From contig OZ220732.1 in assembly GCA_965116905.1 (NCBI GenBank), positions 1,472,001-1,536,000 of the forward strand: a stretch of 64,000 nt of DNA, given 5' to 3'. This document shows, one piece after another, positions 1 to 64,000 of the stretch. The DNA is from Longimicrobiales bacterium (GTDB lineage: Bacteria; Gemmatimonadota; Gemmatimonadetes; Longimicrobiales; Gaopeijiaceae). The notes under the pieces are model-generated. The model saw only the letters and a list, made by a program, of their open reading frames with translations, was not told where the DNA came from and made no database searches. The stretch's first letter is position 1. Every line of letters begins with the position of its first letter. A program made the translations under genes and the position numbers.

Positions 1-1
1 G

Positions 2-211
2 GGTCCGGCCCGCAGGAACACGGCCCTGATCTCCACCTTCGCGGGAGGGGCCTTGCTCTGGGCCGCCTCGCTGGCCGGCTGGCTCGAGCCGGTGCCCGAG
101 ACCGTGACGTCGGCCGCCGGCAGTCTGATCGTTGCGGGCGCGATGGTCCGGAGTGCCCGCATCTGCAAGGCCGGCGATTGCTCGGTGTGCGCCGACGCCG
201 AAGAGGATTGA
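2..211 (+). CDS. Partial (3' end) small membrane protein, possibly MerC-like
   Basis: Frame 2 reads ...TALISTFAGGALLWAASLAGWLEPVPETVTSAAGSLIVAGAMVRSARICKAGDCSVCADAEED* (TGA 209-211): two hydrophobic helices and a Cys-rich tail resembling MerC-domain C-termini. 5' part lies outside the window. Confidence 0.45.
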   Translation, partial: GPARRNTALISTFAGGALLWAASLAGWLEPVPETVTSAAGSLIVAGAMVRSARICKAGDCSVCADAEED

Positions 212-240
212 TTGAGGCGACTCCGGACGCCGCCCGATCC

Positions 241-297
241 AGCCCCGCCCTCCTACGGTAGCTCCGCCGTACTGGGGTAGCTCCGCCGTCCTACGGC
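241..297. repeat. Three tandem 19-bp imperfect repeats overlapping the stop of the PQQ dehydrogenase gene
   Basis: AGCCCCGCCCTCCTACGGT (241) / AGCTCCGCCGTACTGGGGT (260) / AGCTCCGCCGTCCTACGGC (279). Confidence 0.75.
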
Positions 298-1961
298 AGC
301 CCGAACACGAACATCGTCCCGCCCGCCGAGTTCACGATCCGCTGCTGTCCGTCGATCTCGAACGACATCGGGCCGCTCCGCACCGCCGCACCGGCCTGGA
401 AGTTCCACAGCGGCTCACCGGTCTCGGCATCGAGGGCGAAGATGTTGCCCTCTTCGCTCCCGCCGAACACGAGGTTGCCCGCCGTCGCCATCACCCCGGC
501 CCAGGGTGGCGACTGTAGCGGGAATTCCCACGTGAGCTCGCCGGTGAGCACGTCGAGCGCCTTGATCGCGCCGCTCGCCTCCTCGCCGCGCAGCGCCTGC
601 TCGCCGCCGCCCATGAACGGCTGGCCGGGCTCGTACTCGACCTCGGCCTTGTAGTAGATCGCGCCCATGATGCGCGTCGGCTGGTAGAACAGGCGCGTCA
701 TCGGGCTGTAGCTGGGGCTGAACCAGTTGGCCGCACCCTGCAGGCTGGGCCACACCAGGTTGCCCTCTTCGGTGGGATCGGTGCCGGGGATCACGATCGG
801 CCGCCCGTTCTCGTCCAGTCCTTCCGCCCAGGTCTGTTTCGAATACTGGGCGCCGTGCAGAAACTCGCCGGTTTCCCGGTCCAGCACGTAGTAGAACGCG
901 TTCCGGTTGGCGGTGACGACAAGCTTGCGCGGCTCGCCCTCCCACTCGGCGTCGACCAGCACCTGGATCTGGTTGGCGTCCCAGTCGTGGGTGTCGTGCG
1001 GGGTGAACTGGAACCACCACACGATCTCGCCCGTGTCGGGATCGAGCGCGAGGAGGCAGTCCGTGTAGAGGTTGTCGCCGGGGCGCACGTCGCCGTTCCA
1101 GTCGGGCGCCGGGTTGCCGACCGGCCAGTAGAGCAGGTCGAGTTCGGGGTCGTACGAGCCGGTCAGCCACGTCGATCCGCCGCCCGTCTCCCAGCTGTTG
1201 CCGCCCCAGGTGTCGCTGCCGAACTCGCCGGGGGCCGGAATCGTGTAGGTGCGCCAGATCAGCTCGCCGGTGTCCGGATCATAGGCGTCGATGAAGCCGC
1301 GCACCCCCGCCTCCGCGCCCGAGACGCCCACGATGATCTTCCCGTCCAGCGCCAGCGGCGCCAGCGTCAGCGAGAACCCGATCGCGTTGTCGGCCACCTC
1401 GACGTCCCACCTGACCGCCCCGGACCGCGCGTCGAGCGCCACGAGGTGCGCGTCGAGCGTCCCCACGTAGAGCGTCGAGCCCAGGATCGCGACCCCCCGG
1501 TTCACCTCGGGGAAGCCGATGTGCAGCACGTCGGATCCCATCCGCGGCGTCCATTTCCACAGCCGTTTTCCCGTGCGCGCGTCCAACGCCGTCACCGAAC
1601 TCGGCGGCTCGGTCACGTACATGACCCCGTCGGCCACGATCGGCGTCGTCTCGATCAGCCCCTCGTCCATCTGGTAGGCCCACATCACGCGCAGATCCGC
1701 CACGTTCCCCGCGTTGATCTGGTCCAACCGCGAGAACCGGTGCGACGCATAGTTGCCCGAGTAGGTCAGCCAGCTCTCGGGCTCGGAATCGGCCGCGACG
1801 AGGCGCTCGTAGGGGACCTGCGCGGTGGCCGGTTGAGCCATTGCCACGCCCAGCACCAAGGCCAGCGCCAGAGTCAGCGCCGGGGCCATTCCCGAACCTG
1901 CGCACCCGATGCGAGCCGCGAGCCCGCAGCCGTCCGGCATCTTCATGCTCCGTCTCCTCAT
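291..1961 (-). CDS. PQQ-dependent dehydrogenase, methanol/ethanol-family beta-propeller, exported
   Basis: Signal peptide; WLTYSGNY..HRFS.L.QIN, repeated AxDxxTGxxxW tryptophan-docking motifs, GNPAPDW, PHDTHDWDANQ; start ATG overlaps the TGA of the upstream cytochrome c gene. Confidence 0.92.
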   Translation of the reverse strand: MRRRSMKMPDGCGLAARIGCAGSGMAPALTLALALVLGVAMAQPATAQVPYERLVAADSEPESWLTYSGNYASHRFSRLDQINAGNVADLRVMWAYQMDEGLIETTPIVADGVMYVTEPPSSVTALDARTGKRLWKWTPRMGSDVLHIGFPEVNRGVAILGSTLYVGTLDAHLVALDARSGAVRWDVEVADNAIGFSLTLAPLALDGKIIVGVSGAEAGVRGFIDAYDPDTGELIWRTYTIPAPGEFGSDTWGGNSWETGGGSTWLTGSYDPELDLLYWPVGNPAPDWNGDVRPGDNLYTDCLLALDPDTGEIVWWFQFTPHDTHDWDANQIQVLVDAEWEGEPRKLVVTANRNAFYYVLDRETGEFLHGAQYSKQTWAEGLDENGRPIVIPGTDPTEEGNLVWPSLQGAANWFSPSYSPMTRLFYQPTRIMGAIYYKAEVEYEPGQPFMGGGEQALRGEEASGAIKALDVLTGELTWEFPLQSPPWAGVMATAGNLVFGGSEEGNIFALDAETGEPLWNFQAGAAVRSGPMSFEIDGQQRIVNSAGGTMFVFGLP

Positions 1962-2791
1962 GATCCCCTCCCGAGGGTCGTCAGGTACGCAACCAGGTCT
2001 TCCACGTCGTCTTCGTCGAGGTCCTGCGCCACCGGCATCAGCGAGTGCCCGACACGCTTCTCCATCTCGGCGATCTCGCTCTTGCGAAGCGACACGAAGG
2101 TCCCCGAAACCGTCATGAGCTGAATCGTGAACGAGTCCTCGTTCATCCGCATGCCGTTGTAGATGTCGCCGTCGCGCGTCACGATCCGCACCGGCAGGTA
2201 CTCGAAAAAGCCGCTCCTCGCCCCGGACCGCGCGACGGGCAGCCGGGCGGCGGGCGCGCTCAGGGCCTCGCGCAGGTAGTCCGCCCCCCGACGCAGCCCG
2301 ACGATCGTCAACTCAGGCCCGACGGCCGTACCCTGCCCGGCAACGATGTGGCACGAGGCGCAGTCACCGTCCGCCCAGAAGAGGTCGTGGCCCCGGTCGG
2401 CGTCGCCGGCAACCGTCGAGGCGTCCGCGGCAGCCTGCGCTCCGAGCCGGAGCACGTAGCCGGCCACCAGCGACACCGCGTCGTCGTCCAGCACCGTAGC
2501 GCGAGCCCCGGGCATGCCCGTCCCCGGGATCCCGAAGCGGATGATGCGTTCGAGCTGCCCCTGATCGGCAACCCTCGGCAGCGCGAGCTGAGCCAGTTCG
2601 GGCCCCTCGCCACCGAGCCCCTGAACGCCGTGGCAGCGCGCGCAGTGGGCGCGATAGAGCGTCTCGGCGCGCTCGGCATCTTCCAGTGCGACCGGCGTGT
2701 CAATAGCCTCCTGGGCCACCGCGGGCGCGCATGGGAGCAGCAGGATCGGTGCCGCGAGCAACAGCGGCCAGGTGGTCCGCGCGGTCCGCAT
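1958..2791 (-). CDS. Exported di-heme c-type cytochrome, probable partner of the PQQ enzyme
   Basis: Signal peptide ending AVA-Q; CARCH and CASCH heme motifs; GIPGTGMP and SLMP distal Met motifs; DLVAYL end. Confidence 0.9.
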   Translation of the reverse strand: MRTARTTWPLLLAAPILLLPCAPAVAQEAIDTPVALEDAERAETLYRAHCARCHGVQGLGGEGPELAQLALPRVADQGQLERIIRFGIPGTGMPGARATVLDDDAVSLVAGYVLRLGAQAAADASTVAGDADRGHDLFWADGDCASCHIVAGQGTAVGPELTIVGLRRGADYLREALSAPAARLPVARSGARSGFFEYLPVRIVTRDGDIYNGMRMNEDSFTIQLMTVSGTFVSLRKSEIAEMEKRVGHSLMPVAQDLDEDDVEDLVAYLTTLGRGS

Positions 2792-2967
2792 GTGGGTCGT
2801 TCCTTCGCGGAAGGGGTGGGTGGGGCAGTGCGACGGTTACCATACGGCGGCCACCGTTCCGCGGACAAGACGGTTTTGGGTGCCCACCGCGGGGGGAGGT
2901 TCGCGGCCGCCGCCCGGCTGCCCCGGACGTCAACTGGCCACCGTACGGACCCGGCGTGCCCGCGCGG

Positions 2968-3951
2968 TTACCGCCTCTCCCCCAGCGGCCTCCCGTCCAA
3001 CCCCCACGCCGGATCGATCGCGAAGCCGAGGTGGGCGAGCGCGGTAACCGGGATGTCCACGATGTAGGCGGGTCCGGGGGGTGGCCAGTCGGCGGTGACG
3101 GCGCCCGGGACGCTGCCCGTGCTGCCCGCCCTGCCGCCTGCGCCGCTGTCTCCCAACCCGCTCGCCAGGATGAAGATCGTCATCTCTTCGGGCGAGTCCC
3201 CGCCATGACCCCCGTCTTCGCGCCGTCCGTGGTCGGTGCTGATCAGCACCAGCCAGTCCTCGTTCGCGTACCCGGGACGGGCCCGCACCGCATCGATCAA
3301 CATGCCGACGTGCCGGTCGGACAGCGCGATCGCGTCCCGATACTCGACCCCGATCGAGCCGTGCTGGTGGCTGGTCTCGTCGGGGTTGCCAAGGTAGACG
3401 AACATGGCGTCGGGGTCCGCCTGACCAAGATGGTGCACGGCCTGGGCGGTGACTTCGCCGTCGCCTTCGGCCCACCCGTGGTCGTACCCGTTCAGCACGA
3501 CGCGCGTGTCGATCGCGTCGGGGAGCACCGGGCCGCCCTCCGGCAGCTCCGCCAGCGGCAGCCAGTCGACCGCGGCGAAGGTGGCCAGCTCGGGGCGCTC
3601 GCGTTCGATGCGCGTGAGGAAGCCGGGCCAGCTGTCGTAGTCGCGGCCCGTGAAGCTGTTGTTGGTGACGCCGTGCTTCCCGGGCCAGACACCGGTCAGC
3701 ATCGAGGACCACGACGGGCCGCTCACCGATGGCGTGGTGGTACGCGCCTCGGCCGTGTACCAGCCGCCCGCGGCCAGCGCGTCGATGTTGGGCGTCGGCA
3801 CCTCGGCAAGCACGTCCGGACGCACGCCGTCGATCCCGATCAGCAGGACCTTCGGGGTCGGCTGGGCGGCCAGCCCCGCGGAGACCGCCAGGGCGAGCGC
3901 CGCGGAGGTGGCCATGACGCGCGCCGCGGTCGGGATCCGTGTGCGCCTCAT
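2968..3951 (-). CDS. Alkaline phosphatase superfamily / nucleotide pyrophosphatase-phosphodiesterase, exported
   Basis: IGIDGVR, TPSVSGPSW, DETSH and STDHG metal motifs; start at 3951 (MRRTRIP) overlaps the TGA of the SRPBCC gene and gives a signal peptide. Confidence 0.85.
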   Translation of the reverse strand: MRRTRIPTAARVMATSAALALAVSAGLAAQPTPKVLLIGIDGVRPDVLAEVPTPNIDALAAGGWYTAEARTTTPSVSGPSWSSMLTGVWPGKHGVTNNSFTGRDYDSWPGFLTRIERERPELATFAAVDWLPLAELPEGGPVLPDAIDTRVVLNGYDHGWAEGDGEVTAQAVHHLGQADPDAMFVYLGNPDETSHQHGSIGVEYRDAIALSDRHVGMLIDAVRARPGYANEDWLVLISTDHGRREDGGHGGDSPEEMTIFILASGLGDSGAGGRAGSTGSVPGAVTADWPPPGPAYIVDIPVTALAHLGFAIDPAWGLDGRPLGERR

Positions 3952-4391
3952 CGTCCGGCCACCGTCTCTGCAATCCGCTCCAGGCAGATCGTCCACCCCT
4001 CCTTGTGACCGTCCCGGTCATCGGGCGTCGGGAATCCGTCATGCGTCAGACGGATCTCGGTCCCATCCTCGACCGGCACCAGGTCGACCGTGACCACCGT
4101 CTCCGCGTTCATCGCGTGCGCCTCCTCCTTCCAGCCCCAAGTGTACACGAGCCGCCGAGGCGGGTCGACTTCACGGTAGGTGCCGTGGGCGGTGAACGGC
4201 CCGCCCTCCACGTGCATGCGGATGGAGTAGTGCCCGCCCACCCGCAGGTCGATCTCCACGTCCACGCGCGCGCCCGGGTCGGGGCATGTCCAGAGCTTCA
4301 CCTGCTCCGGGTTGGTCCACGCCTCGAAGACCCGCTCGGGACTTGCGTCCAGGGTGCGAACGATGTGCAGTGCTCCTGTCGTCTCGGTCAT
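3948..4391 (-). CDS. SRPBCC/AHSA1 (START-like) domain protein
   Basis: ASPERVFEAWTNPEQV..W, DLRVGG.Y, GTYREVDPPRRLVYTW, GWTICL; directly downstream of ArsR. Confidence 0.92.
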   Translation of the reverse strand: MTETTGALHIVRTLDASPERVFEAWTNPEQVKLWTCPDPGARVDVEIDLRVGGHYSIRMHVEGGPFTAHGTYREVDPPRRLVYTWGWKEEAHAMNAETVVTVDLVPVEDGTEIRLTHDGFPTPDDRDGHKEGWTICLERIAETVAGR

Positions 4392-4398
4392 CGGTCCG

Positions 4399-4731
4399 TC
4401 ACTCCCCTTCCTTCAGGTACCGGGCCAGCGCGTCCATCTGTGTGGACCAGTAGCGCTGGTGGGCCTCCAGCCAGTCCTTCGCCTCGGCGACAGCGGCGGG
4501 TTCGAACCGGCAACGCCGCGACCTCCCCTCCTTCTTCCGGCTGATCAGCCCGGCGTCTTCGAGGATCCGCACGTGTCGAGACACCGCCACGAGCGATATG
4601 TCGAAGGGTTCGGCCAGCGCGGTGACCGACGCGATCTCACCCCGGGCGAGGCGCCCCAGAATGGCGCGCCGGGCCGGATGGGACAGGGCGGCAAAGGTGC
4701 GGTCGAGGGTGTCTTCCTGGACGGCAGGCAT
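4399..4731 (-). CDS. ArsR/SmtB family transcriptional regulator
   Basis: FAALSHPARRAIL..LA, AVSRHVRILEDAGLI, GRSRRC wHTH pattern; typical ArsR-SRPBCC pair. Confidence 0.93.
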   Translation of the reverse strand: MPAVQEDTLDRTFAALSHPARRAILGRLARGEIASVTALAEPFDISLVAVSRHVRILEDAGLISRKKEGRSRRCRFEPAAVAEAKDWLEAHQRYWSTQMDALARYLKEGE

Positions 4732-4780
4732 GACGGACTCCGGTCGCGGGGGACTGTCGGGATGTCAGGTGGATGGGACG

Positions 4781-4806
4781 AATACTAAACATAATGGTTA
4801 AGTATT
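4781..4806. promoter_or_regulatory. Imperfect palindrome, probable ArsR operator
   Basis: AATACTAAACATAATGGTTAAGTATT, an AT-rich inverted repeat between the divergent arsR-like and TonB receptor genes. Confidence 0.65.
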
Positions 4807-4874
4807 AGCGCTGCCACGGCTCCCTAACGTATGCCTGCGAGGCACTGTCCGATCTGCGGACCCCGAACAGGAGA

Positions 4875-7358
4875 GTGCCGATGCACCAGCGAACTACCGC
4901 CGACCGAACTCCGCCAGGTCTTTCCATACTCTTCCTCCTGGCCTCGCAAATCGTACCGCTGTCCGCCCTTGGCGCCCAGGACACCCGCTCCATCCAGGGA
5001 GTCGTCCGCGATTCCCTGAACGGCGAAGCCATCGTGCACGCGGCGGTCGCGGTCGCCGGGACGGCGTACCAGGTCAACACGAACGCGGACGGCTTCTTCA
5101 CGTTGGTGGGAGCCCCGCGCGAATCCTTCAACCTTCGAATCGTCCATATCGGCTACACACCCGTCGAAGTAATCGTGGATTCCGACTTCACCGGCAGGCT
5201 CAACATCGAGATTGCTCCACTGCCCGTGGAGTTGGAGGGAGTCGAGTTCGTAGCTGGCGAGTACCGCCTGATAAAGGCCACGGACGGCGTGAGCCGGGTC
5301 GCGGCGTCGCCTGCGGAAATGGCCGTGCTACCATCGGTTGGGGAGGTCGATGTCTTTCGCTCACTTCAGCTCCTGCCCGGAATCAGCGGCACGCGGGAGT
5401 CGTCTTCGGGGCTCTACGTGCGGGGCGGCACCCCGGATCAGAATCTCGTATTGCTCGACGGAATCACCGTCTACCACGTCGATCACTTCTTCGGGTTCTT
5501 CAGCGCCTTCAATGCCGAGGCGATCAAGGACATCCAGGTCTACAAGGGAGCGTATCCCGCACAATACGGTGGCCGGGTGTCCAGCGTAGTCGACATGGTC
5601 GGCAAGTCCGGCGATCCCGAGCGGATGCACTATGGCGCCGGTCTCAACCTACTCAGCGCCAGCGGCACCTTTCAGACCCCCATCGGGTCAACGGCCAATC
5701 TTCTGGTCACCGGGCGTCGCTCCTACACCGACGTAGTCCGAACGGGCCTGTACAACAGCATCTTCGACGTGTTCAACGTCAACACCGGACCGCAGGCGCC
5801 TGCGGGTGGCGGAGCCGGCGGGGGACGTGGCTTCGGCGGGGCGGGAGGGCTTTTCGGGTCCGCGAACCAGGACGCGGCGACACCGGACTTCCACTTCTAC
5901 GACCTCAACGCCAAGCTGACCTGGCTGCCGGGAGACCGGGACGTCGTCGCGTTCAGCCTCTACGGCGGACGCGACCATCTGGACAAGTCGCAGCAGCGGT
6001 CCCTGTCTTTCACCCCCAGGGGCCAGGCGGGCGACCAGAACTTCACCACGGCCATCGGTGACCTGACCGACTGGGGCAACCGCGGCGCGTCGGGCCGCTG
6101 GGGCCGCCAATGGGCGGGCGGGCTCACGACCAACGTGCTCGCCGCCTATTCCGAGTACACCTCCGACTACGGCCGCAACACGCGGGTGACCATTTCGGAC
6201 CCGGAGACCGCTGAAGTCACGCTGACCCGGGACCTGCAGTCGACCGAGGACAACTTCCTCACCGATCTCACCCTGCGAGCCGACAACGAGTGGCGTCCCT
6301 CGCCCGAGCACAATCTGCGCTTCGGCGGGTGGTTCAGCGCGACCGGCGCCGAATACCGCTACGTGAGGAACGACAGCATCACGATTCTGGACCAGACCCA
6401 GTCATCCACGCGCGTGGCGGCCTACGCGCAGGACACCTGGGACGTGGCGGAGCGGTTCTCGCTGACGGCCGGCGGCCGCGTCTCGTACGATCAGGCCACG
6501 GCAAGGAGCTATCTGGAGCCCCGCGCGTCCGCACGCCTGGCGCTGACCGACAGGGTCACGCTGAAGACGGCGGCCGGGCGATACCACCAGTTCGTCAACC
6601 GCGTCATAAACGAGAACGTGTCCGAAGGTTCACGCGACTTCTGGCTGCTCGTCGACAACGATCTCGTCGACGTGACCGCGTCGGACCACCTTGTGGCCGG
6701 GATGTCCTACGAGACCGACGGCTACCTGTTCGACATCGAGCTGTATCGCAAGGAGACGACGGGGCTGTCGGAGTTCTCGCTGAGGTTCCGTCGCAACAAC
6801 ATCGATCCGCTCAACCTGTTCTACGCGGGGACCGGGCTGGCACAGGGCGCGGAGCTTCTCGCCCAGAAGAAATTCGGAGCCTTCACCGGCTGGGTCTCGT
6901 ACACGCTTGCCGAGGTGCGCAACACCTTCCCCGAACTCAACGGCGGCAACTCGTTCCCCGCTCTCCACGACCAGCTTCACGAACTGAAGGCTGTCGGCAC
7001 TCTGTCGCTGGGCCGGTGGGATCTGGCGTCGACGTGGACGTTCGGATCGGGCACGCCCTACACGGCTCCTCAAGGGGAATACAGCGTCCAACTCCTTGAC
7101 GGAAGCTCCTTCAGCTACATCAACGTCAGTGCGAAGAACGGCCTGCGGCTGCCGGCCTATCACCGGCTCGATCTCAGCGCGCGCTACCGCTTCTCTCTCG
7201 GCGACTACGGTGGCGACCTGGGCATCTCGGTCTTCAACGCCTACGACCGCGCCAACGTCTGGTATCGCCAGTTCGAACTCGACACGACCCCCGCCATCGT
7301 CACCGACGTCAACTACGTCGGGCGGGTCCTCAACCTCTCCGTCCGCTTCAACCGCTAG
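4875..7358 (+). CDS. TonB-dependent receptor with N-terminal carboxypeptidase-regulatory-like domain
   Basis: TNADGFFTL N-domain; plug LQLLPGI...GLYVRGGTPDQNLVLLDG, YGGRVSSV; RLPAYHRLDLS; C-terminal barrel strand LSVRF. Confidence 0.93.
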   Translation: MPMHQRTTADRTPPGLSILFLLASQIVPLSALGAQDTRSIQGVVRDSLNGEAIVHAAVAVAGTAYQVNTNADGFFTLVGAPRESFNLRIVHIGYTPVEVIVDSDFTGRLNIEIAPLPVELEGVEFVAGEYRLIKATDGVSRVAASPAEMAVLPSVGEVDVFRSLQLLPGISGTRESSSGLYVRGGTPDQNLVLLDGITVYHVDHFFGFFSAFNAEAIKDIQVYKGAYPAQYGGRVSSVVDMVGKSGDPERMHYGAGLNLLSASGTFQTPIGSTANLLVTGRRSYTDVVRTGLYNSIFDVFNVNTGPQAPAGGGAGGGRGFGGAGGLFGSANQDAATPDFHFYDLNAKLTWLPGDRDVVAFSLYGGRDHLDKSQQRSLSFTPRGQAGDQNFTTAIGDLTDWGNRGASGRWGRQWAGGLTTNVLAAYSEYTSDYGRNTRVTISDPETAEVTLTRDLQSTEDNFLTDLTLRADNEWRPSPEHNLRFGGWFSATGAEYRYVRNDSITILDQTQSSTRVAAYAQDTWDVAERFSLTAGGRVSYDQATARSYLEPRASARLALTDRVTLKTAAGRYHQFVNRVINENVSEGSRDFWLLVDNDLVDVTASDHLVAGMSYETDGYLFDIELYRKETTGLSEFSLRFRRNNIDPLNLFYAGTGLAQGAELLAQKKFGAFTGWVSYTLAEVRNTFPELNGGNSFPALHDQLHELKAVGTLSLGRWDLASTWTFGSGTPYTAPQGEYSVQLLDGSSFSYINVSAKNGLRLPAYHRLDLSARYRFSLGDYGGDLGISVFNAYDRANVWYRQFELDTTPAIVTDVNYVGRVLNLSVRFNR

Positions 7359-7375
7359 ACACGGGAGCGAAAGAC

Positions 7376-8236
7376 ATGAATTCGCAGAACACTTTCAGCA
7401 TAGGGCCGGCGCGTGGCGGGGTCCTCGGGCTCCTCGCCGCGTCGGCCTGCCTGCTTGCGTGCTCCGGCACCACGACCAGTCCCGAGGCGGACGCGCGCCA
7501 GGTCGTCGTGGAGGCTTTCCTCTTCGCGGGCGAGCCGGTCGACGATGTCCGGCTCACCGAGACCGTGCCGCTGGGCGAGGATCCGGCCCTGGCGCCAACG
7601 GTCGATGACGCGGTCGTGACCCTGACGCGCGGCGGCGAGCGGTGGGTCCTGTCCCGCCTGGCGGAGCCCGGCGCCTACGGCTATCCGGGCGACGACCTGG
7701 AGGTGCGCGAAGATGACCTCTTTCGGATCGAGATCGAGGCGTTCGGCCGCACTGCCACGGGCGAAACCGTTGTTCCGGGACCGCCTGCCGGCGTAGAACT
7801 CGACACGGACATGCTGGAGGTGCCCGAGATCACGCCGGGGATCATCCAGACCGGGATCCTGCAGGCGCTCCAGGTGACCGTGACATGGGAAAACCCGGAC
7901 GGAGGCCTCCACTTCGTTGACGTGGAGGGACTGGACCCGGAAGCCGAGTCGATCCTTCCGGGCTTCAACCGTCCGGGCGGCCAGAGGTTCCGTATCCGAA
8001 GCGAGCCGACCGACGAGAACTTTCACACGATCAGGCTCCCGCAACTCGAACACCTGGGGCTCCATCGCACGATCGTCTACCGCGTCAACGGGGAATACGT
8101 CGACCTCTACCACAACCGGGTGCAGGACTCGCGCGACCTGAACGAACCGCCGAGCAACATCTCGGGCGGTCTTGGCGTTTTCAGCGCCTTCAACTCGGCG
8201 GAGCGCGAGTTCGTGCTGGTGCGGTCGTCGGGCTGA
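7376..8236 (+). CDS. Lipoprotein, DUF4249-like, partner of the TonB receptor
   Basis: Lipobox LLAC; VVVEAFL, TATGETVVP, SNISGGLGVFSA C-terminal motif; follows the receptor gene. Confidence 0.8.
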   Translation: MNSQNTFSIGPARGGVLGLLAASACLLACSGTTTSPEADARQVVVEAFLFAGEPVDDVRLTETVPLGEDPALAPTVDDAVVTLTRGGERWVLSRLAEPGAYGYPGDDLEVREDDLFRIEIEAFGRTATGETVVPGPPAGVELDTDMLEVPEITPGIIQTGILQALQVTVTWENPDGGLHFVDVEGLDPEAESILPGFNRPGGQRFRIRSEPTDENFHTIRLPQLEHLGLHRTIVYRVNGEYVDLYHNRVQDSRDLNEPPSNISGGLGVFSAFNSAEREFVLVRSSG

Positions 8237-8324
8237 GGGGTGGCCGCCATCGTGTCGGGAGGGCAGGTTGCCATGCGCAGCCGTATTGTGACACCGTGGT
8301 CGATCCGTTGCGCTGAGGAGGGTC

Positions 8325-8906
8325 ATGCCCATGACGACGCAGTCGGAAGCTCTTGCACTCATCGAAAAGGCCTGGCGAACGCGGTGGGAGGCGATGCAGT
8401 CGCCACCAGCCGACGCGGCCGCGGCCGAGGTCATCGCGGCACGGGTCGAAGCCGACCTGATCCGGGCTTGCGGGATCTGCCAGGAGATCGGCGCGGGCAA
8501 GGAGCTTTCGATTGCGTTGGGCAAGCTAGCGCACGTCGCGCTGGACCGCGGCCGGCCGGACAGGGCCCGGGAGCTGCTCGAGGAAGCGGTTGCCGCGGCC
8601 CGGGAGACCGGCGATTCGCTGCGGGTGGCGCACGCCGTGAGGCACCTGGGGCAGGTGCATCACCGACAGCGGCGGTGGGAACGGGCGGAAAAGTGCTACC
8701 GGGAAGCGCTCGACCTGTATGAGAGGACGGCCGGCGCTTCGCTGCTCGACCACGCGAACGCGCTTCGCCCCATGGCCATACTCCTCGAGGATCGCGGGGA
8801 CAAGGATGGGGCCGTGGGCGTGTGGCGGGAGGCGGCCCGGCTCTATCGGTCGGCCGGGGTCACGGCGGGCGTGGAGGAGTGCGAGGCGCGGATGGGGGGG
8901 CGGTAG
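8325..8906 (+). CDS. Tetratricopeptide repeat protein
   Basis: Repeated helical TPR-like units (ALGKLAHV...ARELLEEA; AVRHLGQV...AEKCYREAL); GAGGAG RBS upstream. Confidence 0.8.
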   Translation: MPMTTQSEALALIEKAWRTRWEAMQSPPADAAAAEVIAARVEADLIRACGICQEIGAGKELSIALGKLAHVALDRGRPDRARELLEEAVAAARETGDSLRVAHAVRHLGQVHHRQRRWERAEKCYREALDLYERTAGASLLDHANALRPMAILLEDRGDKDGAVGVWREAARLYRSAGVTAGVEECEARMGGR

Positions 8907-8918
8907 GCTGCGCATCCG

Positions 8919-9021
8919 CAACTGTCAATCTGCCTGCAATTGACAGTTGGGCCGGCGTGCCGAGTTGATGATGCCAGTTATATCCCTATGGCGCAGTGAC
9001 TTAGGACGTAACTGTCAATCT
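8919..9021. repeat. 11-bp perfect inverted repeat plus a third copy in direct orientation
   Basis: CAACTGTCAAT (8919-8929), 9-nt spacer, ATTGACAGTTG (8939-8949); AACTGTCAATCT recurs at 9010-9021. Confidence 0.8.
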
Positions 9022-9145
9022 ATAGAGATTGCTAATAGGTACCTTCTGGACTGTTCGCCGTGTGGGCAGGTACCAGTGCCACGGCGGCGACGACGGAGAT
9101 GGGGCGTTTCTGCTTCATGCTGGCTCTCCTGTGTTGTGACGCTAT

Positions 9146-9183
9146 GTGACTTGATTGGTCACTTTATCGAGACTAGATTGGTC
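9146..9183 (+). promoter_or_regulatory. Promoter/operator of the phd-vapC TA operon, probably leaderless
   Basis: GACTTGATTGGTC (9148-9160) and GACTAGATTGGTC (9171-9183) repeats; TTGATT(9151)-17 bp-TAGATT(9174); ATG at 9187 with no RBS. Confidence 0.65.
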
Positions 9184-9186
9184 CCT

Positions 9187-9468
9187 ATGACTACCGTGTC
9201 GATCTCTGCCCTCAAGGCCAACCTCTCGCGATACCTTCGCCATGTCCGGCGGGGCGGTGAAGTTCAGATCCTCGACCGCGGCCTGCCGGTTGCCCGGTTG
9301 ATGGCTCCCAGGCCGGGGGGCGACGACGCGGTCCGCGACCGGCTGGTAGGCGATGGCGTGCTCCGGCCCCGCGCGGGCCCGGCCATGTCGATCCTCGACA
9401 GCCCTCCCCTCGAGCTGCCGACAAGCATTTCGCAGGCCCTCGCGGAGGACCGGACTGACCGGCTGTGA
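9187..9468 (+). CDS. Phd/YefM family antitoxin
   Basis: MTTVSISALKANLSRYLRHVRRGGEVQILDRGLPVARL is the prevent-host-death N-terminus; stop overlaps the PIN gene start (GTGA). Confidence 0.9.
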   Translation: MTTVSISALKANLSRYLRHVRRGGEVQILDRGLPVARLMAPRPGGDDAVRDRLVGDGVLRPRAGPAMSILDSPPLELPTSISQALAEDRTDRL

Positions 9469-9917
9469 GGTATTGGGATGCGTCGGCGCTTGTCCCGCTG
9501 ATCGTCTCCGAGCCCCGGAGCCGGCTGGCTCGAACGTGGCTCCTGGAAGACGACCACATCGTCACCTGGGCCTGGACCAGGACGGAGATCACGAGCGCGA
9601 TCGAGAGGCGTGCGCGCGAAGGGGCGCTCACCCGGGCGCAGCGGCGGGCGGTCCTCGCCCGCCTTCGCACGTTCGCCGCCGGCTGGGACGAAGTGATCGA
9701 CGTGCTTTCCGTGCGCACCCGGGCGAACGCGGTGCTGGCGCGGCACCCGCTCCGGGCCGCCGATGCCGGCCAGCTTGGCGCGGCCCTGCTGGTGAGCGAG
9801 CAGCTCGCGGAGCCGCTGGTGTTCCTCTGCCTTGATCAGCGCCTCAGCGAGGCGGCCGAGCGCGAAGGCCTCGCTGTGGTCGACACTGCGATTGAGGGCG
9901 GGCGTCCTGGGGACTGA
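9465..9917 (+). CDS. vapC: VapC family PIN-domain toxin
   Basis: YWDASALVPL, TEITSA, LRAADAGQL, CLDQRL acidic PIN residues. Confidence 0.9.
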   Translation: MRYWDASALVPLIVSEPRSRLARTWLLEDDHIVTWAWTRTEITSAIERRAREGALTRAQRRAVLARLRTFAAGWDEVIDVLSVRTRANAVLARHPLRAADAGQLGAALLVSEQLAEPLVFLCLDQRLSEAAEREGLAVVDTAIEGGRPGD

Positions 9918-9923
9918 CCGCTG

Positions 9924-12900
9924 CTACCCCACCCGCCGCCCTGGCGTCCACGGCGCGCCCGCGGCCTCCATATCCGCCTCCAGTTCCGCCAGCGTCTCCT
10001 CCAGCAGCGTCCTCAGCGCGATCGACACCCGCGTGAAGCCGCCCCGCGCGATCTCGAGGCTTTCGCGCTGCGTTTGGGTGGGCGGTTGGCGCGTACCCCA
10101 GTGCCCCCCGGCGACCTGGCCGATGCGGCCCAGGATCGAGGGCGCGCTCGGCTCGTTGAGCGCGCCGCGGGCGGGGTCGCCCTGCAGCCGCGCCGCGATG
10201 CCGGCGAGCCGGTTCTCGATGGCATCCAGGCGCGTGTAGAGGTCGTCGCCGGCGGCGGGGGTCTCGTCCAGGGCGGCGCGCATGTGGCGGAGACGGTCGC
10301 GCGCGCGGCCGATCTCGGCGGCGGCGCCCCGTGCGCGGCGCTGCAGATCGGCGGTCTCCTCGGCGAAGGCCATCGCGGCCGTGAAGTCCGTCGCCGCGTC
10401 GATGTTGGGGACGGGCTTCACGGTGAACGGCTGCGGGTCGCCGACCCGCTCGACGCCGGTCTCGGTGATCAGTGCCATCTCGACCGTGTAGTCGCCCGGC
10501 GGTGCGAGCGGGCCGCGCGGGGTGCCCGCCCACGGCGGCGTGAAGCCCGGCGTCGCGAGGTTTACGGGGTCGGGGGCGGGGCGGCGCAGGTCCCAGGTGA
10601 TGCGGTGGAGGCCCTCGGTGGCGGGGCCCATGACGCGCCGTACGGGGGCCCCGTCCGCGTCCCGTACGACCATTGCCACGCGCGGGCCGCCCTCCAGGGC
10701 TTCGGCCCGCAATGCGTCGTAGCCGGGGAACGCGATGTCCTCGCCGCGTTCGGCCGCTGCCCGCTCGGCTTCGCGCCGCTCGGTGCGCGCGGTCCCGGGC
10801 GGGTCCGCCAGCCAGTAGGTGAAGGTGGCGCCGAAATCCGGGTTGGGCGTCACAAACGAGGTCGTGCCCAGGGTCGGCTGGCCCGGGGCCTGCAGCGGGG
10901 CGTTGGGGACGTACCACCAGGCGTCCCGCACGGGGAACAGAACGGCTCCCGCCGCAAGCGCACCGTCGGCCATATCCCTCAGGGGCGCGTAGTCGTCCAG
11001 GACGTAGAAGCCGCGGCCGAAGGTTGCTCCCACCAGATCATTGTCGCGGCGCTGGATCTCCAGGTCGCGGAACGAGATCGTGGGCGCGCCCGCGCCCAGC
11101 AGGATCCAGTTGGTGCCGCCGTTGGGCGTAAAGTAGATGCCGTTCTCGGCGCCAAGGAATAGCAGATCGGGACGCACGTGGTCCTGCTCGACCGACCAGA
11201 TGATGACGCCGTCGGGCAGGTCGCCGGCGATCGAGCGCCAGCTGCGGCCGGCGTCGTTGGTCTCGAAGAGATAGGGGGTGTAGTCGCCCTCCTTGTGGTT
11301 GTCCGGCGCAACGAAAAATGATGCGCGGTCGTGTTGGGACGCTTTGACGTCGTTCATGAACGCGCGCTCCGAGAGGCCCGGCACGGGGGCGGCCTGGCGC
11401 CAGTTCGCCCCTCCGTCCTCGGTCACCTGGACCAGCCCGTCGTCGGTGCCGGCGATGATGACGTCCTCGTCCAGTGGCGACTCGGAGATGGCCGAAATCG
11501 TTGAGTACCAAGACATTGCGGTGTTGCCCCAGAGCGCGTTCACGCTGCGGACGCGCCCGGCCACCGGCAGTTCGTAGCGGTTGTCGTCGCGGGTCAGGTC
11601 GCCGCTCACGGCCATCCAGGAGTTGCCGCGGTCGTCGCTCCGCCACACCCGCTGGGACGCGTAGTAGATCCGGCCCTCCGCGTGGGGGCTCGCAACAACG
11701 GGGCTGTCCCAGTTCCAGCGTTCGGGCGGGTCGCCGGGGGCCGGCAGCGGGCGGATGTTGATGAGTTCGTGGTTGTGCAGGTTGACCCGCTGGAGGTTGC
11801 CCTGCTGCGACTGGATATAAGCAATGGCTGGATCGGCCGGGTCGAAGGCCAGCGCGTACCCGTCGGCGCCCAGGGGGGCGTACCAGTCACGGTTGCGCAC
11901 GCCCTCCATGTTCATCGTGCGCGAGGGACCGTGCAGGGTGCCCAGGTCCTGCGCCCCGCCGAGGATGTTGTAGAAGGGCTCGGCGTTGTCGAGCGCGAGC
12001 TTGTAGAACTGCGAGATCGGCATGTTGGGGAAGTGCCGCCAGGTCGTGCCCTCGTCGAAGGTCTCATAGAGGCCCGCGTCGGTGCCGGCGAGCATGTGGC
12101 GGCCGTTTGCCGGATCGATCCACAGCGCGTGGTTGTCGCTGTGCTTCTCGCGGCCGGTCCCCAGCTCGGCGAAGGTGGCGCCGCCGTCGCGGGTGACGTG
12201 GATGAAGACGTCCATCTGGTAGACGAGGTCGGGGTCGTGCGGCGACGCCCCGATCTCCTGGTAGTAGTGCGGCCCGGTGCCGCCCGAGATGTAGGAATTG
12301 CGGCGCTCCCAGCTCTCGCCCCGGTCCGTGGAGCGGTAGAAGCCGCGGTCGCCGGGTCCGCCTTCGATGGTGGCGTAGACGATATTGCGGTCGGCGCCGG
12401 AAACGTCGATGCCGATCTTGCCCATGTCGCCATTGGGGAGTCCCGCGGTGACATTGCGCCACGTGCGGCCGCCGTCGGTGGACTTGTGGATGCCCGAGCC
12501 GGGGCCTCCCGCCAGCAGCGACCACACGGTGCGGCGGCGCTCGTAGGTGGCCGCGTACATGATGTCCGGGTCGACGGGATCGAACTCGACGTCGGTCACG
12601 CCCGTGTTCTCGTCGATCGTGAGCACGGCTTGCCAGCTCTCGCCGCCGTCCTCGGTCCGGTAGAGACCGCGCTCGCCGCCGGCCGACCAGAGCGGACCCT
12701 CGGCAGCCACGAATACGACATTCCCGTCGCGCGGGTCGACCAGGACCTTGCCGATGTGCTCGGACGCGGCCAGCCCGGCGTGCTCCCAGGTGCGTCCGCC
12801 GTCGCGGCTCCTGTAGACGCCGTCGCCCCACGCCACGTGCCGCCCGCTGACGTTCTCGCCGGTGCCGGCCCAGACAATGTCCGGATCGGACGGATCGATC

Positions 12901-13262
12901 GCGACCGCACCGATCGAATACGACGGCTGATCGTCGAAGACCGGCGTCCACGTGATGCCTGAGTTCGTGGTCTTCCAGACGCCGCCAGAGCCGACCGCGA
13001 TGTACCAGGTGGTGGGGTCGCCGGGGTGGACAGCGATGTCCGCGATGCGCCCGCCCATCAGCGCCGGACCGATGCTCCGAAGCGCGAGCCCCCGGGTGGC
13101 CTGGGTGACGAGGGCGATATCGGGCTGGGCGGCCTGCGTGGCCTGGGGCGCGGCGCCTTGCGGGGTGGCGGCGAGCGCCGCGAGCGCGGCGGCGGGGATG
13201 AGGGCGGCGAGGGTCGCGCGGGCGAGGTGGTCGAGCATGGGTCGCGTCGTGGTGCGGGACAT
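9924..13262 (-). CDS. Exported BNR/Asp-box (sortilin/VPS10-like) beta-propeller protein, glycosyl hydrolase-like
   Basis: LRSIGPALMGGRIADI, many SxDGGxTW Asp boxes, GGAQDLGT, ATFGRGFYVLDD, C-terminal helical region. Start is estimated. Confidence 0.9.
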   Translation of the reverse strand: MSRTTTRPMLDHLARATLAALIPAAALAALAATPQGAAPQATQAAQPDIALVTQATRGLALRSIGPALMGGRIADIAVHPGDPTTWYIAVGSGGVWKTTNSGITWTPVFDDQPSYSIGAVAIDPSDPDIVWAGTGENVSGRHVAWGDGVYRSRDGGRTWEHAGLAASEHIGKVLVDPRDGNVVFVAAEGPLWSAGGERGLYRTEDGGESWQAVLTIDENTGVTDVEFDPVDPDIMYAATYERRRTVWSLLAGGPGSGIHKSTDGGRTWRNVTAGLPNGDMGKIGIDVSGADRNIVYATIEGGPGDRGFYRSTDRGESWERRNSYISGGTGPHYYQEIGASPHDPDLVYQMDVFIHVTRDGGATFAELGTGREKHSDNHALWIDPANGRHMLAGTDAGLYETFDEGTTWRHFPNMPISQFYKLALDNAEPFYNILGGAQDLGTLHGPSRTMNMEGVRNRDWYAPLGADGYALAFDPADPAIAYIQSQQGNLQRVNLHNHELINIRPLPAPGDPPERWNWDSPVVASPHAEGRIYYASQRVWRSDDRGNSWMAVSGDLTRDDNRYELPVAGRVRSVNALWGNTAMSWYSTISAISESPLDEDVIIAGTDDGLVQVTEDGGANWRQAAPVPGLSERAFMNDVKASQHDRASFFVAPDNHKEGDYTPYLFETNDAGRSWRSIAGDLPDGVIIWSVEQDHVRPDLLFLGAENGIYFTPNGGTNWILLGAGAPTISFRDLEIQRRDNDLVGATFGRGFYVLDDYAPLRDMADGALAAGAVLFPVRDAWWYVPNAPLQAPGQPTLGTTSFVTPNPDFGATFTYWLADPPGTARTERREAERAAAERGEDIAFPGYDALRAEALEGGPRVAMVVRDADGAPVRRVMGPATEGLHRITWDLRRPAPDPVNLATPGFTPPWAGTPRGPLAPPGDYTVEMALITETGVERVGDPQPFTVKPVPNIDAATDFTAAMAFAEETADLQRRARGAAAEIGRARDRLRHMRAALDETPAAGDDLYTRLDAIENRLAGIAARLQGDPARGALNEPSAPSILGRIGQVAGGHWGTRQPPTQTQRESLEIARGGFTRVSIALRTLLEETLAELEADMEAAGAPWTPGRRVG

Positions 13263-13480
13263 GGGTGCGGCCTGGTTTGCAGGGTGGGATGCGGCGGTGG
13301 GGCGGAGCGCCCTGGTGGGATGGAAATGGACCGCGCGGGGATGGTAGCCGCAAGGAGGTGACGGCTCGCCGCGCACCGGCGGTGACCGGCCTCATTGACC
13401 CGGAGGGGAGGCGACCGGCATCATAGGCGCGCTTCGTCGAGCCAGGACCCACATCAGTGCCTGCGGAGGATCCTCTGAGA

Positions 13481-13881
13481 GTGGCAGCCAAGCGGATCAT
13501 CATCATCGCCGGCCCGAACGGCGCCGGAAAGACGACTTTTTGTCCGAGATCAACCGCCACGCTCGCGCGGGGCGCAGCTTTGCGTTCGAAACGACGCTTT
13601 CGGGCCGCAGATACGTAAAGAGGATCAGGAGCTGGCGAGCCGAGGGGTATCGCGTGACCCTTCTTTTCCTGTCTCTTCCTACGCCGGAGGACGCGATCGC
13701 ACGCGTACGAGAGCGGGTTGAGAAGGGTGGACACGATGTGCCCGAGGTAGTAATTCGACGGCGGTTTGCCTCGGGATGGAGTAACTTCAGTCGGATCTAC
13801 CGCAAAGAGGTTGACCAGTGGTCCTGGTACGACAACAGCGGTCGGGAGCCTGTCCTTATTGAAAGCGGGAGCGAGGTGTAG
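13481..13881 (+). pseudogene. Zeta-toxin-like P-loop ATPase with internal deletion and frameshift
   Basis: GTG 13481 gives MAAKRIIIIAGPNGAGKTTF (Walker A); the frame then changes at 13538-13542 to LSEINRHARAGRSFAFETTLSG...RVEKGGHDVPEVVIRRRF...YDNSG. The intervening NADxIA segment expected in this family is absent. Confidence 0.8.
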
Positions 13882-13884
13882 CAG

Positions 13885-14088
13885 ATGGTGACAGATGCCA
13901 GGGATCGGCCCGGCGGTCAGCTTGATTCCGCTGGAGTAATGGCCGCCCTTCGCCGCGCCGCCAGACGTGCTCACGAGTCCGCCCGGGCGCACGGCACCAA
14001 GGTGGTCGTGCATGTGGACGGCAAGACGGTGGAGATCGAGCCCGACCCTGAGATGTTCGACGACGCGGCTTCGTTGGAGAACTCTTAG
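13885..14088 (+). CDS. Small hypothetical protein, usual downstream partner of zeta-like ATPase genes
   Basis: AALRRAARRAHESARAHGTKVVVHVDGKTVEI pattern; starts 3 bp after the ATPase stop. Confidence 0.7.
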   Translation: MVTDARDRPGGQLDSAGVMAALRRAARRAHESARAHGTKVVVHVDGKTVEIEPDPEMFDDAASLENS

Positions 14089-14163
14089 GAAGAGACTACG
14101 TGCTCCCGTGCCTCGGGCCCGGGCGGATTGCCGCGCGGTCCGGCGTCATTCTAGGTTGCGGCC

Positions 14164-15378
14164 ATGACCGACGCCAGCAACGAGCCCACCGCCGAAGCCA
14201 CGTCCGGCGCCAGCGCCGCCAGTGCCCTGTGCGAGAACTGCGGACGCCCGCGCGCGGAGCGCTTCTGCTCGCAGTGCGGCCAGAACGATCGCACCTACTC
14301 GCGGTCCCTCTTCCCCGTGCTGGGCGAGCTGGTGCGCGAGTCCTTCGAGTTCGACGGTCGGCTCGCGCAGACGCTCAAGCTCCTGCTCTTCAAGCCCGGC
14401 AGCCTGTCGACCGAGTTCTCCCGCAACCGGCGCGCACGCTACATGACGCCGGTGCGGCTCTACCTCTTCACCAGCGTGATCTTCTTCCTCACGATGTCGC
14501 TGGTAACGCCGAGGCTTCCCAACCCGCTCGAAGGGGAGCCGGATCAGGATCCATCTTCAGCCTTCGCGGAGATACCGGGGGAGGTGATGGACTCCCTGCA
14601 GGCCGCGATGGATTCCCTGCAGGCCGTGATTCCCGGAATAGAGCTGCAGATCGACGGCGAGGACATTCCGGTGTCGGCGGAGATCAGCGAATCCGGGATA
14701 GCGGCGCTCAAGGCGAACCTGGAGCCTTCCCAGCACGCCAAGCTGGACGATCTGCTCAAACGCGAGTCGGCGAGGGTCACGCAGGCCTTCCTCGCTATCG
14801 CGGCCGCGGCCTTCGATACCGAAGTCCAGGAGCCGTCGGTGGGCGGACGGCAAGCGGATCCAGGGCCGGAGGAGTACGCTGCGCCGGACGCCGGCGACCC
14901 GCCCGCTCGCGATGCAGTCGTGCTGCCGACATCCCGCGGCTTCCTGGCGAGGATGGTCCTGAGCAGCTTCGTCGACCTGTTCCACGACCCCGACGCGTTC
15001 ACCGAGCGCATCATCGGCAACCTGTCGATTGCCATGTTCTTCCTGCTGCCCTTCTACGCGTTGGTGCTCGCCGTACTCTACTGGCGCCAGAAGCGGTACT
15101 ACATCGAGCACCTCGTCTTCGGCATGCATGTCCATTCGTTCCTGTTCATGATCGTCACCCTGATGCTGATCGTGTCGATCACACCCATGGGCGCGGCCGG
15201 GCAGGGGTGGACCCAGGGAATCCTCGGGCTGGCGGTTGTGGCCTATCCGGTCATCGCCCTGCGCCGCTTCTACGGGAACGGCTGGTTCTTCACGCTCATC
15301 AAGGCGTTCGTGCTGGCTAGCCTGTACTCCATGATCGTAAGTCCCGTGACTGCGGTCGTCCTGTTCCTGACCGCCTGA
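14164..15378 (+). CDS. DUF3667 domain membrane protein
   Basis: N-terminal CENCG...FCSQCGQ zinc ribbon, TLKLLLFKPG, RYMTPVRLYL, YYIEHLVFGMH and C-terminal TM helices. Confidence 0.88.
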   Translation: MTDASNEPTAEATSGASAASALCENCGRPRAERFCSQCGQNDRTYSRSLFPVLGELVRESFEFDGRLAQTLKLLLFKPGSLSTEFSRNRRARYMTPVRLYLFTSVIFFLTMSLVTPRLPNPLEGEPDQDPSSAFAEIPGEVMDSLQAAMDSLQAVIPGIELQIDGEDIPVSAEISESGIAALKANLEPSQHAKLDDLLKRESARVTQAFLAIAAAAFDTEVQEPSVGGRQADPGPEEYAAPDAGDPPARDAVVLPTSRGFLARMVLSSFVDLFHDPDAFTERIIGNLSIAMFFLLPFYALVLAVLYWRQKRYYIEHLVFGMHVHSFLFMIVTLMLIVSITPMGAAGQGWTQGILGLAVVAYPVIALRRFYGNGWFFTLIKAFVLASLYSMIVSPVTAVVLFLTA

Positions 15379-15381
15379 CCC

Positions 15382-17256
15382 ATGCTTCGCCGCCCGGCTC
15401 TCGTCGTCCTTTTCGCGATGGCCTCTGCGTGCGGGCCCCCGAGGTCCGCCAGCGACACCGACTTCGAGGTCGCCGAGGCCACGATTCCCGAGTTGCAGGG
15501 TGCGATGGCTGCGGGCCAGGTCACCTCGGTGCAGTTGGTCGATTCCTACCTGGCCCGCATCGCGGCCTACGACCGCGCAGGTCCTGCCCTCAACACGATC
15601 GTCCGCCTCAATCCGCTGGCGCGAGAGCAGGCGGTGGCCCTGGACGCGGAGCGGGCTGCGGGTACGGTGCGCGGGCCCATGCACGGCATCCCTGTCCTCA
15701 TGAAGGACAACTACGACATGGACTGGATGCCGACGACGGGGTCGAGCCTGGCGTTGGCCGGCCTTCGACCGGCCGACAACGCGTTTCAGGTGAAACGTCT
15801 TCTCGAGGCGGGCGCCGTGATCCTGGGCAAGACGAACCTGCACGAACTCGCGGCGGGGATCACCACGATCAGCTCACTGGGCGGACAGACGCGCAACCCC
15901 TACGATCCCGCGCGGAACCCTGGCGGCAGTTCCGGGGGGACCGGCGCGGCGGTCGCCGCCAGCTTCGCGGCCGTAGCCTGGGGCAGCGACACCTGCGGTT
16001 CGATCCGGATCCCCGCTTCCGTGCACAACCTGTTCGGGCTGCGGCCGACCAAGGGCTTGTCGAGCATCGACGGGATTCTGCCGCTCTCGCATTCGCAGGA
16101 CACGGGTGGGCCGCTGGCGCGCACGGTGACCGATCTGGCCATTGCGCTGGACGCCACGGTGGGACCGGATCCGGCCGATCCGGCCACCGCGATTCTGGAG
16201 GGCCGCGAAACGCCGAACTTCCAGGCGGCGCTCGACCCGGCCGCCCTCGACGGTGCCCGCATCGGCGTGCTGGAGGCGTGGGTGCCGGAGGAGGGAAGCG
16301 CGGGAACGGTGACGCGGGTGATTCGCGACGCGCTCGCGGAAATGGAGGCCCTCGGCGCAACGGTCGTGGACGTCGAGATCCCCGACATGGACGACCTGCT
16401 CTCCAACACGGGCCTCATCGACTTCGAGTTCAAGTTCGACCTGATGGACTACCTGGCCGGCGTCCCCGACGCGCCCATCTCGTCGCTGGAAGAGATCCTG
16501 GAGGCCGGCCTCCATCACGAGGCGCTGGACGGCAACTTCCGCCGCCGCAACGAACGCACCACACGCGAGTCCCCCGAACTCTACGAAACCCTGGAACGGC
16601 GGCGCGCGCTTACTGCGGCGGTCGTCGACCTCCTCACCCGGCACGATCTCGACGCGCTCGCCTACCCGACCATGCGGCAGGAGACCGCGCTGATCGGCGC
16701 GGCACCCGCTGGCGCGACCTGCTTCCTGAGCGCACACACGGGCCTGCCCGCGCTCACCATCCCGGCCGGCTTCACCGAGCGCGGCCTCCCGGTGGGCCTG
16801 GAACTGCTGGGCCGCTCGCTCGACGACGCCCGCCTGGTCGCGTTCGCGTTCGCCTACGAGGCCGCGCATCCCAGGCGGCGCGCTCCACTGCGCACACCCC
16901 CGCTCGCCAACGGCGCGGCCCCGTTCCCGGTGCAGCTCGCGACCGATCCCCCCGGCGGCAACGGTGTCGATGCCATCATGGCCGTCGATCTGCCCACAGG
17001 CACGCTGTCCTACCGCATCACCATCTCCGCCGTCGATCCCGCCGATGTCTACGGCACGGTGCTTCGCCGCACCTCCGGCGAGGACGGCCCCGTCGTGGTC
17101 CTGCGCCTCGGCGGTCCCGAAGAACCGGAGCCCTCCGGGATGGTGGAACTGTCCACCCGACTCCTGCACGACATCATGAACGGCGAGCTCGAGCTGCTCG
17201 TCCACACAAGCCGCGGTTTCGACCACCGCGGCCTCGCCCGCCGGGCCGGACGCTGA
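15382..17256 (+). CDS. Amidase signature family lipoprotein with C-terminal CHRD-like domain
   Basis: Lipobox ASAC; GPMHGIPVLMKDN, GGSSGG, GSDTCGSIR (Lys-Ser-Ser triad); extra C-terminal domain of about 100 aa. Confidence 0.9.
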   Translation: MLRRPALVVLFAMASACGPPRSASDTDFEVAEATIPELQGAMAAGQVTSVQLVDSYLARIAAYDRAGPALNTIVRLNPLAREQAVALDAERAAGTVRGPMHGIPVLMKDNYDMDWMPTTGSSLALAGLRPADNAFQVKRLLEAGAVILGKTNLHELAAGITTISSLGGQTRNPYDPARNPGGSSGGTGAAVAASFAAVAWGSDTCGSIRIPASVHNLFGLRPTKGLSSIDGILPLSHSQDTGGPLARTVTDLAIALDATVGPDPADPATAILEGRETPNFQAALDPAALDGARIGVLEAWVPEEGSAGTVTRVIRDALAEMEALGATVVDVEIPDMDDLLSNTGLIDFEFKFDLMDYLAGVPDAPISSLEEILEAGLHHEALDGNFRRRNERTTRESPELYETLERRRALTAAVVDLLTRHDLDALAYPTMRQETALIGAAPAGATCFLSAHTGLPALTIPAGFTERGLPVGLELLGRSLDDARLVAFAFAYEAAHPRRRAPLRTPPLANGAAPFPVQLATDPPGGNGVDAIMAVDLPTGTLSYRITISAVDPADVYGTVLRRTSGEDGPVVVLRLGGPEEPEPSGMVELSTRLLHDIMNGELELLVHTSRGFDHRGLARRAGR

Positions 17257-17286
17257 GCGCTGCGCCTGATTGCTACGCCCTGACTG

Positions 17287-18267
17287 CTACGTCCAGACCG
17301 TTACTCCCTCCGGGCCCTCCCGAAGGAAGCCCTTGAGGGAGTCCGGAAGAGACTTCGGGCTCGAGAACCCCCCGCCGGTCTCGATATCGACGGCTATCGA
17401 GCCGATCAGGTTCCGGATGGCCTTCTCCGAACGGCGCAACGCGTAACGAAAAACACGGCGCCACCCCAGCATCGCCAGCCCCCCGACCGCGGCTCCGCCG
17501 ACAAGGAAGCCCGCCACCGCCGTACCCGCTGCGAGGCCTCCGATACCGAGGGCGGTGCCCACGGCCCCGCCCACGAACCCGCTACCGACGCCGCTGAACA
17601 ACCCGACCACCCCCGAAATCCCGCCCCCGACCCACATGCTGAGCTTCTGGCTGCGGACCAGGCTGGCCTGAACGGTCAACTCGGTCGCGGGTGGATCGGT
17701 GTCCAGGCGGCGGAGGCTGAAGAGCAGTTGCTTCAGGTCCGCCCACGCCATCTCGTACGCGAACGACTGATCCGCCTGGGAAGACGTGTACGAGTAGGCG
17801 GGAACGTTGAAGGCCAGCACGCCTCCGTCGAGGGGATCGGCTCCGTAGTGATCGGTGAGACTCAGGCGAAACGGACGTCCGGGCAGGATCCGTTGCATGG
17901 CGGCGTAGACGTCCTCTGCCGGAGCCTGGATCACCCGGGAAACCTCCAGCGTCAGCGGCGGCCGACCCAGGAAACGCGCCGCCATCGCCGATGGCTGGGC
18001 CTGGGCTCCCTCGGCCAGATCCCGGTTGCGAGATTCCGCCAGCGCATGATCGACGAACTCGAGCGAGATTCCGGCTTCCTCGGCGGCCGCCCGCACATCC
18101 GCCAGGCGGTACCCTTCGGCTTCCTCCTTGTCGGCGGACTGCCCCCGCGGAGCCAGCTGTCTCGAACGTTCTTCGAGGCGACGAGCGGCCTCGGCCTGCA
18201 GCTCGGCCGCGCGGCGCCAGAGTGTGCGTGCCTTCTCTTCGGAGATGCGGGTCTCGTCCTGACTCAT
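17287..18267 (-). CDS. Hypothetical membrane protein
   Basis: Coding-like ORF from MSQDETRISEEKARTLWRRAAELQ with a Gly-rich hydrophobic hairpin near the C-terminus. Confidence 0.7.
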   Translation of the reverse strand: MSQDETRISEEKARTLWRRAAELQAEAARRLEERSRQLAPRGQSADKEEAEGYRLADVRAAAEEAGISLEFVDHALAESRNRDLAEGAQAQPSAMAARFLGRPPLTLEVSRVIQAPAEDVYAAMQRILPGRPFRLSLTDHYGADPLDGGVLAFNVPAYSYTSSQADQSFAYEMAWADLKQLLFSLRRLDTDPPATELTVQASLVRSQKLSMWVGGGISGVVGLFSGVGSGFVGGAVGTALGIGGLAAGTAVAGFLVGGAAVGGLAMLGWRRVFRYALRRSEKAIRNLIGSIAVDIETGGGFSSPKSLPDSLKGFLREGPEGVTVWT

Positions 18268-18395
18268 GGAAACCAAGTTGCCCAGACGACTCGTCGCGCG
18301 CCACGTTTGCAGCGTGAGCCCCAAGGGCGGCCCATCGCCCCAGGGGGACCCACCGCCTCACGGGCGACCCACCGCCCCAGCCGGAGAAGCCACAA

Positions 18396-21300
18396 ATGCA
18401 GCGCTCCACGACGACCACCCTTGTCCTTTCCCTGACCTGCGCCGCCGCAGTGCATTTCGCCGCAACGCATTTGGCGCCCGCGCCCGCTGCCGCCCAGACG
18501 CCCGAGCGCATCGCGGCCGGTCTGACTTGGCGATACATCGGCCCCGCCATCGCCGGCGGCCGCATCAGCGACGTCGAGATCGTCCCCGGCACCCAGTCGC
18601 ACATCTACGTCGGGGCCGCGTCGGGTGGCGTCTGGGAGAGCGTCAACCACGGCACCACATGGACCCCGATCTTCGATGACCAGCCCAATCTGTCCGTTGG
18701 AGACATTGCGCTGGCCCCGTCCGATCCGCTCGAGATGTGGGTCGGCACCGGCGAGGCCAACAACCGCAACAGTTCGCCGTGGGGCCAGGGCGTCTACCAC
18801 TCGTCGGACGGAGGCAAGACGTGGCGGCTCACCGGGCTCGAGGACACGAGGCACGTCGGCCGCATCGTCGTGCATCCCACCGATCCGGATCGCGTCTGGG
18901 TCGCCGCGGTGGGCCATCTCTTCGGTCCGAACGAGGAGCGCGGCGTCTTCCGCACGACCGACCGGGGCGCCACATGGGAGAAGCTCCTTTACGTGGACGA
19001 ACACACCGGCGCGACCGATCTCGCCTTGGATCCGTCCGATCCAGCCATTCTCTACGCGGCGATGTACCAGCGCCAGCGCCGGGCGCACGGATTCATCGGG
19101 GGCGGTCCCGGCAGCGGCATCTACAAGAGCACGGACGGCGGCGATACCTGGCGGGAGTTGACCGAGGGTTTGCCGGAGGACGACATGGGCCGTATCGGCC
19201 TCGCGGTGTCGCGCCGCAATCCGCAGCTGGTCATGGCGGTGGTCGAGGCTGAAGAGGGCGGGATCTTCAAGTCGACCGATCGTGGCGAGTCGTGGACGCG
19301 GGTCAACGAACTGAACCAGCGCCCCATGTACTACAGCCAGCTCAGGATCGATCCCAACGACGACGAGACCGTGTACCTGGTCGCCGGCTCGCTGCACCGG
19401 ACCACCGACGGCGGCGAGACCTTCGCCACGGTTGCGCAGGAGGTCGTGTACAACACCGGCGTGCATGTCGACCACCACGACCTCTGGATCGACCCCGAGA
19501 ACTCGGCGCACATGATCCTCGGCAACGACGGCGGCCTGTATTCGACCTGGGACAACGGCGACAACTGGACCTTCATCGGCAACATCCCGATCCAGCAGTT
19601 CTACGACATCGACCTCGACATGGCCGACCCGTACTTCGTGTACGGGGGCCTGCAGGACAACAACTCCTACCGGGGACCGAGCCGGAACACCCGCTACCAC
19701 GGCATCCTCAACCGTGACTGGCAGGTGATCGACTACGGCGACGGGATGTACGCCGAGACGGACTGGTCCGACCCCGGAACCGTGTACGTTACGTCGCAGA
19801 ACGCGGGGATCGTGCGCGTGGATCTGGCGACGGGTGACCGCAAGGCCCTGAAGCCCTTCCCGCGCGACACCACGGAGACGTACAGCTTCGACTGGAAGTC
19901 CCCGATCCTGGTCTCTCCCCACAACTCGGACCGCGTCTACCTGGGCGGCAACCGCCTCTTCATCTCCGACGACCGGGGCGAGAGCTGGCGCGCGACGGAT
20001 GAGCTGACGAGGGGACTCCACCCCGACAGTCTGCCCATCATGGGAATGATGCCGGACTCGACGACGCTGTCGAAGCACGACGGCGTTTCGGGCTACGGCG
20101 AGATCACGGCCGTGTCCGAGTCACCCGTGACGGCGGGCGTGCTGTGGACCGGGGCGGACGACGGCACCGTGCAGGTCAGCCGCGACGACGGCATGACGTG
20201 GACGGACGTCACGGCCGATGTCCTCGCCGCAGCCGGTGCCCCGCCGTTCGCGTACTACGTGAGCTGGGTGGAGGCGTCGCACCATGAGGCGGAGCGCGCC
20301 TACGTCAGCCTCGATGGGCACTGGGACGACGACTACGCGCCGTATGCGTTTGTGACCGAGGACCTGGGCGCGACGTGGCGGTCGGTCACGGCCGGGCTGG
20401 GTGCCGCCACCGTCAACGTGATCCGCGAGCACCACGCCAACCCGAACGTGGTGATCGTGGGCGCGGAGGACGGGGCCTTCGCGTCGATCGACCGAGGCGC
20501 CACCTGGGGCCCTCTCGGCTCCGGGTTGCCGGCGGTGCCCGTCGACGACATCGAGATCCACCCGCGCGACAACGACGTGGTCGCCGGGACGCACGGCCGC
20601 GGCATCTACGTCCTGGACGACATCGGGTTGATCTCGCCGTACCTGCGGGTCGAAGGCGACAGGGTGACGATGACGATGACGTCGGCGGACGAGCCGATCT
20701 TCACGCCGCCCAGACCCGCGATGATGTTCCTCTACCGCAACGACGTCCCGTCCCAGGGGCAGGGGATGTATCGGGCCGAGAATCCGGCCTACGGCGCGAA
20801 CTTCGACTACTGGCTGCCGGATGCGGTCGAAGGCGGGGTCACCATCGAGGTTCGCGACGCCTCCGGGGCGGTCGTGCGCGCCCTGACCGGGCCCGGGACC
20901 GCAGGGACGAACCGGGTGACCTGGGACCTGCGCCACGAGCCCATCCCGCACGACACGGCCCGCTACGAGGTGCCCAACCTCGATTCCGGCCCCGACGGAC
21001 CGCTCGTGTTGCCGGGCGAGTTCACGGTGGTCCTCACGGTTGGCGATGAGCTTCGCCAGCAGGACCTCACCGTGCGGCCCGACGAGCGCCTGCGCGTGAC
21101 CGCGGAGGAGCGGCTCGCGCGCTACGAGTTCACCATGGAGCTGCACGAGCTGAAGCGGTTCGCCTACGAAGAGGGCGTCGCCGCCTACGACCTGGAGCGC
21201 GAGGCGGAGGACGCGATCGAGGCGCTGGAAGAGGCCGGCGACAGCGACGAGGACGACCTGAAGCGCGCAGAGGAGCTGGCCGCCGAAATCGAGGAGGTTG

Positions 21301-21518
21301 CCGACGAATGGCGTCGCCTGAACAGCGACATCCGGAACTGGTGGACCGGCCTGCTGGGCAAGTTCGACGGCGGGCCGTCGACGATGGGGTCGCTCACCGG
21401 GCCGTCGGACGACCATCGGCGCCGCATGGCGAGGATCTGGGAGGAAGCGCGCGCGGCGGAGGAGCAGCTGGACGGGCTGGATGACGTGATCGAGGAATTG
21501 CGGGGGTTGTCGCCGTGA
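18396..21518 (+). CDS. Second exported BNR/Asp-box (VPS10-like) beta-propeller protein
   Basis: WRYIGPAIAGGRISD, repeated SxDGGxTW, GGLQDN, GTHGRGIYVLDD; paralog of 9924-13262. Confidence 0.92.
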   Translation: MQRSTTTTLVLSLTCAAAVHFAATHLAPAPAAAQTPERIAAGLTWRYIGPAIAGGRISDVEIVPGTQSHIYVGAASGGVWESVNHGTTWTPIFDDQPNLSVGDIALAPSDPLEMWVGTGEANNRNSSPWGQGVYHSSDGGKTWRLTGLEDTRHVGRIVVHPTDPDRVWVAAVGHLFGPNEERGVFRTTDRGATWEKLLYVDEHTGATDLALDPSDPAILYAAMYQRQRRAHGFIGGGPGSGIYKSTDGGDTWRELTEGLPEDDMGRIGLAVSRRNPQLVMAVVEAEEGGIFKSTDRGESWTRVNELNQRPMYYSQLRIDPNDDETVYLVAGSLHRTTDGGETFATVAQEVVYNTGVHVDHHDLWIDPENSAHMILGNDGGLYSTWDNGDNWTFIGNIPIQQFYDIDLDMADPYFVYGGLQDNNSYRGPSRNTRYHGILNRDWQVIDYGDGMYAETDWSDPGTVYVTSQNAGIVRVDLATGDRKALKPFPRDTTETYSFDWKSPILVSPHNSDRVYLGGNRLFISDDRGESWRATDELTRGLHPDSLPIMGMMPDSTTLSKHDGVSGYGEITAVSESPVTAGVLWTGADDGTVQVSRDDGMTWTDVTADVLAAAGAPPFAYYVSWVEASHHEAERAYVSLDGHWDDDYAPYAFVTEDLGATWRSVTAGLGAATVNVIREHHANPNVVIVGAEDGAFASIDRGATWGPLGSGLPAVPVDDIEIHPRDNDVVAGTHGRGIYVLDDIGLISPYLRVEGDRVTMTMTSADEPIFTPPRPAMMFLYRNDVPSQGQGMYRAENPAYGANFDYWLPDAVEGGVTIEVRDASGAVVRALTGPGTAGTNRVTWDLRHEPIPHDTARYEVPNLDSGPDGPLVLPGEFTVVLTVGDELRQQDLTVRPDERLRVTAEERLARYEFTMELHELKRFAYEEGVAAYDLEREAEDAIEALEEAGDSDEDDLKRAEELAAEIEEVADEWRRLNSDIRNWWTGLLGKFDGGPSTMGSLTGPSDDHRRRMARIWEEARAAEEQLDGLDDVIEELRGLSP

Positions 21519-21573
21519 CCTGATTGTTACACGATCGACGGCTTTCCGTGTGCCTGGCGCGTGAAACTCATGT

Positions 21574-22170
21574 ATGAACGGCGCCATTCACAGCGACACG
21601 CTGTCCGGTCCGCGACCCGGCCGGCCCGCCAACGTGATTCCGTTTCTGACCGCACCGCGCCGTCGGCGTGGGTGCGGCCCGGCGGAGATGGCGCGCGTGC
21701 TGCGTCGGTTGCACCGGGCCGGGATCACGCGCGGCTTCGTCCTCGTGGTTCCGAGCGAACCGGCCCGGCAGCCACCGATCAAACTGCCCGAGGGCAGAGA
21801 CCCTGCTCACGAGGCGCGATGGTGGTCGGCGCTCTGTGACCTGATCGCGAAGCAGACCGGACTCAGCGTGGTTCTGGTGGACGCCGCCGATGGCGCCATG
21901 GATGCGCAACGCGTGCTGGACGGCACTCGCTGCCGGAAGAAGATTGCGGTCCTGGAGGACCTCACTCGTGCGGAGCGGTCCGCGCTGCTCGAAATCTCCC
22001 GGGGCGCCTGCACCGGAGACCGGGGCCAGCTGATCGCAGCCGGCGTCCTGGACGCGCCGATATACGCGCCGATCTACGAGCCCTGGGAAATCCGGATGGC
22101 GATCCGCGGCGAAACCGCGAGCGGCCTGTTTGCACGCATGGCCTCGGGGATGCTCGCCGCCAGCGCGTAG
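21574..22170 (+). CDS. Hypothetical protein resembling a stand-alone, degenerate GT9 (heptosyltransferase) C-terminal domain
   Basis: FVLVVPS...RWWSALCDLI...LSVVLV...LEDLTRAERSALLEISRGACTGDRGQLIAAGVLDAP follows the GT9 C-lobe pattern by eye. Confidence 0.5.
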   Translation: MNGAIHSDTLSGPRPGRPANVIPFLTAPRRRRGCGPAEMARVLRRLHRAGITRGFVLVVPSEPARQPPIKLPEGRDPAHEARWWSALCDLIAKQTGLSVVLVDAADGAMDAQRVLDGTRCRKKIAVLEDLTRAERSALLEISRGACTGDRGQLIAAGVLDAPIYAPIYEPWEIRMAIRGETASGLFARMASGMLAASA

Positions 22171-22191
22171 CCAGCGCCTGGCCAGCTCACG

Positions 22192-22761
22192 TCACCTGCC
22201 CCGCGCAATACACTCGATCTCCACCCTCGCGCCGAGCGCCAGGCCGCTTCCGGCCATCGCCGAGCGCGCCGGTGGTTCGATCCCCTCGAAGTAGGTGACA
22301 TAGGCCTCGTTCATCTCCGCGTAGTCGGCCATGTCGGCGAGGAACACGGTGCACTTCACGAGGTCCGCGAAGCCGAGTCCCGCCGCTTCAAGGATGCGGC
22401 CGATGTTGTCCATGGTTGCGCGCGTTTCGGCGCCGACGCCGCCCTCCACGAGGCGCAGTTCGCCGCTGGGCGGAGTGCCGATCGCGCCGGAGAGGAAGAC
22501 GAGGTCGCCGACGCGCACCGCGGGCGTGAACACCGGCAGCCGTGCGACGCCCTCGGGGACGATGTGCTCGATGGGGGTGGGTTCGGGCATAGCGCTGCCT
22601 TCCTGCTGTGCGCCCTCGCCGGGCGCGGGAGGTGACTCGCAGGCCAGGATCGTGGCGAGCGTGGCCAGGGCGGGCATCATGCAGGCGCGCCTGGGTGGGG
22701 TCGCCGCCGGTCTGCCGCCGGGGCGAAGCCATGGCGCAAACGGCCGCTCTCTACCGCTCAT
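22192..22761 (-). CDS. RidA/YjgF family protein with N-terminal lipoprotein signal
   Basis: FTPAVRVGDLVFLSG, VKCTVFLADM..Y..MN..Y, PPARSA, VEIE; ATILAC lipobox. Alternative start at 22680. Confidence 0.88.
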   Translation of the reverse strand: MSGRERPFAPWLRPGGRPAATPPRRACMMPALATLATILACESPPAPGEGAQQEGSAMPEPTPIEHIVPEGVARLPVFTPAVRVGDLVFLSGAIGTPPSGELRLVEGGVGAETRATMDNIGRILEAAGLGFADLVKCTVFLADMADYAEMNEAYVTYFEGIEPPARSAMAGSGLALGARVEIECIARGR

Positions 22762-24484
22762 ACCGAACCACTCCTCCCACGATGGTCATGTCGACGTGCG
22801 CGTCGGCCAGGTCCTCGTCGGACACGGTCAGGATGTTGCGGTCGATGACGGCCACGTCGCCCAGCTTGCCGACCTCGAGCGAGCCCTTGTACTGCTCTTC
22901 GAAGGCGGCGTACGCGTTGTTGATCGTGTAGCTGCGGAGCGCCTCGGTGCGGGTCATGTTCTGCTCGGGGTAGTAGATCGACCCGTCGGCGGTCTGGCGG
23001 GTGACCGAGGCGCGGAAGCTGGCGAGGGGGTCGATGTCCTCGACGGGGACGTCGGTGCCGTTGTTGATGGGCACGCCGGCGTCGAGGAAAGAGCGCCACA
23101 GGTAGGTTCGCTGCTCCGCGCGGGTGTCGCCGAGACGGAGGGGCACCCAGGGGAAGTCCGAGGTGGCGTGCACCCCCTGCATGGAGGCGAGGACGCCGAT
23201 CTCCGCGAAGCGCGCGATGTCGTCGGGATGGACGTGCTGCGCGTGCTCGATCCGCCAGCGCAGATCGTCGCCGGCGCCGGCCGAGTCGAAGACGGCCTCG
23301 TAGATGTCGAGCACCTCGCGGTTGGCGCGGTCGCCGATCGCGTGCGTGTTGACCTGGAAGCCGTGTTTGACGGCGACGTGGGCCGTGCCGGTGATGTCCT
23401 CGACGGTTTCGAGGACCAGGCCTTCGGTCGAGGGCATGTCCTCGTACGGTTCGAGGAGCCAGGCGCCGTGGGAACCGAGCGCGCCGTCGATCTGGCGCTT
23501 GATGGAGCGCACGGTGAGGTAGTCGTCGCCCTCGGACGGCATGTAGTAGTCGGCGAGACGCGCGTCCATCTCCTCGTTGGATTGGCGGCGGACCATGATA
23601 TAGAGACGGACGGGGAGCGAGCCCTCGGCCTCCATCTGCTTGAGGCGGTCGATGGTGTCGAAGCCGGTGCCTGCATCCTGGAAGGAGGTCACGCCCTTGG
23701 AGAGCGCTTCCTCGGCAGCCAGCATCACCTCGCGCCGGAACCGGGCCTCGATCTCTTCCGCCGTGCGGCCCAGCTGCGAATCGGAAAAGGCCGCGGATAC
23801 CGGTCCCTGGGCGGTCTCGCGCAGGAGGCCGGTCAGTTCGCCGTTCTCGTCGCGGACCAACTCGCCCCCCGGCGGCGGTTCGGAGTCGCGGTCGTAGCCC
23901 CCGAGTTCCAGCGCCAGCGCGTTGGCGAAGCCCGCGTGCCCGGACGCATGCCCCAGCAACACCGGGTTCTCGGGGCTGACCGCCGTAAGCGACGCGTGGG
24001 TAGGGTTGCCCTCGACGACGGGATCCGGCGGCCGGTCCCATTTCTCCTGATGCCACCCGCGGCCGCGGATCCACTCTCCGGGCTCGGCGTCCGCAACCGC
24101 GTCGGCGACCATCTGCACGATCTCGTCCCAGTTGGCGACGTCATTGAGGTCGAGGATCGTCTTGCTGTTGCCGAGGCTCATGTAGTGGCCGTGTCCCTCG
24201 ATGAAGCCAGGCATGGCGAAACGGCCGTCCAGCTCGATCACCTCGGTGTCGGCGCTGATGTAGCCCTCCACGTCCGCGTCGCTGCCCACCGCGACGATCC
24301 AGCCGTCGTCGATCGCGACCGCTTCGGCCATTGTGTTGCCCGCGTCGACCGTGGCCACAATGCCGCCACGCAGCACGAGGTCGGCCGGGGCAGGCGCGTC
24401 GCCGGGGGTGGGCGCGTCGGTGCAGCCGGCGAGGAGGATGCCCGCAGTGAGAGCGGAGGCGACCACCGCAGAGCGCGCAGGCAC
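22751..24484 (-). CDS. Amidohydrolase family 3 (YtcJ-like) lipoprotein
   Basis: PGFIEGHGH, DGALGSHGA, HAIGD, EHAQH, GTDVP, GSLEVGKLGD; LLAGC lipobox. GTG start at 24484 preferred; ATG 24523 is possible. Confidence 0.92.
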   Translation of the reverse strand: MPARSAVVASALTAGILLAGCTDAPTPGDAPAPADLVLRGGIVATVDAGNTMAEAVAIDDGWIVAVGSDADVEGYISADTEVIELDGRFAMPGFIEGHGHYMSLGNSKTILDLNDVANWDEIVQMVADAVADAEPGEWIRGRGWHQEKWDRPPDPVVEGNPTHASLTAVSPENPVLLGHASGHAGFANALALELGGYDRDSEPPPGGELVRDENGELTGLLRETAQGPVSAAFSDSQLGRTAEEIEARFRREVMLAAEEALSKGVTSFQDAGTGFDTIDRLKQMEAEGSLPVRLYIMVRRQSNEEMDARLADYYMPSEGDDYLTVRSIKRQIDGALGSHGAWLLEPYEDMPSTEGLVLETVEDITGTAHVAVKHGFQVNTHAIGDRANREVLDIYEAVFDSAGAGDDLRWRIEHAQHVHPDDIARFAEIGVLASMQGVHATSDFPWVPLRLGDTRAEQRTYLWRSFLDAGVPINNGTDVPVEDIDPLASFRASVTRQTADGSIYYPEQNMTRTEALRSYTINNAYAAFEEQYKGSLEVGKLGDVAVIDRNILTVSDEDLADAHVDMTIVGGVVRYER

Positions 24485-24503
24485 CGCGGCCGAGTATCCA
24501 CGA

Positions 24504-24537
24504 ATGTATACGTTAGTTGACATAATGTAATGTTTAC
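24504..24537. promoter_or_regulatory. AT-rich patch with three alternating half-sites upstream of the amidohydrolase
   Basis: ATGTATAC (24504) / GTTGACAT (24516) / ATGTTTAC (24530). Confidence 0.5.
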
Positions 24538-24556
24538 TTTCCAGTCTTGCGAGCGC

Positions 24557-25732
24557 CTAGCTCTGCTGCGAGGCGTGCCAATCCGCCAGCACCTCGGCCT
24601 CCCGCTCGGGGCTAAGCCTGTTCAACACCTCAGCCTGCCGCTCGGCCGTGCGCGAGAAGTGAAACTCCAGCGTTGCCGCGGTCGTGTCGGCGAGAGACCT
24701 GAAGGTGAGCCCCTTCTCCACTTCCGGAGTGAGGTCGAAACGCGCGAAGCCCTCGGCGCCATCCCGTGCCGGACGCCACACCGGCATCTCGCCGTAGGGG
24801 CGGAGCCCGGCGTCGATCACGAAGTCGGTGTCCACCCAGGTGAAGGTGGTCTCGGCCGTGGTCACGGCCCGGATCCCGTACAGCAACTCGGCCATCGGGC
24901 GCGGTGTCCGTGGACCGACCACGTTGTACGTGCCGGACTCGCCCGCTTCGGCCATGCGCACCAGCCAGTCGCCGAAGTCGCGCACATCGATGATCTGCAC
25001 GGGATCGGTGCCGTCGCCGGGCGCAAGTACCTCGCCGCCCCGATGAATCCGGACCGGCCAGTACGTGAAGCGGTCGGTCGGGTCGCCGGGGCCGATGATC
25101 AGGCCGGGCCGGAAGACGATCGTGCGGTCCTCGCCGAAGGCGTCCCGGGCGATCTGCTCGGAGAGCGCCTTGCCGAGTCCGTAGGGCAGCCGCTCCGCGC
25201 CCGGCTCCACTCCGGCCAGCTCGTGGGTCCACACGGGCGCGTCGGTCGTCATGGGGATTCGGCTCGTGTCGGCGTACACCGACCGCGTGGACACGAAGAT
25301 GTACCGCTCGCAGGTGTCCTTCAGCAGGTTGGCGCTCAGTTCGACCCAGTGCGGGGCGTTGGTCGCCGAGTTGTCCACGACCACGTCCCAGCTCCGCCCT
25401 TCCAGCGCCGTAAGGTCGCTTTCACGGTCGCCGACGAGCTTCTCCACCTCGGGAAACAGGTGCGCGTTGGTACGGCCCCGGTTGAAGAGCGTGACCTCGT
25501 GACCGCGGGAGAGCGCGTACTCGACCTGGTGGGGGCCGATGAAACCGGTCCCGCCGAGGATCAGGATCCTGAGCGGGTTCGAGGCCCGGGACTGGCCGGC
25601 GTCATCGGACCCCGCCGCGGGTCCATCGCCGTCAACCGCGCAGCCCGTGAGTGCGAACGAACCCATCCCTGCGGCGACCGCGCCCCCCGCCGCTGCCGTA
25701 GTCTTCAGAAAGTCACGCCGATTCGTCCTCAT
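24557..25732 (-). CDS. Tat-exported NAD-dependent epimerase/dehydratase (atypical SDR)
   Basis: MRTNRRDFLK twin-arginine signal, LTGC; ILILGGTGFIG, YGLGK, RPGLIIGP.DPTDRFTYWP. Confidence 0.92.
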   Translation of the reverse strand: MRTNRRDFLKTTAAAGGAVAAGMGSFALTGCAVDGDGPAAGSDDAGQSRASNPLRILILGGTGFIGPHQVEYALSRGHEVTLFNRGRTNAHLFPEVEKLVGDRESDLTALEGRSWDVVVDNSATNAPHWVELSANLLKDTCERYIFVSTRSVYADTSRIPMTTDAPVWTHELAGVEPGAERLPYGLGKALSEQIARDAFGEDRTIVFRPGLIIGPGDPTDRFTYWPVRIHRGGEVLAPGDGTDPVQIIDVRDFGDWLVRMAEAGESGTYNVVGPRTPRPMAELLYGIRAVTTAETTFTWVDTDFVIDAGLRPYGEMPVWRPARDGAEGFARFDLTPEVEKGLTFRSLADTTAATLEFHFSRTAERQAEVLNRLSPEREAEVLADWHASQQS

Positions 25733-25785
25733 TCTCGCCTTCCTTCGTGTAGAGTGTCGCGGCCCGCGTGCGGCTACAGGTCCCG

Positions 25786-26595
25786 TTACAGATCCCGCCT
25801 GCGCATGTTTACGTAGGCCAGCCCCAGGAAGATTACCACGTACGCCATCGCCGCGACCAGCGGGATCCACAGATCCGGGTACGCCATCAGGTCCTGGCCG
25901 CGTTCCGCCCGCGCGGCGTTCGTGCGCGCCAGCACCTCGGGGTAGTACAGAGCTGTGTCGGTGATCGTCTGGTACAACTGGCCGGGCAGGAACTCGAACA
26001 CGGGCTCGAGCGCGTTCCACCGCAGCGAGAGCAGCGCCGTGACGATCTGCTCGCAGATGAAGTAGAGGAAGAGCAGACCGAGCCCGGCGCCCGCCGCCCG
26101 GATCAGCGCCGAGATCATCAGCGCAGCCGTTCCCCACAGCGACAGCGCGGCAACGAACCCCAGCATGTAGTTGAAGTCCATGGGCTCGATGAAGGCGCCG
26201 CCGCCCGAACCCGGAGTCCGGGCCACTTGCAGGATGCCGATCACCGTCGGGATCGCGATGAAGACGGCGATCATCGGCACCAGCAACAGGACCTTCCCCC
26301 AGTAGAACTGCTCCTTGCCGAGCCCGTCGATGACGTTCTGCCGGGCGGTTCGCCACCGAAACTCCGGGGCGAAGAGCAGGATCATCAGCGCGGCCAGGAA
26401 CACCGGCCCCAGGTTGATCGCGGGCTCGATGATGCCGCTCCAGGCGTCGGGGAACGAAACCTCCGAGGACGAGCCGCCCGACGACACGATCGCGATCGCA
26501 TTGAACGCGGTGAACACGCCCAGGGTCACCCAGCACGCGGGGCGCTTGACCGCCTTGAGCGTCTCGATCCGCCACAGAACGCGCGGCAGCCTCAT
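25786..26595 (-). CDS. ABC-2 type transporter permease
   Basis: About six TM helices, EFRWRTARQNVIDG motif; overlaps the ATPase stop (ATGA). Confidence 0.88.
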   Translation of the reverse strand: MRLPRVLWRIETLKAVKRPACWVTLGVFTAFNAIAIVSSGGSSSEVSFPDAWSGIIEPAINLGPVFLAALMILLFAPEFRWRTARQNVIDGLGKEQFYWGKVLLLVPMIAVFIAIPTVIGILQVARTPGSGGGAFIEPMDFNYMLGFVAALSLWGTAALMISALIRAAGAGLGLLFLYFICEQIVTALLSLRWNALEPVFEFLPGQLYQTITDTALYYPEVLARTNAARAERGQDLMAYPDLWIPLVAAMAYVVIFLGLAYVNMRRRDL

Positions 26596-27539
26596 GAGGC
26601 GAACTCCGTCAGCGACGCCGCGCCCACCCCTTCGCCCTCGCCTTCGTCCTCGCCGGTCAGGTCCATGAAGGCGTCCTCCAGGCTCCGGTGCCGGCGCGCG
26701 AGGTGCGAGACGTAGATCCCCTGGCCCGCGAGGTACCGGTTGAGGGCCGCGAGGTCGTCCGACGCCAGCGCGACGACCAGCCCGTCGTCGGACGCGCGCA
26801 CGGACGTTGCCTCTGGAAAGGCCTCCAGGGCCGCGCGCAACGCCTCGTCATCTTCCGCCCGCACGACCGCGGTGATCTCGCCGCCGACGATCTCGGCCAC
26901 CGTCCCCGTGCCCACGACCCGACCCTTCCTCACAATCGAAACGTGGGTGCAGGTGCGCTCCACCTCCCACAGGAGATGGCTCGACAGGAAGATCGTCTTT
27001 CCGCGGTCCGCCAGCAGCCGGATGATGTCGCGGACCTCCTTCATGCCCTTCGGATCCAGCCCGTTGGCCGGCTCGTCGAGCACGATCAGCTCGGGGTCGT
27101 TCAGCATTGTGGCCGCCAGCGCAAGCCGCTGCTTCATCCCCAGCGAATAGGTCCGAAAGCGATGCTTCCCGCGCCCGCGCAGCCCCACGATATCCAGACA
27201 TTCCTCGATCCGCGCCTTGCCGATTCCCTTGATCGCCGCAGCGATCCGCAGATTGTCCCGGCCGCTGAGGTAGGGATAGAAGTTCGGCGTCTCCAGCGTG
27301 GCCCCGACCCTCGCGCGGGCGGTCAGGAGGTCCCGCGGGGCGCCTGCGCCGAAGAGTCGAAAACTCCCCGCCGTGGGCTTGATGATGCCCATCAGCATCC
27401 CGATCGTCGTGGTCTTGCCGCTGCCGTTCGGGCCCAGGAAGCCGAAGACCTGGCCCTGCTCGACCGTGAGCGAGACGCGGTCGACGGCCAGGACCGCGGG
27501 GAAGCGCTTGGTGAGCCCGGTGGTTTCGATTACGGTCAC
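26592..27539 (-). CDS. ABC transporter ATP-binding protein (BcrA/DrrA-like)
   Basis: GPNGSGKTT, YSLGMKQR, LDEPANGLD, SSH. Confidence 0.95.
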   Translation of the reverse strand: MTVIETTGLTKRFPAVLAVDRVSLTVEQGQVFGFLGPNGSGKTTTIGMLMGIIKPTAGSFRLFGAGAPRDLLTARARVGATLETPNFYPYLSGRDNLRIAAAIKGIGKARIEECLDIVGLRGRGKHRFRTYSLGMKQRLALAATMLNDPELIVLDEPANGLDPKGMKEVRDIIRLLADRGKTIFLSSHLLWEVERTCTHVSIVRKGRVVGTGTVAEIVGGEITAVVRAEDDEALRAALEAFPEATSVRASDDGLVVALASDDLAALNRYLAGQGIYVSHLARRHRSLEDAFMDLTGEDEGEGEGVGAASLTEFAS

Positions 27540-27559
27540 GTCAGGCGATCACCCGCATG

Positions 27560-28453
27560 TCAGGGCGTAACCGTGACGCGCACGTAGGCGTTCGTCCAGC
27601 AGCACTGGTCGCCGCCGGTGCTGTCGTTCGCATCCCAGTTGTCGATGCGCGCGCGCAGCACGTACTCGCCGGGCTCGCTGAACACGACGCTCGCCGTGGC
27701 CTCGCCGGTGCCGCCTTCGACCGTCACCCGCCTGGGATCGACCGTGATCTGCCCGGCGGGCCCCTGATGCTTGAACCAGCTCAGCCCGACGTCGACGACC
27801 TCGTTCACCATGTCGTCGGGTGCGCGGACGGATACCTCCTCGGTCCAGAGCGTCAGCGTGAGCGGCTCGCCCACCGTGGCCGTGAGCGGCTCCCCCCACA
27901 CGCCCTGGATGTGCTGGCCCGCCGGCCCGTCGGCGGTGAAGCGCACGACCGGCGGCACCGATCCCATGGCCCGCGGCCCGTAATCCAGCTGCAGCGCCGG
28001 GATGCCGACGCGCCCCGGGGTCGCGTTCGTCCAGCCATTCGCCGTGATCGTCCACACCACCGCCTGCTCCCCGTCCTCGTACGAAGCCGGGACTGTGACG
28101 TGGAAGACGCCCCGGTCCCGTCGCGGACGCACCGGAAAGTGGGTGGGCTGCATGCCGTCGAACTCGGCCGGCTCGATGAAGTTGTCGGGACCGATCGGGA
28201 TGTCGAGGACCTGCTCGCTGTTCAGGTTGAAGAACCCGAACGAGAGCGTGAAGGTGCCGTCGTCGTTGCGGTACCAGCCCTCGAAGAAGGGGGCCACCTC
28301 GTCCCCTTTGGTCAGGATCGGGGCGAGCGGCAGCCGCTGTCGCTCCTGGGCGTGCAGGGACACGCCCGCCGCCGCGTACACAGCGAGCAGGAGGAGCGTC
28401 CCCGGCAGGATCCTCGCCGCGGCGACGGTCCGCGCCACAAATGGGCTGCGCAT
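27560..28453 (-). CDS. Exported hypothetical protein, partner of the heme-copper monooxygenase-like protein (copy 1)
   Basis: Signal peptide LHA-Q; VAPFFEGWYRNDDGTFTLSFGFFNLN, QPTHF, FSEPGEYVLRA, C-terminal QCCWTN; paralog of 53599-54712; start overlaps the upstream stop. Confidence 0.85.
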   Translation of the reverse strand: MRSPFVARTVAAARILPGTLLLLAVYAAAGVSLHAQERQRLPLAPILTKGDEVAPFFEGWYRNDDGTFTLSFGFFNLNSEQVLDIPIGPDNFIEPAEFDGMQPTHFPVRPRRDRGVFHVTVPASYEDGEQAVVWTITANGWTNATPGRVGIPALQLDYGPRAMGSVPPVVRFTADGPAGQHIQGVWGEPLTATVGEPLTLTLWTEEVSVRAPDDMVNEVVDVGLSWFKHQGPAGQITVDPRRVTVEGGTGEATASVVFSEPGEYVLRARIDNWDANDSTGGDQCCWTNAYVRVTVTP

Positions 28454-29862
28454 CAGCGGCTGTCGGTGCCGTCGTTGCCGTTGCCGCTGCTGTTGTCTTC
28501 GCTGTCGGTCGCGAGCTTGGCCTCACGGTCTTCGACCAGCCTCTGGTAGCCGTCCTCGGTCAGGTGGGTGACGGCGATCCACGCGTGCGACATCTCGTCC
28601 ATCGTGCGCGAACCGCGCGCGTACCAGATCTCCGGATCCGGCGTGAGCTCGTTATCGGCGGTGTTGTCGTACCACCCGGTCAGCACGACAACCGTCCCCG
28701 CCGGGAGGAGCGGCGCGACGTCGTCTTCGTAGATGTAGCTGTGGTGCCAGCGCGCGTCGAAGTCCGTGACCATGCTGATCAGCTCGACATCGCCGTCGGG
28801 ATACACGGCCTGTATGGACATCGCGTGGAGGTGCACGTGGCCGTGCGGCTGGTAGCTGTCGATCCGCACCGGGTGGTCCCAGCGGTGGAAGCCCTGGGTC
28901 ATCGCGGTCCCTCCGGGGGCTAGGGCGATGTCGCCGCGGAGCGGGTACAGGCGCAGGTCCTGCCGGAACTCCGGCTCGTAGCCCTCCTCGTGGAACCAGA
29001 TCCCGAGCTCGAGCTGGTCGCCGGGCACGTCGTATCCCATGGGATAGTAGTGGGCGTCCCACTCGATCATGTCGGTCGTCTTGAGGAGTCGCCCGGCGTC
29101 GCGGGGCACGATTTCGCCGACCTTCCCCATGGCGTACTCGGACAGGCTCTGGATGCGGCGGTACTCGCCCTCTTCGTTGAGCCGCAGGAGCCGCGGGATG
29201 GCGTGGTGGACGACCTGGCGGCCTGCCGGGAAGGAGGGACGCGTCTCGGCCGCCATCACCCACCGGTCCTCGTCCAGCCCCGTCGGCACGCGCGGCCGCC
29301 ACCAGGTGTCGCCGCCCTCGGCAGACACGTCGAAGGGCTTCGACTTGATGACGTGATCGGGCGGGCCGAGGATGTCCTCGAGTTGCCACATCTGCTTGTT
29401 CGGCCACTCGATCGGCGGCGGCAAATCGGCGGGGTCGCCCTCGGGCGCTCCGGCGTCCACCCACGCCACGAAGGTCTCGATGTCCTCTTCGCTCAGCCGC
29501 CAGTCATCCTTGATGTCCTGGATGCCGACCCCGGTGTCGAGGTGGTACGGGGGCATGAGGCGCTTCGACACGAGGTTCCGGGCACGCGACGCGTAACGGC
29601 GGACCTCCTGGTACGTCATGAGCGACATCGGACCCACGGAAGCAGGCCGGTGGCAGATCTCGCAGTTGGCCTGGAGGATGGGGGCGACGTCCCTGGCATA
29701 GGTCACGTCGGCCTCGTGGGCGCCGCCGTTACTGGCGGTCTGTTGGGCGGCGACGGGCGACGCGACGACCAGCAAAACAACGGTCGCCAGCGCGGCGACG
29801 GACGGTGCCGACACGGCCAATCGGTTCGACAGATGCTCCGAGCGGACAGGCAGCGTGCGCAT
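28453..29862 (-). CDS. Exported cytochrome c plus copper type II (PHM/DBH-like) monooxygenase fusion (copy 1)
   Basis: GGAGG RBS; signal peptide; CEICH, MPPY; VVHHA, DAHYY, PHGH, DEM candidate copper ligands. Confidence 0.85.
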   Translation of the reverse strand: MRTLPVRSEHLSNRLAVSAPSVAALATVVLLVVASPVAAQQTASNGGAHEADVTYARDVAPILQANCEICHRPASVGPMSLMTYQEVRRYASRARNLVSKRLMPPYHLDTGVGIQDIKDDWRLSEEDIETFVAWVDAGAPEGDPADLPPPIEWPNKQMWQLEDILGPPDHVIKSKPFDVSAEGGDTWWRPRVPTGLDEDRWVMAAETRPSFPAGRQVVHHAIPRLLRLNEEGEYRRIQSLSEYAMGKVGEIVPRDAGRLLKTTDMIEWDAHYYPMGYDVPGDQLELGIWFHEEGYEPEFRQDLRLYPLRGDIALAPGGTAMTQGFHRWDHPVRIDSYQPHGHVHLHAMSIQAVYPDGDVELISMVTDFDARWHHSYIYEDDVAPLLPAGTVVVLTGWYDNTADNELTPDPEIWYARGSRTMDEMSHAWIAVTHLTEDGYQRLVEDREAKLATDSEDNSSGNGNDGTDSR

Positions 29863-30006
29863 GGGCAGATCCTCCTGCAAAGCGATTACGCGGAGCCGAC
29901 CCGTTGGCGCGTCCGGCGCATTGCGGCTCCGAACTCCCCATAACAATGCGCGTGCACCGGATCGCCAAGCAAGCCGAGGGCATGGCAGGCGGGCCCGCGG
30001 AGTTGC

Positions 30007-30035
30007 TTGGCATCGACCCACCGCCGAAGTATGAT
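30007..30035 (+). promoter_or_regulatory. Candidate sigma70-type promoter of the SDR-amidase operon
   Basis: TTGGCA(30007)-17 bp-TATGAT(30030); the -35 lies in one arm of the GCCAAGCAA/TTGCTTGGC inverted repeat (29964-30011). Confidence 0.4.
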
Positions 30036-30096
30036 GGCCGCGGACATGTTCCCACGGAGGAATAGTCCCGATGTACCCTCGATCGGTAACAAGCGC

Positions 30097-31233
30097 ATGA
30101 ACGACACGACACGACCTGGCCCAAACCGGCGCGAATTCCTCCTGACCGCAGGGGTGGCGGGCGCCGGGCTTGCCCTGGGCGCCGGTTGCGCCCCCGCTCC
30201 CGACCGCTCCCCCGCGCCGAAGCGGTTCCTCATACTGGGCGGGACCGGGTTCATCGGGCCGCACACGGTCCGGTACGCCGTGGAGCGCGGCCACGAAGTC
30301 ACGATCTTCACGCGGGGCCGCGCCGACGCGGACCTCCCCGACGTCGAGCGCCTTGTCGGGGACCGCAACGGCGACCTGACCGCGCTGGAAGGGCGAACCT
30401 GGGACGTCGTCTTCGACAACAACTGCCAGAACTATCGCTGGGCGCAGCTCAGCACCGAACTCCTCAAGGATGCGGCGGAGCAATACATCTTCATCTCGTC
30501 GATCTCCGCCTACGCGATCGAGGGCATGGACTTCTCCAGGAGCGAGACCGTGCTTTGGGACCCCGCGGTGCCGGAGAACTACCCGCGCTTCGAGCCGCCC
30601 GAGGGATGGCAGGACGGTGACGACGCGCACTACGGGCTCATGAAACGACTGAGCGAGGATATCTCGCACGCCGCCTTTCCTGGCCGCGCCACCATCATTC
30701 GACCTGGGCTGATCGTCGGCCCCACCGACCCCACCGACCGGTTCACCTACTGGCCCGTGCGGATCGAGCAAGGCGGAGAGGTGCTGGCCCCGGGCAACCC
30801 CGACCACTCGACCCAGATCATCGACCAGCGCGACCTCACCGAGTGGACGGTGCGCATGGCCGAGGAAGGGGTGATGGGCGACTTCAATGCCACGGGCCCC
30901 GGGAGCCGCCTCTCGATGGCGGAGATGCTGTACGGGATCCGCTCGGTCACGACCCGGCCGGTGGAGTTCACCTGGGTGCCGTCGGAATTTCTGGAGGCGC
31001 AAGGCGTCACGGCGTGGGGCGACCTGCCTGCGTGGGTTCCGGGCAACGAACTCATGCACGTCGATGTGAGCCGGGCGGTGGCCGCCGGGCTGACGTTCCG
31101 CCCGTTGGCGGTGACCACGCGCGACACCCTCGAGTGGCACCGGACGCGACCAGAGTCGGAGTGGGAACAGCGCCGCTTCGGGATGAGTCGGGAGAGGGAG
31201 CGGGCGGTGCTGGACGCGTGGCACGCGGCTTGA
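30097..31233 (+). CDS. Tat-exported NAD-dependent epimerase/dehydratase, paralog of 24557-25732
   Basis: NRREFL twin-arginine signal, LGAGC; LILGGTGFIG, YGLMK, DPTDRFTYWPVRI. Confidence 0.92.
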   Translation: MNDTTRPGPNRREFLLTAGVAGAGLALGAGCAPAPDRSPAPKRFLILGGTGFIGPHTVRYAVERGHEVTIFTRGRADADLPDVERLVGDRNGDLTALEGRTWDVVFDNNCQNYRWAQLSTELLKDAAEQYIFISSISAYAIEGMDFSRSETVLWDPAVPENYPRFEPPEGWQDGDDAHYGLMKRLSEDISHAAFPGRATIIRPGLIVGPTDPTDRFTYWPVRIEQGGEVLAPGNPDHSTQIIDQRDLTEWTVRMAEEGVMGDFNATGPGSRLSMAEMLYGIRSVTTRPVEFTWVPSEFLEAQGVTAWGDLPAWVPGNELMHVDVSRAVAAGLTFRPLAVTTRDTLEWHRTRPESEWEQRRFGMSRERERAVLDAWHAA

Positions 31234-32960
31234 ACTGCCTCGAAGCACGGCTGGTGCTCGCCGCGGAGGTCGGGAGCCTTGCGGCGGTCCTGGCACTCGC
31301 CTCGTGCTCAGTCCCCTCCGCCGCGCCCGACCCGTTCCCCGTGGTGGAAGCCACGATCCCCGATTTGCAGGCCGCGATGGAGAGCGGCGAGCTGACCTCG
31401 CGGCAGCTTGTCACCGCGCACCTGGTGCGCATCGCGCTCTACGAGGAGCGGCTGAACGCAGCCATCTCCATCAACGAGAATGCGCTGGCCGAAGCCGGCG
31501 CGCTCGACGCAGAGCGCGCGGCGGGCAATGTGCGGGGACCCCTTCACGGCATCCCGGTCGCGCTGAAGGACAACATCCACACGACCCACCTGCCGACCAC
31601 CGCGGGGGCGCTCGCCTTTGACGGCTTCGTGCCGCCGTACGAGGCCACGCTGACCACCAACCTGCGCGAGGCGGGCGCGATCATTATCGCCAAGGCCGGC
31701 CTCACCGAATTCGCGAACTGGATGGCGGGGCCACCCAATCCCATGCCCGGGAACTACAACGCGCTCACCGGCTTCGCGTACAACCCGTACGACCCGCGCC
31801 GCGACCCCCGCCCGGCCACTTTCGACGGGCGTCCCGCGCTCAGCACCGGCGGGTCCAGCTCCGGAATCGGCACCGCAGCCGGCTTCTGGGCCGCGAACGT
31901 CGGAACCGACACCGGCGGCTCCGTCATCAGTCCGTCGAACGCCAACATGCTGGTGGGGATCCGCCCGACGCTGGGCCGGATCAGCCGCTGGGGAATCGCA
32001 CCGGTCACCCTCGACCACGACATGGCCGGCCCCATGGCACGCACCGTGGCCGACGCCGCCATCCTGCTCGGCGGGATGGAGAGCGCGGCGCCCGACCCCA
32101 ACGACCTCGCGACCGAGGTTTGCGAGCCGCCGCCTGGGCGCGACTACCGGCCCTTCCTGAACCCGGACGGGCTGCGCGGGGCCCGAATCGGCATTCCGCG
32201 GGCGTTCTACTACGACCCGATCCGGCTCGACGGCGAGGACCGAACGCGCGGCGGGCTCAACGACCCGCAGCTCGCGCTGATGGAGGAGGCGATCGCGGTC
32301 CTCGAGGCCCAGGGCGCGGTGGTGATCGACCCGGCCGACGTGCCCAGCTACGCGACGACCGACCCGGACTCGAACTTTGCCGCGTGGGGGTTCTGCGCGG
32401 GGGGCCACCAGGGGAGGGGCGCCGACGAGGACTGCTCGGTGAACTTCAAGTACGGCGCGAAGCTGGACTTCAACGCGTGGCTGGCGACCCTCGCCCCGGG
32501 TGCCCCGGTTGGCACGCTCACCGAGTTGCGCGAGTGGAACATCGAGCATGAGCGCGCGGGCGCCATGAAGTACGGTCAGGCCCGCTTCGACATCTCCGAC
32601 GAGATGGATGTCGAGACCGACCGCGAGCGCAACGAGGCCGACATGGCAAGGGACGAGCTGCTGAGCCGGACGCGCGGGATCGACGCGGTTCTCGCGGAAC
32701 ACGACCTCGACGCGATCCTGACCCCCGGAAGCCGGGGCGCGGGGCTCGCCGCCCGTTCAGGCACCCCGATCATCGTCGTCCCCTTCGGCTTCGTGCCCAA
32801 CGAGCCCGCGCAGCCGTTCCCGGAGGGGTTCGACGCCCGCCCCGCACCCTTCGGCGTGGGCTTCACGGGAGCCAATTGCAGCGAGCCGCGGCTGATCGAA
32901 CTGGCCTACGCCTTCGAGCAGGCGACGAAGCGACGGGTGCCGCCGCCGGGGGTGCCGTAA
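31230..32960 (+). CDS. Amidase signature family lipoprotein
   Basis: TTG start overlapping the upstream TGA (estimated); LALASC lipobox; GPLHGIPVALKDN, GGSSSG, GTDTGGS. Confidence 0.9.
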   Translation: MNCLEARLVLAAEVGSLAAVLALASCSVPSAAPDPFPVVEATIPDLQAAMESGELTSRQLVTAHLVRIALYEERLNAAISINENALAEAGALDAERAAGNVRGPLHGIPVALKDNIHTTHLPTTAGALAFDGFVPPYEATLTTNLREAGAIIIAKAGLTEFANWMAGPPNPMPGNYNALTGFAYNPYDPRRDPRPATFDGRPALSTGGSSSGIGTAAGFWAANVGTDTGGSVISPSNANMLVGIRPTLGRISRWGIAPVTLDHDMAGPMARTVADAAILLGGMESAAPDPNDLATEVCEPPPGRDYRPFLNPDGLRGARIGIPRAFYYDPIRLDGEDRTRGGLNDPQLALMEEAIAVLEAQGAVVIDPADVPSYATTDPDSNFAAWGFCAGGHQGRGADEDCSVNFKYGAKLDFNAWLATLAPGAPVGTLTELREWNIEHERAGAMKYGQARFDISDEMDVETDRERNEADMARDELLSRTRGIDAVLAEHDLDAILTPGSRGAGLAARSGTPIIVVPFGFVPNEPAQPFPEGFDARPAPFGVGFTGANCSEPRLIELAYAFEQATKRRVPPPGVP

Positions 32961-33017
32961 CGGAAGCCGCCGGAGCCAGCGCCGAAGCTCATCCTCCCAA
33001 CCAGCTGAAGCTGCGCG

Positions 33018-34436
33018 CTACCGCCGCCACACCCCCACACCGTCCTCGTACCGGATTCCGGTCCCGTACGGCCGTGACAGCGCCGCGAGGTGCTCGATGA
33101 TCTTGCGGCCCAGCTCCTCCGGCGCGATGCGCGGCGTGCCCCGGCGGCCCCGCGGCGCCTTCCAGCTCAGCTCGATCGGGTGAAACACGATCTCGACCAC
33201 CTCGCCGCCCTCGAATGTCGCCACCGGAACCACGCTCTCGTACCACTCCGCGCCGGTGGGGAAGCCCGTGGTGGGGTTGCCGTCCTCGTCCACCCGGAAG
33301 CGCGTGTCGTAGATCTCCGACGCCAGCCGGTCGAGCGGGATCCCGTAGCGGTCGCGCTGGTCGGACGGCATCGGGTCGATCGTCTCGTTCTGGAAGATGA
33401 AGTTGGCGAGCGAGTAGAAGATCGGGCGGCCCCTGTAGATCTCGACCGCGCGCAGCTGGTGCGGCCCGTGGATGATGAAGGTGGTCGCTCCCGCGTCGAT
33501 CGCCTGCCGTGCGAATTCCTCCATCCACGGCGGTGGCACCTGCGATGCGTTGCCGGGCTCGTGGGAATGGCTGTTGACGACCACGTAGTCGGCCTGATCG
33601 GTCGCGTTTCGCACCTCGTGCAGCACCCGTTCGCGGTCGACATCGTTCAGCGACACGATCGTCCGGTCCTCTTCGCCCGGGTACACGGTCCGCCCCAGCA
33701 CCCGCACCGGCGCGTCCTCATCCTCCGAAACGTTCCCGCCCCGCCTGCGCGCCACATCCCGCAGCGCGGCCATCGTCTCCGCCGAACCCTCATAGCGGGT
33801 GCTCAGGCGCAGCGGGTTCAGCCCCGGCCGCCCCTGCACGGTGGGCCCGGCCTTCCCCGCACGCGACATCGGCGTGAACGTCGACGCCATCCCGATCAAC
33901 GCGATCCGCCCCTTCGGCGTCTCCAGGTACCCCGGACGGCTGGCCCACCCCAGGTTCTCGCCGGCTCCCGAGTGCACCAGCCCCCACTCGTCCATCAGCC
34001 GGTTGGTCAGCCGCATCCCCTCGACGCCGTAGTCGGTGGTGTGGTTGTTGGCGTTGTTGAAGAGGTCGAACCCCATGTCGACCAGGTCCCGCAGCGTCTC
34101 GGGCGAGCCGACCTCGTAGTTGCCGCCGTTTTCCGCCGCCGGCCAGCCGGTGAACTCCTGCAGCCGGAACACCGACTGCTCCAGGTTCATGAACGCCGCG
34201 TCGGCCCCGCGAATGATGTTGGCGAGCTCATGGAACCCCGGATCCCCCGGATGATCGAACGGCGCCGTCCTCCGGTTCATGATCACGTCTCCCACCGCTG
34301 CCAGGGTCCAGCGGGTGTTGGAATCAATGGGCGAGCGCGACTGCGCGTGGGCGTTCTGCTGCGCCGGCGGGCCGAGCATGGCCGCGGCGACGAGGAGAAG
34401 GGTCGGGGCTGCGAAGCGGGTCGGCGGGCGGCGCAT
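33018..34436 (-). CDS. CapA family metallophosphoesterase, exported
   Basis: AVGDVIM, NLE, ANNHTTDYG, HSHE, HGPHQL, FYSLANF; signal peptide. Confidence 0.9.
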   Translation of the reverse strand: MRRPPTRFAAPTLLLVAAAMLGPPAQQNAHAQSRSPIDSNTRWTLAAVGDVIMNRRTAPFDHPGDPGFHELANIIRGADAAFMNLEQSVFRLQEFTGWPAAENGGNYEVGSPETLRDLVDMGFDLFNNANNHTTDYGVEGMRLTNRLMDEWGLVHSGAGENLGWASRPGYLETPKGRIALIGMASTFTPMSRAGKAGPTVQGRPGLNPLRLSTRYEGSAETMAALRDVARRRGGNVSEDEDAPVRVLGRTVYPGEEDRTIVSLNDVDRERVLHEVRNATDQADYVVVNSHSHEPGNASQVPPPWMEEFARQAIDAGATTFIIHGPHQLRAVEIYRGRPIFYSLANFIFQNETIDPMPSDQRDRYGIPLDRLASEIYDTRFRVDEDGNPTTGFPTGAEWYESVVPVATFEGGEVVEIVFHPIELSWKAPRGRRGTPRIAPEELGRKIIEHLAALSRPYGTGIRYEDGVGVWRR

Positions 34437-34545
34437 GGGGTCCTCCTTGGGGCACTGGACGGCTCGCGAGGATAGTGGTTCGCGCGCCCACGGCGGGCAA
34501 ACGTGGCCCGCGGCACTCGTCCGTTCGGGGCCCGCACCGCCGCGA

Positions 34546-35712
34546 CTAGGCTCGCGCGATCAGCCGCTCCATGAGCGCGGGCAGCGGAATCGCCGTGATC
34601 CCGTCCCCGAGGGGGTAGGTCTCGGTCCCCGGGTATACGATGAAACTGTGGGTGGCCGCGACGTCCGCCGTGGCAACGCGAAATCCCCGGGGCACTCTCG
34701 GTGCCGAGGAACGCTTGACCTCGACGGCCCACAACTCCTGCCCGGGGAGGAGCAGCAAGAGGTCGATTTTGGCCCCGGACCTGGTCCTGTAGAAGAACGC
34801 GTCCGTGCCGACGGGAGCGGCTCCGATCAGGTTCTCGACGACGAGGCCCTCCCAGCTGGCGCCCGCGACCGGGTGCCCCAGGAGGTCGTCGAGGGATCGG
34901 ATGTTGAGGAGGGCGTGCACGATGCCGCTGTCACGCACGAGGACCCTGGGTGACTTGATGAGCCGCTTCCCCACGTTGGCGTGGTAGGGCTGAAGTCGGC
35001 GCAACAGCATCATGTCCACCAGCGTGTCCGTGTAGCGGTTCACGGATGGCACCGAGACCCCCAGGCTCCGGGCCAACTCGGCGGCGTTGAAAGTCGAGCC
35101 CTGCCGATGGGACAACATCGTCCAGAACCGGCGAAGCGTCTCCACCGGAGCCCTGAGTCCGGACTGGGGGAGGTCCCGCTCGAGGTAGGTGCGGATGAAG
35201 TTCGCACGCCAGCGGATGCTGAGATCGTCGTCCCTGGCTGTGAAGCTCTCCGGGAACCCGCCCCTCAGCCACAACCGATTGAGATCGGAACCGGCTTCCA
35301 GCGCATCGAATCCCGGCAGCTCGTGATACGCCGTGCGCCCCGCGAGAGATTCGGCGGACTGGCGAAGCAGTATCCCTGAAGCCGATCCCAGCAGCAGAAA
35401 GTGCCCGCAGGCGCGACCCGCGCGGCGCCGTATGTCGATCTGTCCGCGAAGGATCCGGAAGAGATCGGGCACGAGCTGAACCTCGTCCAGAATGACCAGC
35501 CGGTGCCGGTGCAGGTCGAGATAGTCGCGGGTGTTCCCCAGACGCGCCTGATCGGAGGGATCCTCCAGGTCCAGGTAGATGGAGTGCGGATCCGTGTCGG
35601 CAATGGTCCGGGCGAGCGTGGTCTTTCCCGCCTGGCGGGGCCCAAGGAGGACGACCGCGGGGAAAGCGGCGAGATCGCGCTGGACCAGGGCGGTGTGGCG
35701 TCGCGTGATCAT
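34546..35712 (-). CDS. AAA+ ATPase (AAA_14) with DUF4143 domain and C-terminal nuclease-like tail
   Basis: GPRQAGKTT, ILDEVQ, LLGSAS, ESLAGR, RGGFP, YLERD, KSPR...DSG, RTRSGAKIDL...AVEVK. Confidence 0.92.
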   Translation of the reverse strand: MITRRHTALVQRDLAAFPAVVLLGPRQAGKTTLARTIADTDPHSIYLDLEDPSDQARLGNTRDYLDLHRHRLVILDEVQLVPDLFRILRGQIDIRRRAGRACGHFLLLGSASGILLRQSAESLAGRTAYHELPGFDALEAGSDLNRLWLRGGFPESFTARDDDLSIRWRANFIRTYLERDLPQSGLRAPVETLRRFWTMLSHRQGSTFNAAELARSLGVSVPSVNRYTDTLVDMMLLRRLQPYHANVGKRLIKSPRVLVRDSGIVHALLNIRSLDDLLGHPVAGASWEGLVVENLIGAAPVGTDAFFYRTRSGAKIDLLLLLPGQELWAVEVKRSSAPRVPRGFRVATADVAATHSFIVYPGTETYPLGDGITAIPLPALMERLIARA

Positions 35713-35714
35713 GA

Positions 35715-35748
35715 TTGCTAATATCAAATAGTCATTAGTGATTAGCAA
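35715..35748. promoter_or_regulatory. Inverted repeat directly upstream of the AAA-DUF4143 start
   Basis: TTGCTAAT (35715-35722), 18-nt spacer, ATTAGCAA (35741-35748), in an AT-rich patch. Confidence 0.6.
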
Positions 35749-35880
35749 GGATAATGCTGTTTCTGATGTGATCGGCGGCATTTTCGCCCGGCGCTCGCCT
35801 TGCGTGGCCCAGGACCCATCCGTCCTCCCTCGGCGTGGTGGTGCAACCCTGTACGCACTAGCGAAACCCAACCCTCAGGG

Positions 35881-35973
35881 GTCCCATTATGGGACTGCGG
35901 TGTACATAATTGCGGTGTACATAATGCGGTATGTAACGGTGCGGTGTGTATAATGCGGTGAGCGTGATGCGTT
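35881..35973. repeat. Palindrome followed by six phased TGCGGT-core repeats (14-15 bp period)
   Basis: GTCCCAT-T-ATGGGAC (35881-35895); TGCGGT at 35896, 35911, 35925, 35940, 35954 and TGCGTT at 35968; the first two units share TGCGGTGTACATAAT. Confidence 0.85.
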
Positions 35974-36005
35974 GCTGGCCGCCGATGACCGGACGGGATC
36001 GATAG

Positions 36006-37904
36006 ATGAAGCCGAAGCAGGGCCTGGGCGCCTTCTGGCAGGAGTTGCGCCGGAGGCACGTGGTGCGCGCGGGCGGCGTATACGTCGCGGCGGCGTTCGT
36101 GGTGCTGCAGCTCGGCGAGATCGTGCTCCCGGCCTTCAACGCGCCGGATTGGGTGCTGCAGTCGCTGGTGGTGGCGGCTTTTCTGGGTCTGCCCGTCGTG
36201 CTGGCCTTCGCGTGGGTGTACGACCTGACTCCGGAGGGGCTTGCCAAGACGCGCCAGTCCCCGGCCGGCGTGAAGGTCAGCATGGCGCCGCGTCTGGCGC
36301 TGCTGGCCGTGACCTCGATCTCGGTCGCGCTCGGGCTGGTGTGGTTCCAGCGGAGTGCCGCGACCTCGGACGCAGGCGCCGGAGCCGAGTCCCCCGCACC
36401 CGCGGGCGCGCGGTTCGCAAGCCTGGACCCGGATGCGCCCATCACCGCCATCGCGGTGCTTCCCCTGGCGGACTTCGCGGAGGGGGACGACCTCTTCGCC
36501 CGCCAGCTTCACGAGGAGATCATCACCCAACTCAGTCTCCTCACAAGCCTCCGAATCGTATCGCGGACCTCGGTGGAGCGGTACGCCGATTCCGACATGC
36601 TCCTGCCCGAAATCGCGGCCGAACTGGGGGTGCAGGCCGTCGTGACGGGCTCCGTGGCCATGACGTCCGAGAGCGACAGCGTGCGGATTACCCTTCAGCT
36701 GCTGCACGCCGCGACCGATACGCACATGCTGTCGCGCACCTTCCAGCGCGAGATGAAGGACATTCTGCGACTGCAGACCGAGGTCGCGGTCGAGATCGCC
36801 GGCACGGTCCAGGGCGAACTCGGCGATCAGATGATCGAGGAGGTCGACAGGGTCGCCGAGGTGGATCCGGAGGCGTATCGGGCGTTTCTGCAGGGTCAGC
36901 GGGAACTGGAGCGGGGGACTCCGGAGGCGCTGAACGCGGCCATCGGGCACTTCGACCGATCGGCGGAACTCGATCCCGGATATGCACAGCCGCTGGCCTG
37001 GAGGGCTGGGACGCACCTGATGCTGGCCACGGACCGCGACTCGGTGCCGGCTGAAGTCCTCGCGCAGGTGCGCGGTGATCTGGAGAGGGCCGGGACGCTC
37101 GGCGGTGCAGAAGACGAGGTAGCGGCGACGATGGTGATCCTTGGCGATCAGATGGGCCGCGTGGGAGCCGGTGTCGCTGCGGTGATCGAGGACGCGAGTG
37201 CGCAGGCCGGTTCGCTTGCCGGTTTTGTCACGGACTCGCTCCGGCGCCGCCAATTGCTGGAGTCGACGCGGTTCGGGCGCCAGTTCGGACGTCGGTCTCC
37301 CCTCGCGGTCGCCATGGGATTCCTGGAGACGGGTCGGTACGACAGCGCGGCCGTGGCGTTCGAGCGGATCCTGGACACCGAACCGGGTATGGTCCCGGCA
37401 TGGGCCGGCCTTGAGGAGGCCCATCTCCGTCAGGGCCATTACGAGGGCGCGGTCGATGTCCGGGAGCAGCGGATTCTGGCTACCCGCGGGGAGGGGCCGG
37501 AGGCCAGGGCCGCGGTCGAGCACCTGCACGCGACCTTCAACGAGGACGATCCGGCCAGCTACTGGCGGTGGCGGCGGGACCACAACGTGGAGCGGGAGGC
37601 CCGTGGCGAGCGCGTATCCGAAGCGGAGAAGGCGGTCATCGCCGTCGGTCTCGGCCAGCACGACGATGCGCTGCAACATCTCGAGGCCGCGGTCCAGAAC
37701 CGCGATCCGGCTCTGGTGACGCTGAGAAGCAACGCCATGTGGGACCCGCTGCGCAGCGACCCGCGCTTTCAGGATGTGGTGCGAAGCGTGCGGGAGGTTT
37801 GGCGGACCAGGGGCAGGCCGCTGCGGCCCGAGACGGGGACGCCAGGACGCCCGGAGTCGCGGCCGCCGGGGAGCGCAGGGCCGCGCACGCCAGGGATCCC
37901 TTGA
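36006..37904 (+). CDS. Membrane-anchored TolB-like/TPR protein
   Basis: FWQELRRRHVVRAGGVY N-terminal TM module, IAVLPLAD...SRTSV TolB-like domain, TPRs, WDPLRSDPRF. Confidence 0.88.
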   Translation: MKPKQGLGAFWQELRRRHVVRAGGVYVAAAFVVLQLGEIVLPAFNAPDWVLQSLVVAAFLGLPVVLAFAWVYDLTPEGLAKTRQSPAGVKVSMAPRLALLAVTSISVALGLVWFQRSAATSDAGAGAESPAPAGARFASLDPDAPITAIAVLPLADFAEGDDLFARQLHEEIITQLSLLTSLRIVSRTSVERYADSDMLLPEIAAELGVQAVVTGSVAMTSESDSVRITLQLLHAATDTHMLSRTFQREMKDILRLQTEVAVEIAGTVQGELGDQMIEEVDRVAEVDPEAYRAFLQGQRELERGTPEALNAAIGHFDRSAELDPGYAQPLAWRAGTHLMLATDRDSVPAEVLAQVRGDLERAGTLGGAEDEVAATMVILGDQMGRVGAGVAAVIEDASAQAGSLAGFVTDSLRRRQLLESTRFGRQFGRRSPLAVAMGFLETGRYDSAAVAFERILDTEPGMVPAWAGLEEAHLRQGHYEGAVDVREQRILATRGEGPEARAAVEHLHATFNEDDPASYWRWRRDHNVEREARGERVSEAEKAVIAVGLGQHDDALQHLEAAVQNRDPALVTLRSNAMWDPLRSDPRFQDVVRSVREVWRTRGRPLRPETGTPGRPESRPPGSAGPRTPGIP

Positions 37905-39112
37905 GGCTGGCACTTTTCGGGCTGGTTGCGGCAGTTGCGGGAGCTGCGGGAGCTGCGGCCGGTTGCGGGGAGGCTACTGCCCCGGCAAGCACTTCGCGCG
38001 ACAGCCTCGGGATTACGATCGTCGAGTCGACCGCGCCGAGTTGGGCGGAGGGCGCCGGGTGGCGCATCGATGAGGAACCCGTCGTGGACCTTGTCGAGAC
38101 CGGTGACGGGGACATGCACCTTTTCTTTCGTGTGCGGGACGTGTTGCGCACTCGGAGCGGCCATCTGGTGGTTGCCGACTTGAGTTCCCAACAGATCCGG
38201 ATCTACGACGGGGACGGGCGCTACTTGCGCGCTTTCGGCGGCTCAGGCGAGGGACCCGGCGAGTTTCGCAGCCTGTGGGCCGTTGTGGAGACCCACGGCG
38301 GCACGCTCCTCGGCCTGGACTACACGGTGGGTGGGGCGGGCGCGGAGTTCGACATCGACTCGGGGCTAATCAGCACTTTCAGGTGGCCTGGCGAGGAGAA
38401 TCCGGTTCGGCATCCGGTGCGTTCGGACATCGTGTGGGGATTGGACGCGGAGTACACGATGGAAGACGTAGGGACCCTTGCTGGCCTCCAACGCCATCCG
38501 GCGACGATCATTCGATTGTCCGAGGACCGGACCACTGTGCATGCGGTCGCGCGGATTCGCGGGGGCGAACTCTTCTTCCTGCCCGAAGTTGAGGTCAATC
38601 CCATAATGGGGCGGATGACGTACGTGGTGCCGACCGGTCGGGGCGAAGTCGTGGTGGGACTTGCGGATGGGTTGGAGTATTCGATCCTCGACGGCCAGTC
38701 CGGAGCTGTGCGGCTGATTGCCAGGATTCCGGGAATCTCGCTTGCCGTGACGGAAGAAGAAGTCGACCGCGAACTGCGGGTGCGCCTGGGGCCCAACCCG
38801 AGGCCGTACATTCGGGACCTTGTGGATCGGTTGCCTGTTCCCACCGAGAAGCCTGCCTACCAAAGGATGCTCCTGGATGCCGAGGGGAACGTCTGGGCCG
38901 GCGAGTTCCTGGGCCTTGCGCGCCGCTACGAGCCACAGGACTGGTACGTGTGGGACTCATCCGGAGTATGGCTGGGCATCGTCGAGACGCCCGCGCGGTT
39001 CGAGCTGATGCGGGTGGGTGTGGACGAGGTGCTCGGCGTGCGGCGGGACCTGAACGACGTGGAGCATCCGCAGGTCTTGCGACTGGTCAAGCCTCAAGGG
39101 CAGCCTGGCTAA
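37901..39112 (+). CDS. 6-bladed beta-propeller (NHL-like) lipoprotein
   Basis: TTG overlapping the upstream TGA; AAGC lipobox; RDSLGITIVES, FGGSGEGPGEF, DAEGNVW, RDLNDVEH. Confidence 0.82.
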   Translation: MRLALFGLVAAVAGAAGAAAGCGEATAPASTSRDSLGITIVESTAPSWAEGAGWRIDEEPVVDLVETGDGDMHLFFRVRDVLRTRSGHLVVADLSSQQIRIYDGDGRYLRAFGGSGEGPGEFRSLWAVVETHGGTLLGLDYTVGGAGAEFDIDSGLISTFRWPGEENPVRHPVRSDIVWGLDAEYTMEDVGTLAGLQRHPATIIRLSEDRTTVHAVARIRGGELFFLPEVEVNPIMGRMTYVVPTGRGEVVVGLADGLEYSILDGQSGAVRLIARIPGISLAVTEEEVDRELRVRLGPNPRPYIRDLVDRLPVPTEKPAYQRMLLDAEGNVWAGEFLGLARRYEPQDWYVWDSSGVWLGIVETPARFELMRVGVDEVLGVRRDLNDVEHPQVLRLVKPQGQPG

Positions 39113-39186
39113 CGACCAGCGCGCCCAGGGCGTTGCCCCGGTCGGCACTGTTGCATTGTACGTTGCGTTGTACCCCCCTTCGGCGA

Positions 39187-39232
39187 GCTGTCTTGCTCTT
39201 GGTTCGGCTTATCGCCTAACCTGTACTAACCG
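39187..39232 (+). promoter_or_regulatory. Dispersed 46-bp non-coding motif, copy A
   Basis: GCTGTCTTGCTCTTGGTTCGGCTTATCGCCTAACCTGTACTAACCG; 35/46 ungapped identity to the reverse complement of 50762-50807. Confidence 0.7.
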
Positions 39233-39270
39233 TCGGACAGCCTCTGACGCGACTTTACAGTCCGTCCGCG

Positions 39271-40533
39271 TCACAGCCCGCCGCCAAAGCTGTCCGCGAC
39301 CTGCACCCTTGCGCCGCCGCCGGCCTTCACGACGAACATCTCGTCGCGAGTCGGCGGCCGTCCCAGGCGCGGCTTGTAGAAGCGCGCGGCGAGGGCCTGC
39401 AGGACTTCCCCGACCGCGCCCTGGCCACACAACACGACGGCGCAGCCACCGAATCCGGCACCCGTCAGGCGCGCCCCCGCGGCTCCGGCCTCCAATGCCA
39501 CCGTGACGATCTCGTCCAGCTCGGGCGTGCTCACTTCGTAGTCGTCCCGGAGGCTCTCGTGCGAGCCCAGCATCAGTTCGCCGAACTCGCGCATGTCACC
39601 ATCGCGCATGGCCACCTCGGCGAGCGCCACCCGGCGGCCCTCCGTCACGACGTGGCGGAAGCGGCGAAACAGCACGGGGGCGAGGACGCGGCGGGCGCGC
39701 TGGAGCAGGCGGTCCATGTCGTCGTCGGCGATCAGGTCGCTATAGGTAAGCGCGGGAACGCCCCGACGGTCGCGTTCCGGCGTCGCCGGTCCGTCGTTGG
39801 CGAAGGCTCCGCCCACCGTCGCCAGCGCCTCCCGACACTGTCGCGCCCGCTCGTTGTATGCCTCGCGCGCACCGGCCGACTTCTCGGCGCGAACCAGCGA
39901 TGATGCCACTACCCACCGCCACCCCTCCGGCACCGCCACCGGAGTCACCCGCAACGGCTCGAAGTCGATACGCAGCGCGTGGCCCGCGACACCGTGCAGG
40001 CACGCGGCCTGGTCCATGCCCCCTCCCTCGAGCCCGACGAACCGCTCGGCGCGCGCCATCAGAGCGGCGAGTTCGAGGCGGGAGATGGCGGCGGCAGACG
40101 GGCCGGGACGACTGCCGGACTCGGGTTGTCCGGCCCCTACCTCTACCCCATTCGCCTTCAGCAGCGCCAGCGCCGTGGCTACCACCAACGCGGACGAGGA
40201 CGACAGTCCGGACGCGATCGGCACGTCGCCGGTCACGGTGCCCTCGATGCCCCGGTCCAGCCGCACGCCATGGTCCAGCAGTCCCCTGGCCGCCGCCCGC
40301 ACGTAGTTCGACCAGTGACCCTGGTCCGCTGCCTCGATGGGACGTTTCAGCTGAAACTCGAACCGGTCGAAACGCGCCAGCGGGCTGTCCAGCCGCACCA
40401 CCGGGCCGTCCGCCACAACGAACGCAATGCGCACGTCCCGGTCGATGGCGATGGGGAACACGGGCAGGCCGTTGTAGTCGGTGTGTTCGCCGATCAGGTT
40501 GACGCGGCCGGGGGCGGTGGCCAGCCAGCTCAA
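39271..40533 (-). CDS. galK: Galactokinase family (GHMP) sugar kinase, possibly N-acetylgalactosamine kinase
   Basis: APGRVNLIGEHTDY, PIASGLSSS, EGGGMDQ, SHESLRDDYEVS, GARLTGAGFGG; TTG start 2 bp after the symporter stop. Confidence 0.9.
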   Translation of the reverse strand: MSWLATAPGRVNLIGEHTDYNGLPVFPIAIDRDVRIAFVVADGPVVRLDSPLARFDRFEFQLKRPIEAADQGHWSNYVRAAARGLLDHGVRLDRGIEGTVTGDVPIASGLSSSSALVVATALALLKANGVEVGAGQPESGSRPGPSAAAISRLELAALMARAERFVGLEGGGMDQAACLHGVAGHALRIDFEPLRVTPVAVPEGWRWVVASSLVRAEKSAGAREAYNERARQCREALATVGGAFANDGPATPERDRRGVPALTYSDLIADDDMDRLLQRARRVLAPVLFRRFRHVVTEGRRVALAEVAMRDGDMREFGELMLGSHESLRDDYEVSTPELDEIVTVALEAGAAGARLTGAGFGGCAVVLCGQGAVGEVLQALAARFYKPRLGRPPTRDEMFVVKAGGGARVQVADSFGGGL

Positions 40534-40535
40534 TC

Positions 40536-42302
40536 CTAAAAGCCGAGTCTGGGCAATAGCCGGAAGAGCCAGACCCCCGCCGCCGCCGAGATCGCCAGTG
40601 CGGCCACCCCCGCAAGCACCTGGCCATAGAGCAGGTATCCCGTGGCGAAGAGTGCCGCGTAGACCAGCACGCACCCCAGGAACCAGGCCAGGAACGCGGC
40701 CGTGATCGATTCGGCGTCACGCGGGCCGGAGCCCACGTCGACCACCCGCCGCCACCCCTTGCCCAGCGGCTGGATCTTGTCGTAGAAGCCCTGCAGGGTT
40801 TCCCGGCTCGCTGGCGGCGTGACCAGGGTAACCCCGACCCACCCGACCGTCGTCACCGCCACCCCGACGACCAGCTGCTGCCAGCCGGTAAGCGGCGCGA
40901 AGCCCAGCGCACCGTGCACCCACGCGAAATAGATGGCGACGAGGAACGAGATCGTCATTCCGGCGAGTTCGCTCCACACGTTCACGCGGTACCAGAACCA
41001 GCGCAGCAGGAAGATCAGCCCGGTCCCGGCCCCGATCTGGAGCAGGATCTGGAATCCCTGACCCGCGGTATCCAGCTGGAGCGCGATGAAGGCGCCGAGC
41101 ACCATCAGTCCGACCGTCGACAGGCGACCCACCGCCACCAGTCGCCGCTGGCTCGCCTCCGGGTTCACAAAACGACGGTAGAAGTCGCTCACCAGGTACG
41201 ACGAGCCCCAGTTGAGCTGCGTGCTGATCGTGGACATGTACGCTGCCGCGAGCGACGCGACCACCAGCCCCAGCAGGCCCGCCGGCAGGAACACGAGCAT
41301 CGCGGGGTAGGCGAGGTCGTTGCCGACGAGCGACGGATCGAGGTCGGGGAATCGGGTCTCGATGTCGGCCAGCTCCGGGTAGATGACCATCGAGCAGAGC
41401 GCCACGATGATCCACGGCCAGGGCCGCAGCCCGTAGTGGGCGACGTTGAACCACAGCGTCGCCTTCATCGACTCCTTCTCGTTTTTGGCGGCCAGCATCC
41501 GCTGTGCGACATAACCGCCGCCGCCGGGCTCGGATCCCGGGTACCACGCGCTCCACCACTGCACCGCGATCGGAATGATGAAGATCCCCGCCGCGACACT
41601 CCAATTCGAGAAGTCGGGGAAGAACCTCATCGCCGACCGCAGTTCGGGGTTGCCCACGAGCCCCGCGAGGCCGCCGACTTCGGGCTGCGCCAACGCGAAG
41701 TATGCCGCGGCGACCGATCCAACCATGGCCACGACGAACAGCACGAGATCCGTGACGACCACGCCCCAGAGCCCCGAAGTGGCCGAATAGAGCATGGTCA
41801 CGGACCCCGCGATCAGGACGGTCGTGAGCGGGTCCAGACCGAGAAGCACGCCCCCGATCTTGGTCGCGGCGAGGGTGACGGTCGCGATGATCATCACGTT
41901 GTAGAAGACGCCCAGGTAGAGCGCACGGAATCCGCGCAGGAACGCGGCCGAGCGCCCCGAATAGCGCAGCTCGTAGAACTCGATGTCGGTGAGCGCGCCC
42001 GATCTGCGCCACAGCTTCGCGTAGAAGAAAACGGTGCACATCCCTGTAATCAGAAAGGCCCACCACGACCAGTTCTGCGCGACTCCCCCGGTGCGCACGA
42101 AGTCGGCGACCAGGTTGGGCGTGTCGGTCGAGAAGGTCGTCGCGACCATGGACGTGCCCAGCAGCCACCAGGGCAGCTTGCGCCCCGACAGGAAGAACTC
42201 GTCGGCGCCCTTGCCCGCGCGCCGCGCGAAGTAGAGGCCGATCGCGAGAGCCGTCAGCCCGTACAGCGCGATGACGATCCAGTCGAGGGGGACGAGTTGC
42301 AT
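40536..42302 (-). CDS. Sodium:solute symporter family protein
   Basis: EFFLSGRKLPWW, SMVATTFSTDTP, AQRMLAAK, AAYMSTISTQLN; many TM helices. Confidence 0.93.
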   Translation of the reverse strand: MQLVPLDWIVIALYGLTALAIGLYFARRAGKGADEFFLSGRKLPWWLLGTSMVATTFSTDTPNLVADFVRTGGVAQNWSWWAFLITGMCTVFFYAKLWRRSGALTDIEFYELRYSGRSAAFLRGFRALYLGVFYNVMIIATVTLAATKIGGVLLGLDPLTTVLIAGSVTMLYSATSGLWGVVVTDLVLFVVAMVGSVAAAYFALAQPEVGGLAGLVGNPELRSAMRFFPDFSNWSVAAGIFIIPIAVQWWSAWYPGSEPGGGGYVAQRMLAAKNEKESMKATLWFNVAHYGLRPWPWIIVALCSMVIYPELADIETRFPDLDPSLVGNDLAYPAMLVFLPAGLLGLVVASLAAAYMSTISTQLNWGSSYLVSDFYRRFVNPEASQRRLVAVGRLSTVGLMVLGAFIALQLDTAGQGFQILLQIGAGTGLIFLLRWFWYRVNVWSELAGMTISFLVAIYFAWVHGALGFAPLTGWQQLVVGVAVTTVGWVGVTLVTPPASRETLQGFYDKIQPLGKGWRRVVDVGSGPRDAESITAAFLAWFLGCVLVYAALFATGYLLYGQVLAGVAALAISAAAGVWLFRLLPRLGF

Positions 42303-42306
42303 CGCT

Positions 42307-43384
42307 TCAGCCTTGCGCGGGGAGGGTTGGCGGAGCGTCCCAAAGACGCATGGGATAGACCCCCGAGTCTACCAGCGACCGCAGGGATTCGGCCACTCCC
42401 GCGTGATCTTCGGGGAACGTAACCCCAAGCCATCGCTCGCGGGTGGGCAGCACCTTGCAGTGGACCAGTCCGGCGGCGATCAGGTCGTTCACGGCCTCGG
42501 TGAGGTAGAACTCGCGGTCGAGTCCGGGGCCCGAGGCGAGAAACTCGAACCGAGAAGAGGCGGTGCAGCTGGTCCACAGACTCCAGAACCGGCCACCCGC
42601 CCGCTTGCTCGCGACTTCGCCTCGTCGACTGGTGGCGTTGACAGAATCATCCGGGAATCCCCACAGGTTCGTGCACACCGGAGTGTCCAGGGGCACGTCA
42701 ACGCGCCTTCCGGCCACGTCGCGGCCGCGTACCCGGTTCCCGGAGCGGCGCATTTCGAAGCCCTCGGCCAGGCGCTGAAGCGTGCCGGTCCCGTCGACTT
42801 CGCAGATCCCCCGGGATACGCCACCGCTCTCGGACAGCGTGACCTCGAGCGGATACCCGACCACGAATGCGGGCAGCGGATCGGGAGCGGAATCGGTCGC
42901 AATGACGGCTTCGGTGCCGCGGGTCGTCGGCGCGCCGTCGGGGGACCCGCTTGCCGCTGCCCGCGCCCCTTCGCGCATCGCGTCGGCCAGCGCCTTGAAA
43001 GCCCCGCGGCCGTAGAAGTCGTCGGCGTTGCAGAGCGCGAAGGAGCCGCTGATGCGCTCCGCCGCCGTGAGAATGGCGTGGCCCGTGCCCCAGGGACGCG
43101 TGCGGCCCGACGGCGGGTCGCGACGCTCCGAGCGTGAGCCGCTGGTACACGTAGCCGATGTCGAGCCCGGCGGCGACGGCGGGGGCGAGGTGTGCGTCGA
43201 AGTCGTCCTGCTTGTCCTCCTGGATCACCAGCACGAAGCGTGTGAACCCCGCGAGCGCGCCGTCATGGAGGGCGTAGTCGAGGAGGGCCTCGCCGCCGGG
43301 ACCGATCGGCGTGAGCTGCTTGAGACGGCCGAAGCGCGTGGAGCGGCCGGCCGCGAGGATGACCAGGGTCAGGGGTGTGTTCAA
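42307..43384 (-). pseudogene. Sugar-phosphate nucleotidyltransferase, frameshifted and interrupted
   Basis: N-part LVILAAGRSTRFGRLKQL...LLDYALHD is in one frame; PSGRTRPWGTGHAIL...NADDFYG...NLWGF...EFYL...WLGVTFPED is in another. Frameshift near 43120-43135; 60-bp insert at 42581-42640. Confidence 0.85.
42576..42645. mobile_element. 60-bp insertion flanked by 5-bp direct repeats (ACAGA), possible MITE or IS remnant
   Basis: ACAGA 42576-42580 and 42641-42645; internal imperfect inverted repeat GCCACC...GGTGGC; removing it restores NLWGFPDDSVDQLHRLF. Confidence 0.55.
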
Positions 43385-43410
43385 GTTGCGCCGCCACCGG
43401 TTTCGGTTTG

Positions 43411-43468
43411 GTTGGACAACCGTACTACAACGCGGACAAGATACAAGTCCTGTCGTGCACGGCAGGAC
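43411..43468. promoter_or_regulatory. Upstream control region of the sugar operon: ACAA-rich repeats and a 22-bp palindrome
   Basis: GGACAAC/CTACAAC/GGACAAG/ATACAAG cores at 43414-43447; GTCCTGTCGTGCACGGCAGGAC (43447-43468). Confidence 0.45.
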
Positions 43469-43490
43469 AGACGACGCCGGCAATCACCCC

Positions 43491-43616
43491 AATGGCAAAC
43501 CCGCCCAGCTGGCTTCCTACCTGGACCAGGGCCACGTCATCTCGTCCTGGAAGAGGGAGAGCGCGATCGATGCGGCCCGGCGCATGGTGGAGTTCTACCG
43601 GCGTCACCTGGGGGAT
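43491..43616 (+). pseudogene. Orphan C-terminal fragment of an S9 (prolyl oligopeptidase-like) hydrolase
   Basis: NGKPAQLASYLDQGHVISSWKRESAIDAARRMVEFYRRHLG matches the GKP.EL..Y...GH...R...FF.RHL end of S9 peptidases; no plausible start or upstream part. Confidence 0.55.
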
Positions 43617-45544
43617 CCCCCCAGCCCCACCATCTCCAGCAGCTTCAGCGCGTTCGTCGACGTCGCGATGCCGGCGCGCAGCCGGTAGTCAAAGGCGAGG
43701 CCGTCCGCTCCGTCGCCCACCGATTCCGTGAAGTGCATGGCCACGGCCCGCGCGACGAGATCATCGGCGTCGGCGAGTGACAGATCATGCGTGGTCACCG
43801 CGCCGACGGCGTCCGTTTCCAGGAGGTGACGCAACACGGTGCGCGCCGCGATCCGCCGTTCGGCGCTGTTGGTGCCCCGCAGGATCTCGTCGAGGAGGTA
43901 GAGGGTGCGGGGTGCGCCGTCGCCGGACGAGTCGGAAGCCGGCTGGGAGGAGTCCATGGCTGAGCGGGCCGCATCCACGACCTCCTTCAGCCGGTGCAGA
44001 CCCGCCATGAAGAAGGACACGCCACCGGTGACCGAGTCCTCTACCCGCATGCTGGTCACGACCCGCGTCGGGGGCATCCGCAGCTCCCGGGCGCACACCG
44101 GCCCCCCGGCCTGCGCGAGCACCGCGTTCAGTCCGACCGCCCGAAGCAGCGTCGACTTGCCGGACATGTTGGAGCCCGTCACGAGCAGGAACGAGCCCGC
44201 GGGACCGACCTCGACATCGTTGCGCACGCAGGTCGCGGGCGCGAGAAGCGGGTGGCCGAGTGAGCGCGCGCGCAGCGTGCTGGCGCCGGGGTCCAGCGTG
44301 GGGAGGGTCCAGTCGGGGTGGTCGGTCGCGGTGGCGGCGAGGGCGGCCAGCGCCTCCGCCTCGCCGATCGCGTCGAGCCAGTCCCGTACACGCCGGCCCG
44401 ACCGTGCCTTCCAGCGCTCGAGCGCGGCCAGCACATGCACGTCCCAGTGCAGCACGATGGCGAGGGGGAGGTGGAAGAGGGGCGACCTGCGGACGTCGGC
44501 CAGGTCCAGGACCCGCCGTAGCCCGGCGATCTCCTCGGGGGCGGCCCGCGGACCCTCGCCGATGCGCTCTCGAACCCTGGTCATGTAGCGCGAGGTGAGG
44601 GGTGCGCGGTGAAGGTGGCCGAGAAGGTCGCCGTACCGCCTGACCCCGGATTCGCCGTCGCTCGCCTCCGCAAAGACCTGGCGGATCGCCTTGCGCCTCA
44701 GCGTGCGCACCAGGACCGAGGCGAGCAACGTCCAGGCCAGCGCCGCGGTGGGTGCCGCGCCGACAACGTAGAGGGCGATCGCCGTGAGGTTCACCGGTGT
44801 GAGCGCCAGGGCGGTGACCCGGACCCACTGGTGGTCCCGCAACCAGGAATCGCCCTCGGCCCAGCGCAGGAAGCGTTCGGTCGGGGCATCCTCGCCGGGC
44901 ATCGGGCCCTCCTGGCCGGGCGCCGAGGCCGCCGCGAGCCGCGCCTCTTCCGCGAGCCGCGCTTCCGCCGCGAGCCGGTCCCGAAAGTCCATCGCCGCGG
45001 CCATCTCCCGGACGGCCTCCTGACGCAGCTCGACGGTCTCCGGATCGGCCCGGCCGAGCAGCCACGACTGCAGCGTCCTCCACCCGGGCGCCGTCCCGCA
45101 GGTCCCGACCAGCCGCAGGAGCGACGCATCGCCGTAGAGGTCGAGGTCCGTGGCGTAGTCATGGCTTGCCGGAGCCGTGAACGGGGGCGCAGGTGGCAGA
45201 TCCGCCCAGCGGCGCTCGACCCGGGCGATCCCGGCCCGGTTGAAGTCGGCCATGAACTCGGCGCGCCGCAAGCGCTGCCGCGCGGCCCGCTGCCGCACGA
45301 CGAGGACCGCGAACGCGATCGCCGAGCCGGCGAGGACCGCCCACGCCGCCGTGCCGTTGCCCGAGGCGAACTGCCACCAGGCACCAGCCACCGCGGCCGC
45401 GAAGAGGACCAGGCGCCACGTCCCGTACGCACCGACTGTTGCCGTCCTCGCGGCCGCCTCCCGGTCGAAGCGCTCGGCCCGCTCCGCGTAGACCTCTACG
45501 GGGGACGTGCTTGCGGCGTCTTTGCGGCGACCATCACGTTTCAT
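43604..45544 (-). CDS. Membrane-anchored MutS-related ATPase (domain V only)
   Basis: N-terminal TM helices, DLDLYGDASL, LGHPLL, TGSNMSGKSTLLR, LLDEILRGTNS, TTHD, FDYRLRAG...NALKLL. Start uncertain. Confidence 0.9.
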   Translation of the reverse strand: MKRDGRRKDAASTSPVEVYAERAERFDREAAARTATVGAYGTWRLVLFAAAVAGAWWQFASGNGTAAWAVLAGSAIAFAVLVVRQRAARQRLRRAEFMADFNRAGIARVERRWADLPPAPPFTAPASHDYATDLDLYGDASLLRLVGTCGTAPGWRTLQSWLLGRADPETVELRQEAVREMAAAMDFRDRLAAEARLAEEARLAAASAPGQEGPMPGEDAPTERFLRWAEGDSWLRDHQWVRVTALALTPVNLTAIALYVVGAAPTAALAWTLLASVLVRTLRRKAIRQVFAEASDGESGVRRYGDLLGHLHRAPLTSRYMTRVRERIGEGPRAAPEEIAGLRRVLDLADVRRSPLFHLPLAIVLHWDVHVLAALERWKARSGRRVRDWLDAIGEAEALAALAATATDHPDWTLPTLDPGASTLRARSLGHPLLAPATCVRNDVEVGPAGSFLLVTGSNMSGKSTLLRAVGLNAVLAQAGGPVCARELRMPPTRVVTSMRVEDSVTGGVSFFMAGLHRLKEVVDAARSAMDSSQPASDSSGDGAPRTLYLLDEILRGTNSAERRIAARTVLRHLLETDAVGAVTTHDLSLADADDLVARAVAMHFTESVGDGADGLAFDYRLRAGIATSTNALKLLEMVGLGGSPR

Positions 45545-45624
45545 GGATGAAAGTAAGCACTTCCGCGATCCGCACGGCGCGCACGGCCTCGTTTGCGGCC
45601 ACCGCCGCCACCGCGCGCCCAGCC

Positions 45625-47145
45625 ATGTTCGCGACCGCGCTCGCCACCGCCGCGCTCGCCGCCTGCGGCCCACCCGGCGACGGCGAGGTCCCACGGGCTG
45701 CCGACCCGGCCCTCCTCGCCCGTGTCGACGCCGTCTTCGCCGACTACGCCAGCCCCGACGGGCCCGGCTGCTCGGTGGGCGTGATCCGCGACGGCCGCCT
45801 CGTCCACGCCACCGGCTACGGCACCGCCAACCTCGATCACGGCATCCCGAATGGTCCCGCGACGATTCACCGCGTCGGCTCGGTCTCCAAGCAATTCACG
45901 GCCGCCGCGATTGCCCTGCTCAGCCTCCGTGGTGAGCTCGACCTGGATGCTCCCGTCCGCGACTACATCTCCGAGTTTCCCGACTACCCCAACCCTCCCA
46001 CCATCAGACACCTGGTGCACCACACGTCCGGGGTGCGCGACTACATCGTGCTCATGTCGCTGGCGGGGAACCGGAGCGAAGACTTCTACACCAACCAGGA
46101 GGTGCTGGACGCGATCAGCCGGCAGCGCGAACTCAACTTCACGCCCGGCTCCGAGTTCCTGTACAGCAACTCCGGCTACTTCCTGCTCGGCGAGATCGTG
46201 GCTCGTGTGTCCGGCCGGAGCCTGCGGGAGTTCGCCGCGACCGAGTTTTTCGGGCCGCTCGGGATGACCCGCACGCACTTCCACGACGACCACAACGAGA
46301 TCGTGCCCGACCGTGCGATCGGCTACGCGCCCACGGGCAACGGCGGCGGGGGCGACGGCGGCGGCAGCGACGGCGCCAGCAGCGACGACCGCGGCTTCCG
46401 TATCAACGTGACCACTCTGGACATGGTCGGCGACGGGGGAATCTTCACGTCGGTGGAGGAGTGGGCCGCGTGGGACCGCAACCTCACCGACGGCACGGTG
46501 GGCGGGCCCGAGTGGGTGGCGCTCATGCACCAGCGGGGCGTGCTCAATTCGGGCGACACCATTCCCTACGCGTTCGGCATCGTGCACGGCGAGCATCGCG
46601 GGCTGGCGACGGTCGGCCACGGGGGCGCGTGGGTCGGATACCGTGCGGGCATGTCGCGTTACCCCGAGACCGGCCATTCCTTCGTGGCTCTGTGCAACCG
46701 CTCGCAGATCGACCCGATGGCGCTCATCGCGAGCACCGCGGAGATCTACCTGGAGGACCGCTTGGGGCCGTCCGGGCCATCCGCGGCCGCGGAATCGGAG
46801 GCGGAGACGCCGGCCGAGACCGAGACGCCGGCGGAGACCGAGGAGGGGGACGCTCCGCAGGATCGACCCGGCCACGACATTCCGGACCGCACGCGCTACG
46901 CTGGATCCTTCCACAGTCCCGAGTTGAATACCACCTACCGGATCCTGGAGGAGGGCGGCGCCGGGCTCACGCTTCACGCGGGCCGGTGGGAGCCCCTCAC
47001 CCTGCACGCCGACTCGGACGGGGTGCTCACGAACGAGCGCGGAATGGCCTTCCGCTTCTCGCAACCGGCCGGCGGCCGCTACCAGGCGATGACCGTCGAC
47101 GCGGGGCGGGTCAGGAACCTGCGTTTCGAGCGGGTCGGGAACTGA
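45625..47145 (+). CDS. Serine hydrolase, beta-lactamase/D-aminopeptidase family, lipoprotein
   Basis: LAAC lipobox; SVSK, LVHHTSG, YSN, HGG motifs. Alternative start at 45547. Confidence 0.9.
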   Translation: MFATALATAALAACGPPGDGEVPRAADPALLARVDAVFADYASPDGPGCSVGVIRDGRLVHATGYGTANLDHGIPNGPATIHRVGSVSKQFTAAAIALLSLRGELDLDAPVRDYISEFPDYPNPPTIRHLVHHTSGVRDYIVLMSLAGNRSEDFYTNQEVLDAISRQRELNFTPGSEFLYSNSGYFLLGEIVARVSGRSLREFAATEFFGPLGMTRTHFHDDHNEIVPDRAIGYAPTGNGGGGDGGGSDGASSDDRGFRINVTTLDMVGDGGIFTSVEEWAAWDRNLTDGTVGGPEWVALMHQRGVLNSGDTIPYAFGIVHGEHRGLATVGHGGAWVGYRAGMSRYPETGHSFVALCNRSQIDPMALIASTAEIYLEDRLGPSGPSAAAESEAETPAETETPAETEEGDAPQDRPGHDIPDRTRYAGSFHSPELNTTYRILEEGGAGLTLHAGRWEPLTLHADSDGVLTNERGMAFRFSQPAGGRYQAMTVDAGRVRNLRFERVGN

Positions 47146-47152
47146 GCCGACG

Positions 47153-48382
47153 GTGCGCGCGACCGCCACCCTCACCGACGACCTCTTCGCGCCGGAGGTG
47201 ATCGCCGACCCATACAGCTATTTCGGCGCCCTCCGGGAGATCGAGCCGGTGCACCGGAACGACCGCTTCGGCCTGTGGCTGGTCACCGGGTACGAGGAAC
47301 TCGTGTGGATCCTGCGCCACCACGAACTCTTTTCGTCGGCGGTGATCAGGCACGTCGAGGCGCCGCCGTATCCGCCGGTCGACCCAGCCGACTTGCCCCT
47401 TTTCGACGAGATCCGCGATTTCCGCGCGAACCAGCTGGTGGAGCAGGACCGGCCGGAGCACCTGCACCAGCGAAGCGTTGTCCACGGGTACTTCACGCCC
47501 AAGGCGATGGAGCGGTGGCGCCCGTTCGTGCGGGCCGCGGTCGCCGAGCTCCTCGATGGCGTTCACGCGAAGGGGTCGATGGACGTGCTGACGGAGCTCG
47601 CCGCCCCGCTTCCGGTCCGCATCATCGCGGAGATGATGGGGGTTCCCTACGAGGACCGGGACCGCTTGCGGGAGATGGCCGACGGGATCCTGTACATCAA
47701 TCGGGGCGAGCCCCATCGGCTGCGCCCGCTCGCCCGCGCGGTGAGAGGAATCGTCGACTATGCGTCGCCCCTCGTGGAGGAACGGATCGTCGAGCCGGGG
47801 ACGGACTTCATTTCCGTGCTCGCGGAGGGCGAGAACCGGGGCGTGTTCAACCGGCGCCAGGTGCTGGTGAACACGGGCCTGCTGCTCTTCGCGGGCCACG
47901 AGACCACGATGAATCTGATCTGCAACGGGCTTCTCGCCTTCATTCGCAACCCCGAGCAGTGGGAGCGGCTCCGGGCCGACCCCAAAGCGATGGCGCGGTT
48001 GGCCACCGAGGAGTGCCTGCGCTACGATCCGCCGGTCAAGTCGACCCAGCGGATCGCCGCCGAAGACGTCGAGATCGGCGGGCGGACCATCCGCAAGGGC
48101 GAGCCGCTGCGCTGGATCATGGCGGCGGCAAACCGTGATCCCGCGGTGTTCACCGATCCGGACACCTTCGATATCGGGCGGCAGCCCAACCCGCATCTGT
48201 CGTTCGGCTCGGGAATCCACTACTGCCTGGGCGCCACGCTGGCGCGGGTAGAGGGGCAGGAGATCTTCCGCGGCCTCGCGGAGCGCTTCTCCCGCTTCGA
48301 ACTGGCGACGGACCGGATCGAGTACCAGCCCAGCCTGCAGTTCCGGTCGGTCAAGTCGCTGCCCGTGAGGTGGCCGGCATGA
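47153..48382 (+). CDS. Cytochrome P450
   Basis: AGHETT I-helix, EECLR ExxR, AANRDP, FGSGIHYCLG heme-thiolate motif. Confidence 0.96.
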   Translation: MRATATLTDDLFAPEVIADPYSYFGALREIEPVHRNDRFGLWLVTGYEELVWILRHHELFSSAVIRHVEAPPYPPVDPADLPLFDEIRDFRANQLVEQDRPEHLHQRSVVHGYFTPKAMERWRPFVRAAVAELLDGVHAKGSMDVLTELAAPLPVRIIAEMMGVPYEDRDRLREMADGILYINRGEPHRLRPLARAVRGIVDYASPLVEERIVEPGTDFISVLAEGENRGVFNRRQVLVNTGLLLFAGHETTMNLICNGLLAFIRNPEQWERLRADPKAMARLATEECLRYDPPVKSTQRIAAEDVEIGGRTIRKGEPLRWIMAAANRDPAVFTDPDTFDIGRQPNPHLSFGSGIHYCLGATLARVEGQEIFRGLAERFSRFELATDRIEYQPSLQFRSVKSLPVRWPA

Positions 48383-48702
48383 GCGGGTCGTCCGGAGGGT
48401 CGCCCGGGGGGTCGAAGCCCCTGCCCGGGAGGTCGAAGTCCCTGCCCGCGGGGTCGAAGCCCCTGCCCGAGAGGCTCCTGCCCAAGAGGCTCGAGGTCCA
48501 CGTCGACCATGAACGCTGTGTCGGTAACGGCATGTGCCTGGAGTTCGCCACCGGGGTCTTCGCCCACAACGCGCGACGCCAGTCGGAAGTCGTGGACCCG
48601 GAGGGGGACGCGGTCGAGGACATCGTCATCGCTGCCGAGAACTGCCCGACGGCCGCGATCCAGCTGAGCGACGCGGCGACGGGCGAGCCGTTCGAGGTAT
48701 AG
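48379..48702 (+). CDS. [3Fe-4S]-type ferredoxin with repetitive N-terminal extension
   Basis: CVGNGMC...NCPTAAI; ATGA overlap with the P450 stop. Confidence 0.9.
   Translation: MSGSSGGSPGGSKPLPGRSKSLPAGSKPLPERLLPKRLEVHVDHERCVGNGMCLEFATGVFAHNARRQSEVVDPEGDAVEDIVIAAENCPTAAIQLSDAATGEPFEV
48409..48471 (+). repeat. Three 21-bp tandem repeats in the ferredoxin 5' end
   Basis: GGGTCGAAGCCCCTGCCCGGG / AGGTCGAAGTCCCTGCCCGCG / GGGTCGAAGCCCCTGCCCGAG, encoding GSKPLPG-like units. Confidence 0.85.
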
Positions 48703-48708
48703 CCAACC

Positions 48709-49503
48709 ATGACCATTCTGGACTTCGCGCGCCGCAAGAAGGCAGGAGAGCCGATCGTCATGATCACGGCGTACGACGCGTTGTTCGCCTCGCTGGTCGA
48801 CGCGGCCGGAGTCGATGCGATTCTGGTGGGGGATTCGCTCGTGTCGGTGCTGTGCGGCGAGAAGACGACCCTGTCGGCGACCGTCGACCAGATGATCTAC
48901 CACGGCCGCATCGTTTGCCGGGGTGCGTCACAGGCCCTGGTCGTGGTCGACATGCCCTATCTCAGCTACCAGGTGTCGCCCGTGGACGCGGTCCGCAACG
49001 GGGGGCGCATCCTGAAGGAGACGGGTGCCGGCGCGGTGAAGGTGGAGGGCGGCGCCGAGATTGCGCCGGCGGTGGAAGCGCTCGTGAACGCGGGGGTTCC
49101 GGTGATGGGACATCTCGGCTTCACGCCCCAGTCGGTGCACGCGCTGGGCGGGCCCCGGGTCCAGGGCCGTGGCGAAGGGGCGCTCGAAAAGCTGTTGCGC
49201 GACGCCAGGGCACTCGAGAACGCGGGTGTCTTCGCGATCGTGCTGGAGCTGATGCCGGCGCTGATCGCGCAACGGGTGACGGCTGGCCTCGCGGTACCCA
49301 CGATCGGCATCGGGGCCGGTCCGCGCTGCGACGGGCAGGTGCTCGTGCTGCACGACATGCTCGGCCTGAACGAGGGGTTCACCCCCCGCTTCCTGAAGCG
49401 CTACGCGGAGTTGGGCGCGGAGGTGGAGGGCGCGGTCAAGCGCTACGCGGAAGAGGTGCGGACGGGCAAATTCCCCGGACCCGAACACGTCTACAAGGTG
49501 TGA
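48709..49503 (+). CDS. panB: 3-methyl-2-oxobutanoate hydroxymethyltransferase
   Basis: MITAYD, ILVGDS, VVVDMP, AVKVEGG, MGHLGFTPQS, TIGIGAG..CDGQVLV.HDMLG. Confidence 0.97.
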   Translation: MTILDFARRKKAGEPIVMITAYDALFASLVDAAGVDAILVGDSLVSVLCGEKTTLSATVDQMIYHGRIVCRGASQALVVVDMPYLSYQVSPVDAVRNGGRILKETGAGAVKVEGGAEIAPAVEALVNAGVPVMGHLGFTPQSVHALGGPRVQGRGEGALEKLLRDARALENAGVFAIVLELMPALIAQRVTAGLAVPTIGIGAGPRCDGQVLVLHDMLGLNEGFTPRFLKRYAELGAEVEGAVKRYAEEVRTGKFPGPEHVYKV

Positions 49504-49513
49504 CGCCGGCCGG

Positions 49514-49537
49514 CCGGGCCCGCTAGCCAGGGCCCGG
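49514..49537. terminator. GC hairpin between the convergent panB and dehydrogenase genes
   Basis: CCGGGCCC, 8-nt loop, GGGCCCGG; no U-tract. Confidence 0.3.
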
Positions 49538-49562
49538 GCCGCCCGCGCCCGGCCGCGAGTCC

Positions 49563-50630
49563 CTACTTCTTCGTCGCTATCCGCTCTTCGGCCATCCAGT
49601 CGGCGGCGGCGACCGTGCTCATCCCCAGTTCCTCGGCCAGCTTGATCACCTGAAGCGTCTGGTCGTAGATCTGCGTCACTTTCGAGTAGATGGTGAAGTC
49701 CTCGGTGGGCCGCCCGAACACTTCCTCCTGACACCGGATCAGGCCGCCCGAGTTGACGAGGTAGTCGGGCCCGTAGGTGATGCCGCGCGCCGTGAGCGCA
49801 TCCGCGTGGCGAGCTTCGGCCAGCACGTTGTTGGCGCCCCCCGCCACCGCCGGACAGCGAAGCCGGGGCACCGTGTCATCGTTGAGCACGCCACCGATCG
49901 AATTCGGTGAGAACACGTCGCACTCGACGTCGTAGATGTCATCCGTGGACACGACTTCGGCCCCCATTTCACTTGCTGCCCGGACCACCACCGGTTCGTA
50001 GATGTCGGCAACGGTGAGCTTCGCGCCGGCCTCGTGGCAGAAGCGCGCCACCGAGAAGCCGACGTTGCCCAGCCCCTGGATCGCGATGTGACGCCCGGCC
50101 AGCGAGTCGTTGCCCGTCGTGGCCTTCAGCACCGCCCTGATTCCGCAGCTGACCCCGTACGCGGTCGTGCGCGAGGGGTCGCCCGCGCCCCCCGCGGACT
50201 CGTTCACGCACGCAACGTTTCTTGTTGCGCCGCGAATGACGGCCATGTCGTGCGAGTTGGTGCCGATGTCCTGACCGGCGATGTACTCGCCGCCCATCGT
50301 CTCGACGAAACGGCCCAGCGCGCGCAGCAGCGCGGGGTTCTTCGAGGTGCGTGCGTCCCCGATCACCACGGACTTCCCGCCGCCCAGGTCGACGCCGCTG
50401 ATCGCGGCCTTGTAGGTCATGCCGCGCGACAGGCGCAGCACGTCGTTCAACGCTTCTTCTTCGGTGCCGTACGGCAGCATTCGCACGCCGCCGAGCGCGG
50501 GGCCCAGGGTCGTGTCGTGAATCGCGATGATTGCCCGCAGTCCCGACTCGTTGTCGTTGCAGAAAACCACCTTCTCGTAGTCGTATTCGGAAAGACGCTC
50601 AAACACATGCATCGGATGGGTGGGCTCCAA
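49563..50630 (-). CDS. Glu/Leu/Phe/Val dehydrogenase (leucine/valine dehydrogenase type)
   Basis: IAIHDTTLGPALGG.R, LSRGMTYK, GGGKSV, QGLGNVG, GGANN, PDYLVNSGG. Alternative ATG at 50609. Confidence 0.95.
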   Translation of the reverse strand: MEPTHPMHVFERLSEYDYEKVVFCNDNESGLRAIIAIHDTTLGPALGGVRMLPYGTEEEALNDVLRLSRGMTYKAAISGVDLGGGKSVVIGDARTSKNPALLRALGRFVETMGGEYIAGQDIGTNSHDMAVIRGATRNVACVNESAGGAGDPSRTTAYGVSCGIRAVLKATTGNDSLAGRHIAIQGLGNVGFSVARFCHEAGAKLTVADIYEPVVVRAASEMGAEVVSTDDIYDVECDVFSPNSIGGVLNDDTVPRLRCPAVAGGANNVLAEARHADALTARGITYGPDYLVNSGGLIRCQEEVFGRPTEDFTIYSKVTQIYDQTLQVIKLAEELGMSTVAAADWMAEERIATKK

Positions 50631-50761
50631 TTCTTCAGATCGGTTCAGGAGAAACTTCGTCGCGCCGGTTCGTTCGCGGACGACGGCCCTTTTCCGGGCG
50701 ACCTAAAAATAAGCCCAACGGAGCCCTCGTGCCGTCCGTGGGTCGCTCACGCGCAGTGCGG

Positions 50762-50807
50762 CGGTTAGTACAGTTTGCGAGCTAAACCATACCAAGGACA
50801 CGACAGC
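50762..50807 (-). promoter_or_regulatory. Dispersed 46-bp non-coding motif, copy B, upstream of the Leu/Val dehydrogenase
   Basis: Minus strand GCTGTCGTGTCCTTGGTATGGTTTAGCTCGCAAACTGTACTAACCG; 35/46 identity to copy A. Confidence 0.7.
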
Positions 50808-50821
50808 CACAGGCAAGTCCC

Positions 50822-51805
50822 TCAAGGGCCCTGGAGCCGCGCGATCTCCGCTTCCGCCGCGATGTAGCCGAAGCCCGCCCAGCCGGAGCCCTCCACAATG
50901 CGTCGGAACATCTCCTCGGCCTGCTCGGGGCGCCCGCTGTAGAGGTGCCACGCCGCGACCCCGTACGCGATCGCCACGCCGGCGGGGTCCTCGCTCTCCG
51001 GGTCCCACAGTTCATCCGCCTCGATCTCACCCCGGTACATCAGGAGAAGGCGGTGGTAGCTCGTGTTCTCGATCACGTCCATGTCGGCCGTGATTCGCTC
51101 CAGGACGGCCGCGGCTTCCTCGTCGCGGCCCAGACGCCGCAGCGCCATGTACCACCAGTGCGAGATCGCCACGAGCTGGTCGGGGTTCGTGGTCACGGCG
51201 AAGTAGGCCTCGTACGACTGCAACGCGGCGTCGAAGTCGCCCTTCAGGTAGTGGGCGAGTGCGAGGTGGTAGTGGATGTTCGACTGCAGCGTGCTCGTGG
51301 GGATCCCGCGCTCGTTCGGCTGGCCGTCGGGCTCCACCTCGTCCGGCTGGCCCGCGACGAGCCCGGCGGCGTGGGACAGGTCCTCGATGGCCCGGTCGAA
51401 CTCGCGGACGCTGATCCAGCGGTGCCCGCGGTGGCGGTACATGCGCGCGTCGCCGGGGTGCTTGCCGACTCCCTCCGAGAACACCTCGATCGCCTCGCGG
51501 TACCGGCCCGTGTACCCGATCCGCCGGCCCAGCCAGATGATCGCGTCCGCGTCGTCCGGATCGGACTCGTAGTCTGCGCGGGCGGCGTCCACATCCTCAG
51601 CCTGGCGGGCCGCGACCTCGGGTGGGGCCTGTGGGGGATACAGCGGCTCGCCCAGCAGCGAAATGGCCTCCGCGCCTTCGGGGAGCGCCGGACCGTCGTC
51701 CGCGGCATCGGCCGGGGGCTCGGCTGAAGGATCGTCGGCTGGGCCGCATGCGGCGGACAGCGGAACGACGGACAGCAGGACAGCGATGAGGAGCGTGCGG
51801 CGCAT
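50822..51805 (-). CDS. TPR lipoprotein
   Basis: MRRTLLIAVLLSVVPLSAAC lipobox; IWLGRR, YRHRGHR, YHLALAHYLKGDF TPR units. Confidence 0.87.
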   Translation of the reverse strand: MRRTLLIAVLLSVVPLSAACGPADDPSAEPPADAADDGPALPEGAEAISLLGEPLYPPQAPPEVAARQAEDVDAARADYESDPDDADAIIWLGRRIGYTGRYREAIEVFSEGVGKHPGDARMYRHRGHRWISVREFDRAIEDLSHAAGLVAGQPDEVEPDGQPNERGIPTSTLQSNIHYHLALAHYLKGDFDAALQSYEAYFAVTTNPDQLVAISHWWYMALRRLGRDEEAAAVLERITADMDVIENTSYHRLLLMYRGEIEADELWDPESEDPAGVAIAYGVAAWHLYSGRPEQAEEMFRRIVEGSGWAGFGYIAAEAEIARLQGP

Positions 51806-51995
51806 ACGAACGTCCAGGCTTGTGATGGCTGGTGATGGAACGGGGACAAGGTTGGGTCGCGGGTCCGCCGGGTCAAACGGACGGAGCCGCCACCGGGCCG
51901 CCACCGGGCTGCCGCTGTTTTGCGCAGCGCCGATGAGCCGAATAGACTTTGGCCGTGGCCCACCGAATTGGCCCCAACGGAAAGAAGCGTGCCGC

Positions 51996-53576
51996 ATGTC
52001 GATCGCAAAGCTGTCCGGAACCTCCCTGATGGCGGGGGTGCTCACGTTGCCGGGAGCCGCTGCCGCGGCCCTGGTCGCCACAAGCCTGGCGTCCCCCCCT
52101 CTCGCCGCGCAGTCTGACGTGTCCGCCCGGCGCGACGCGGCCCCGCAGGAAGCCCCGCCCGCCCAGGAGGACGTCACCTTCACCCGCGACATCGCGCCCA
52201 TCCTCCAGCGCGCCTGCGTGCGCTGTCACCGTGACGACGGCGTGGCCCCCATGTCGCTCGTCGCTTACGACGAGGTGAAGCCCTACGCAAGCCGGATCGC
52301 GCGCCGCACGCAGATCCGCGACCGCGCAGGCGCGATGCCCCCCTGGTACGTCGAGAAGGACATCGGCATCCAGCACTTCAAGGACGACATGTCCCTCCAG
52401 GACCACGAGATCGCCGCGCTGCAGCAGTGGTGGCGCGCCGGAACGCCCGAAGGCGACCCCGCGGATCTTCCTCCCCCGCTCGAGTTCGACGACGAAGTGG
52501 TGTGGGTGGCGGGCGAGCCCGACCTGATCGTGAAGCTGCCCGAGGTGCTGGTCGAAGACGACGTCCCCGACTGGTGGGGCGACATCGAACCGATCCCGAC
52601 CGGCCTCACCGAAGACCGCTACGTCAAGTCCGTCGAGATCCGCGAGGTCAACGACGTCGGCCGCAACCCCGACGGCGGACACGAGGGACGCCACACCGTC
52701 GGCGGCCGCTTCGTCGTGCACCACATGATCTGGAGCACCCGCGTCCCCGCCGAGGAAGCGGGCGACGGCCCCAGAAGCACGAGCTGGCCGGTCCACGAGG
52801 TCGGCCGCGAGCCCGACATCTTCGACGACGACGCGGGCCGCCTCCTGCGAGCGGGTTCGTCCGTCGTCTCCAACTCGCTGCACCTGCACTCCAACGGCCG
52901 CGACACGCGTGCCCACCTCGAAATCGGCTTCCGCTTCCACCCGCCCGACTACGAGCCGAAATACCGGCGGGCCTTCTTCGGCCTGGGCAACGGCAGCGAC
53001 ATCGACATCCGCGCCGGTGAGGCGGGCCAGGAACTGCACGCCTACCAGGTCCTCAACCAGCACACCAAGATCGTCACTTTCGAACCCCACCTGCACGCCC
53101 CCGGCATGCGCATGTGCCTCGAGGCCATCTGGGGCTTCAACGTCGAGACGATCAACTGCGTCGGCTACGATCACAACTGGGTGCGCGGCTACACCTACGC
53201 CCAGGACCACCAGCCGCTGCTCCCGCGCGGAACGGTCCTGCACATCGTCGGCTACATGGACACTTCGGAAGCGAACCGCAACGTGCCCGACACCCGCAAC
53301 TGGCAGGGCTCCGGCAATCGCTCCGTCGCCAACATGTTCATCGACCTCGGCATGCGCGTCGCCCTCACCGACGAGCAGTTCGTCGAGGAGATGGCGCTCC
53401 GCCGCGAACGCCTCGCACTCGGTCCCAACGACCACGTGATCGGGTGTCCGCTCTGCATGGTCATCCCCGAGAACGGGAATCCCCGCTACTATGCCGCAGA
53501 TGGGGATGGGGCCGGAGGCCAGAGCGACCAGACCGGCAATTCGACGGGTGCGAACCGTGGCCGCGGGAATCGGTAG
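51996..53576 (+). CDS. Exported cytochrome c plus copper type II (PHM/DBH-like) monooxygenase fusion (copy 2)
   Basis: Signal peptide LAA-Q; VTFTRDIAPILQRACVRCH, MPPW; VVHHM, LHLH, PHLH, ANM candidate ligands; C-terminal CPLC. Confidence 0.85.
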   Translation: MSIAKLSGTSLMAGVLTLPGAAAAALVATSLASPPLAAQSDVSARRDAAPQEAPPAQEDVTFTRDIAPILQRACVRCHRDDGVAPMSLVAYDEVKPYASRIARRTQIRDRAGAMPPWYVEKDIGIQHFKDDMSLQDHEIAALQQWWRAGTPEGDPADLPPPLEFDDEVVWVAGEPDLIVKLPEVLVEDDVPDWWGDIEPIPTGLTEDRYVKSVEIREVNDVGRNPDGGHEGRHTVGGRFVVHHMIWSTRVPAEEAGDGPRSTSWPVHEVGREPDIFDDDAGRLLRAGSSVVSNSLHLHSNGRDTRAHLEIGFRFHPPDYEPKYRRAFFGLGNGSDIDIRAGEAGQELHAYQVLNQHTKIVTFEPHLHAPGMRMCLEAIWGFNVETINCVGYDHNWVRGYTYAQDHQPLLPRGTVLHIVGYMDTSEANRNVPDTRNWQGSGNRSVANMFIDLGMRVALTDEQFVEEMALRRERLALGPNDHVIGCPLCMVIPENGNPRYYAADGDGAGGQSDQTGNSTGANRGRGNR

Positions 53577-53598
53577 CGGCGTGGGAGGAGGGTTCGCG

Positions 53599-54712
53599 GT
53601 GACAGCGCCGCCTGGCTGGCGGGACCGGACGCCGATTCGAGCGCGGGGCCAGGTGGCCGCGGTGACCGTTCCGTTCGCGATCTCCCTGCTCGTTGCCTTC
53701 GCGATCCCCCCCCGAAGCTGCCGCCCAGACCTATCAGCGCGGCCAGAACGTGGCGCCCGCCTTCGAGGGCTGGGAGCGCAACGAGGACGGCTCGTTCAGC
53801 TTCCTCTTCGGCTACATGAACCGGAACTGGCTCGAAGAGGTCGACGTGCCGGTCGGGGAGCACAACGCGTTCTCGCCCGGCCCGGCGGACCGGGGACAGC
53901 CCACGCACTTCCTGCCGCGCCGCAACCGCTTCGTGTTCAAGGTCCGCGTGCCCGCCGACTGGGGCGACAGGGAACTGGTGTGGACGCTCACGAGCAACGG
54001 CGTCACCGAGCGCGCCTACGCGACCCTGCGGCCCGACTACGTGGTCGACAACGTCGTGATCATGTCCGAGACGGGCGCCCTGGGAGCCGGGTCGAGCAAC
54101 GCGCAGATGCGGGCGAACCAGCCTCCGACGATCACGCTCGAGGGACCGGAAGCGCGCCAGGCCACCGTGGGAGTCCCGCTCGGCATCACGGTGCTCGTGG
54201 AGGACGACGGCCTGCTGAGATCTCGCCGCCGACCTCCGCCCCCGCCCCCGGAGACTCCCGAGGACTCCGCGCGCGCCGACTCGATCTGGAACGCGCCGCC
54301 GACCTTCAGCCGCAGACAGCTCACCCCTCCGTCCCGGATCACCGTGCAGAAGGCCAACGGCCTGTTCATGTCGTGGTTCCTGTACCGGGGCGACGGGGCC
54401 GAAGACGACATCGAGGCCGGCGAGAGCCCCGCGGCCGGCGAGCGCCCCGCGGCTGGCCAGCGCCCCGCGGCCGGCGAGAGCCCCGTGACCTTCGATCCGC
54501 CCCAGATCAAGGTGTGGGAGGACACGCGCGCCGGGGCCAACTCGCCCTGGGCCCCGCTGTGGGTGCCGCCCGAACTGCCTGAAGACGGCCGCTGGACCGT
54601 AAACGTAACCTTCGACCAGCCGGGGACCTACCTGCTGCGCGGGCGTGCGGACGACGGCGGCCTGTTCGCGGACGTGGAGGTCACGGTGACGGTGAGGCCG
54701 GTGGCGAGTTGA
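53599..54712 (+). pseudogene. Exported partner protein (copy 2), +1 frameshift in a C8 tract within the signal-peptide region
   Basis: GGAGGAGG RBS then GTG 53599 gives ...FAISLLVAFAIPP; after C8 (53706-53713) the next frame reads EAAAQTYQRGQNVAPAFEGWERNEDGSFSFLFGYMN...QPTHF...FDQPGTYLLRG. Confidence 0.8.
54416..54484 (+). repeat. Nearly four 18-bp in-frame tandem repeats (AGESPA/AGERPA/AGQRPA/AGESP)
   Basis: GCCGGCGAGAGCCCCGCG-like units inside the partner gene. Confidence 0.85.
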
Positions 54713-54731
54713 CTCAGGTCCAGGCCTGGGT

Positions 54732-54760
54732 TTGACTCGGCACCATCTTACCAGTAAGAT
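54732..54760 (+). promoter_or_regulatory. Sigma70-type promoter with overlapping palindromic operator, leaderless TA transcript
   Basis: TTGACT(54732)-17 bp-TAAGAT(54755); ATCTTAC-CA-GTAAGAT (54745-54760); ATG at 54768. Confidence 0.75.
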
Positions 54761-54767
54761 TCCTGTC

Positions 54768-55028
54768 ATGAACGACATCGCAACAACCAGATTGTCGTCC
54801 AAAGGTCAGGTCGTTATTCCGGAAGCGATTCGACAGAGGATGGGACTCGAAACGGGCACCGAGTTTGTGGTGGTCGGCGAAGATGGGACGGTGGTACTCA
54901 AGGTGATCGAGCCGCCTTCGATGCGGGATTTCGACGAGATTGTGGCAAAGGCGCGAAGCGGTGCGCGGCTTGCCGGACTGCGCGAATCCGATATCGCTGA
55001 TGCGATCCGCGCCGTACGATCGGCGTGA
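54768..55028 (+). CDS. AbrB/MazE/SpoVT family antitoxin
   Basis: TTRLSSKGQVVIPEAIRQRMGL..GTEF...GTVVLK. Confidence 0.92.
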   Translation: MNDIATTRLSSKGQVVIPEAIRQRMGLETGTEFVVVGEDGTVVLKVIEPPSMRDFDEIVAKARSGARLAGLRESDIADAIRAVRSA

Positions 55029-55135
55029 AGGTCGTCGTCGATACCAACGTCTTCGTCTCGGGAGTGTTCTTTGGCGGACCACCGGGCGACGTGCTCGCGG
55101 CTTGGCGTCTGTCCCTAACGGTCGATGCGGGCTAA
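55025..55135 (+). pseudogene. Truncated PIN-domain toxin (36 codons)
   Basis: GTGA overlap with the antitoxin; MKVVVDTNVFVSGVFFGGPPGDVLAAWR then unrelated residues and TAA at 55133. Confidence 0.85.
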
Positions 55136-55153
55136 CCGGACCCCCGCGGCGAG

Positions 55154-55972
55154 TCAAGCCGGTTCGTCGGCAACCCTCGGCAGGATCCCCCCCGGCTGAC
55201 CGAAGTGGGGCACCAGACCCTGTTCCTCCAGGGAGAGCCCGGGGGACGGCGCAGCGAAGTGGCCGCGGTTCGGAGCATGGTATAGACAGCCAACCTCTTC
55301 GTGGGGCCTTCTGCGGATGAACTCGTCCGCATCAGAGAGCGCCGCCTGCCAAACGGTCCTTGCTTCGACGAGATCGAAGGGCCGGGCGAGGGCAAGCCGG
55401 GCGATCTCCTCTGGCTGGAAGCGGCCCCGGCGTTTCAGCTGTTCGAGCAGCGAAGCCGGCGTGAATCCGGGATCCTTGCCGACGGCCGCCCAGACCATTG
55501 CACCCAGGGGCAGGACATGCTGGTGCGCGTGGAGAATGTCTACGAAGTCGCGTGCCTCGTCGCGACCCGCAAGCGTCAGCACCTTGTTGATCGCCAAGTC
55601 CACCTCGTGCAACACCTGGCCGCCCATTTCGTCGCGCACCAGAGGCATGAAGCGCCAGGCCGAGTCGTGAGCCCAGTTGGGGCAGGCCATCGGATCACCG
55701 GCGCCAAGCAGTCGCCCCGCCATCCTCCAGGCCCTCATGTCTCCGTTCTTCTTCAGCGTCTCGGCGACCCAGGCAACGTCGGTGGGGCCAATTTCCAGAT
55801 CCCTGCGGTAGGACCAGAAGCACGGGGCATGAAACTCGCGGAAGGCCCGCCGGGCTTCGCGAACGCGCACCATGGCCCTGGCCGTCTCGGGGTCGAGTGA
55901 GCGACGACTCTTCCTGCCCCCCTTGCGGCCGATCTCCGCCAGGTATCTCTGGATGTTGCTGTCCATGGTCAT
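55154..55972 (-). CDS. Apparent in-frame fusion of a small basic protein to the C-terminal part of an AbiEii-like nucleotidyltransferase
   Basis: N-part YLAEIGRKGG...CFWS...AWRMAGRL; short junction LGAGDPMACPN; C-part WAHDSAWRF...DLAINKVLTLAGRDEARDFVD. No GG...S.D.D nucleotidyltransferase motif is present. Confidence 0.6.
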   Translation of the reverse strand: MTMDSNIQRYLAEIGRKGGRKSRRSLDPETARAMVRVREARRAFREFHAPCFWSYRRDLEIGPTDVAWVAETLKKNGDMRAWRMAGRLLGAGDPMACPNWAHDSAWRFMPLVRDEMGGQVLHEVDLAINKVLTLAGRDEARDFVDILHAHQHVLPLGAMVWAAVGKDPGFTPASLLEQLKRRGRFQPEEIARLALARPFDLVEARTVWQAALSDADEFIRRRPHEEVGCLYHAPNRGHFAAPSPGLSLEEQGLVPHFGQPGGILPRVADEPA

Positions 55973-55976
55973 ATCA

Positions 55977-55987
55977 TAAGCGGCTTA
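55977..55987. promoter_or_regulatory. Short palindrome immediately upstream of the fusion gene
   Basis: TAAGC-G-GCTTA. Confidence 0.4.
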
Positions 55988-56061
55988 CGTTCATTCGTCG
56001 AGCGTGACGTGTCTTCGCCGGCAACGTGGAGAGTTGGTCCAGGAATCGCCCGGTGGGCGAG

Positions 56062-56466
56062 TTAGGGCTGCAGAATCCGGGCGCGGGGCAGCTTCGCCAT
56101 CGCCCGGTCCAGCGTGAGGACATCCAGATCTTCGCGTGTGTAGTCGTCGGCGATGAGTCGATCCAGCAAGCCGGCACCGCCGGTGCTCCCGATCGCGTCC
56201 AGGACGCTCCTCCCGTTCAAGGGAGCGACGAGGCCGCTGCGCAGCACATGAAGCAGCCCCGCACGGGCGTCCGCCTTGGTCACGCCGTAGTGGTGCTGGA
56301 CCGCGACATATGCCTCGCCGATCACCTGGTTCGACGCGAACACGCCGGCGCCTTCGTCTCTCACGAGGACGGACAGTGCCTGCACGGACCTCGCGAAGTC
56401 AGCCTCGGGGACGCCGGTCAGCAGGCGCACCAGTACGGACGTGTCAATCCCGTAGCGACGGATCAT
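56062..56466 (-). CDS. vapC: VapC family PIN-domain toxin
   Basis: YGIDTSVLVRLL, VIGEAY, GLLDRLI, LTLDR; overlaps the antitoxin 3' end. Confidence 0.88.
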   Translation of the reverse strand: MIRRYGIDTSVLVRLLTGVPEADFARSVQALSVLVRDEGAGVFASNQVIGEAYVAVQHHYGVTKADARAGLLHVLRSGLVAPLNGRSVLDAIGSTGGAGLLDRLIADDYTREDLDVLTLDRAMAKLPRARILQP

Positions 56467-56686
56467 GGGGCTGCGCACGGAAGGAATGGATATCGAACGT
56501 CTCGTATCCGGGTCGCAACTTGCCGCGTAGCGGCGCCAGGCGGGAGAGGTCGATTCGGTGCCGGCGAACGACGAAGCCGTCGGGACCTTCCTCCAACTCG
56601 AGGCGGTCGCCGGGCTGCACGCCCATCGCCTCCAGCACCCGTGCAGGAAACGTGACCTGGCGCTTCGATGTGATCCTGATGAGCAT
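56444..56686 (-). CDS. AbrB/MazE family antitoxin
   Basis: MLIRITSKRQVTFPARVLEAMGVQPGDRLEL...GFVVR; GGAAGGGG RBS. Confidence 0.9.
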   Translation of the reverse strand: MLIRITSKRQVTFPARVLEAMGVQPGDRLELEEGPDGFVVRRHRIDLSRLAPLRGKLRPGYETFDIHSFRAQPHDPSLRD

Positions 56687-56710
56687 GGGGTCCCCTTCCT
56701 GGAAACAAGC

Positions 56711-56736
56711 CTTACGTATTATGGTATTTTCGTAAG
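56711..56736. promoter_or_regulatory. Inverted repeat operator of the second AbrB-VapC operon
   Basis: CTTACG, 14-nt AT-rich spacer, CGTAAG. Confidence 0.65.
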
Positions 56737-56756
56737 TAGACGAAGGCAAGGGCCCG

Positions 56757-58706
56757 CTACAGCCGGTACCGCTCCTGCAGCACCGCCACAGACGCCAGCA
56801 TGAGCAGGAGCGAGTCCAGGGAAGGACGGTCATCGGCCGCCAGCGTGGGCAACTGATCCAGCAGGCGCTCCACCGCCCGGTGATCCAGGAAGGGGACCGC
56901 GCGCATGGCCGTCCCGCGCAGGGTGTCCTGCAGGAAGTCGTGGAGTGGGCCGTCCGTGCCGACCGCCGATGGTCCCATGAACGGACGCTTAACGCGCTGG
57001 TAGACCGGGTCCGGGATGTACGGGCGCATGGCTTCGCGCAGCAGGTGCTTCTCGCGGGGGTGGTGGGCGAGGAGGGAGACGGGGAGGCTGTTCGTGTATT
57101 CGAAGAGGTGGTGGTCGAGGAAGGGGAGCCGCACCTCGACGCCGTGCGCCATGTCGAGCCGGTCGGCGGCGAGGTGGTAGTTGGCGAAGAGGGAGTGCAG
57201 CCAGAGGTAGAGCAGTCGCCGGGCGGGCTCGCGCCGGGACAGGTCGGCGGTCCGCCGGCAGCGGCGGTAGTAGGCGCGGTAGAGGTCGTACCCGGCGAAG
57301 TCGTCCAGGAAGTCGCGGGAGCACACCGCGTGGAGCCGGCCGAGGCCGCCCGCCAGGCGCGTGAAGAGCGAGGGCGCCGCCGGAAGCAGGAGAGCGAGGC
57401 GCGCGAGCCAGGGTGAGGCGGCCGCCAGGCCGGGGTAGTGGCGCGAGGGCGAGCGCAGGAATGCTGACAGGATGCGGGGGAGGAGGGTGACGACGCGGGC
57501 GAGGGAGCCAGCGTCGGAAGCGCGGCCGGCCCCCGCCGCGGCCCGCAGGAACTCGTAGCCGAAGAAGGCTTCGTCCGCGCCCTCGCCGGCGAGCACCGAC
57601 TTGTAGCCGGCGTCCCGGACGCCTCGGCTGAGCAGGTACCGCGCGGCGCCGTGCGTGTTGTACTGGATCGTCTCGGCGTGGAACACCGCGTCGGCGAAGT
57701 GATCGGCCAGGTCGCCATCCGCTGCGGTCACGACCGTGTGCCGTGCGCCGGCCGCCGCGGCCGCTTCGCGCGCGCCCCGGCTCTCGTCGTAGTCGCGGCG
57801 CTCGAAGCCGACCGTGAAGGCGGCGACCGGGTCGTCTACACACGACGCGGCCACGCCGAGCACCGCCGACGAGTCCAACCCGCCGCTCAGCAGGCATCCC
57901 ACGGGCACGGCCGCGACCATGCGCAGCGCGACCGACTCTTCCGTGAGTTCGCGCACGCGCCCGATGGCTTCGTCCACTGGGGGGCCGGTCGACCGCGCGC
58001 GGCGGAACGCGGCGGCTCGGGATCGGTGGACCGGGACGGGGAGGTCCCAGTAGCGTTCCAGACGCACCCCGGATCGGTCGGCGTGCAGCACGTGGCCCGG
58101 CGGCACCTGCGAAATGCCCGCGAACAGCGAGATCCTCTCGTCGGGGCAGGCGTGAAGCGCGTGGTAGACGCCCCGCGGGTCCCACGAAGCCGCGATGCCG
58201 GCCGCCATGAGCGCCTTTGCCTCGGACGCGAGGTAGAGGCGGCCTTCCTTCTCGGCATAAAAGAGGGGCTTCAGCCCGAACCGGTCGCGTGCCGCGAAGA
58301 GGACGCCGCTCTCTTCATCCCAAACAGCCATTGCAAACTGTCCCCGCAGGTGCTGAAGGCACGCGGGGCCGAGGTCCTCGTACAGGTGGAGCGCGATTTC
58401 GCTGTCCGAGCGCGTGCGGAAGCGGTGGCCCTTCGCTTCGAGCCCCTTGCGGATGCGCTTGTAGTCGTAGAACTGGCCGTTGACGACGATGTGGAGGCGC
58501 CCGTCCTCGCTGGCGATCGGCTGGTGACCTTCGGGGTCGGTGATCGCGAGGAGGTTGTGGCCCAGGCCCGCGCGTCCCGAGGGGGAGACCCAGATCCGCT
58601 CGCCGTCGGGGCCGCGGTGGCGGAGCGCGGCGGTGGCGTGGCGGAGGGCTTGCTCGGGCACGGGGTGGCCGGGATCCGGCGACAGGATTACGGCGATTCC
58701 ACACAT
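56757..58706 (-). CDS. asnB: Asparagine synthase (glutamine-hydrolysing) family amidotransferase
   Basis: MCGI (Cys1), HRGPD, RDRFGLKPL, LSGGLDSS, GEGADE, DRLDMAHGVEVRLPFLD. Confidence 0.92.
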   Translation of the reverse strand: MCGIAVILSPDPGHPVPEQALRHATAALRHRGPDGERIWVSPSGRAGLGHNLLAITDPEGHQPIASEDGRLHIVVNGQFYDYKRIRKGLEAKGHRFRTRSDSEIALHLYEDLGPACLQHLRGQFAMAVWDEESGVLFAARDRFGLKPLFYAEKEGRLYLASEAKALMAAGIAASWDPRGVYHALHACPDERISLFAGISQVPPGHVLHADRSGVRLERYWDLPVPVHRSRAAAFRRARSTGPPVDEAIGRVRELTEESVALRMVAAVPVGCLLSGGLDSSAVLGVAASCVDDPVAAFTVGFERRDYDESRGAREAAAAAGARHTVVTAADGDLADHFADAVFHAETIQYNTHGAARYLLSRGVRDAGYKSVLAGEGADEAFFGYEFLRAAAGAGRASDAGSLARVVTLLPRILSAFLRSPSRHYPGLAAASPWLARLALLLPAAPSLFTRLAGGLGRLHAVCSRDFLDDFAGYDLYRAYYRRCRRTADLSRREPARRLLYLWLHSLFANYHLAADRLDMAHGVEVRLPFLDHHLFEYTNSLPVSLLAHHPREKHLLREAMRPYIPDPVYQRVKRPFMGPSAVGTDGPLHDFLQDTLRGTAMRAVPFLDHRAVERLLDQLPTLAADDRPSLDSLLLMLASVAVLQERYRL

Positions 58707-58713
58707 CGGCGGC

Positions 58714-60204
58714 TCAGTCGGGGAGGTGCACGGCAACTTGCCCGTTGGCGCAGTTGAAGCGCATCAGGGGGACTTGCTCGCCGCGGGTGAGCTCGAGGTT
58801 GTCCGGGGTGATCCGCTGGACGACCGCGACCGCCTCGATTTCGCCGGCTTCGGGGTGCGTGCGCGCGAACCGCTGGGCGTGCCTCTCGAGCAGCGATCGG
58901 CGGACGGCGGCGAGCTTTTGGGGCTCCATCTGCAGCCACACGTTGCCGAAGAAGTAGGATTGGAGGAGAAGGTGCCGCATACCTCCCGGGAAGAGCTCAC
59001 GCGGCTCGATGCGCCTTTCGCGGCCCGGGCGGAGGCTCCGCACCTCGTACCGGACGTGATAGTTCCGCTCGTCCACCCAGTCGAACAGCCGGTAGCTCTG
59101 GTAGAGTCCCACCAGCCACAGGAGGGCGCGCACGGGGTTGGCCCATCGTTCGCCGGAGTAGGGCTGGCCGGGCCTGGGCAGCCTCAACCGGGCCCTCACC
59201 GCCTGCCACGCACTCATGATCGCCAGAAGCGCGACGAGGGTGAGCGCGGCGAGGTCCGCGGGGCCGGCCGCGGTCGCGGTTTCGGCGGCGGCCCCGGGCG
59301 CGGCGGCAGAGGCCCCGGTGGCGGCGGCCGTGGCCCCGGTGGCGGCGAGTCCCGGGACGCCCTGCAAGACTCCCTGCACGATCTCGGGCGCAAACGGGAG
59401 GGCCAGCGCGGACAGCATGAGCGCGTTGGAGTACGGGATCTTGAGCGTGGCGATGATGCCCAGGTGGAAGACGGCGGCGGCCGCCAGGAGCGCCCACTTG
59501 GCGGCTGAGCCCGCCGGCAGCACGAAGATCAGGACGAAGAGCGGTTCCAGAAACAGTGCGGCCCAGGTCACGATGCGCAGACCGGACCGATGGCGGATCG
59601 ACCACAAGTCGGGCGTGCGTGCGATCGGCATCCTGAGCGCGGCGTGCATGGCGGAGCCGCCTCGCCACATGGGGCTGGCGAACTTGTACAGGCCGGCGAC
59701 CAGGTAGATCAGCGCCATGTTGGCCATGAAGGCGCGGGGGGCGGTGCCGGGGACGGTCGCGGTGGCCCAGCTGCCCCCCAGCAGGTCCGGCAGGTTCAGG
59801 GTGGTGCCGACGGGTAGCAGGATCAGCCACAGGCAGAAGAGGTGGACGATCGAGTCGTCCAGGTAGGCGACGAGCGCGTTCCAGCGATAGGTCGAGACCG
59901 CCGCCGCGAACAGGAACACGGCCGCCGCGCGGGGGTGCCAGCCGATGACGACCAGGATCGCAGCCGCGCACGCGCCCAGGTAGACGGCGCGGAAGACCCA
60001 CCCGGGCATTCCCGGCTGAAAGAGGCTGATCCGGGTGGGGGGAAAGAGGCGAACCGAAAGCCGGTGGTCGATCAGGCCGTCGGGGTCGGAGAAGTCGCCC
60101 GCGTGGCGGTACGCGTTGGCGAAATAGACGAAGAGCACGCCTCCCGCGAGGATGCGCATGATGTCCAGCGGGAGGGCGTGGATCGGGGCTGCGAGCGTAT
60201 GCAT
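58714..60204 (-). CDS. HTTM domain (vitamin K-dependent gamma-carboxylase-like) membrane protein
   Basis: MRIL.G, FSDPDGL, LVVIGWHPR, IYLVAGLYK...WRGGSAM, FHLGI motifs with multiple TM helices and a fused soluble C-terminal domain. Confidence 0.8.
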   Translation of the reverse strand: MHTLAAPIHALPLDIMRILAGGVLFVYFANAYRHAGDFSDPDGLIDHRLSVRLFPPTRISLFQPGMPGWVFRAVYLGACAAAILVVIGWHPRAAAVFLFAAAVSTYRWNALVAYLDDSIVHLFCLWLILLPVGTTLNLPDLLGGSWATATVPGTAPRAFMANMALIYLVAGLYKFASPMWRGGSAMHAALRMPIARTPDLWSIRHRSGLRIVTWAALFLEPLFVLIFVLPAGSAAKWALLAAAAVFHLGIIATLKIPYSNALMLSALALPFAPEIVQGVLQGVPGLAATGATAAATGASAAAPGAAAETATAAGPADLAALTLVALLAIMSAWQAVRARLRLPRPGQPYSGERWANPVRALLWLVGLYQSYRLFDWVDERNYHVRYEVRSLRPGRERRIEPRELFPGGMRHLLLQSYFFGNVWLQMEPQKLAAVRRSLLERHAQRFARTHPEAGEIEAVAVVQRITPDNLELTRGEQVPLMRFNCANGQVAVHLPD

Positions 60205-60350
60205 GATGGGGTCGGGACAATGTAGCAGGAGCCCATGTCCCAACCATCCATTGCCCGCCGCGACGGGCTGGCCGACCTTGCGCGGTGTGGTCGCCGCGCC
60301 GGCGAACGCCCCGCTTCCTCCCCACGAATCCGGTCGAAAGCGAGACATCG

Positions 60351-62204
60351 ATGACATTCGGACCATTCGTCAGGGTCCCGGCCCCGCTGGGCGCTGCCGT
60401 GCCGGGCGCTGCCATGCCGGCCGCCGCCACACTGGCCGCTGCTCTGCTGCTCACGCCGCTCCCCACCGCCGCACAGCTCTCCGACGTGCAAATGGAGTGG
60501 GGCGTGACAATACCCGTGCGGGACGGGACCGAACTCCGCGGCACGATCTACCGCCCGGCGGACCAGACGGAACCGCTGCCGGTCATCCTCGGCTTCACCC
60601 CCTACATCGCGGACGTGTACCACGGCAAGGCGAGGTACTACGCCCGGCGCGGCTACGTGTTTGCGGCTGTCGACGTCCGCGGCCGCGGCAACTCCGACGG
60701 CGAGTTCGAACCCTTCCACGATGCCGACAAGGACGGCCACGATGTGGTCGAGTGGCTCGCGGCGCAGCCATGGTCGAACGGGAAGGTGGCGATGTACGGG
60801 GCGTCGTATGGCGGGTGGGACCAGTGGGCGACCGCGAAGGAGCTCCCGCCGAGCCTGGAGTCGATCGTGCCGGCGGCCGCGGCCTATCTCGGAACCGACT
60901 TCCCGTTCGTGCACAACGTATACGTGCCCTACAACATGACCTGGCTGACCTTCACCAGCGGGAAGGCGGCGCAGAGCACGATCTTCGGCGACGCGGAGCT
61001 GTGGGCCGACGCGTTCGGCGAGCGGTATTTCGACCACCGCCCCTTCGCGGAGCTGGACCAAATCGTCGGCAACCTCACCACGCGCTTCCAGACGTGGATG
61101 GAGCACCCCACGCCCGACGAGTACTGGCTGGCGTCGGCGCCCAGGCCCGAGCAGCTCGCGGCGATGGACATTCCCATCCTCAGCATCACCGGCCACTACG
61201 ACGGCGACCAGCGCGGCGCGCTCCAGCACTACCGCATGCACATGCGCCACGGTAACGAGGCGGCGAAGGCGCGGCACTACCTCGTCATCGGCCCCTGGAA
61301 CCATGGCGGGGTGGGCACTTCGGTGGACCAGGTGGGCGGGCTCGAGTTCGGCCCGGGCGCGCTGGTCCCCCAGGACTCGCTCCGCAAGGCGTGGTACGAC
61401 TGGACGCTGAAGGACGGTCCGCGCCCCTGGTTCCTCGAGAAGCGAGTGGCGGTCTACGTCGCCGGCCGCGACGCCTGGGAATACGCGGACGCGCTGGAGG
61501 ATGTCGCGAACGACGAACTCGTCTACTACTTCGATTCCGCGGACGGTCGTCCCAACGATGTCTTCCGCTCCGGCACGCTCGCGCCCGAGCCCACCGGCAA
61601 CACACCGGCCGACTCCTACGTCTACGATCCCCTGGACACGCGCCCCGGGCACTTCGAAAGCTCCGAGTCCGGCAACAACCTCTCCCACTTCTTCTGGGGC
61701 GAGCAGCCGCTCAACCAGCACTTCGCGCTGAACATGTTCGGCAACGGCCTGGTCTATCACACCGAGCCGTTCGAGTCCGAGACCGACCTCGCGGGCTTCA
61801 TGGAGTTCGACGCGTGGATGAGCCTCGACGTGCCGGACACCGACTTCATGGTCACGGTCTACGAGATCATGCCCGACGGCACCAGCATCTTCCTGACGGG
61901 CGACATCATGCGTGCCCGCTACCGCGACTCGCGCACGGTCGAGGAGCTGGTGACCCCGGGCGAGGTCGACCTGTACCGCTTCGACGGCTTCCAGTTCTTC
62001 GCGCGGCAGGTCGCGGCGGGCAGCCGTCTGCGCCTGATCCTGAACTCACCCAACTCGCCGTGGCTGCAGAAGAACTACAACAGCGGCGGCCGAGTCACGC
62101 ACGAGTCGGGGGCGGATGCTCGGACGGCGACGATCACGTTCCATCACGGGGGTGATTATCAGAGTCGGCTGAGTGTGCCGGTGAGGAGGAGGCCGGTTTC
62201 GTAG
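60351..62204 (+). CDS. CocE/NonD family hydrolase, exported
   Basis: IPVRDGTEL, TPY, DVRGRGNSDG, GASYGG nucleophile elbow, IGPWNH, GSRLRL C-domain. Confidence 0.93.
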   Translation: MTFGPFVRVPAPLGAAVPGAAMPAAATLAAALLLTPLPTAAQLSDVQMEWGVTIPVRDGTELRGTIYRPADQTEPLPVILGFTPYIADVYHGKARYYARRGYVFAAVDVRGRGNSDGEFEPFHDADKDGHDVVEWLAAQPWSNGKVAMYGASYGGWDQWATAKELPPSLESIVPAAAAYLGTDFPFVHNVYVPYNMTWLTFTSGKAAQSTIFGDAELWADAFGERYFDHRPFAELDQIVGNLTTRFQTWMEHPTPDEYWLASAPRPEQLAAMDIPILSITGHYDGDQRGALQHYRMHMRHGNEAAKARHYLVIGPWNHGGVGTSVDQVGGLEFGPGALVPQDSLRKAWYDWTLKDGPRPWFLEKRVAVYVAGRDAWEYADALEDVANDELVYYFDSADGRPNDVFRSGTLAPEPTGNTPADSYVYDPLDTRPGHFESSESGNNLSHFFWGEQPLNQHFALNMFGNGLVYHTEPFESETDLAGFMEFDAWMSLDVPDTDFMVTVYEIMPDGTSIFLTGDIMRARYRDSRTVEELVTPGEVDLYRFDGFQFFARQVAAGSRLRLILNSPNSPWLQKNYNSGGRVTHESGADARTATITFHHGGDYQSRLSVPVRRRPVS

Positions 62205-62225
62205 GGGGGCTGTCGGGCCCGCTTT

Positions 62226-62879
62226 CTAGTCGTTCAGCAGCAAACCCGACTTGAGTGCCAGATCCACCCAGTCCGACCGGTCGCGCAGCTTGAGTTTGTC
62301 CTTCAGGCGGGCGCGATAGTTCTCGATCGTCTTCCGTGCCAGGGACAGCTGTTCGGCGATCTGGCCCGAGGTATAACCTCTGGCGGTGAGTCTCAGAATG
62401 TCGCGTTCCCGAGCGCTCAGGGAGGACAGTGGGGACTCCGGCTGGGCGTCGAACTCCCGCCGTCTCCGCATGTAGAGCCGGGTTGCCTCGCGCGGCATCG
62501 TTGTCCGTCCGGCGGCAATCAGATCCACGGCCCGGACCAGGTCCTCAGGCCCCCGGCTTTTCCGAATAAAACCCATCGCACCTGCTGACATGATGGGTTC
62601 AAGATACTCCTCGTGGTCGTGCCTGGTGAGGATAAGGACTCCTGTGCCAAGCTCCAGCGCGCTGATTCGCCGGGTCGCCTCGATGCCGTCCAGCCGAGGC
62701 ATGTCGATGTCCATCAGGATCACGTCGGGTTCGAGTTGCTGTGCCAGTCGAACAGCGTCTTCGCCGTCGGCCGCCTCGCCGACCACGGTCATTCGACCGG
62801 TGTTCTCGATGATTGCCCGAAGACCCGCCCGAACCATTTCATGGTCGTCAACGATGAGTACCTGCGTGTCCCAACTCAC
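62226..62879 (-). CDS. NarL/FixJ family response regulator
   Basis: IVDDH, LMDIDMP..DG, GFIRK receiver; LSARERDIL..TARG...IAEQL..KTIENYR LuxR HTH. Confidence 0.95.
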   Translation of the reverse strand: MSWDTQVLIVDDHEMVRAGLRAIIENTGRMTVVGEAADGEDAVRLAQQLEPDVILMDIDMPRLDGIEATRRISALELGTGVLILTRHDHEEYLEPIMSAGAMGFIRKSRGPEDLVRAVDLIAAGRTTMPREATRLYMRRRREFDAQPESPLSSLSARERDILRLTARGYTSGQIAEQLSLARKTIENYRARLKDKLKLRDRSDWVDLALKSGLLLND

Positions 62880-63910
62880 AGGTCTGCCTCTGCGTTGGCC
62901 CCCTCGGCAACCGGAACGCGAACTCGTATCCTGGTGCCCTCCCCGCGGTTGCTTCGGATCTCGAAGACTCCGCCGACCATGGCGGCGCGTTCACTCATCC
63001 CAAGGAGCCCGATGCCGCTCCCCGCCGAAGCGACGGCGGCGGTATCGAAACCGACGCCAGTGTCCCGCACTTCAACTTCGATCCAGTCGGAATCGCGGGT
63101 CATGGTGACGAGGGCCTCGACGGCTCCCGAATGCTCGCGCGCATTGGAGAGGGACTCCTGAACGATCCGAAACAGGGCAAGCGCCTTCGCCGGGTCCAGG
63201 TCGCGCCCGACATCCATGAGGTTGCCGTGGACCGCGAACCCGGCTTCGGCATACTCGCGAAACAGTATCCTCAACGCGAAGCTCAGGCCGAAATGCTTGA
63301 GTTCCAACGGCGTCAGACCTCGGCAGATCCGCTCAATCGACGCGATAGTGTGGTCAATCGCCGTATTCAGCTCCAGCAGACGGTCATCGTCGGCGGTCAG
63401 GCCCTCGGTGTTCCGCAAGGTCGTGAAGCGATGCTTGAGGAAGACCATCCGTTGGACGATGTCGTCGTGCAGTTCGCCTGCGATTCGCGTCCGCTCCGCT
63501 TCCGCAGCCTCCACCCTCGCCATGGACATGCTGCGCCAACGGTCGAATCGGGACAGGTCGCGAACCGTGCAGACAACCATCGGTCCGTCACCGGCTGGTT
63601 GCCAGGGGGTTAGGGCGATCTCCACCGGGAACTGGCTTCCATCTCTTCGTTCCCCGTGCAGGAGCAAGCCGTGTCCCATTGGCCGAGCGCGGGGTCGGAG
63701 CGCGTATTTCGTCCGGAGTTCCGCGTGGCGCGCGCGGTGCTGGAAGGGCACGAGGAGATCGACACTCATCCCGACCAACTCGTCGCTATCCCATGCGAAC
63801 ATGGTGGTCGCGCGCTCATTGGCGTCCCGGATCACGCCCGCGTCATCCACTACCAGGATGGCGTCGGGCGACGCATTGAGGACATCTCTGAGCAGGTTGT
63901 CCGCAAGCAT
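62876..63910 (-). CDS. PAS-domain sensor histidine kinase (HisKA_3 / NarX-type)
   Basis: PAS (SPDAILVVD...RRDGSQFPVEIAL), ELHDDIVQ, FRIVQESLSNA, DTGVGF, GIGLLGMSER. Start estimated; the frame is open to the window edge. Confidence 0.92.
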   Translation of the reverse strand: MLADNLLRDVLNASPDAILVVDDAGVIRDANERATTMFAWDSDELVGMSVDLLVPFQHRARHAELRTKYALRPRARPMGHGLLLHGERRDGSQFPVEIALTPWQPAGDGPMVVCTVRDLSRFDRWRSMSMARVEAAEAERTRIAGELHDDIVQRMVFLKHRFTTLRNTEGLTADDDRLLELNTAIDHTIASIERICRGLTPLELKHFGLSFALRILFREYAEAGFAVHGNLMDVGRDLDPAKALALFRIVQESLSNAREHSGAVEALVTMTRDSDWIEVEVRDTGVGFDTAAVASAGSGIGLLGMSERAAMVGGVFEIRSNRGEGTRIRVRVPVAEGANAEADL

Positions 63911-64000
63911 GACGCATTGTACCCACGCAATCGGCAGCATGCCACACCGGAGGATTTGCCGCCGGAGGAGCTCCGAAGGGTCGGACCAGCGCGGAGGCAA

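Follow-up and report, generated by a model that had tools for sequence, protein, structure and literature searches.

A predicted heme c-fed copper monooxygenase and its dedicated partner protein in a Longimicrobiales bacterium

Results

A coupled pair of genes for exported proteins

The window, i.e. the whole stretch of 64,000 nucleotides analysed here, contains two copies of a pair of genes encoding a predicted heme/copper protein (the enzyme) and an accessory protein (the partner) (Table 1). AGGAGG sits 8 nt ahead of the ATG of the copy-1 enzyme ORF (29862-28453, minus strand), and all the elements that an earlier note on this DNA had described were found in its 469 residues: a signal peptide, a CxxCH plus MPP heme domain (C67-x-x-C70-H71 and M103-P-P) and the VVHH, xHY, PHxH and DEM motifs in that order (V-V-H219-H220, H271-Y, P-H340-G-H342 and D-E-M424). 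Translational coupling to an exported partner, also noted there, was borne out: the TGA of the enzyme and the ATG of the partner share one base (TGATG), and the partner has its own signal peptide (residues 1-35) and ends with Q-C284-C285-W-T-N, 12 residues short of its C-terminus. Contigs from two RNA libraries, which carry no information on strand or level, span the pair, and one library spans all flanks too. A promoter and terminator scan gave nothing convincing.

Table 1. Features of the two gene pairs and their neighbours in the window.
Feature	Position	Strand	Remarks
ABC-2 exporter and SDR/epimerase	24557..27539	-	neighbours only
Partner gene, copy 1	27560..28453	-	297 aa; signal peptide, N-terminal beta-sandwich, C-terminal Ig/PKD-like sandwich
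Vicinal Cys284-Cys285 of partner	27599..27604	-	clade A only
Heme c/PHM-DBH-type copper monooxygenase gene (predicted), copy 1	28453..29862	-	469 aa, clade A
Predicted copper core of two beta-sandwich domains (residues 165-439, approximately)	28546..29370	-	structural match to DBH
Met424, predicted CuM thioether ligand (PHM Met314, DBH Met487)	28591..28593	-	end register of structural alignments
His340-x-His342, predicted CuM ligands (DBH His412/His414)	28837..28845	-	profile alignment
His271, third predicted CuH ligand (DBH His333)	29050..29052	-	profile alignment
His219-His220, predicted CuH ligands (DBH His262/His263)	29203..29208	-	profile alignment
Class I cytochrome c domain with a single heme site (residues 53-140, approximately)	29443..29706	-	CxxCH 29664-29650; likely distal ligand Met103 (MPP) 29556-29548
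Predicted Sec signal peptide, residues 1-39 of copy-1 enzyme	29746..29862	-	read from sequence
Paralogous monooxygenase (predicted), copy 2	51996..53576	+	526 aa, clade B; same ten ligands, hairpin Cys pair, C-terminal CPLC
Paralogous partner, copy 2	53598..54712	+	no Cys-Cys; signal peptide out of frame at C8 run 53706-53713

The system had been described as duplicated. The pair does recur at 51996-54712, but the genome holds three copies, not two: in the third (G000:C1:3844388-3846657) the partner lies upstream of the enzyme. By their sequences the three copies are old, deep paralogues, 35-47% identical and drawn from two clades. In the copy-2 enzyme the CuM methionine stands in ANMF, not DEM. 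The signal peptide of the copy-2 partner is out of frame in the assembly at a run of eight C, and one contig of one sequencing run has one base fewer at 53706.

The enzyme joins a cytochrome c domain to a predicted PHM/DBH-type copper core

PHM and DBH are the animal enzymes that make amidated hormones and noradrenaline, and take their electrons from ascorbate (vitamin C). The proposed kinship of the copper core to them was upheld by structure. The AlphaFold model of the copy-1 enzyme (pLDDT 87.7) retrieved PHM and DBH entries as ranks 1-31 among the Foldseek matches listed (E 1e-12 to 9e-10), where the next fold had an E of 2.7e-6. VIA structural alignment gave a Z of 21.3 for DBH (rmsd 3.1, 269 residues aligned), 15.9-19.9 for PHM and 8.6 for the next fold, with an identity to PHM and DBH of only 13-17% in these comparisons.

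Among the sequence searches of the PDB, DBH was reached only by the copper-core family profile, for which it was the sole significant match (E 2.8e-7); the single enzyme protein and two full-length profiles missed PHM and DBH. In the profile alignment the five histidines fall in register with the DBH copper ligands, and Gln338, two residues before the first CuM histidine, aligns with DBH Gln410. M424 lies outside this alignment; the register at the ends of the structural alignments puts it on DBH M487 and PHM M314. Of 97 homologues, 94 have the full set of ten heme and copper ligands, and since the homologues are 21-89% identical to the query, the conservation of the motifs exceeds chance; a wider set, near-duplicates included, keeps them in 220/222. 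Taken singly, the CuH ligands H219, H220 and H271 are present in 97, 96 and 97 of the 97, and M424 in 96. This supports the CuH/CuM ligand set that had been read from the motifs, and we predict from it that His219/220/271 and His340/342/Met424 bind copper and that the enzyme may act as a monooxygenase.

The check that had been suggested for this kinship, an HMM search with Cu2_monooxygen and Cu2_monoox_C, failed for the copy-1 enzyme. Neither PF01082 nor PF03712 matched at E 0.1 (PF03712 scored 12 bits against a gathering cut-off of 23), weak matches appeared in 11 and 3 of 91 relatives respectively, and when the four proteins were scanned with Pfam and NCBIfam, no family rose above cut-off. 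In the Atlas, the core is grouped with Cu2_monoox_C clusters (0.95), 30-44% of whose members carry Cu2_monoox_C. The homology to PHM and DBH is real despite the failed Pfam check.

The fused c-type cytochrome domain also stood. The N-terminal domain is helical with CxxCH in the model, as in a class I monoheme cytochrome c; C67, C70 and H71 occur in 96/97 homologues and M103 in 97/97. Cytochrome_CBB3 matched weakly in 87/91 members, with Pfam scores below cut-off, and the best PDB sequence match of the domain was hydrazine synthase alpha (E 0.0011). The copy-1 enzyme contains two cysteines, both in CxxCH, and hence no disulfide-stabilised core. The host genome encodes CcmF and two heme-copper oxidases; CcmF, together with signal peptides on both chains, makes export and hemylation of the enzyme likely. 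The heme could then replace ascorbate as the electron source.

The partner is dedicated but probably not catalytic

In 78 loci chosen on enzyme motifs alone, the partner was found in 69; of the nine with none in the available DNA, two end near a contig edge. Enzyme and partner are co-present in an identical set of 18/31 genomes, and natural fusions exist in both orders (enzyme-partner in L147, L156 and L157; partner-enzyme in P0366); these lack a further signal peptide where the two parts meet. The claim of a dedicated partner is thus supported. P0313 joins the start of a partner to the end of an enzyme; we regarded it as a likely chimera of the assembly and left it out. A search for longer partner homologues gave no fusion (3 matches among 7989 scored); since such fusions do exist, that search was insensitive. 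Pairwise identities of enzymes and partners correlate (rho 0.75, 50 pairs, 0/999 permutations), and congruent trees are also expected from gene linkage alone.

Fold searches with the partner returned generic Ig-like matches (best Z 7.9) that barely cover its N-terminal domain, and show neither a new nor a known fold; matches of its profile to the designed protein Tet4 were taken as chance. In a comparison with known copper chaperones (Sco, PCuAC, CopZ, CopC, CusF), the partner gave no Pfam or NCBIfam match. At 1e-30, 910 profile matches were found among 50%-identity clusters, some of them repeat proteins. The partner family has no invariant His, Cys or Met, and large surface proteins contain both of its domains in tandem arrays. 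The earlier suggestion that the partner catalyses a second step is therefore unsupported.

The vicinal cysteines follow the clades of the enzyme. Cys-Cys is present in 102/103 partners beside clade-A enzymes, the lone exception being frameshifted. Enzymes whose partner has no Cys-Cys possess an additional pair of cysteines shortly after the CuM His-x-His (95/95), to which clade B adds a CxxC tail. These counts are not independent, because the swap is a single event on the tree. Clade C has neither Cys-Cys (77 partners without) nor a CxxC tail (71 enzymes without), which rules out a constant trade of one for the other. A general role for the vicinal cysteines is thus unsupported, since in whole clades the partners lack them: Cys-Cys is confined to clade A, where it probably forms a disulfide, and is likely not a universal copper-loading site.

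This bears on another possible role for the partner, that of a copper chaperone or thiol relay using Cys-Cys to load or reduce the copper sites, which would be compatible with the reading of the enzyme that we favour. The near-constant Cys-Cys of clade A, its replacement by cysteines on the enzyme and the use of redoxins by distant members all speak for it. The single origin of the swap, a clade C with neither Cys-Cys nor CxxC tail, and a partner built from surface-protein repeats without invariant His or Met make it doubtful.

Gene neighbours suggest possible, optional electron donors

An ABC exporter and an SDR had been noted downstream on the same strand. Their positions were right (exporter 27539-25786, SDR/epimerase within 24557-25690), but no link to the module was found. 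In 14 orthologous copy-1 loci (L002-L012, L148, L150, L152), several of them short, the exporter follows the partner in three, lies upstream in one and was not found in ten; an SDR homologue occurs in 7/14, all close relatives. This comparison ruled both out as parts of the module.

PQQ dehydrogenases lie within 600 bp in 13/78 loci, and adjacency was observed in 12/50 against about 1-2 expected, several of these loci being close kin. In a quick tree the adjoining dehydrogenases do not form one clade. They are present in only 2/80 short metagenome loci and beside no copy in the source genome, where pqqC was not found either, a search in which control genomes also gave no signal. PQQ dehydrogenases are plausible as optional donors, and a chain from PQQ dehydrogenase through cytochrome to copper monooxygenase has a fungal precedent (PMC5960967). 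In those systems an AA12/AA8 PQQ pyranose dehydrogenase or cellobiose dehydrogenase drives an LPMO by the same logic; here, in contrast, a c-type cytochrome forms one chain with the oxygenase, the copper site resembles that of PHM instead of a histidine brace, and the dehydrogenase link is optional and proposed. The gene neighbourhood of the loci names no substrate.

The direction of electron flow deserves its own consideration. Were it reversed, the copper sites would oxidise an amine, thiol or phenol and the heme would export the electrons to the respiratory chain, making the protein a copper dehydrogenase. A His/Met heme can pass electrons both ways, the c-type hemes fused to periplasmic dehydrogenases mostly serve as the exit for electrons, and thiocyanate dehydrogenase is a copper enzyme. 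For the latter, cytochrome c has been sought as the acceptor (PMC9456337), and no copy in the source genome has a dedicated donor beside it. We nevertheless hold this unlikely: the complete CuH/CuM set, with the methionine of the O2 site, is invariant, the characterised members of the fold among the matches listed are all monooxygenases, and the enriched neighbours are dehydrogenases that produce electrons.

The substrate anchor may resemble that of DBH

The core shares the two-sandwich catalytic fold of human DBH (PDB 4ZEL; Z 21.3), tyramine beta-monooxygenase and MOXD1/2; His262/263/333, His412/414 and Gln410 of DBH align with His219/220/271, His340/342 and Gln338, and both proteins are exported and bear extra domains. 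They differ in that the enzyme is bacterial, only 13-14% identical, has a cytochrome c where DBH has a DOMON beta-sandwich, shows no dimerisation domain and comes with a separate or fused two-sandwich partner. The copy-1 enzyme has no disulfides, while core disulfides are described for DBH (PMC4846438). The PHM part of PAM (PDB 1PHM, 1OPM, 1SDW, 6ALA) shares the fold (Z 16-20) and the order His-His...His/His-x-His...Met, and differs by R240 in place of Gln338, a PAL lyase that is not a fixed companion here, ascorbate instead of a built-in heme, and disulfides.

The residue two before the first CuM histidine is Gln in 46/56 and Arg in 10/56 clade-A representatives, and Glu in 28/28 of clade B. 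Copy 1, with Gln338, has no R240-type Arg, the equivalence resting on that shared place in the sequence; on the best reading its anchor would be more DBH-like than PHM-like. This weakens the idea of a true bacterial PHM, which would hydroxylate the C-terminal glycine of peptides or acyl-glycines and leave amidation or cleavage to a PAL-like NHL-propeller lyase. In fold, PHM and DBH are equally close, the Arg of some clade-A members stands where PHM has its carboxylate-binding R240 (PMC9064607), and the host genome encodes many amidases and amidohydrolases. In 8/78 loci an NHL gene is located within 600 bp, four of them co-directional, and one product matches PAL (E 1e-15), but it matches TRIM71/Thin better; the NHL neighbours are heterogeneous, their matches generic, and the 8 strong NHL genes of the source genome all lie away from the enzyme copies. 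A PAL-like link to the module is unsupported and a true PHM improbable.

Distant relatives are bacterial "redoxin domain-containing" cytochrome c/PHM-like proteins. L140-L142 have the same heme domain and all ten ligands, and WP_284688968.1, encoded beside the redoxin WP_284688969.1, is a 25% tblastn match. They form a distant branch that relies on a redoxin and lacks the two-sandwich partner, which is missing from distant family members whether redoxin-fused or stand-alone; our literature search found no functional study of them. A periplasmic reductase or detoxifier of peroxide, NO, nitrite, N-oxide or O2, with the heme as electron entry and no organic substrate, would suit these redoxin domains, the hydrazine synthase match and the peroxide-shunt chemistry of PHM (PMC9064607), but is very unlikely given at least 21 paralogues in single genomes and clade-specific cleft residues, which better fit diversification of substrates.

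Discussion

We consider it rather probable, if well short of assured, that the pair is a periplasmic two-subunit copper monooxygenase in which heme c replaces ascorbate and the partner is non-catalytic. Both chains would be exported and the enzyme, to judge by its motifs, hemylated at C67/C70 with His71/Met103 ligation. By homology, His219/220/271 would bind CuH and His340/342/Met424 CuM. From a periplasmic donor, such as a PQQ dehydrogenase or the pool of cytochrome c, the heme would take one electron at a time and hand it on to CuH and CuM, and CuM would activate O2 to hydroxylate an activated C-H bond, either benzylic or adjacent to nitrogen, in a small organic molecule. This substrate would more probably be an amine or amide than a Gly-extended peptide, and paralogues may take different ones. 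The partner would dock as a non-catalytic accessory, stabilising the enzyme or shaping its cleft.

The family is large (2714 enzyme matches among 7999 scored candidates) and present in multiple copies in Gemmatimonadota, Acidobacteriota and Gammaproteobacteria that are abundant and uncultured. It is unnamed so far, and a search of the open-access literature found no study of it. On a more speculative reading, less likely than not, the family would be an extensive and so far undescribed bacterial class of heme-dicopper monooxygenases with two subunits, connected by their own cytochrome c to periplasmic PQQ and respiratory electron flow. The partner would close the CuH-CuM cleft, and a redox-active Cys pair would sit on the partner (clade A) or the enzyme (clades B and C). 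With more than 20 paralogues per genome, it might then give bacteria of sponges, the sea and soil a periplasmic set of hydroxylases comparable to the P450s, and be the bacterial stock of the animal PHM/DBH core.

To our knowledge, nearly all work on PHM and DBH concerns the animal enzymes. How electrons get across the 11 Å that separate CuH from CuM, by long-range transfer or by open-to-closed motion, is unsettled, and ascorbate confounds the question as both reductant and activator (PMC9064607). If our reading is true, a disulfide-free bacterial version with a built-in heme would provide an optical readout and let electrons enter without ascorbate, making this transfer directly testable. The family may also represent an overlooked route by which organic matter is oxidised, and may supply catalysts for C-H hydroxylation.

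A two-gene module in three copies

The copy 1 enzyme and partner genes abut, the stop of the first overlapping the start of the second, and AGGAGG stands 8 bases 5' of the enzyme ORF. Behind a signal-peptide-like start, the enzyme carries C67xxC70H71, M103PP, VVH219H220, H271Y, PH340GH342 and DEM424. A tblastn search of the genome placed enzyme and partner in three copies each, invariably together; in the third, the partner lies upstream. The earlier note had described a duplicated system: its second pair is indeed in the window, and the count rises from two to three. The three enzymes share 35-47% identity (n=3) and are therefore old paralogues. A run of eight C shifts the signal peptide of the copy 2 partner out of frame; it is missing from three orthologues, a public contig is one base shorter at this point, and it is either an assembly error or a variable homopolymer.

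Positions of the features discussed (window coordinates unless a locus or contig is named)
Feature	Position	Strand	Remark
Copy 1 enzyme ORF	29862-28453	-	469 residues
Copy 1 heme domain	29443-29706	-	within the enzyme ORF
Copy 1 partner ORF	28453-27560	-	297 residues; own signal peptide; QC284C285WTN close to the end
Copy 2, enzyme and partner	51996-54712	+
Run of eight C	53706-53713		in the copy 2 partner
Copy 3, enzyme and partner	G000:C1:3844388-3846657		same genome
Putative AbrB-like and PIN-like small ORFs and asparagine-synthase-like ORF	54732-56478 and 56757-58736		after copy 2
SDR/epimerase, downstream	24557-25690	-
SDR/epimerase, upstream	30007-31233		opposite strand to the downstream one; Tat-like signal
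Homologues with R-x-N	L029:11999-13132; L038:13350-14471		two marine Gammaproteobacteria
ABC-2 exporter, same-genus genome	L148:12140-13890		upstream of enzyme
Redoxin-adjacent heme-copper protein	L236:3255-5308		Chondrinema litorale plasmid

The enzyme is a relative of PHM and DBH

The Pfam copper-monooxygenase HMMs, proposed earlier as a check, gave no qualifying hit: no Pfam or NCBIfam family exceeded its cut-off for the copy 1 enzyme. Some bacterial proteins are already tagged Cu2_monoox_C in databases. An AlphaFold2 model (54 input sequences; pLDDT 87.7, pTM 0.85) shows two beta-sandwiches and, at the N-terminus, a helical domain. Foldseek ranked PHM and DBH entries on top (E about 1e-12; next fold listed, 2.7e-6), and VIA-align gave Z 21.3 for DBH (rmsd 3.1, 269 aligned) and 15.9-19.9 for PHM, against 8.6 for the next fold. 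Human DBH was the sole significant PDB match of a copper-core profile built on 43 sequences (E 2.8e-7). In that alignment, counted at offset 39, the DBH copper ligands His262/263, His333 and His412/414 (PMC4846438) fall on H219/H220, H271 and H340/H342. M424 lies beyond the profile alignment and was set on Met487/Met314 by the register at the ends of its structural alignments with DBH and with most PHM entries. The PHM/DBH-type core read from motifs alone is thus borne out by fold and by five histidines in DBH register.

Of 97 homologues, 94 retain the full set of ten heme and copper ligands (a contig end truncates one of the others, and CuM ligands are lost from the remaining two), as do 220/222 of a larger set that includes near-duplicates. 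Because loci were searched with heme-domain and EYAMGK patterns, the choice of loci itself contributes to the conservation of CxxCH, though not to the conservation of the copper ligands. In two homologues the heme motif and at least most of the CuH ligands are intact, but R-x-N replaces the CuM His-x-His; they are possibly non-catalytic. Hydrazine synthase alpha supplied the best PDB sequence match of the heme domain, through its own C-terminal heme domain (E 0.0011).

Though homologous to PHM and DBH and predicted to work in the same way, the enzyme is neither. It lacks the DOMON domain of DBH, has no disulfides in copy 1, and has a fused heme and a partner. PHM places R240 two residues before the first CuM His; copy 1 lacks this Arg anchor and has Gln338, which aligns with DBH Gln410. 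No fixed PAL accompanies the present enzyme. NHL propellers adjoin it in 8/78 loci; they vary in kind, and TRIM71/Thin fits them better than PAL does.

A dedicated partner

Among 78 loci chosen on enzyme motifs alone, 69 encode the partner, upstream or downstream. Both families occur in the same 18 of 31 related genomes and neither in the same 13, kin not being independent; across the phylum, the partner was detected in 24/151 sampled genomes. The neighbourhood survey thus finds the predicted co-occurrence, and enzyme and partner form a real, conserved two-gene module. Their pairwise identities correlate (rho 0.75, 50 non-redundant pairs, 0/999 permutations), as linkage alone could also produce. 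The strongest sign that the partner is dedicated, as first claimed, is fusion in both orders: enzyme-then-partner as a single ORF in L147 and L156 (97% identical, hence one case) and in L157 (73%, different linker), and partner-then-enzyme in P0366. No second signal peptide is present in any of these fusions. The two proteins would form a physical complex. Distant members of the enzyme family are without a partner, standing alone or being redoxin-fused (L140-L142). A redoxin-adjacent form lies on a plasmid of the cultured Bacteroidota Chondrinema litorale, a possible tractable host.

The partner had been considered as a second-step enzyme. Its model (pLDDT 95.4) shows two beta-sandwiches with merely generic Ig-like matches, and PKD scores weakly in 48/92 members. 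Only Gly, Pro, Asn, Trp and Phe residues are invariant among partner homologues; no His or Met is. The first domain recurs in 5-7 tandem copies in large proteins (P0275, P0302, P0365, P0372), DUF11 being present in three of the four scanned, and the second in giant repeat proteins. With invariant His and Met missing and both domains shared with repeat proteins, the evidence favours a scaffold role for the partner over that of a second enzyme. Without a Pfam family of its own, the N-terminal domain is an unnamed surface repeat domain. One Cys-Cys partner (P0267) is fused to two cupin domains.

Clade-limited cysteines

The partnered enzymes form two groups: clade A, with copies 1 and 3, and clades B and C, with copy 2 in B. 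In a set whose counts are not natural frequencies, 80 loci having been chosen with a clade-C junction, the partner Cys-Cys is present beside 102/103 clade A enzymes and missing beside all 95 of clades B and C. The vicinal cysteines noted at first therefore hold for copy 1 and are clade-specific. B/C enzymes have a Cys pair at positions 349/364, directly after the CuM His-x-His, and clade B adds a C-terminal CxxC. Because each of the two trees shows this complementarity as one change, we treat it as a lead rather than a statistic.

Neighbouring genes and host

The ABC exporter and Tat-SDR, which the earlier note placed downstream on the same strand, are excluded as parts of it: neither recurs widely beside enzyme/partner loci, the exporter lying 3' of the partner in 3/14 orthologous loci and the SDR being confined to close relatives. 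In one same-genus genome the ABC-2 exporter lies upstream of the enzyme, and it was not found in other loci (L002, L152), so it moves independently. The two SDR/epimerase paralogues, about 50% identical, flank the module in close relatives.

A PQQ dehydrogenase lies within 600 bp in 13/78 loci (9 divergent, 4 co-directional). In 50 of the genomes with these loci, 12 adjacencies were counted, where rough candidate counts would predict about 1-2. Set against this excess, these neighbours are by a quick tree not one clade and some are close kin, only 2/80 short metagenome loci have one, and none is near any of the three copies here. Vicinamibacterales MAGs (G063-G080) hold up to about 300 candidate stretches per genome, which are not gene counts.

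Named close homologues belong to Gemmatimonadota, including Candidatus Palauibacter (77-78%), and fractions of 0.62 and 0.43 of sampled words were contained in runs labelled sponge metagenome; we infer a sponge-associated Gemmatimonadota host. Its genome encodes CcmF and two heme-copper oxidases.

Proposed mechanism and diversification

In PHM, two ascorbate-derived electrons are held on CuH and CuM, O2 binds at CuM and a C-H bond is hydroxylated (PMC9064607); a fungal PQQ dehydrogenase powers a copper LPMO via its cytochrome domain (PMC5960967). As the PHM ligand set is here fused to a one-electron His/Met heme c, the simplest reading is that the heme, once attached to the presumably exported protein, would feed the predicted copper sites: electrons would pass from periplasmic cytochromes or PQQ dehydrogenases to heme, CuH, CuM and O2.

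In the openly accessible literature searched, we found no study of this heme-copper enzyme/partner family. The main text of PMC10469786 mentions neither monooxygenase, copper nor PQQ, and PHM is cited in the relevant part of PMC12912966 merely as a eukaryotic comparison. Beyond the first account, the analysis adds the residue-level DBH match, fusions in both orders, the clade-limited cysteines and the exclusion of exporter and SDR.

Two positions ahead of the first CuM His, clade A enzymes have Gln or Arg and clade B enzymes Glu. Enzymes and partners also form tandem arrays (L046, L048), and two Vicinamibacterales-order genomes (G090, G109; L154, L155) hold at least 21 paralogues each. This clade-wise variation and the paralogue numbers suggest a diversified repertoire of hydroxylases acting on small amines, amides or aromatics.

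Follow-up and report, generated by a model that had tools for sequence, protein, structure and literature searches.

The closest described systems are peptidylglycine alpha-hydroxylating monooxygenase (PHM; PDB 1phm, 1sdw, 6ala) and dopamine beta-hydroxylase (DBH; PDB 4zel), the latter considered here together with tyramine beta-monooxygenase. These are copper type II monooxygenases, and in animals PHM and DBH serve the synthesis of peptide hormones and noradrenaline. The N-terminal domain of DBH is a DOMON domain. PHM consists of two beta-sandwich domains holding a His-His...His site (CuH) and a His-x-His...Met site (CuM), and its CuM ligands are given as His242, His244 and Met314 (PMC6123673). 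The route of electrons to copper in PHM and DBH, and the closing-up of the two coppers in catalysis, are described as still debated (PMC12164859). Our literature search found no description of a family that combines a heme-fused PHM-like enzyme with a partner, and no text on PHM Glu313.

The window, that is, the whole 64,000-nucleotide stretch of DNA analysed here, contains two copies of a two-gene unit that encodes an enzyme and, next to it, a partner protein. Judged by sequence comparison, copy 2 is an ancient second copy (a paralogue) of this bacterial unit. We compared 330 natural enzyme-partner pairs, in batches of 286, 26 and 18, and sorted them into three clades: A, with two adjacent cysteines (CC) in the partner; B, with a C-terminal CxxC and a hairpin cysteine pair in the enzyme; and C, with the hairpin pair only. 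The features of the two copies are as follows.

51996..53576, plus strand: enzyme gene of copy 2 (P0001, 526 aa, clade B), with signal peptide, class I cytochrome c domain, PHM/DBH-fold dicopper core, C-terminal helix and CxxC tail
51996..52109, plus strand: predicted Sec signal peptide, residues 1-38, LAA then Q39 (sequence read by eye)
52215..52229, plus strand: heme c attachment motif C74-x-x-C77-H78 (sequence and alignment; the Pfam Cytochrome_CBB3 match is weak and below the cut-off)
52335..52337, plus strand: M114, likely distal heme ligand, invariant in 348/348 aligned enzymes (role by analogy with class I cytochromes c)
52719..52724, plus strand: H242-H243, CuH ligands at the positions of PHM H107/H108 (PHM alignment; invariant in 348/348)
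52881..52883, plus strand: H296, third CuH ligand (PHM alignment; invariant in 348/348)
53088..53096, plus strand: H365-L-H367, CuM ligands at the positions of PHM H242/H244 (PHM alignment; invariant in 348/348)
53115..53159, plus strand: hairpin cysteine pair C374 (in MCLEA) and C388 (in INCVG), on both strands of one CuM-domain beta-hairpin in the model
53328..53336, plus strand: A445-N446-M447, the CuM methionine (invariant in 348/348), with the preceding acid of the DEM motif replaced by N (sequence and PHM alignment)
53445..53456, plus strand: C-terminal C484-P-L-C487 (CxxC), found in clade B only and tied to N/Q/M at position 446
53581..54712, plus strand: partner gene of copy 2, an exported two-domain beta-sandwich protein without cysteines (fold from the model of the homologous copy-1 partner)
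53706..53713, plus strand: run of eight C, one base too many, which puts the partner signal peptide out of frame with the mature part
54650..54664, plus strand: short DDGGL turn in the copy-2 partner, in place of the CC-bearing loop of about 10-15 residues in clade A partners (alignment and model)
28453..29862, minus strand: enzyme gene of copy 1 (clade A), DEM at 28591-28599, hairpin pair and CxxC both absent
27560..28453, minus strand: partner gene of copy 1, whose last hairpin carries the adjacent CC at its tip (27599-27604)

The two enzymes share 33% identity over 476 columns (E 9e-67) and the two partners 37% over 172 aa (E 1e-21), with APxFEGWxRNxDG, QPTHF and FxxPGxYxLR common to both partners. 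The copy-1 partner gene overlaps the stop codon of its enzyme gene by one base. A first-pass annotation had listed heme, copper and partner motifs and one gene order for both copies; all were recovered at their positions in each, with the enzyme gene before the partner gene, including TFTRDIAPILQRACVRCH, GTPEGDPADLPPP, H242-H243/H296, H365-x-H367 and A445-N446-M447 in the copy-2 enzyme. Its account of the differences was also accurate, in that the copy-2 enzyme has NM for EM, MCLEA, INCVG and a C-terminal CPLC, and its partner lacks the CC. The enzyme of copy 1 reads DEM, its sole cysteines are the two heme cysteines, and its partner has QCCWTN at the C-terminus. A third copy lies in the genome outside the window, with DEM, a partner CC and reversed gene order. 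Gene order was rejected as a clade marker; both orders occur in clade A. In P0001 and its 120 best homologues, C374, C388, C484, C487, N446 and M447 are all invariant (121/121).

The copy-2 enzyme is predicted to be an exported, heme-c-fused dicopper enzyme of the PHM/DBH fold with a dedicated partner, and is likely a monooxygenase. A Foldseek search with the enzyme model returned DBH (1e-9) and PHM (2e-8), and VIA gave Z 16.7 against DBH (rmsd 4.2, 296 aligned), the best structural match, and Z 16.6 against PHM (rmsd 3.5, 244 aligned), whose entries scored Z 15-16.6. For the tandem beta-sandwich core, the top 26 structure matches were all DBH or PHM (Z 13.1-16.7), and the next, unrelated one scored 7.1. 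The family profile aligned to PHM (E 5e-8) with five His ligands matched; the DEM motif and M447 aligned in a second stretch that was short and non-significant. Weak matches to Pfam Cu2_monooxygen/Cu2_monoox_C were seen in 22 and 3 of 85 relatives (best E 1e-6 and 5e-5), the 22 being to PF03712. P0001 itself matched neither family, and its single-sequence PDB search found nothing. Class I cytochrome c features are present at the N-terminal end (C74/C77/H78, M114 and helices 6-17, 35-49 and 80-91 of the model), and the genome carries two PF01578 genes (cytochrome c assembly proteins) and encodes VKOR.

Although the two domains and both copper sites align with those of PHM, identity is only 12-13%, and the bacterial enzyme, which is exported, differs in its N-terminal class I cytochrome c, its dedicated partner gene, the absence of a lyase domain, ANM versus DEM, its own cysteine pairs and the absence of the Cys that follows the CuM Met in PHM. 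Like DBH and tyramine beta-monooxygenase, it carries one more domain at the N-terminus, and its C-terminal extension folds back. However, the tails have no sequence link, the partner subunit has no counterpart there, and a cytochrome c occupies the place of the DOMON domain of DBH. Stand-alone bacterial cytochrome c + PHM-like proteins (weak PF03712/PF01082 matches), which served as the outgroup of our tree, share the heme motif and the six ligands, but they have no adjoining partner gene, lack the hairpin pair and CxxC, and miss W436, R442 and R469, which are kept in the paired enzymes.

The partner is less easily placed. A profile search found no solved relative and no Pfam family for it, fold searches with its second domain gave only generic Ig/PapD/PKD-like matches (best Z 7.5), and in the ESM Atlas it fell in unnamed clusters only. 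In NCBIfam, the enzymes and the copy-1 partner had no match, and the copy-2 partner had one weak match (E 0.006). The copy-2 partner likely starts with GTG at 53581, and its mature part, from 53726, has zero cysteines. The signal is in frame in 27/27 relatives checked, and contigs from 3 of 8 sequencing runs have one base fewer at the run of C; the frameshift probably reflects an error in the assembly or slippage in the strain.

Partner and enzyme are fused in frame in eight proteins and one more, and they diverge together. Among neighbouring genes, PQQ dehydrogenases form the most frequent family (59 of the loci scanned); a fixed third gene was rejected, as neighbours vary. Sampling of 400 Gammaproteobacteria genomes (one unscored) gave a partner match in the centre genome only, and a metagenome scan with a clade C query gave 4 loci only. 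Single genomes can hold more than 60 copies of the family, with tens per genome in some Acidobacteriota.

Next, we consider which pair carries which cysteines. The first batch of 286 held 138 pairs of clade A, 115 of clade B and 30 of clade C, with two having hairpin pair and CC and one having none; the second held 10, 6 and 10 of clades A, B and C; and the third held 6 of clade A, 9 of clade C, two with hairpin pair and CC and one with none. The first-pass annotation had proposed a test for anti-correlation between enzyme CxxC and partner CC; the two occur together in 0/330 pairs. Both are absent from 51/330, where all six copper ligands are kept. The hairpin cysteines are always both present or both missing (0/348 enzymes with only one), and exactly one of hairpin pair and partner CC is present in 324/330 pairs. 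Those with hairpin pair and CC (L335, L339, L443, L453) lie near the base of clade A and recur in a second genome; those with neither (L353, L469) have a loop that reads EEHH. Among 132 of 150 partner representatives of at most 700 aa, 84 had the CC, 30 had no loop, one had a single Cys and 17 were unclassified. The CC is retained wherever the loop is present, while the rest of the loop varies freely. The lone Cys of clade B partners (18/40) was rejected as a disulfide mate because Ala, Val or Gly stands at the same position elsewhere.

On the tree, CxxC, the acid at 446 and the partner CC each changed once, and the hairpin pair changed three times. CxxC was gained on the branch where the acid was lost, and the changes in CxxC and CC fall on different branches, the CxxC clade being nested inside the CC-less clade; this leaves one independent contrast between CxxC and CC. 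A single derived clade C is rejected (AU p 9e-7), and clade C is paraphyletic. The C-terminal cysteine pair never accompanies the partner CC, yet it does not replace it, because 51 of the 330 pairs have neither, these pairs come from lineages that do not group as a single clade, and the two traits changed on separate branches. The hairpin-bearing enzymes also do not form one clade (p-AU 2e-4), and therefore the hairpin pair changed more than once. C374/C388 nearly always alternates with the partner CC, in an alternation that rests on few events.

We consider it reasonably probable that the three cysteine pairs have separate histories, rather than representing one dithiol moved between the chains of this exported, heme-c-fused PHM/DBH-fold dicopper enzyme, likely a monooxygenase, and its partner. 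Within the enzyme, covariation links V119 to V389 (z 12.8), F128 to N387 (z 11.6) and H127 to D404 (z 8.7); correspondingly, the model has isolated beta-bridges at V119 and F128. C388 sits between N387 and V389, the two strongest cytochrome contacts, and C374/C388 is predicted to lie at the heme/CuM domain junction. The cytochrome domain would dock on an edge strand of the CuM domain, electrons would pass from periplasmic donors through it to copper, and copper would activate O2 and hydroxylate a substrate. C374-C388 would most likely be a cross-strand disulfide that staples the hairpin where the heme domain docks. A structural disulfide is supported because all-or-none cysteine pairs recur in the family (e.g. 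209/281, in 7/7), as structural disulfides do. Two points sit uneasily with separate histories: an incidental staple does not need the alternation in 324 pairs and the lack of any hairpin loss over 23.4 substitutions per site of the CC-less lineage, and the junction position would also suit a redox role.

Under separate histories, the CC of the clade A partner would likely be a vicinal disulfide at the loop tip that contacts a ligand or another subunit, and a single deletion in the common ancestor of clades B and C would have removed the entire loop. The clade A partner resembles vicinal disulfide proteins in its strictly conserved adjacent Cys-Cys, the loop-tip position and its export, and the copy-2 partner lacks this pair. 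Vicinal disulfides are reported to bind ligands, stabilise structure or act as switches, and to occur also on mobile loops (PMC12102755). The CPLC tail would be a later addition, confined to clade B and acquired together with a rebuilt active site (N/Q for D/E next to the CuM Met, and H267, E268, R271, A368 and G390). Packed on the outside of the CuH domain, it probably forms a small disulfide loop or a metal knuckle, as part of a substrate change or tuning. CPLC was rejected as a CxxC of the thioredoxin/glutaredoxin/DsbA type, which stands at a helix start inside a thioredoxin fold: it lies in coil, and such a fold has no room because only 39 largely low-complexity residues follow.

A second reading, which we regard as unlikely, is that this heme-wired enzyme of the PHM type depends on a single cysteine pair where heme passes electrons to CuM. 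The pair would come from the partner CC loop in clade A or from C374/C388 in clades B and C, and would gate or relay electrons or help load copper. The ancestor would have had both and lineages lost one, and clade B would then have rebuilt the CuM second sphere (E to N/Q) with a CxxC tail. The first-pass annotation's proposal of one dithiol placed on different chains is not supported for CxxC and survives, revised, for its 'extra cysteines' C374/C388. The alternation, the repeated change of the hairpin pair, the position of C388 and the retention of CC in a varying loop all argue for such a need, as do the existing pairs with both, which would be intermediates. If the ancestor had both, the hairpin pair was lost twice, only within the CC-bearing clade, and CC was never lost across 13.3 substitutions per site without the hairpin pair. 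However, there are only about three events, and a sign test cannot reach significance; the two genomes that supply the state with both are close relatives and hold tens of paralogues, which may plausibly have been shuffled; and L353, L469 and the stand-alone enzymes have neither pair. In inter-chain covariation (286 paired rows, effective depth 135) no residue pair stood out clearly, and the CC loop gave no signal. Its best z, 6.8, belongs to a loose patch of enzyme D207, D318 and N429 against partner V108, V149 and Q230 (copy-1 numbering), which may be phylogenetic in origin.

It is more doubtful still that clade B uses its CPLC tail as an active redox or metal site, which would load Cu(I) or form a Zn/Fe knuckle, either by itself or in a four-cysteine site together with C374/C388, and would compensate for the lost acid. 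CxxC accompanies N/Q/M at 446 in 130/130 enzymes and D/E in 0/218, and gain and loss share a branch. In clade B the two cysteines of the motif never change, nor does the Gly before them, whereas the two residues in between do, and clade B has the extra conserved H267 and H393. Nevertheless, this is a single event on the tree, and C374/C388 is complete on its own because it is present without CxxC in clade C. The tail covaries weakly (z 5-6, effective depth 62) with residues 168, 178-179 and 201-205, which, going by the PHM fold, would lie at the far end of the CuH domain. One clade-C-like protein (P0421, 1/117) has N at 446 without CxxC, a counterexample to the tie. Finally, an obligatory dithiol on either the enzyme CxxC or the partner CC, as first annotated, fits all three genome copies and the absence of any pair with both, but is very improbable, being already contradicted by the clade C pairs with neither, unless those are inactive or use partners encoded elsewhere, and by changes on different branches. 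Because clade C is paraphyletic, a swap in the ancestor would also have to be followed by several losses of CxxC, with the acid restored each time.

These results sort the family into three clades with clear markers, remove an attractive but wrong CxxC/CC correlation and name C374/C388 as a pair worth mutating. Because these bacterial proteins are soluble, contain their own heme, keep their copper sites intact and vary naturally beside the CuM Met, they would make the debated questions on electron route and copper closure testable by heme spectroscopy. If the junction-pair reading were true, the family would supply naturally occurring variants with which to test electron delivery to copper in PHM/DBH enzymes. 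The expansion in some Acidobacteriota suggests that a large set of periplasmic oxygenases is still unexplored.

The first-pass annotation described two divergent copies of a two-gene unit (enzyme plus partner protein); both copies and all of the motifs that it listed were found in the window, and a third copy lies outside it.

51996-53576: copy 2 enzyme gene (526 aa)
end at 54712: copy 2 partner gene
28453-29862 and 27560-28453, minus strand: copy 1 enzyme and partner genes
G000:C1 (the genome containing the window), about 3844388-3846666: third copy (L002), partner first, with DEM and CC

Copies 1 and 2 share 33% identity between the enzymes (E 9e-67) and 37% over 172 residues between the partners. 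The third copy adjoins a membrane transporter-like gene. Divergent from copy 2 is a TPR-containing exported protein-like gene (window:50822-51820), which is found at the same position in 12 loci from close relatives. Such relatives are Gemmatimonadota, including Longimicrobiales, and sponge metagenomes are among the sequencing runs with the most words in common. In the copy-2 partner, the signal peptide (likely GTG start, 53581) and the mature part are in different frames, broken at a run of eight C (53706-53713); the signal is in frame in all 27 relatives checked. Eight sequencing runs were compared at this site, where contigs of X2, X4 and X7 are one base shorter and the other five do not bridge it. 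We regard the frameshift as a likely assembly error, not proven for the window strain because the shorter contigs come from related strains.

Against Pfam, the copy-2 enzyme (P0001) gave a weak cytochrome match and nothing else, and a single-sequence PDB search with it gave no match. Family profiles identified DBH first (E 0.0016), and next PHM (E 5e-8) together with DBH (E 7e-8). The profile alignment places HH, H and HxH on the PHM copper ligands, and the PHM DEM lies opposite the family motif in a short second stretch that is non-significant alone. With the enzyme model (mean pLDDT 88.6), Foldseek retrieved DBH (1e-9) and PHM (2e-8), and the VIA comparison gave Z 16.7 for DBH (rmsd 4.2, 296 aligned) and Z 16.6 for PHM (rmsd 3.5, 244 aligned), the next unrelated structure scoring Z 7.1. 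DBH itself has a DOMON domain. The six copper ligands and M114, the likely distal heme ligand, are invariant in 348/348 full-length enzymes; in L383, a stand-alone enzyme from a gammaproteobacterial-order genome, Glu is aligned at the CuM Met position, which may be an alignment slip. By fold and aligned ligands, the copy-2 enzyme is a variant of the PHM/DBH kind. A literature search, with most subscription journals outside its reach, found no description of this bacterial family, and a term search of PMC6529398 turned up no reference to bacteria.

It had been proposed that a dithiol is placed either on the enzyme, as the C-terminal CxxC (CPLC, C484/C487), or on the partner, as adjacent cysteines (CC). 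In a first batch, 372 loci yielded 420 enzyme frames and 348 unique full-length enzymes; 54 whose fetched DNA held no complete partner next to them, and 8 lying downstream of the partner of a different enzyme, were excluded. The remaining 286 pairs comprise 138 of clade A, in which CC of the partner is the sole feature; 115 of clade B, in which the enzyme has both the hairpin pair C374/C388 and CxxC and the partner lacks CC; 30 of clade C, in which the hairpin pair stands alone and CC is again absent; two pairs with hairpin pair and CC; and one with none. Clade-C sequences and exceptions served as queries for two further batches, which are hence not representative. They added 26 pairs from 38 enzymes (10 of clade A, 6 of B and 10 of C) and 18 pairs from 21 enzymes (A 6, C 9, hairpin pair with CC 2, none 1). 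The expected anti-correlation is real, as CxxC and CC co-occur in 0 of 330 pairs, but it amounts to one event. The interpretation as a whole is partly supported, and redirected to the hairpin pair.

The family is very largely expanded in the whole genomes G462 and G315 (class of G301, which is a Vicinamibacterales record). One of the two, of 5.9 Mb, has 64 matches to the enzyme and 49 to the partner, and the other, of 3.9 Mb, has 43 and 31, a few enzyme matches being split pieces; their loci (L274-L371) represent clades A, B and C, often in tandem arrays. Another genome (G304) has 35 matches, nearly all stand-alone.

C374 and C388 are both present or both absent in 348 of 348 enzymes. In the model they occupy opposite strands of a single hairpin, where they would be one residue off direct register unless a bulge is present. 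Covariation among 585 sequences (effective depth 174) was found for V119-V389 (z 12.8), F128-N387 (z 11.6) and H127-D404 (z 8.7); in the model, isolated beta-bridges occur at F128 and at V119, which is five residues beyond the heme Met. Together, this covariation and these bridges would place C388 at the docking site of the cytochrome domain on the CuM domain, adjoining V119. Hairpin-bearing enzymes as a single clade were rejected (p-AU 2e-4). The hairpin pair might be in exchange with the partner CC, given that exactly one of them is present in 324 of the 330 pairs. If both were ancestral, the hairpin pair was lost twice in CC-present lineages and never over 23.4 substitutions per site without CC, a pattern that fits redundancy of the two. 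However, this reading depends on the both-state, which is seen in two orthologue sets of two genomes that are close relatives, and neither feature is present in two of the pairs. We consider such an exchange rather unlikely.

In its model (pLDDT 91.6), the copy-1 partner is an all-beta protein of two domains, with CC at the tip of its last hairpin; fold searches with the second domain returned a generic Ig/PKD-like sandwich and no specific match. In the alignment, CC-less partners lack the entire loop of ~10-15 residues. Of 150 representative partners, 132 are no longer than 700 aa; 84 of these have CC, 30 have no loop, one has a single Cys and 17 were left unclassified. An enzyme-partner pair that branches close to the base of the paired family (L353:1621-3603, and likewise L469) has neither hairpin pair nor CxxC, and its partner loop shows EEHH at the position of the usual QCCW; a His-based metal site may take over from the cysteines here. 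In-frame partner-enzyme fusions (P0128, P0129, P0131-P0135, P0138, P0247) and the mirrored enzyme and partner trees argue for an enzyme-partner complex. P0126 and P0127 join a CC-type partner to an NHL propeller, a fold that is also that of the lyase half in animal PAM. P0181, P0257 and similar large surface proteins without enzyme carry the partner first domain as 5-7 tandem repeats, which suggests a stand-alone binding module.

C374, C388, C484, C487, N446 and M447 are invariant in 121/121 sequences (P0001 and the best 120 of 5759 matches). CxxC occurs with N, Q or M at 446, the residue before the CuM Met, in 130/130 enzymes and with D or E there in 0/218; one of 117 further clade-C-like proteins has N at 446 without CxxC. 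Clade B also differs near the active site at H267, E268, R271, A368 and G390. Three clade-B enzymes (L242, L246, L259) have an adjacent CC of their own at 263-264, immediately ahead of the HEVG motif, which lies close to the active site. Tail covariation is weak (z 5-6), and involves residues 168, 178-179 and 201-205, which we take from the PHM fold to lie far from CuH. That CPLC is a working metal or redox site seems to us distinctly improbable.

In trees of 140 and 48 representatives, with trait columns and tail left out, stand-alone enzymes fall outside, clade A stands apart and clade B (support 99) is nested in the CC-less group, whose earlier branches include several lineages of clade C. 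The tree has a single change each for CxxC, for the acid at 446 and for partner CC, and three for the hairpin pair, and CxxC versus CC gives one independent contrast. Clade C as a single clade was rejected (p-AU 9e-7), the group having been defined by motifs after a first tree had been seen. Since lineages with neither feature exist, CxxC did not replace CC as its stand-in, and with both absent from 51/330 pairs we give almost no credence to these two as alternatives.

The neighbours seen most often are PQQ dehydrogenases (59 loci, many related), none flanking copy 2. Inspection by eye identified, at window:291-2791, a PQQ-type dehydrogenase-like gene beside one for a two-heme cytochrome c, a possible periplasmic electron source. 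Three neighbour families without Pfam match (L340:558-2084, L234:4834-6201, L360:1-1875), recurring in 30, 14 and 12 loci, may be genuine genes or else frames on the opposite strand. The window genome encodes cytochrome c assembly proteins, two DsbD-type membrane domains and one VKOR; therefore, disulfide formation and reduction are both available.

We consider it most likely, with moderate confidence, that the enzyme is an exported heme-wired dicopper monooxygenase, which would act with its partner subunit and, we infer, receive electrons from periplasmic donors. C374-C388 would be a structural staple, CPLC an addition of clade B tied to changed surroundings of CuM, and CC of the partner a vicinal disulfide, its loop probably lost once.
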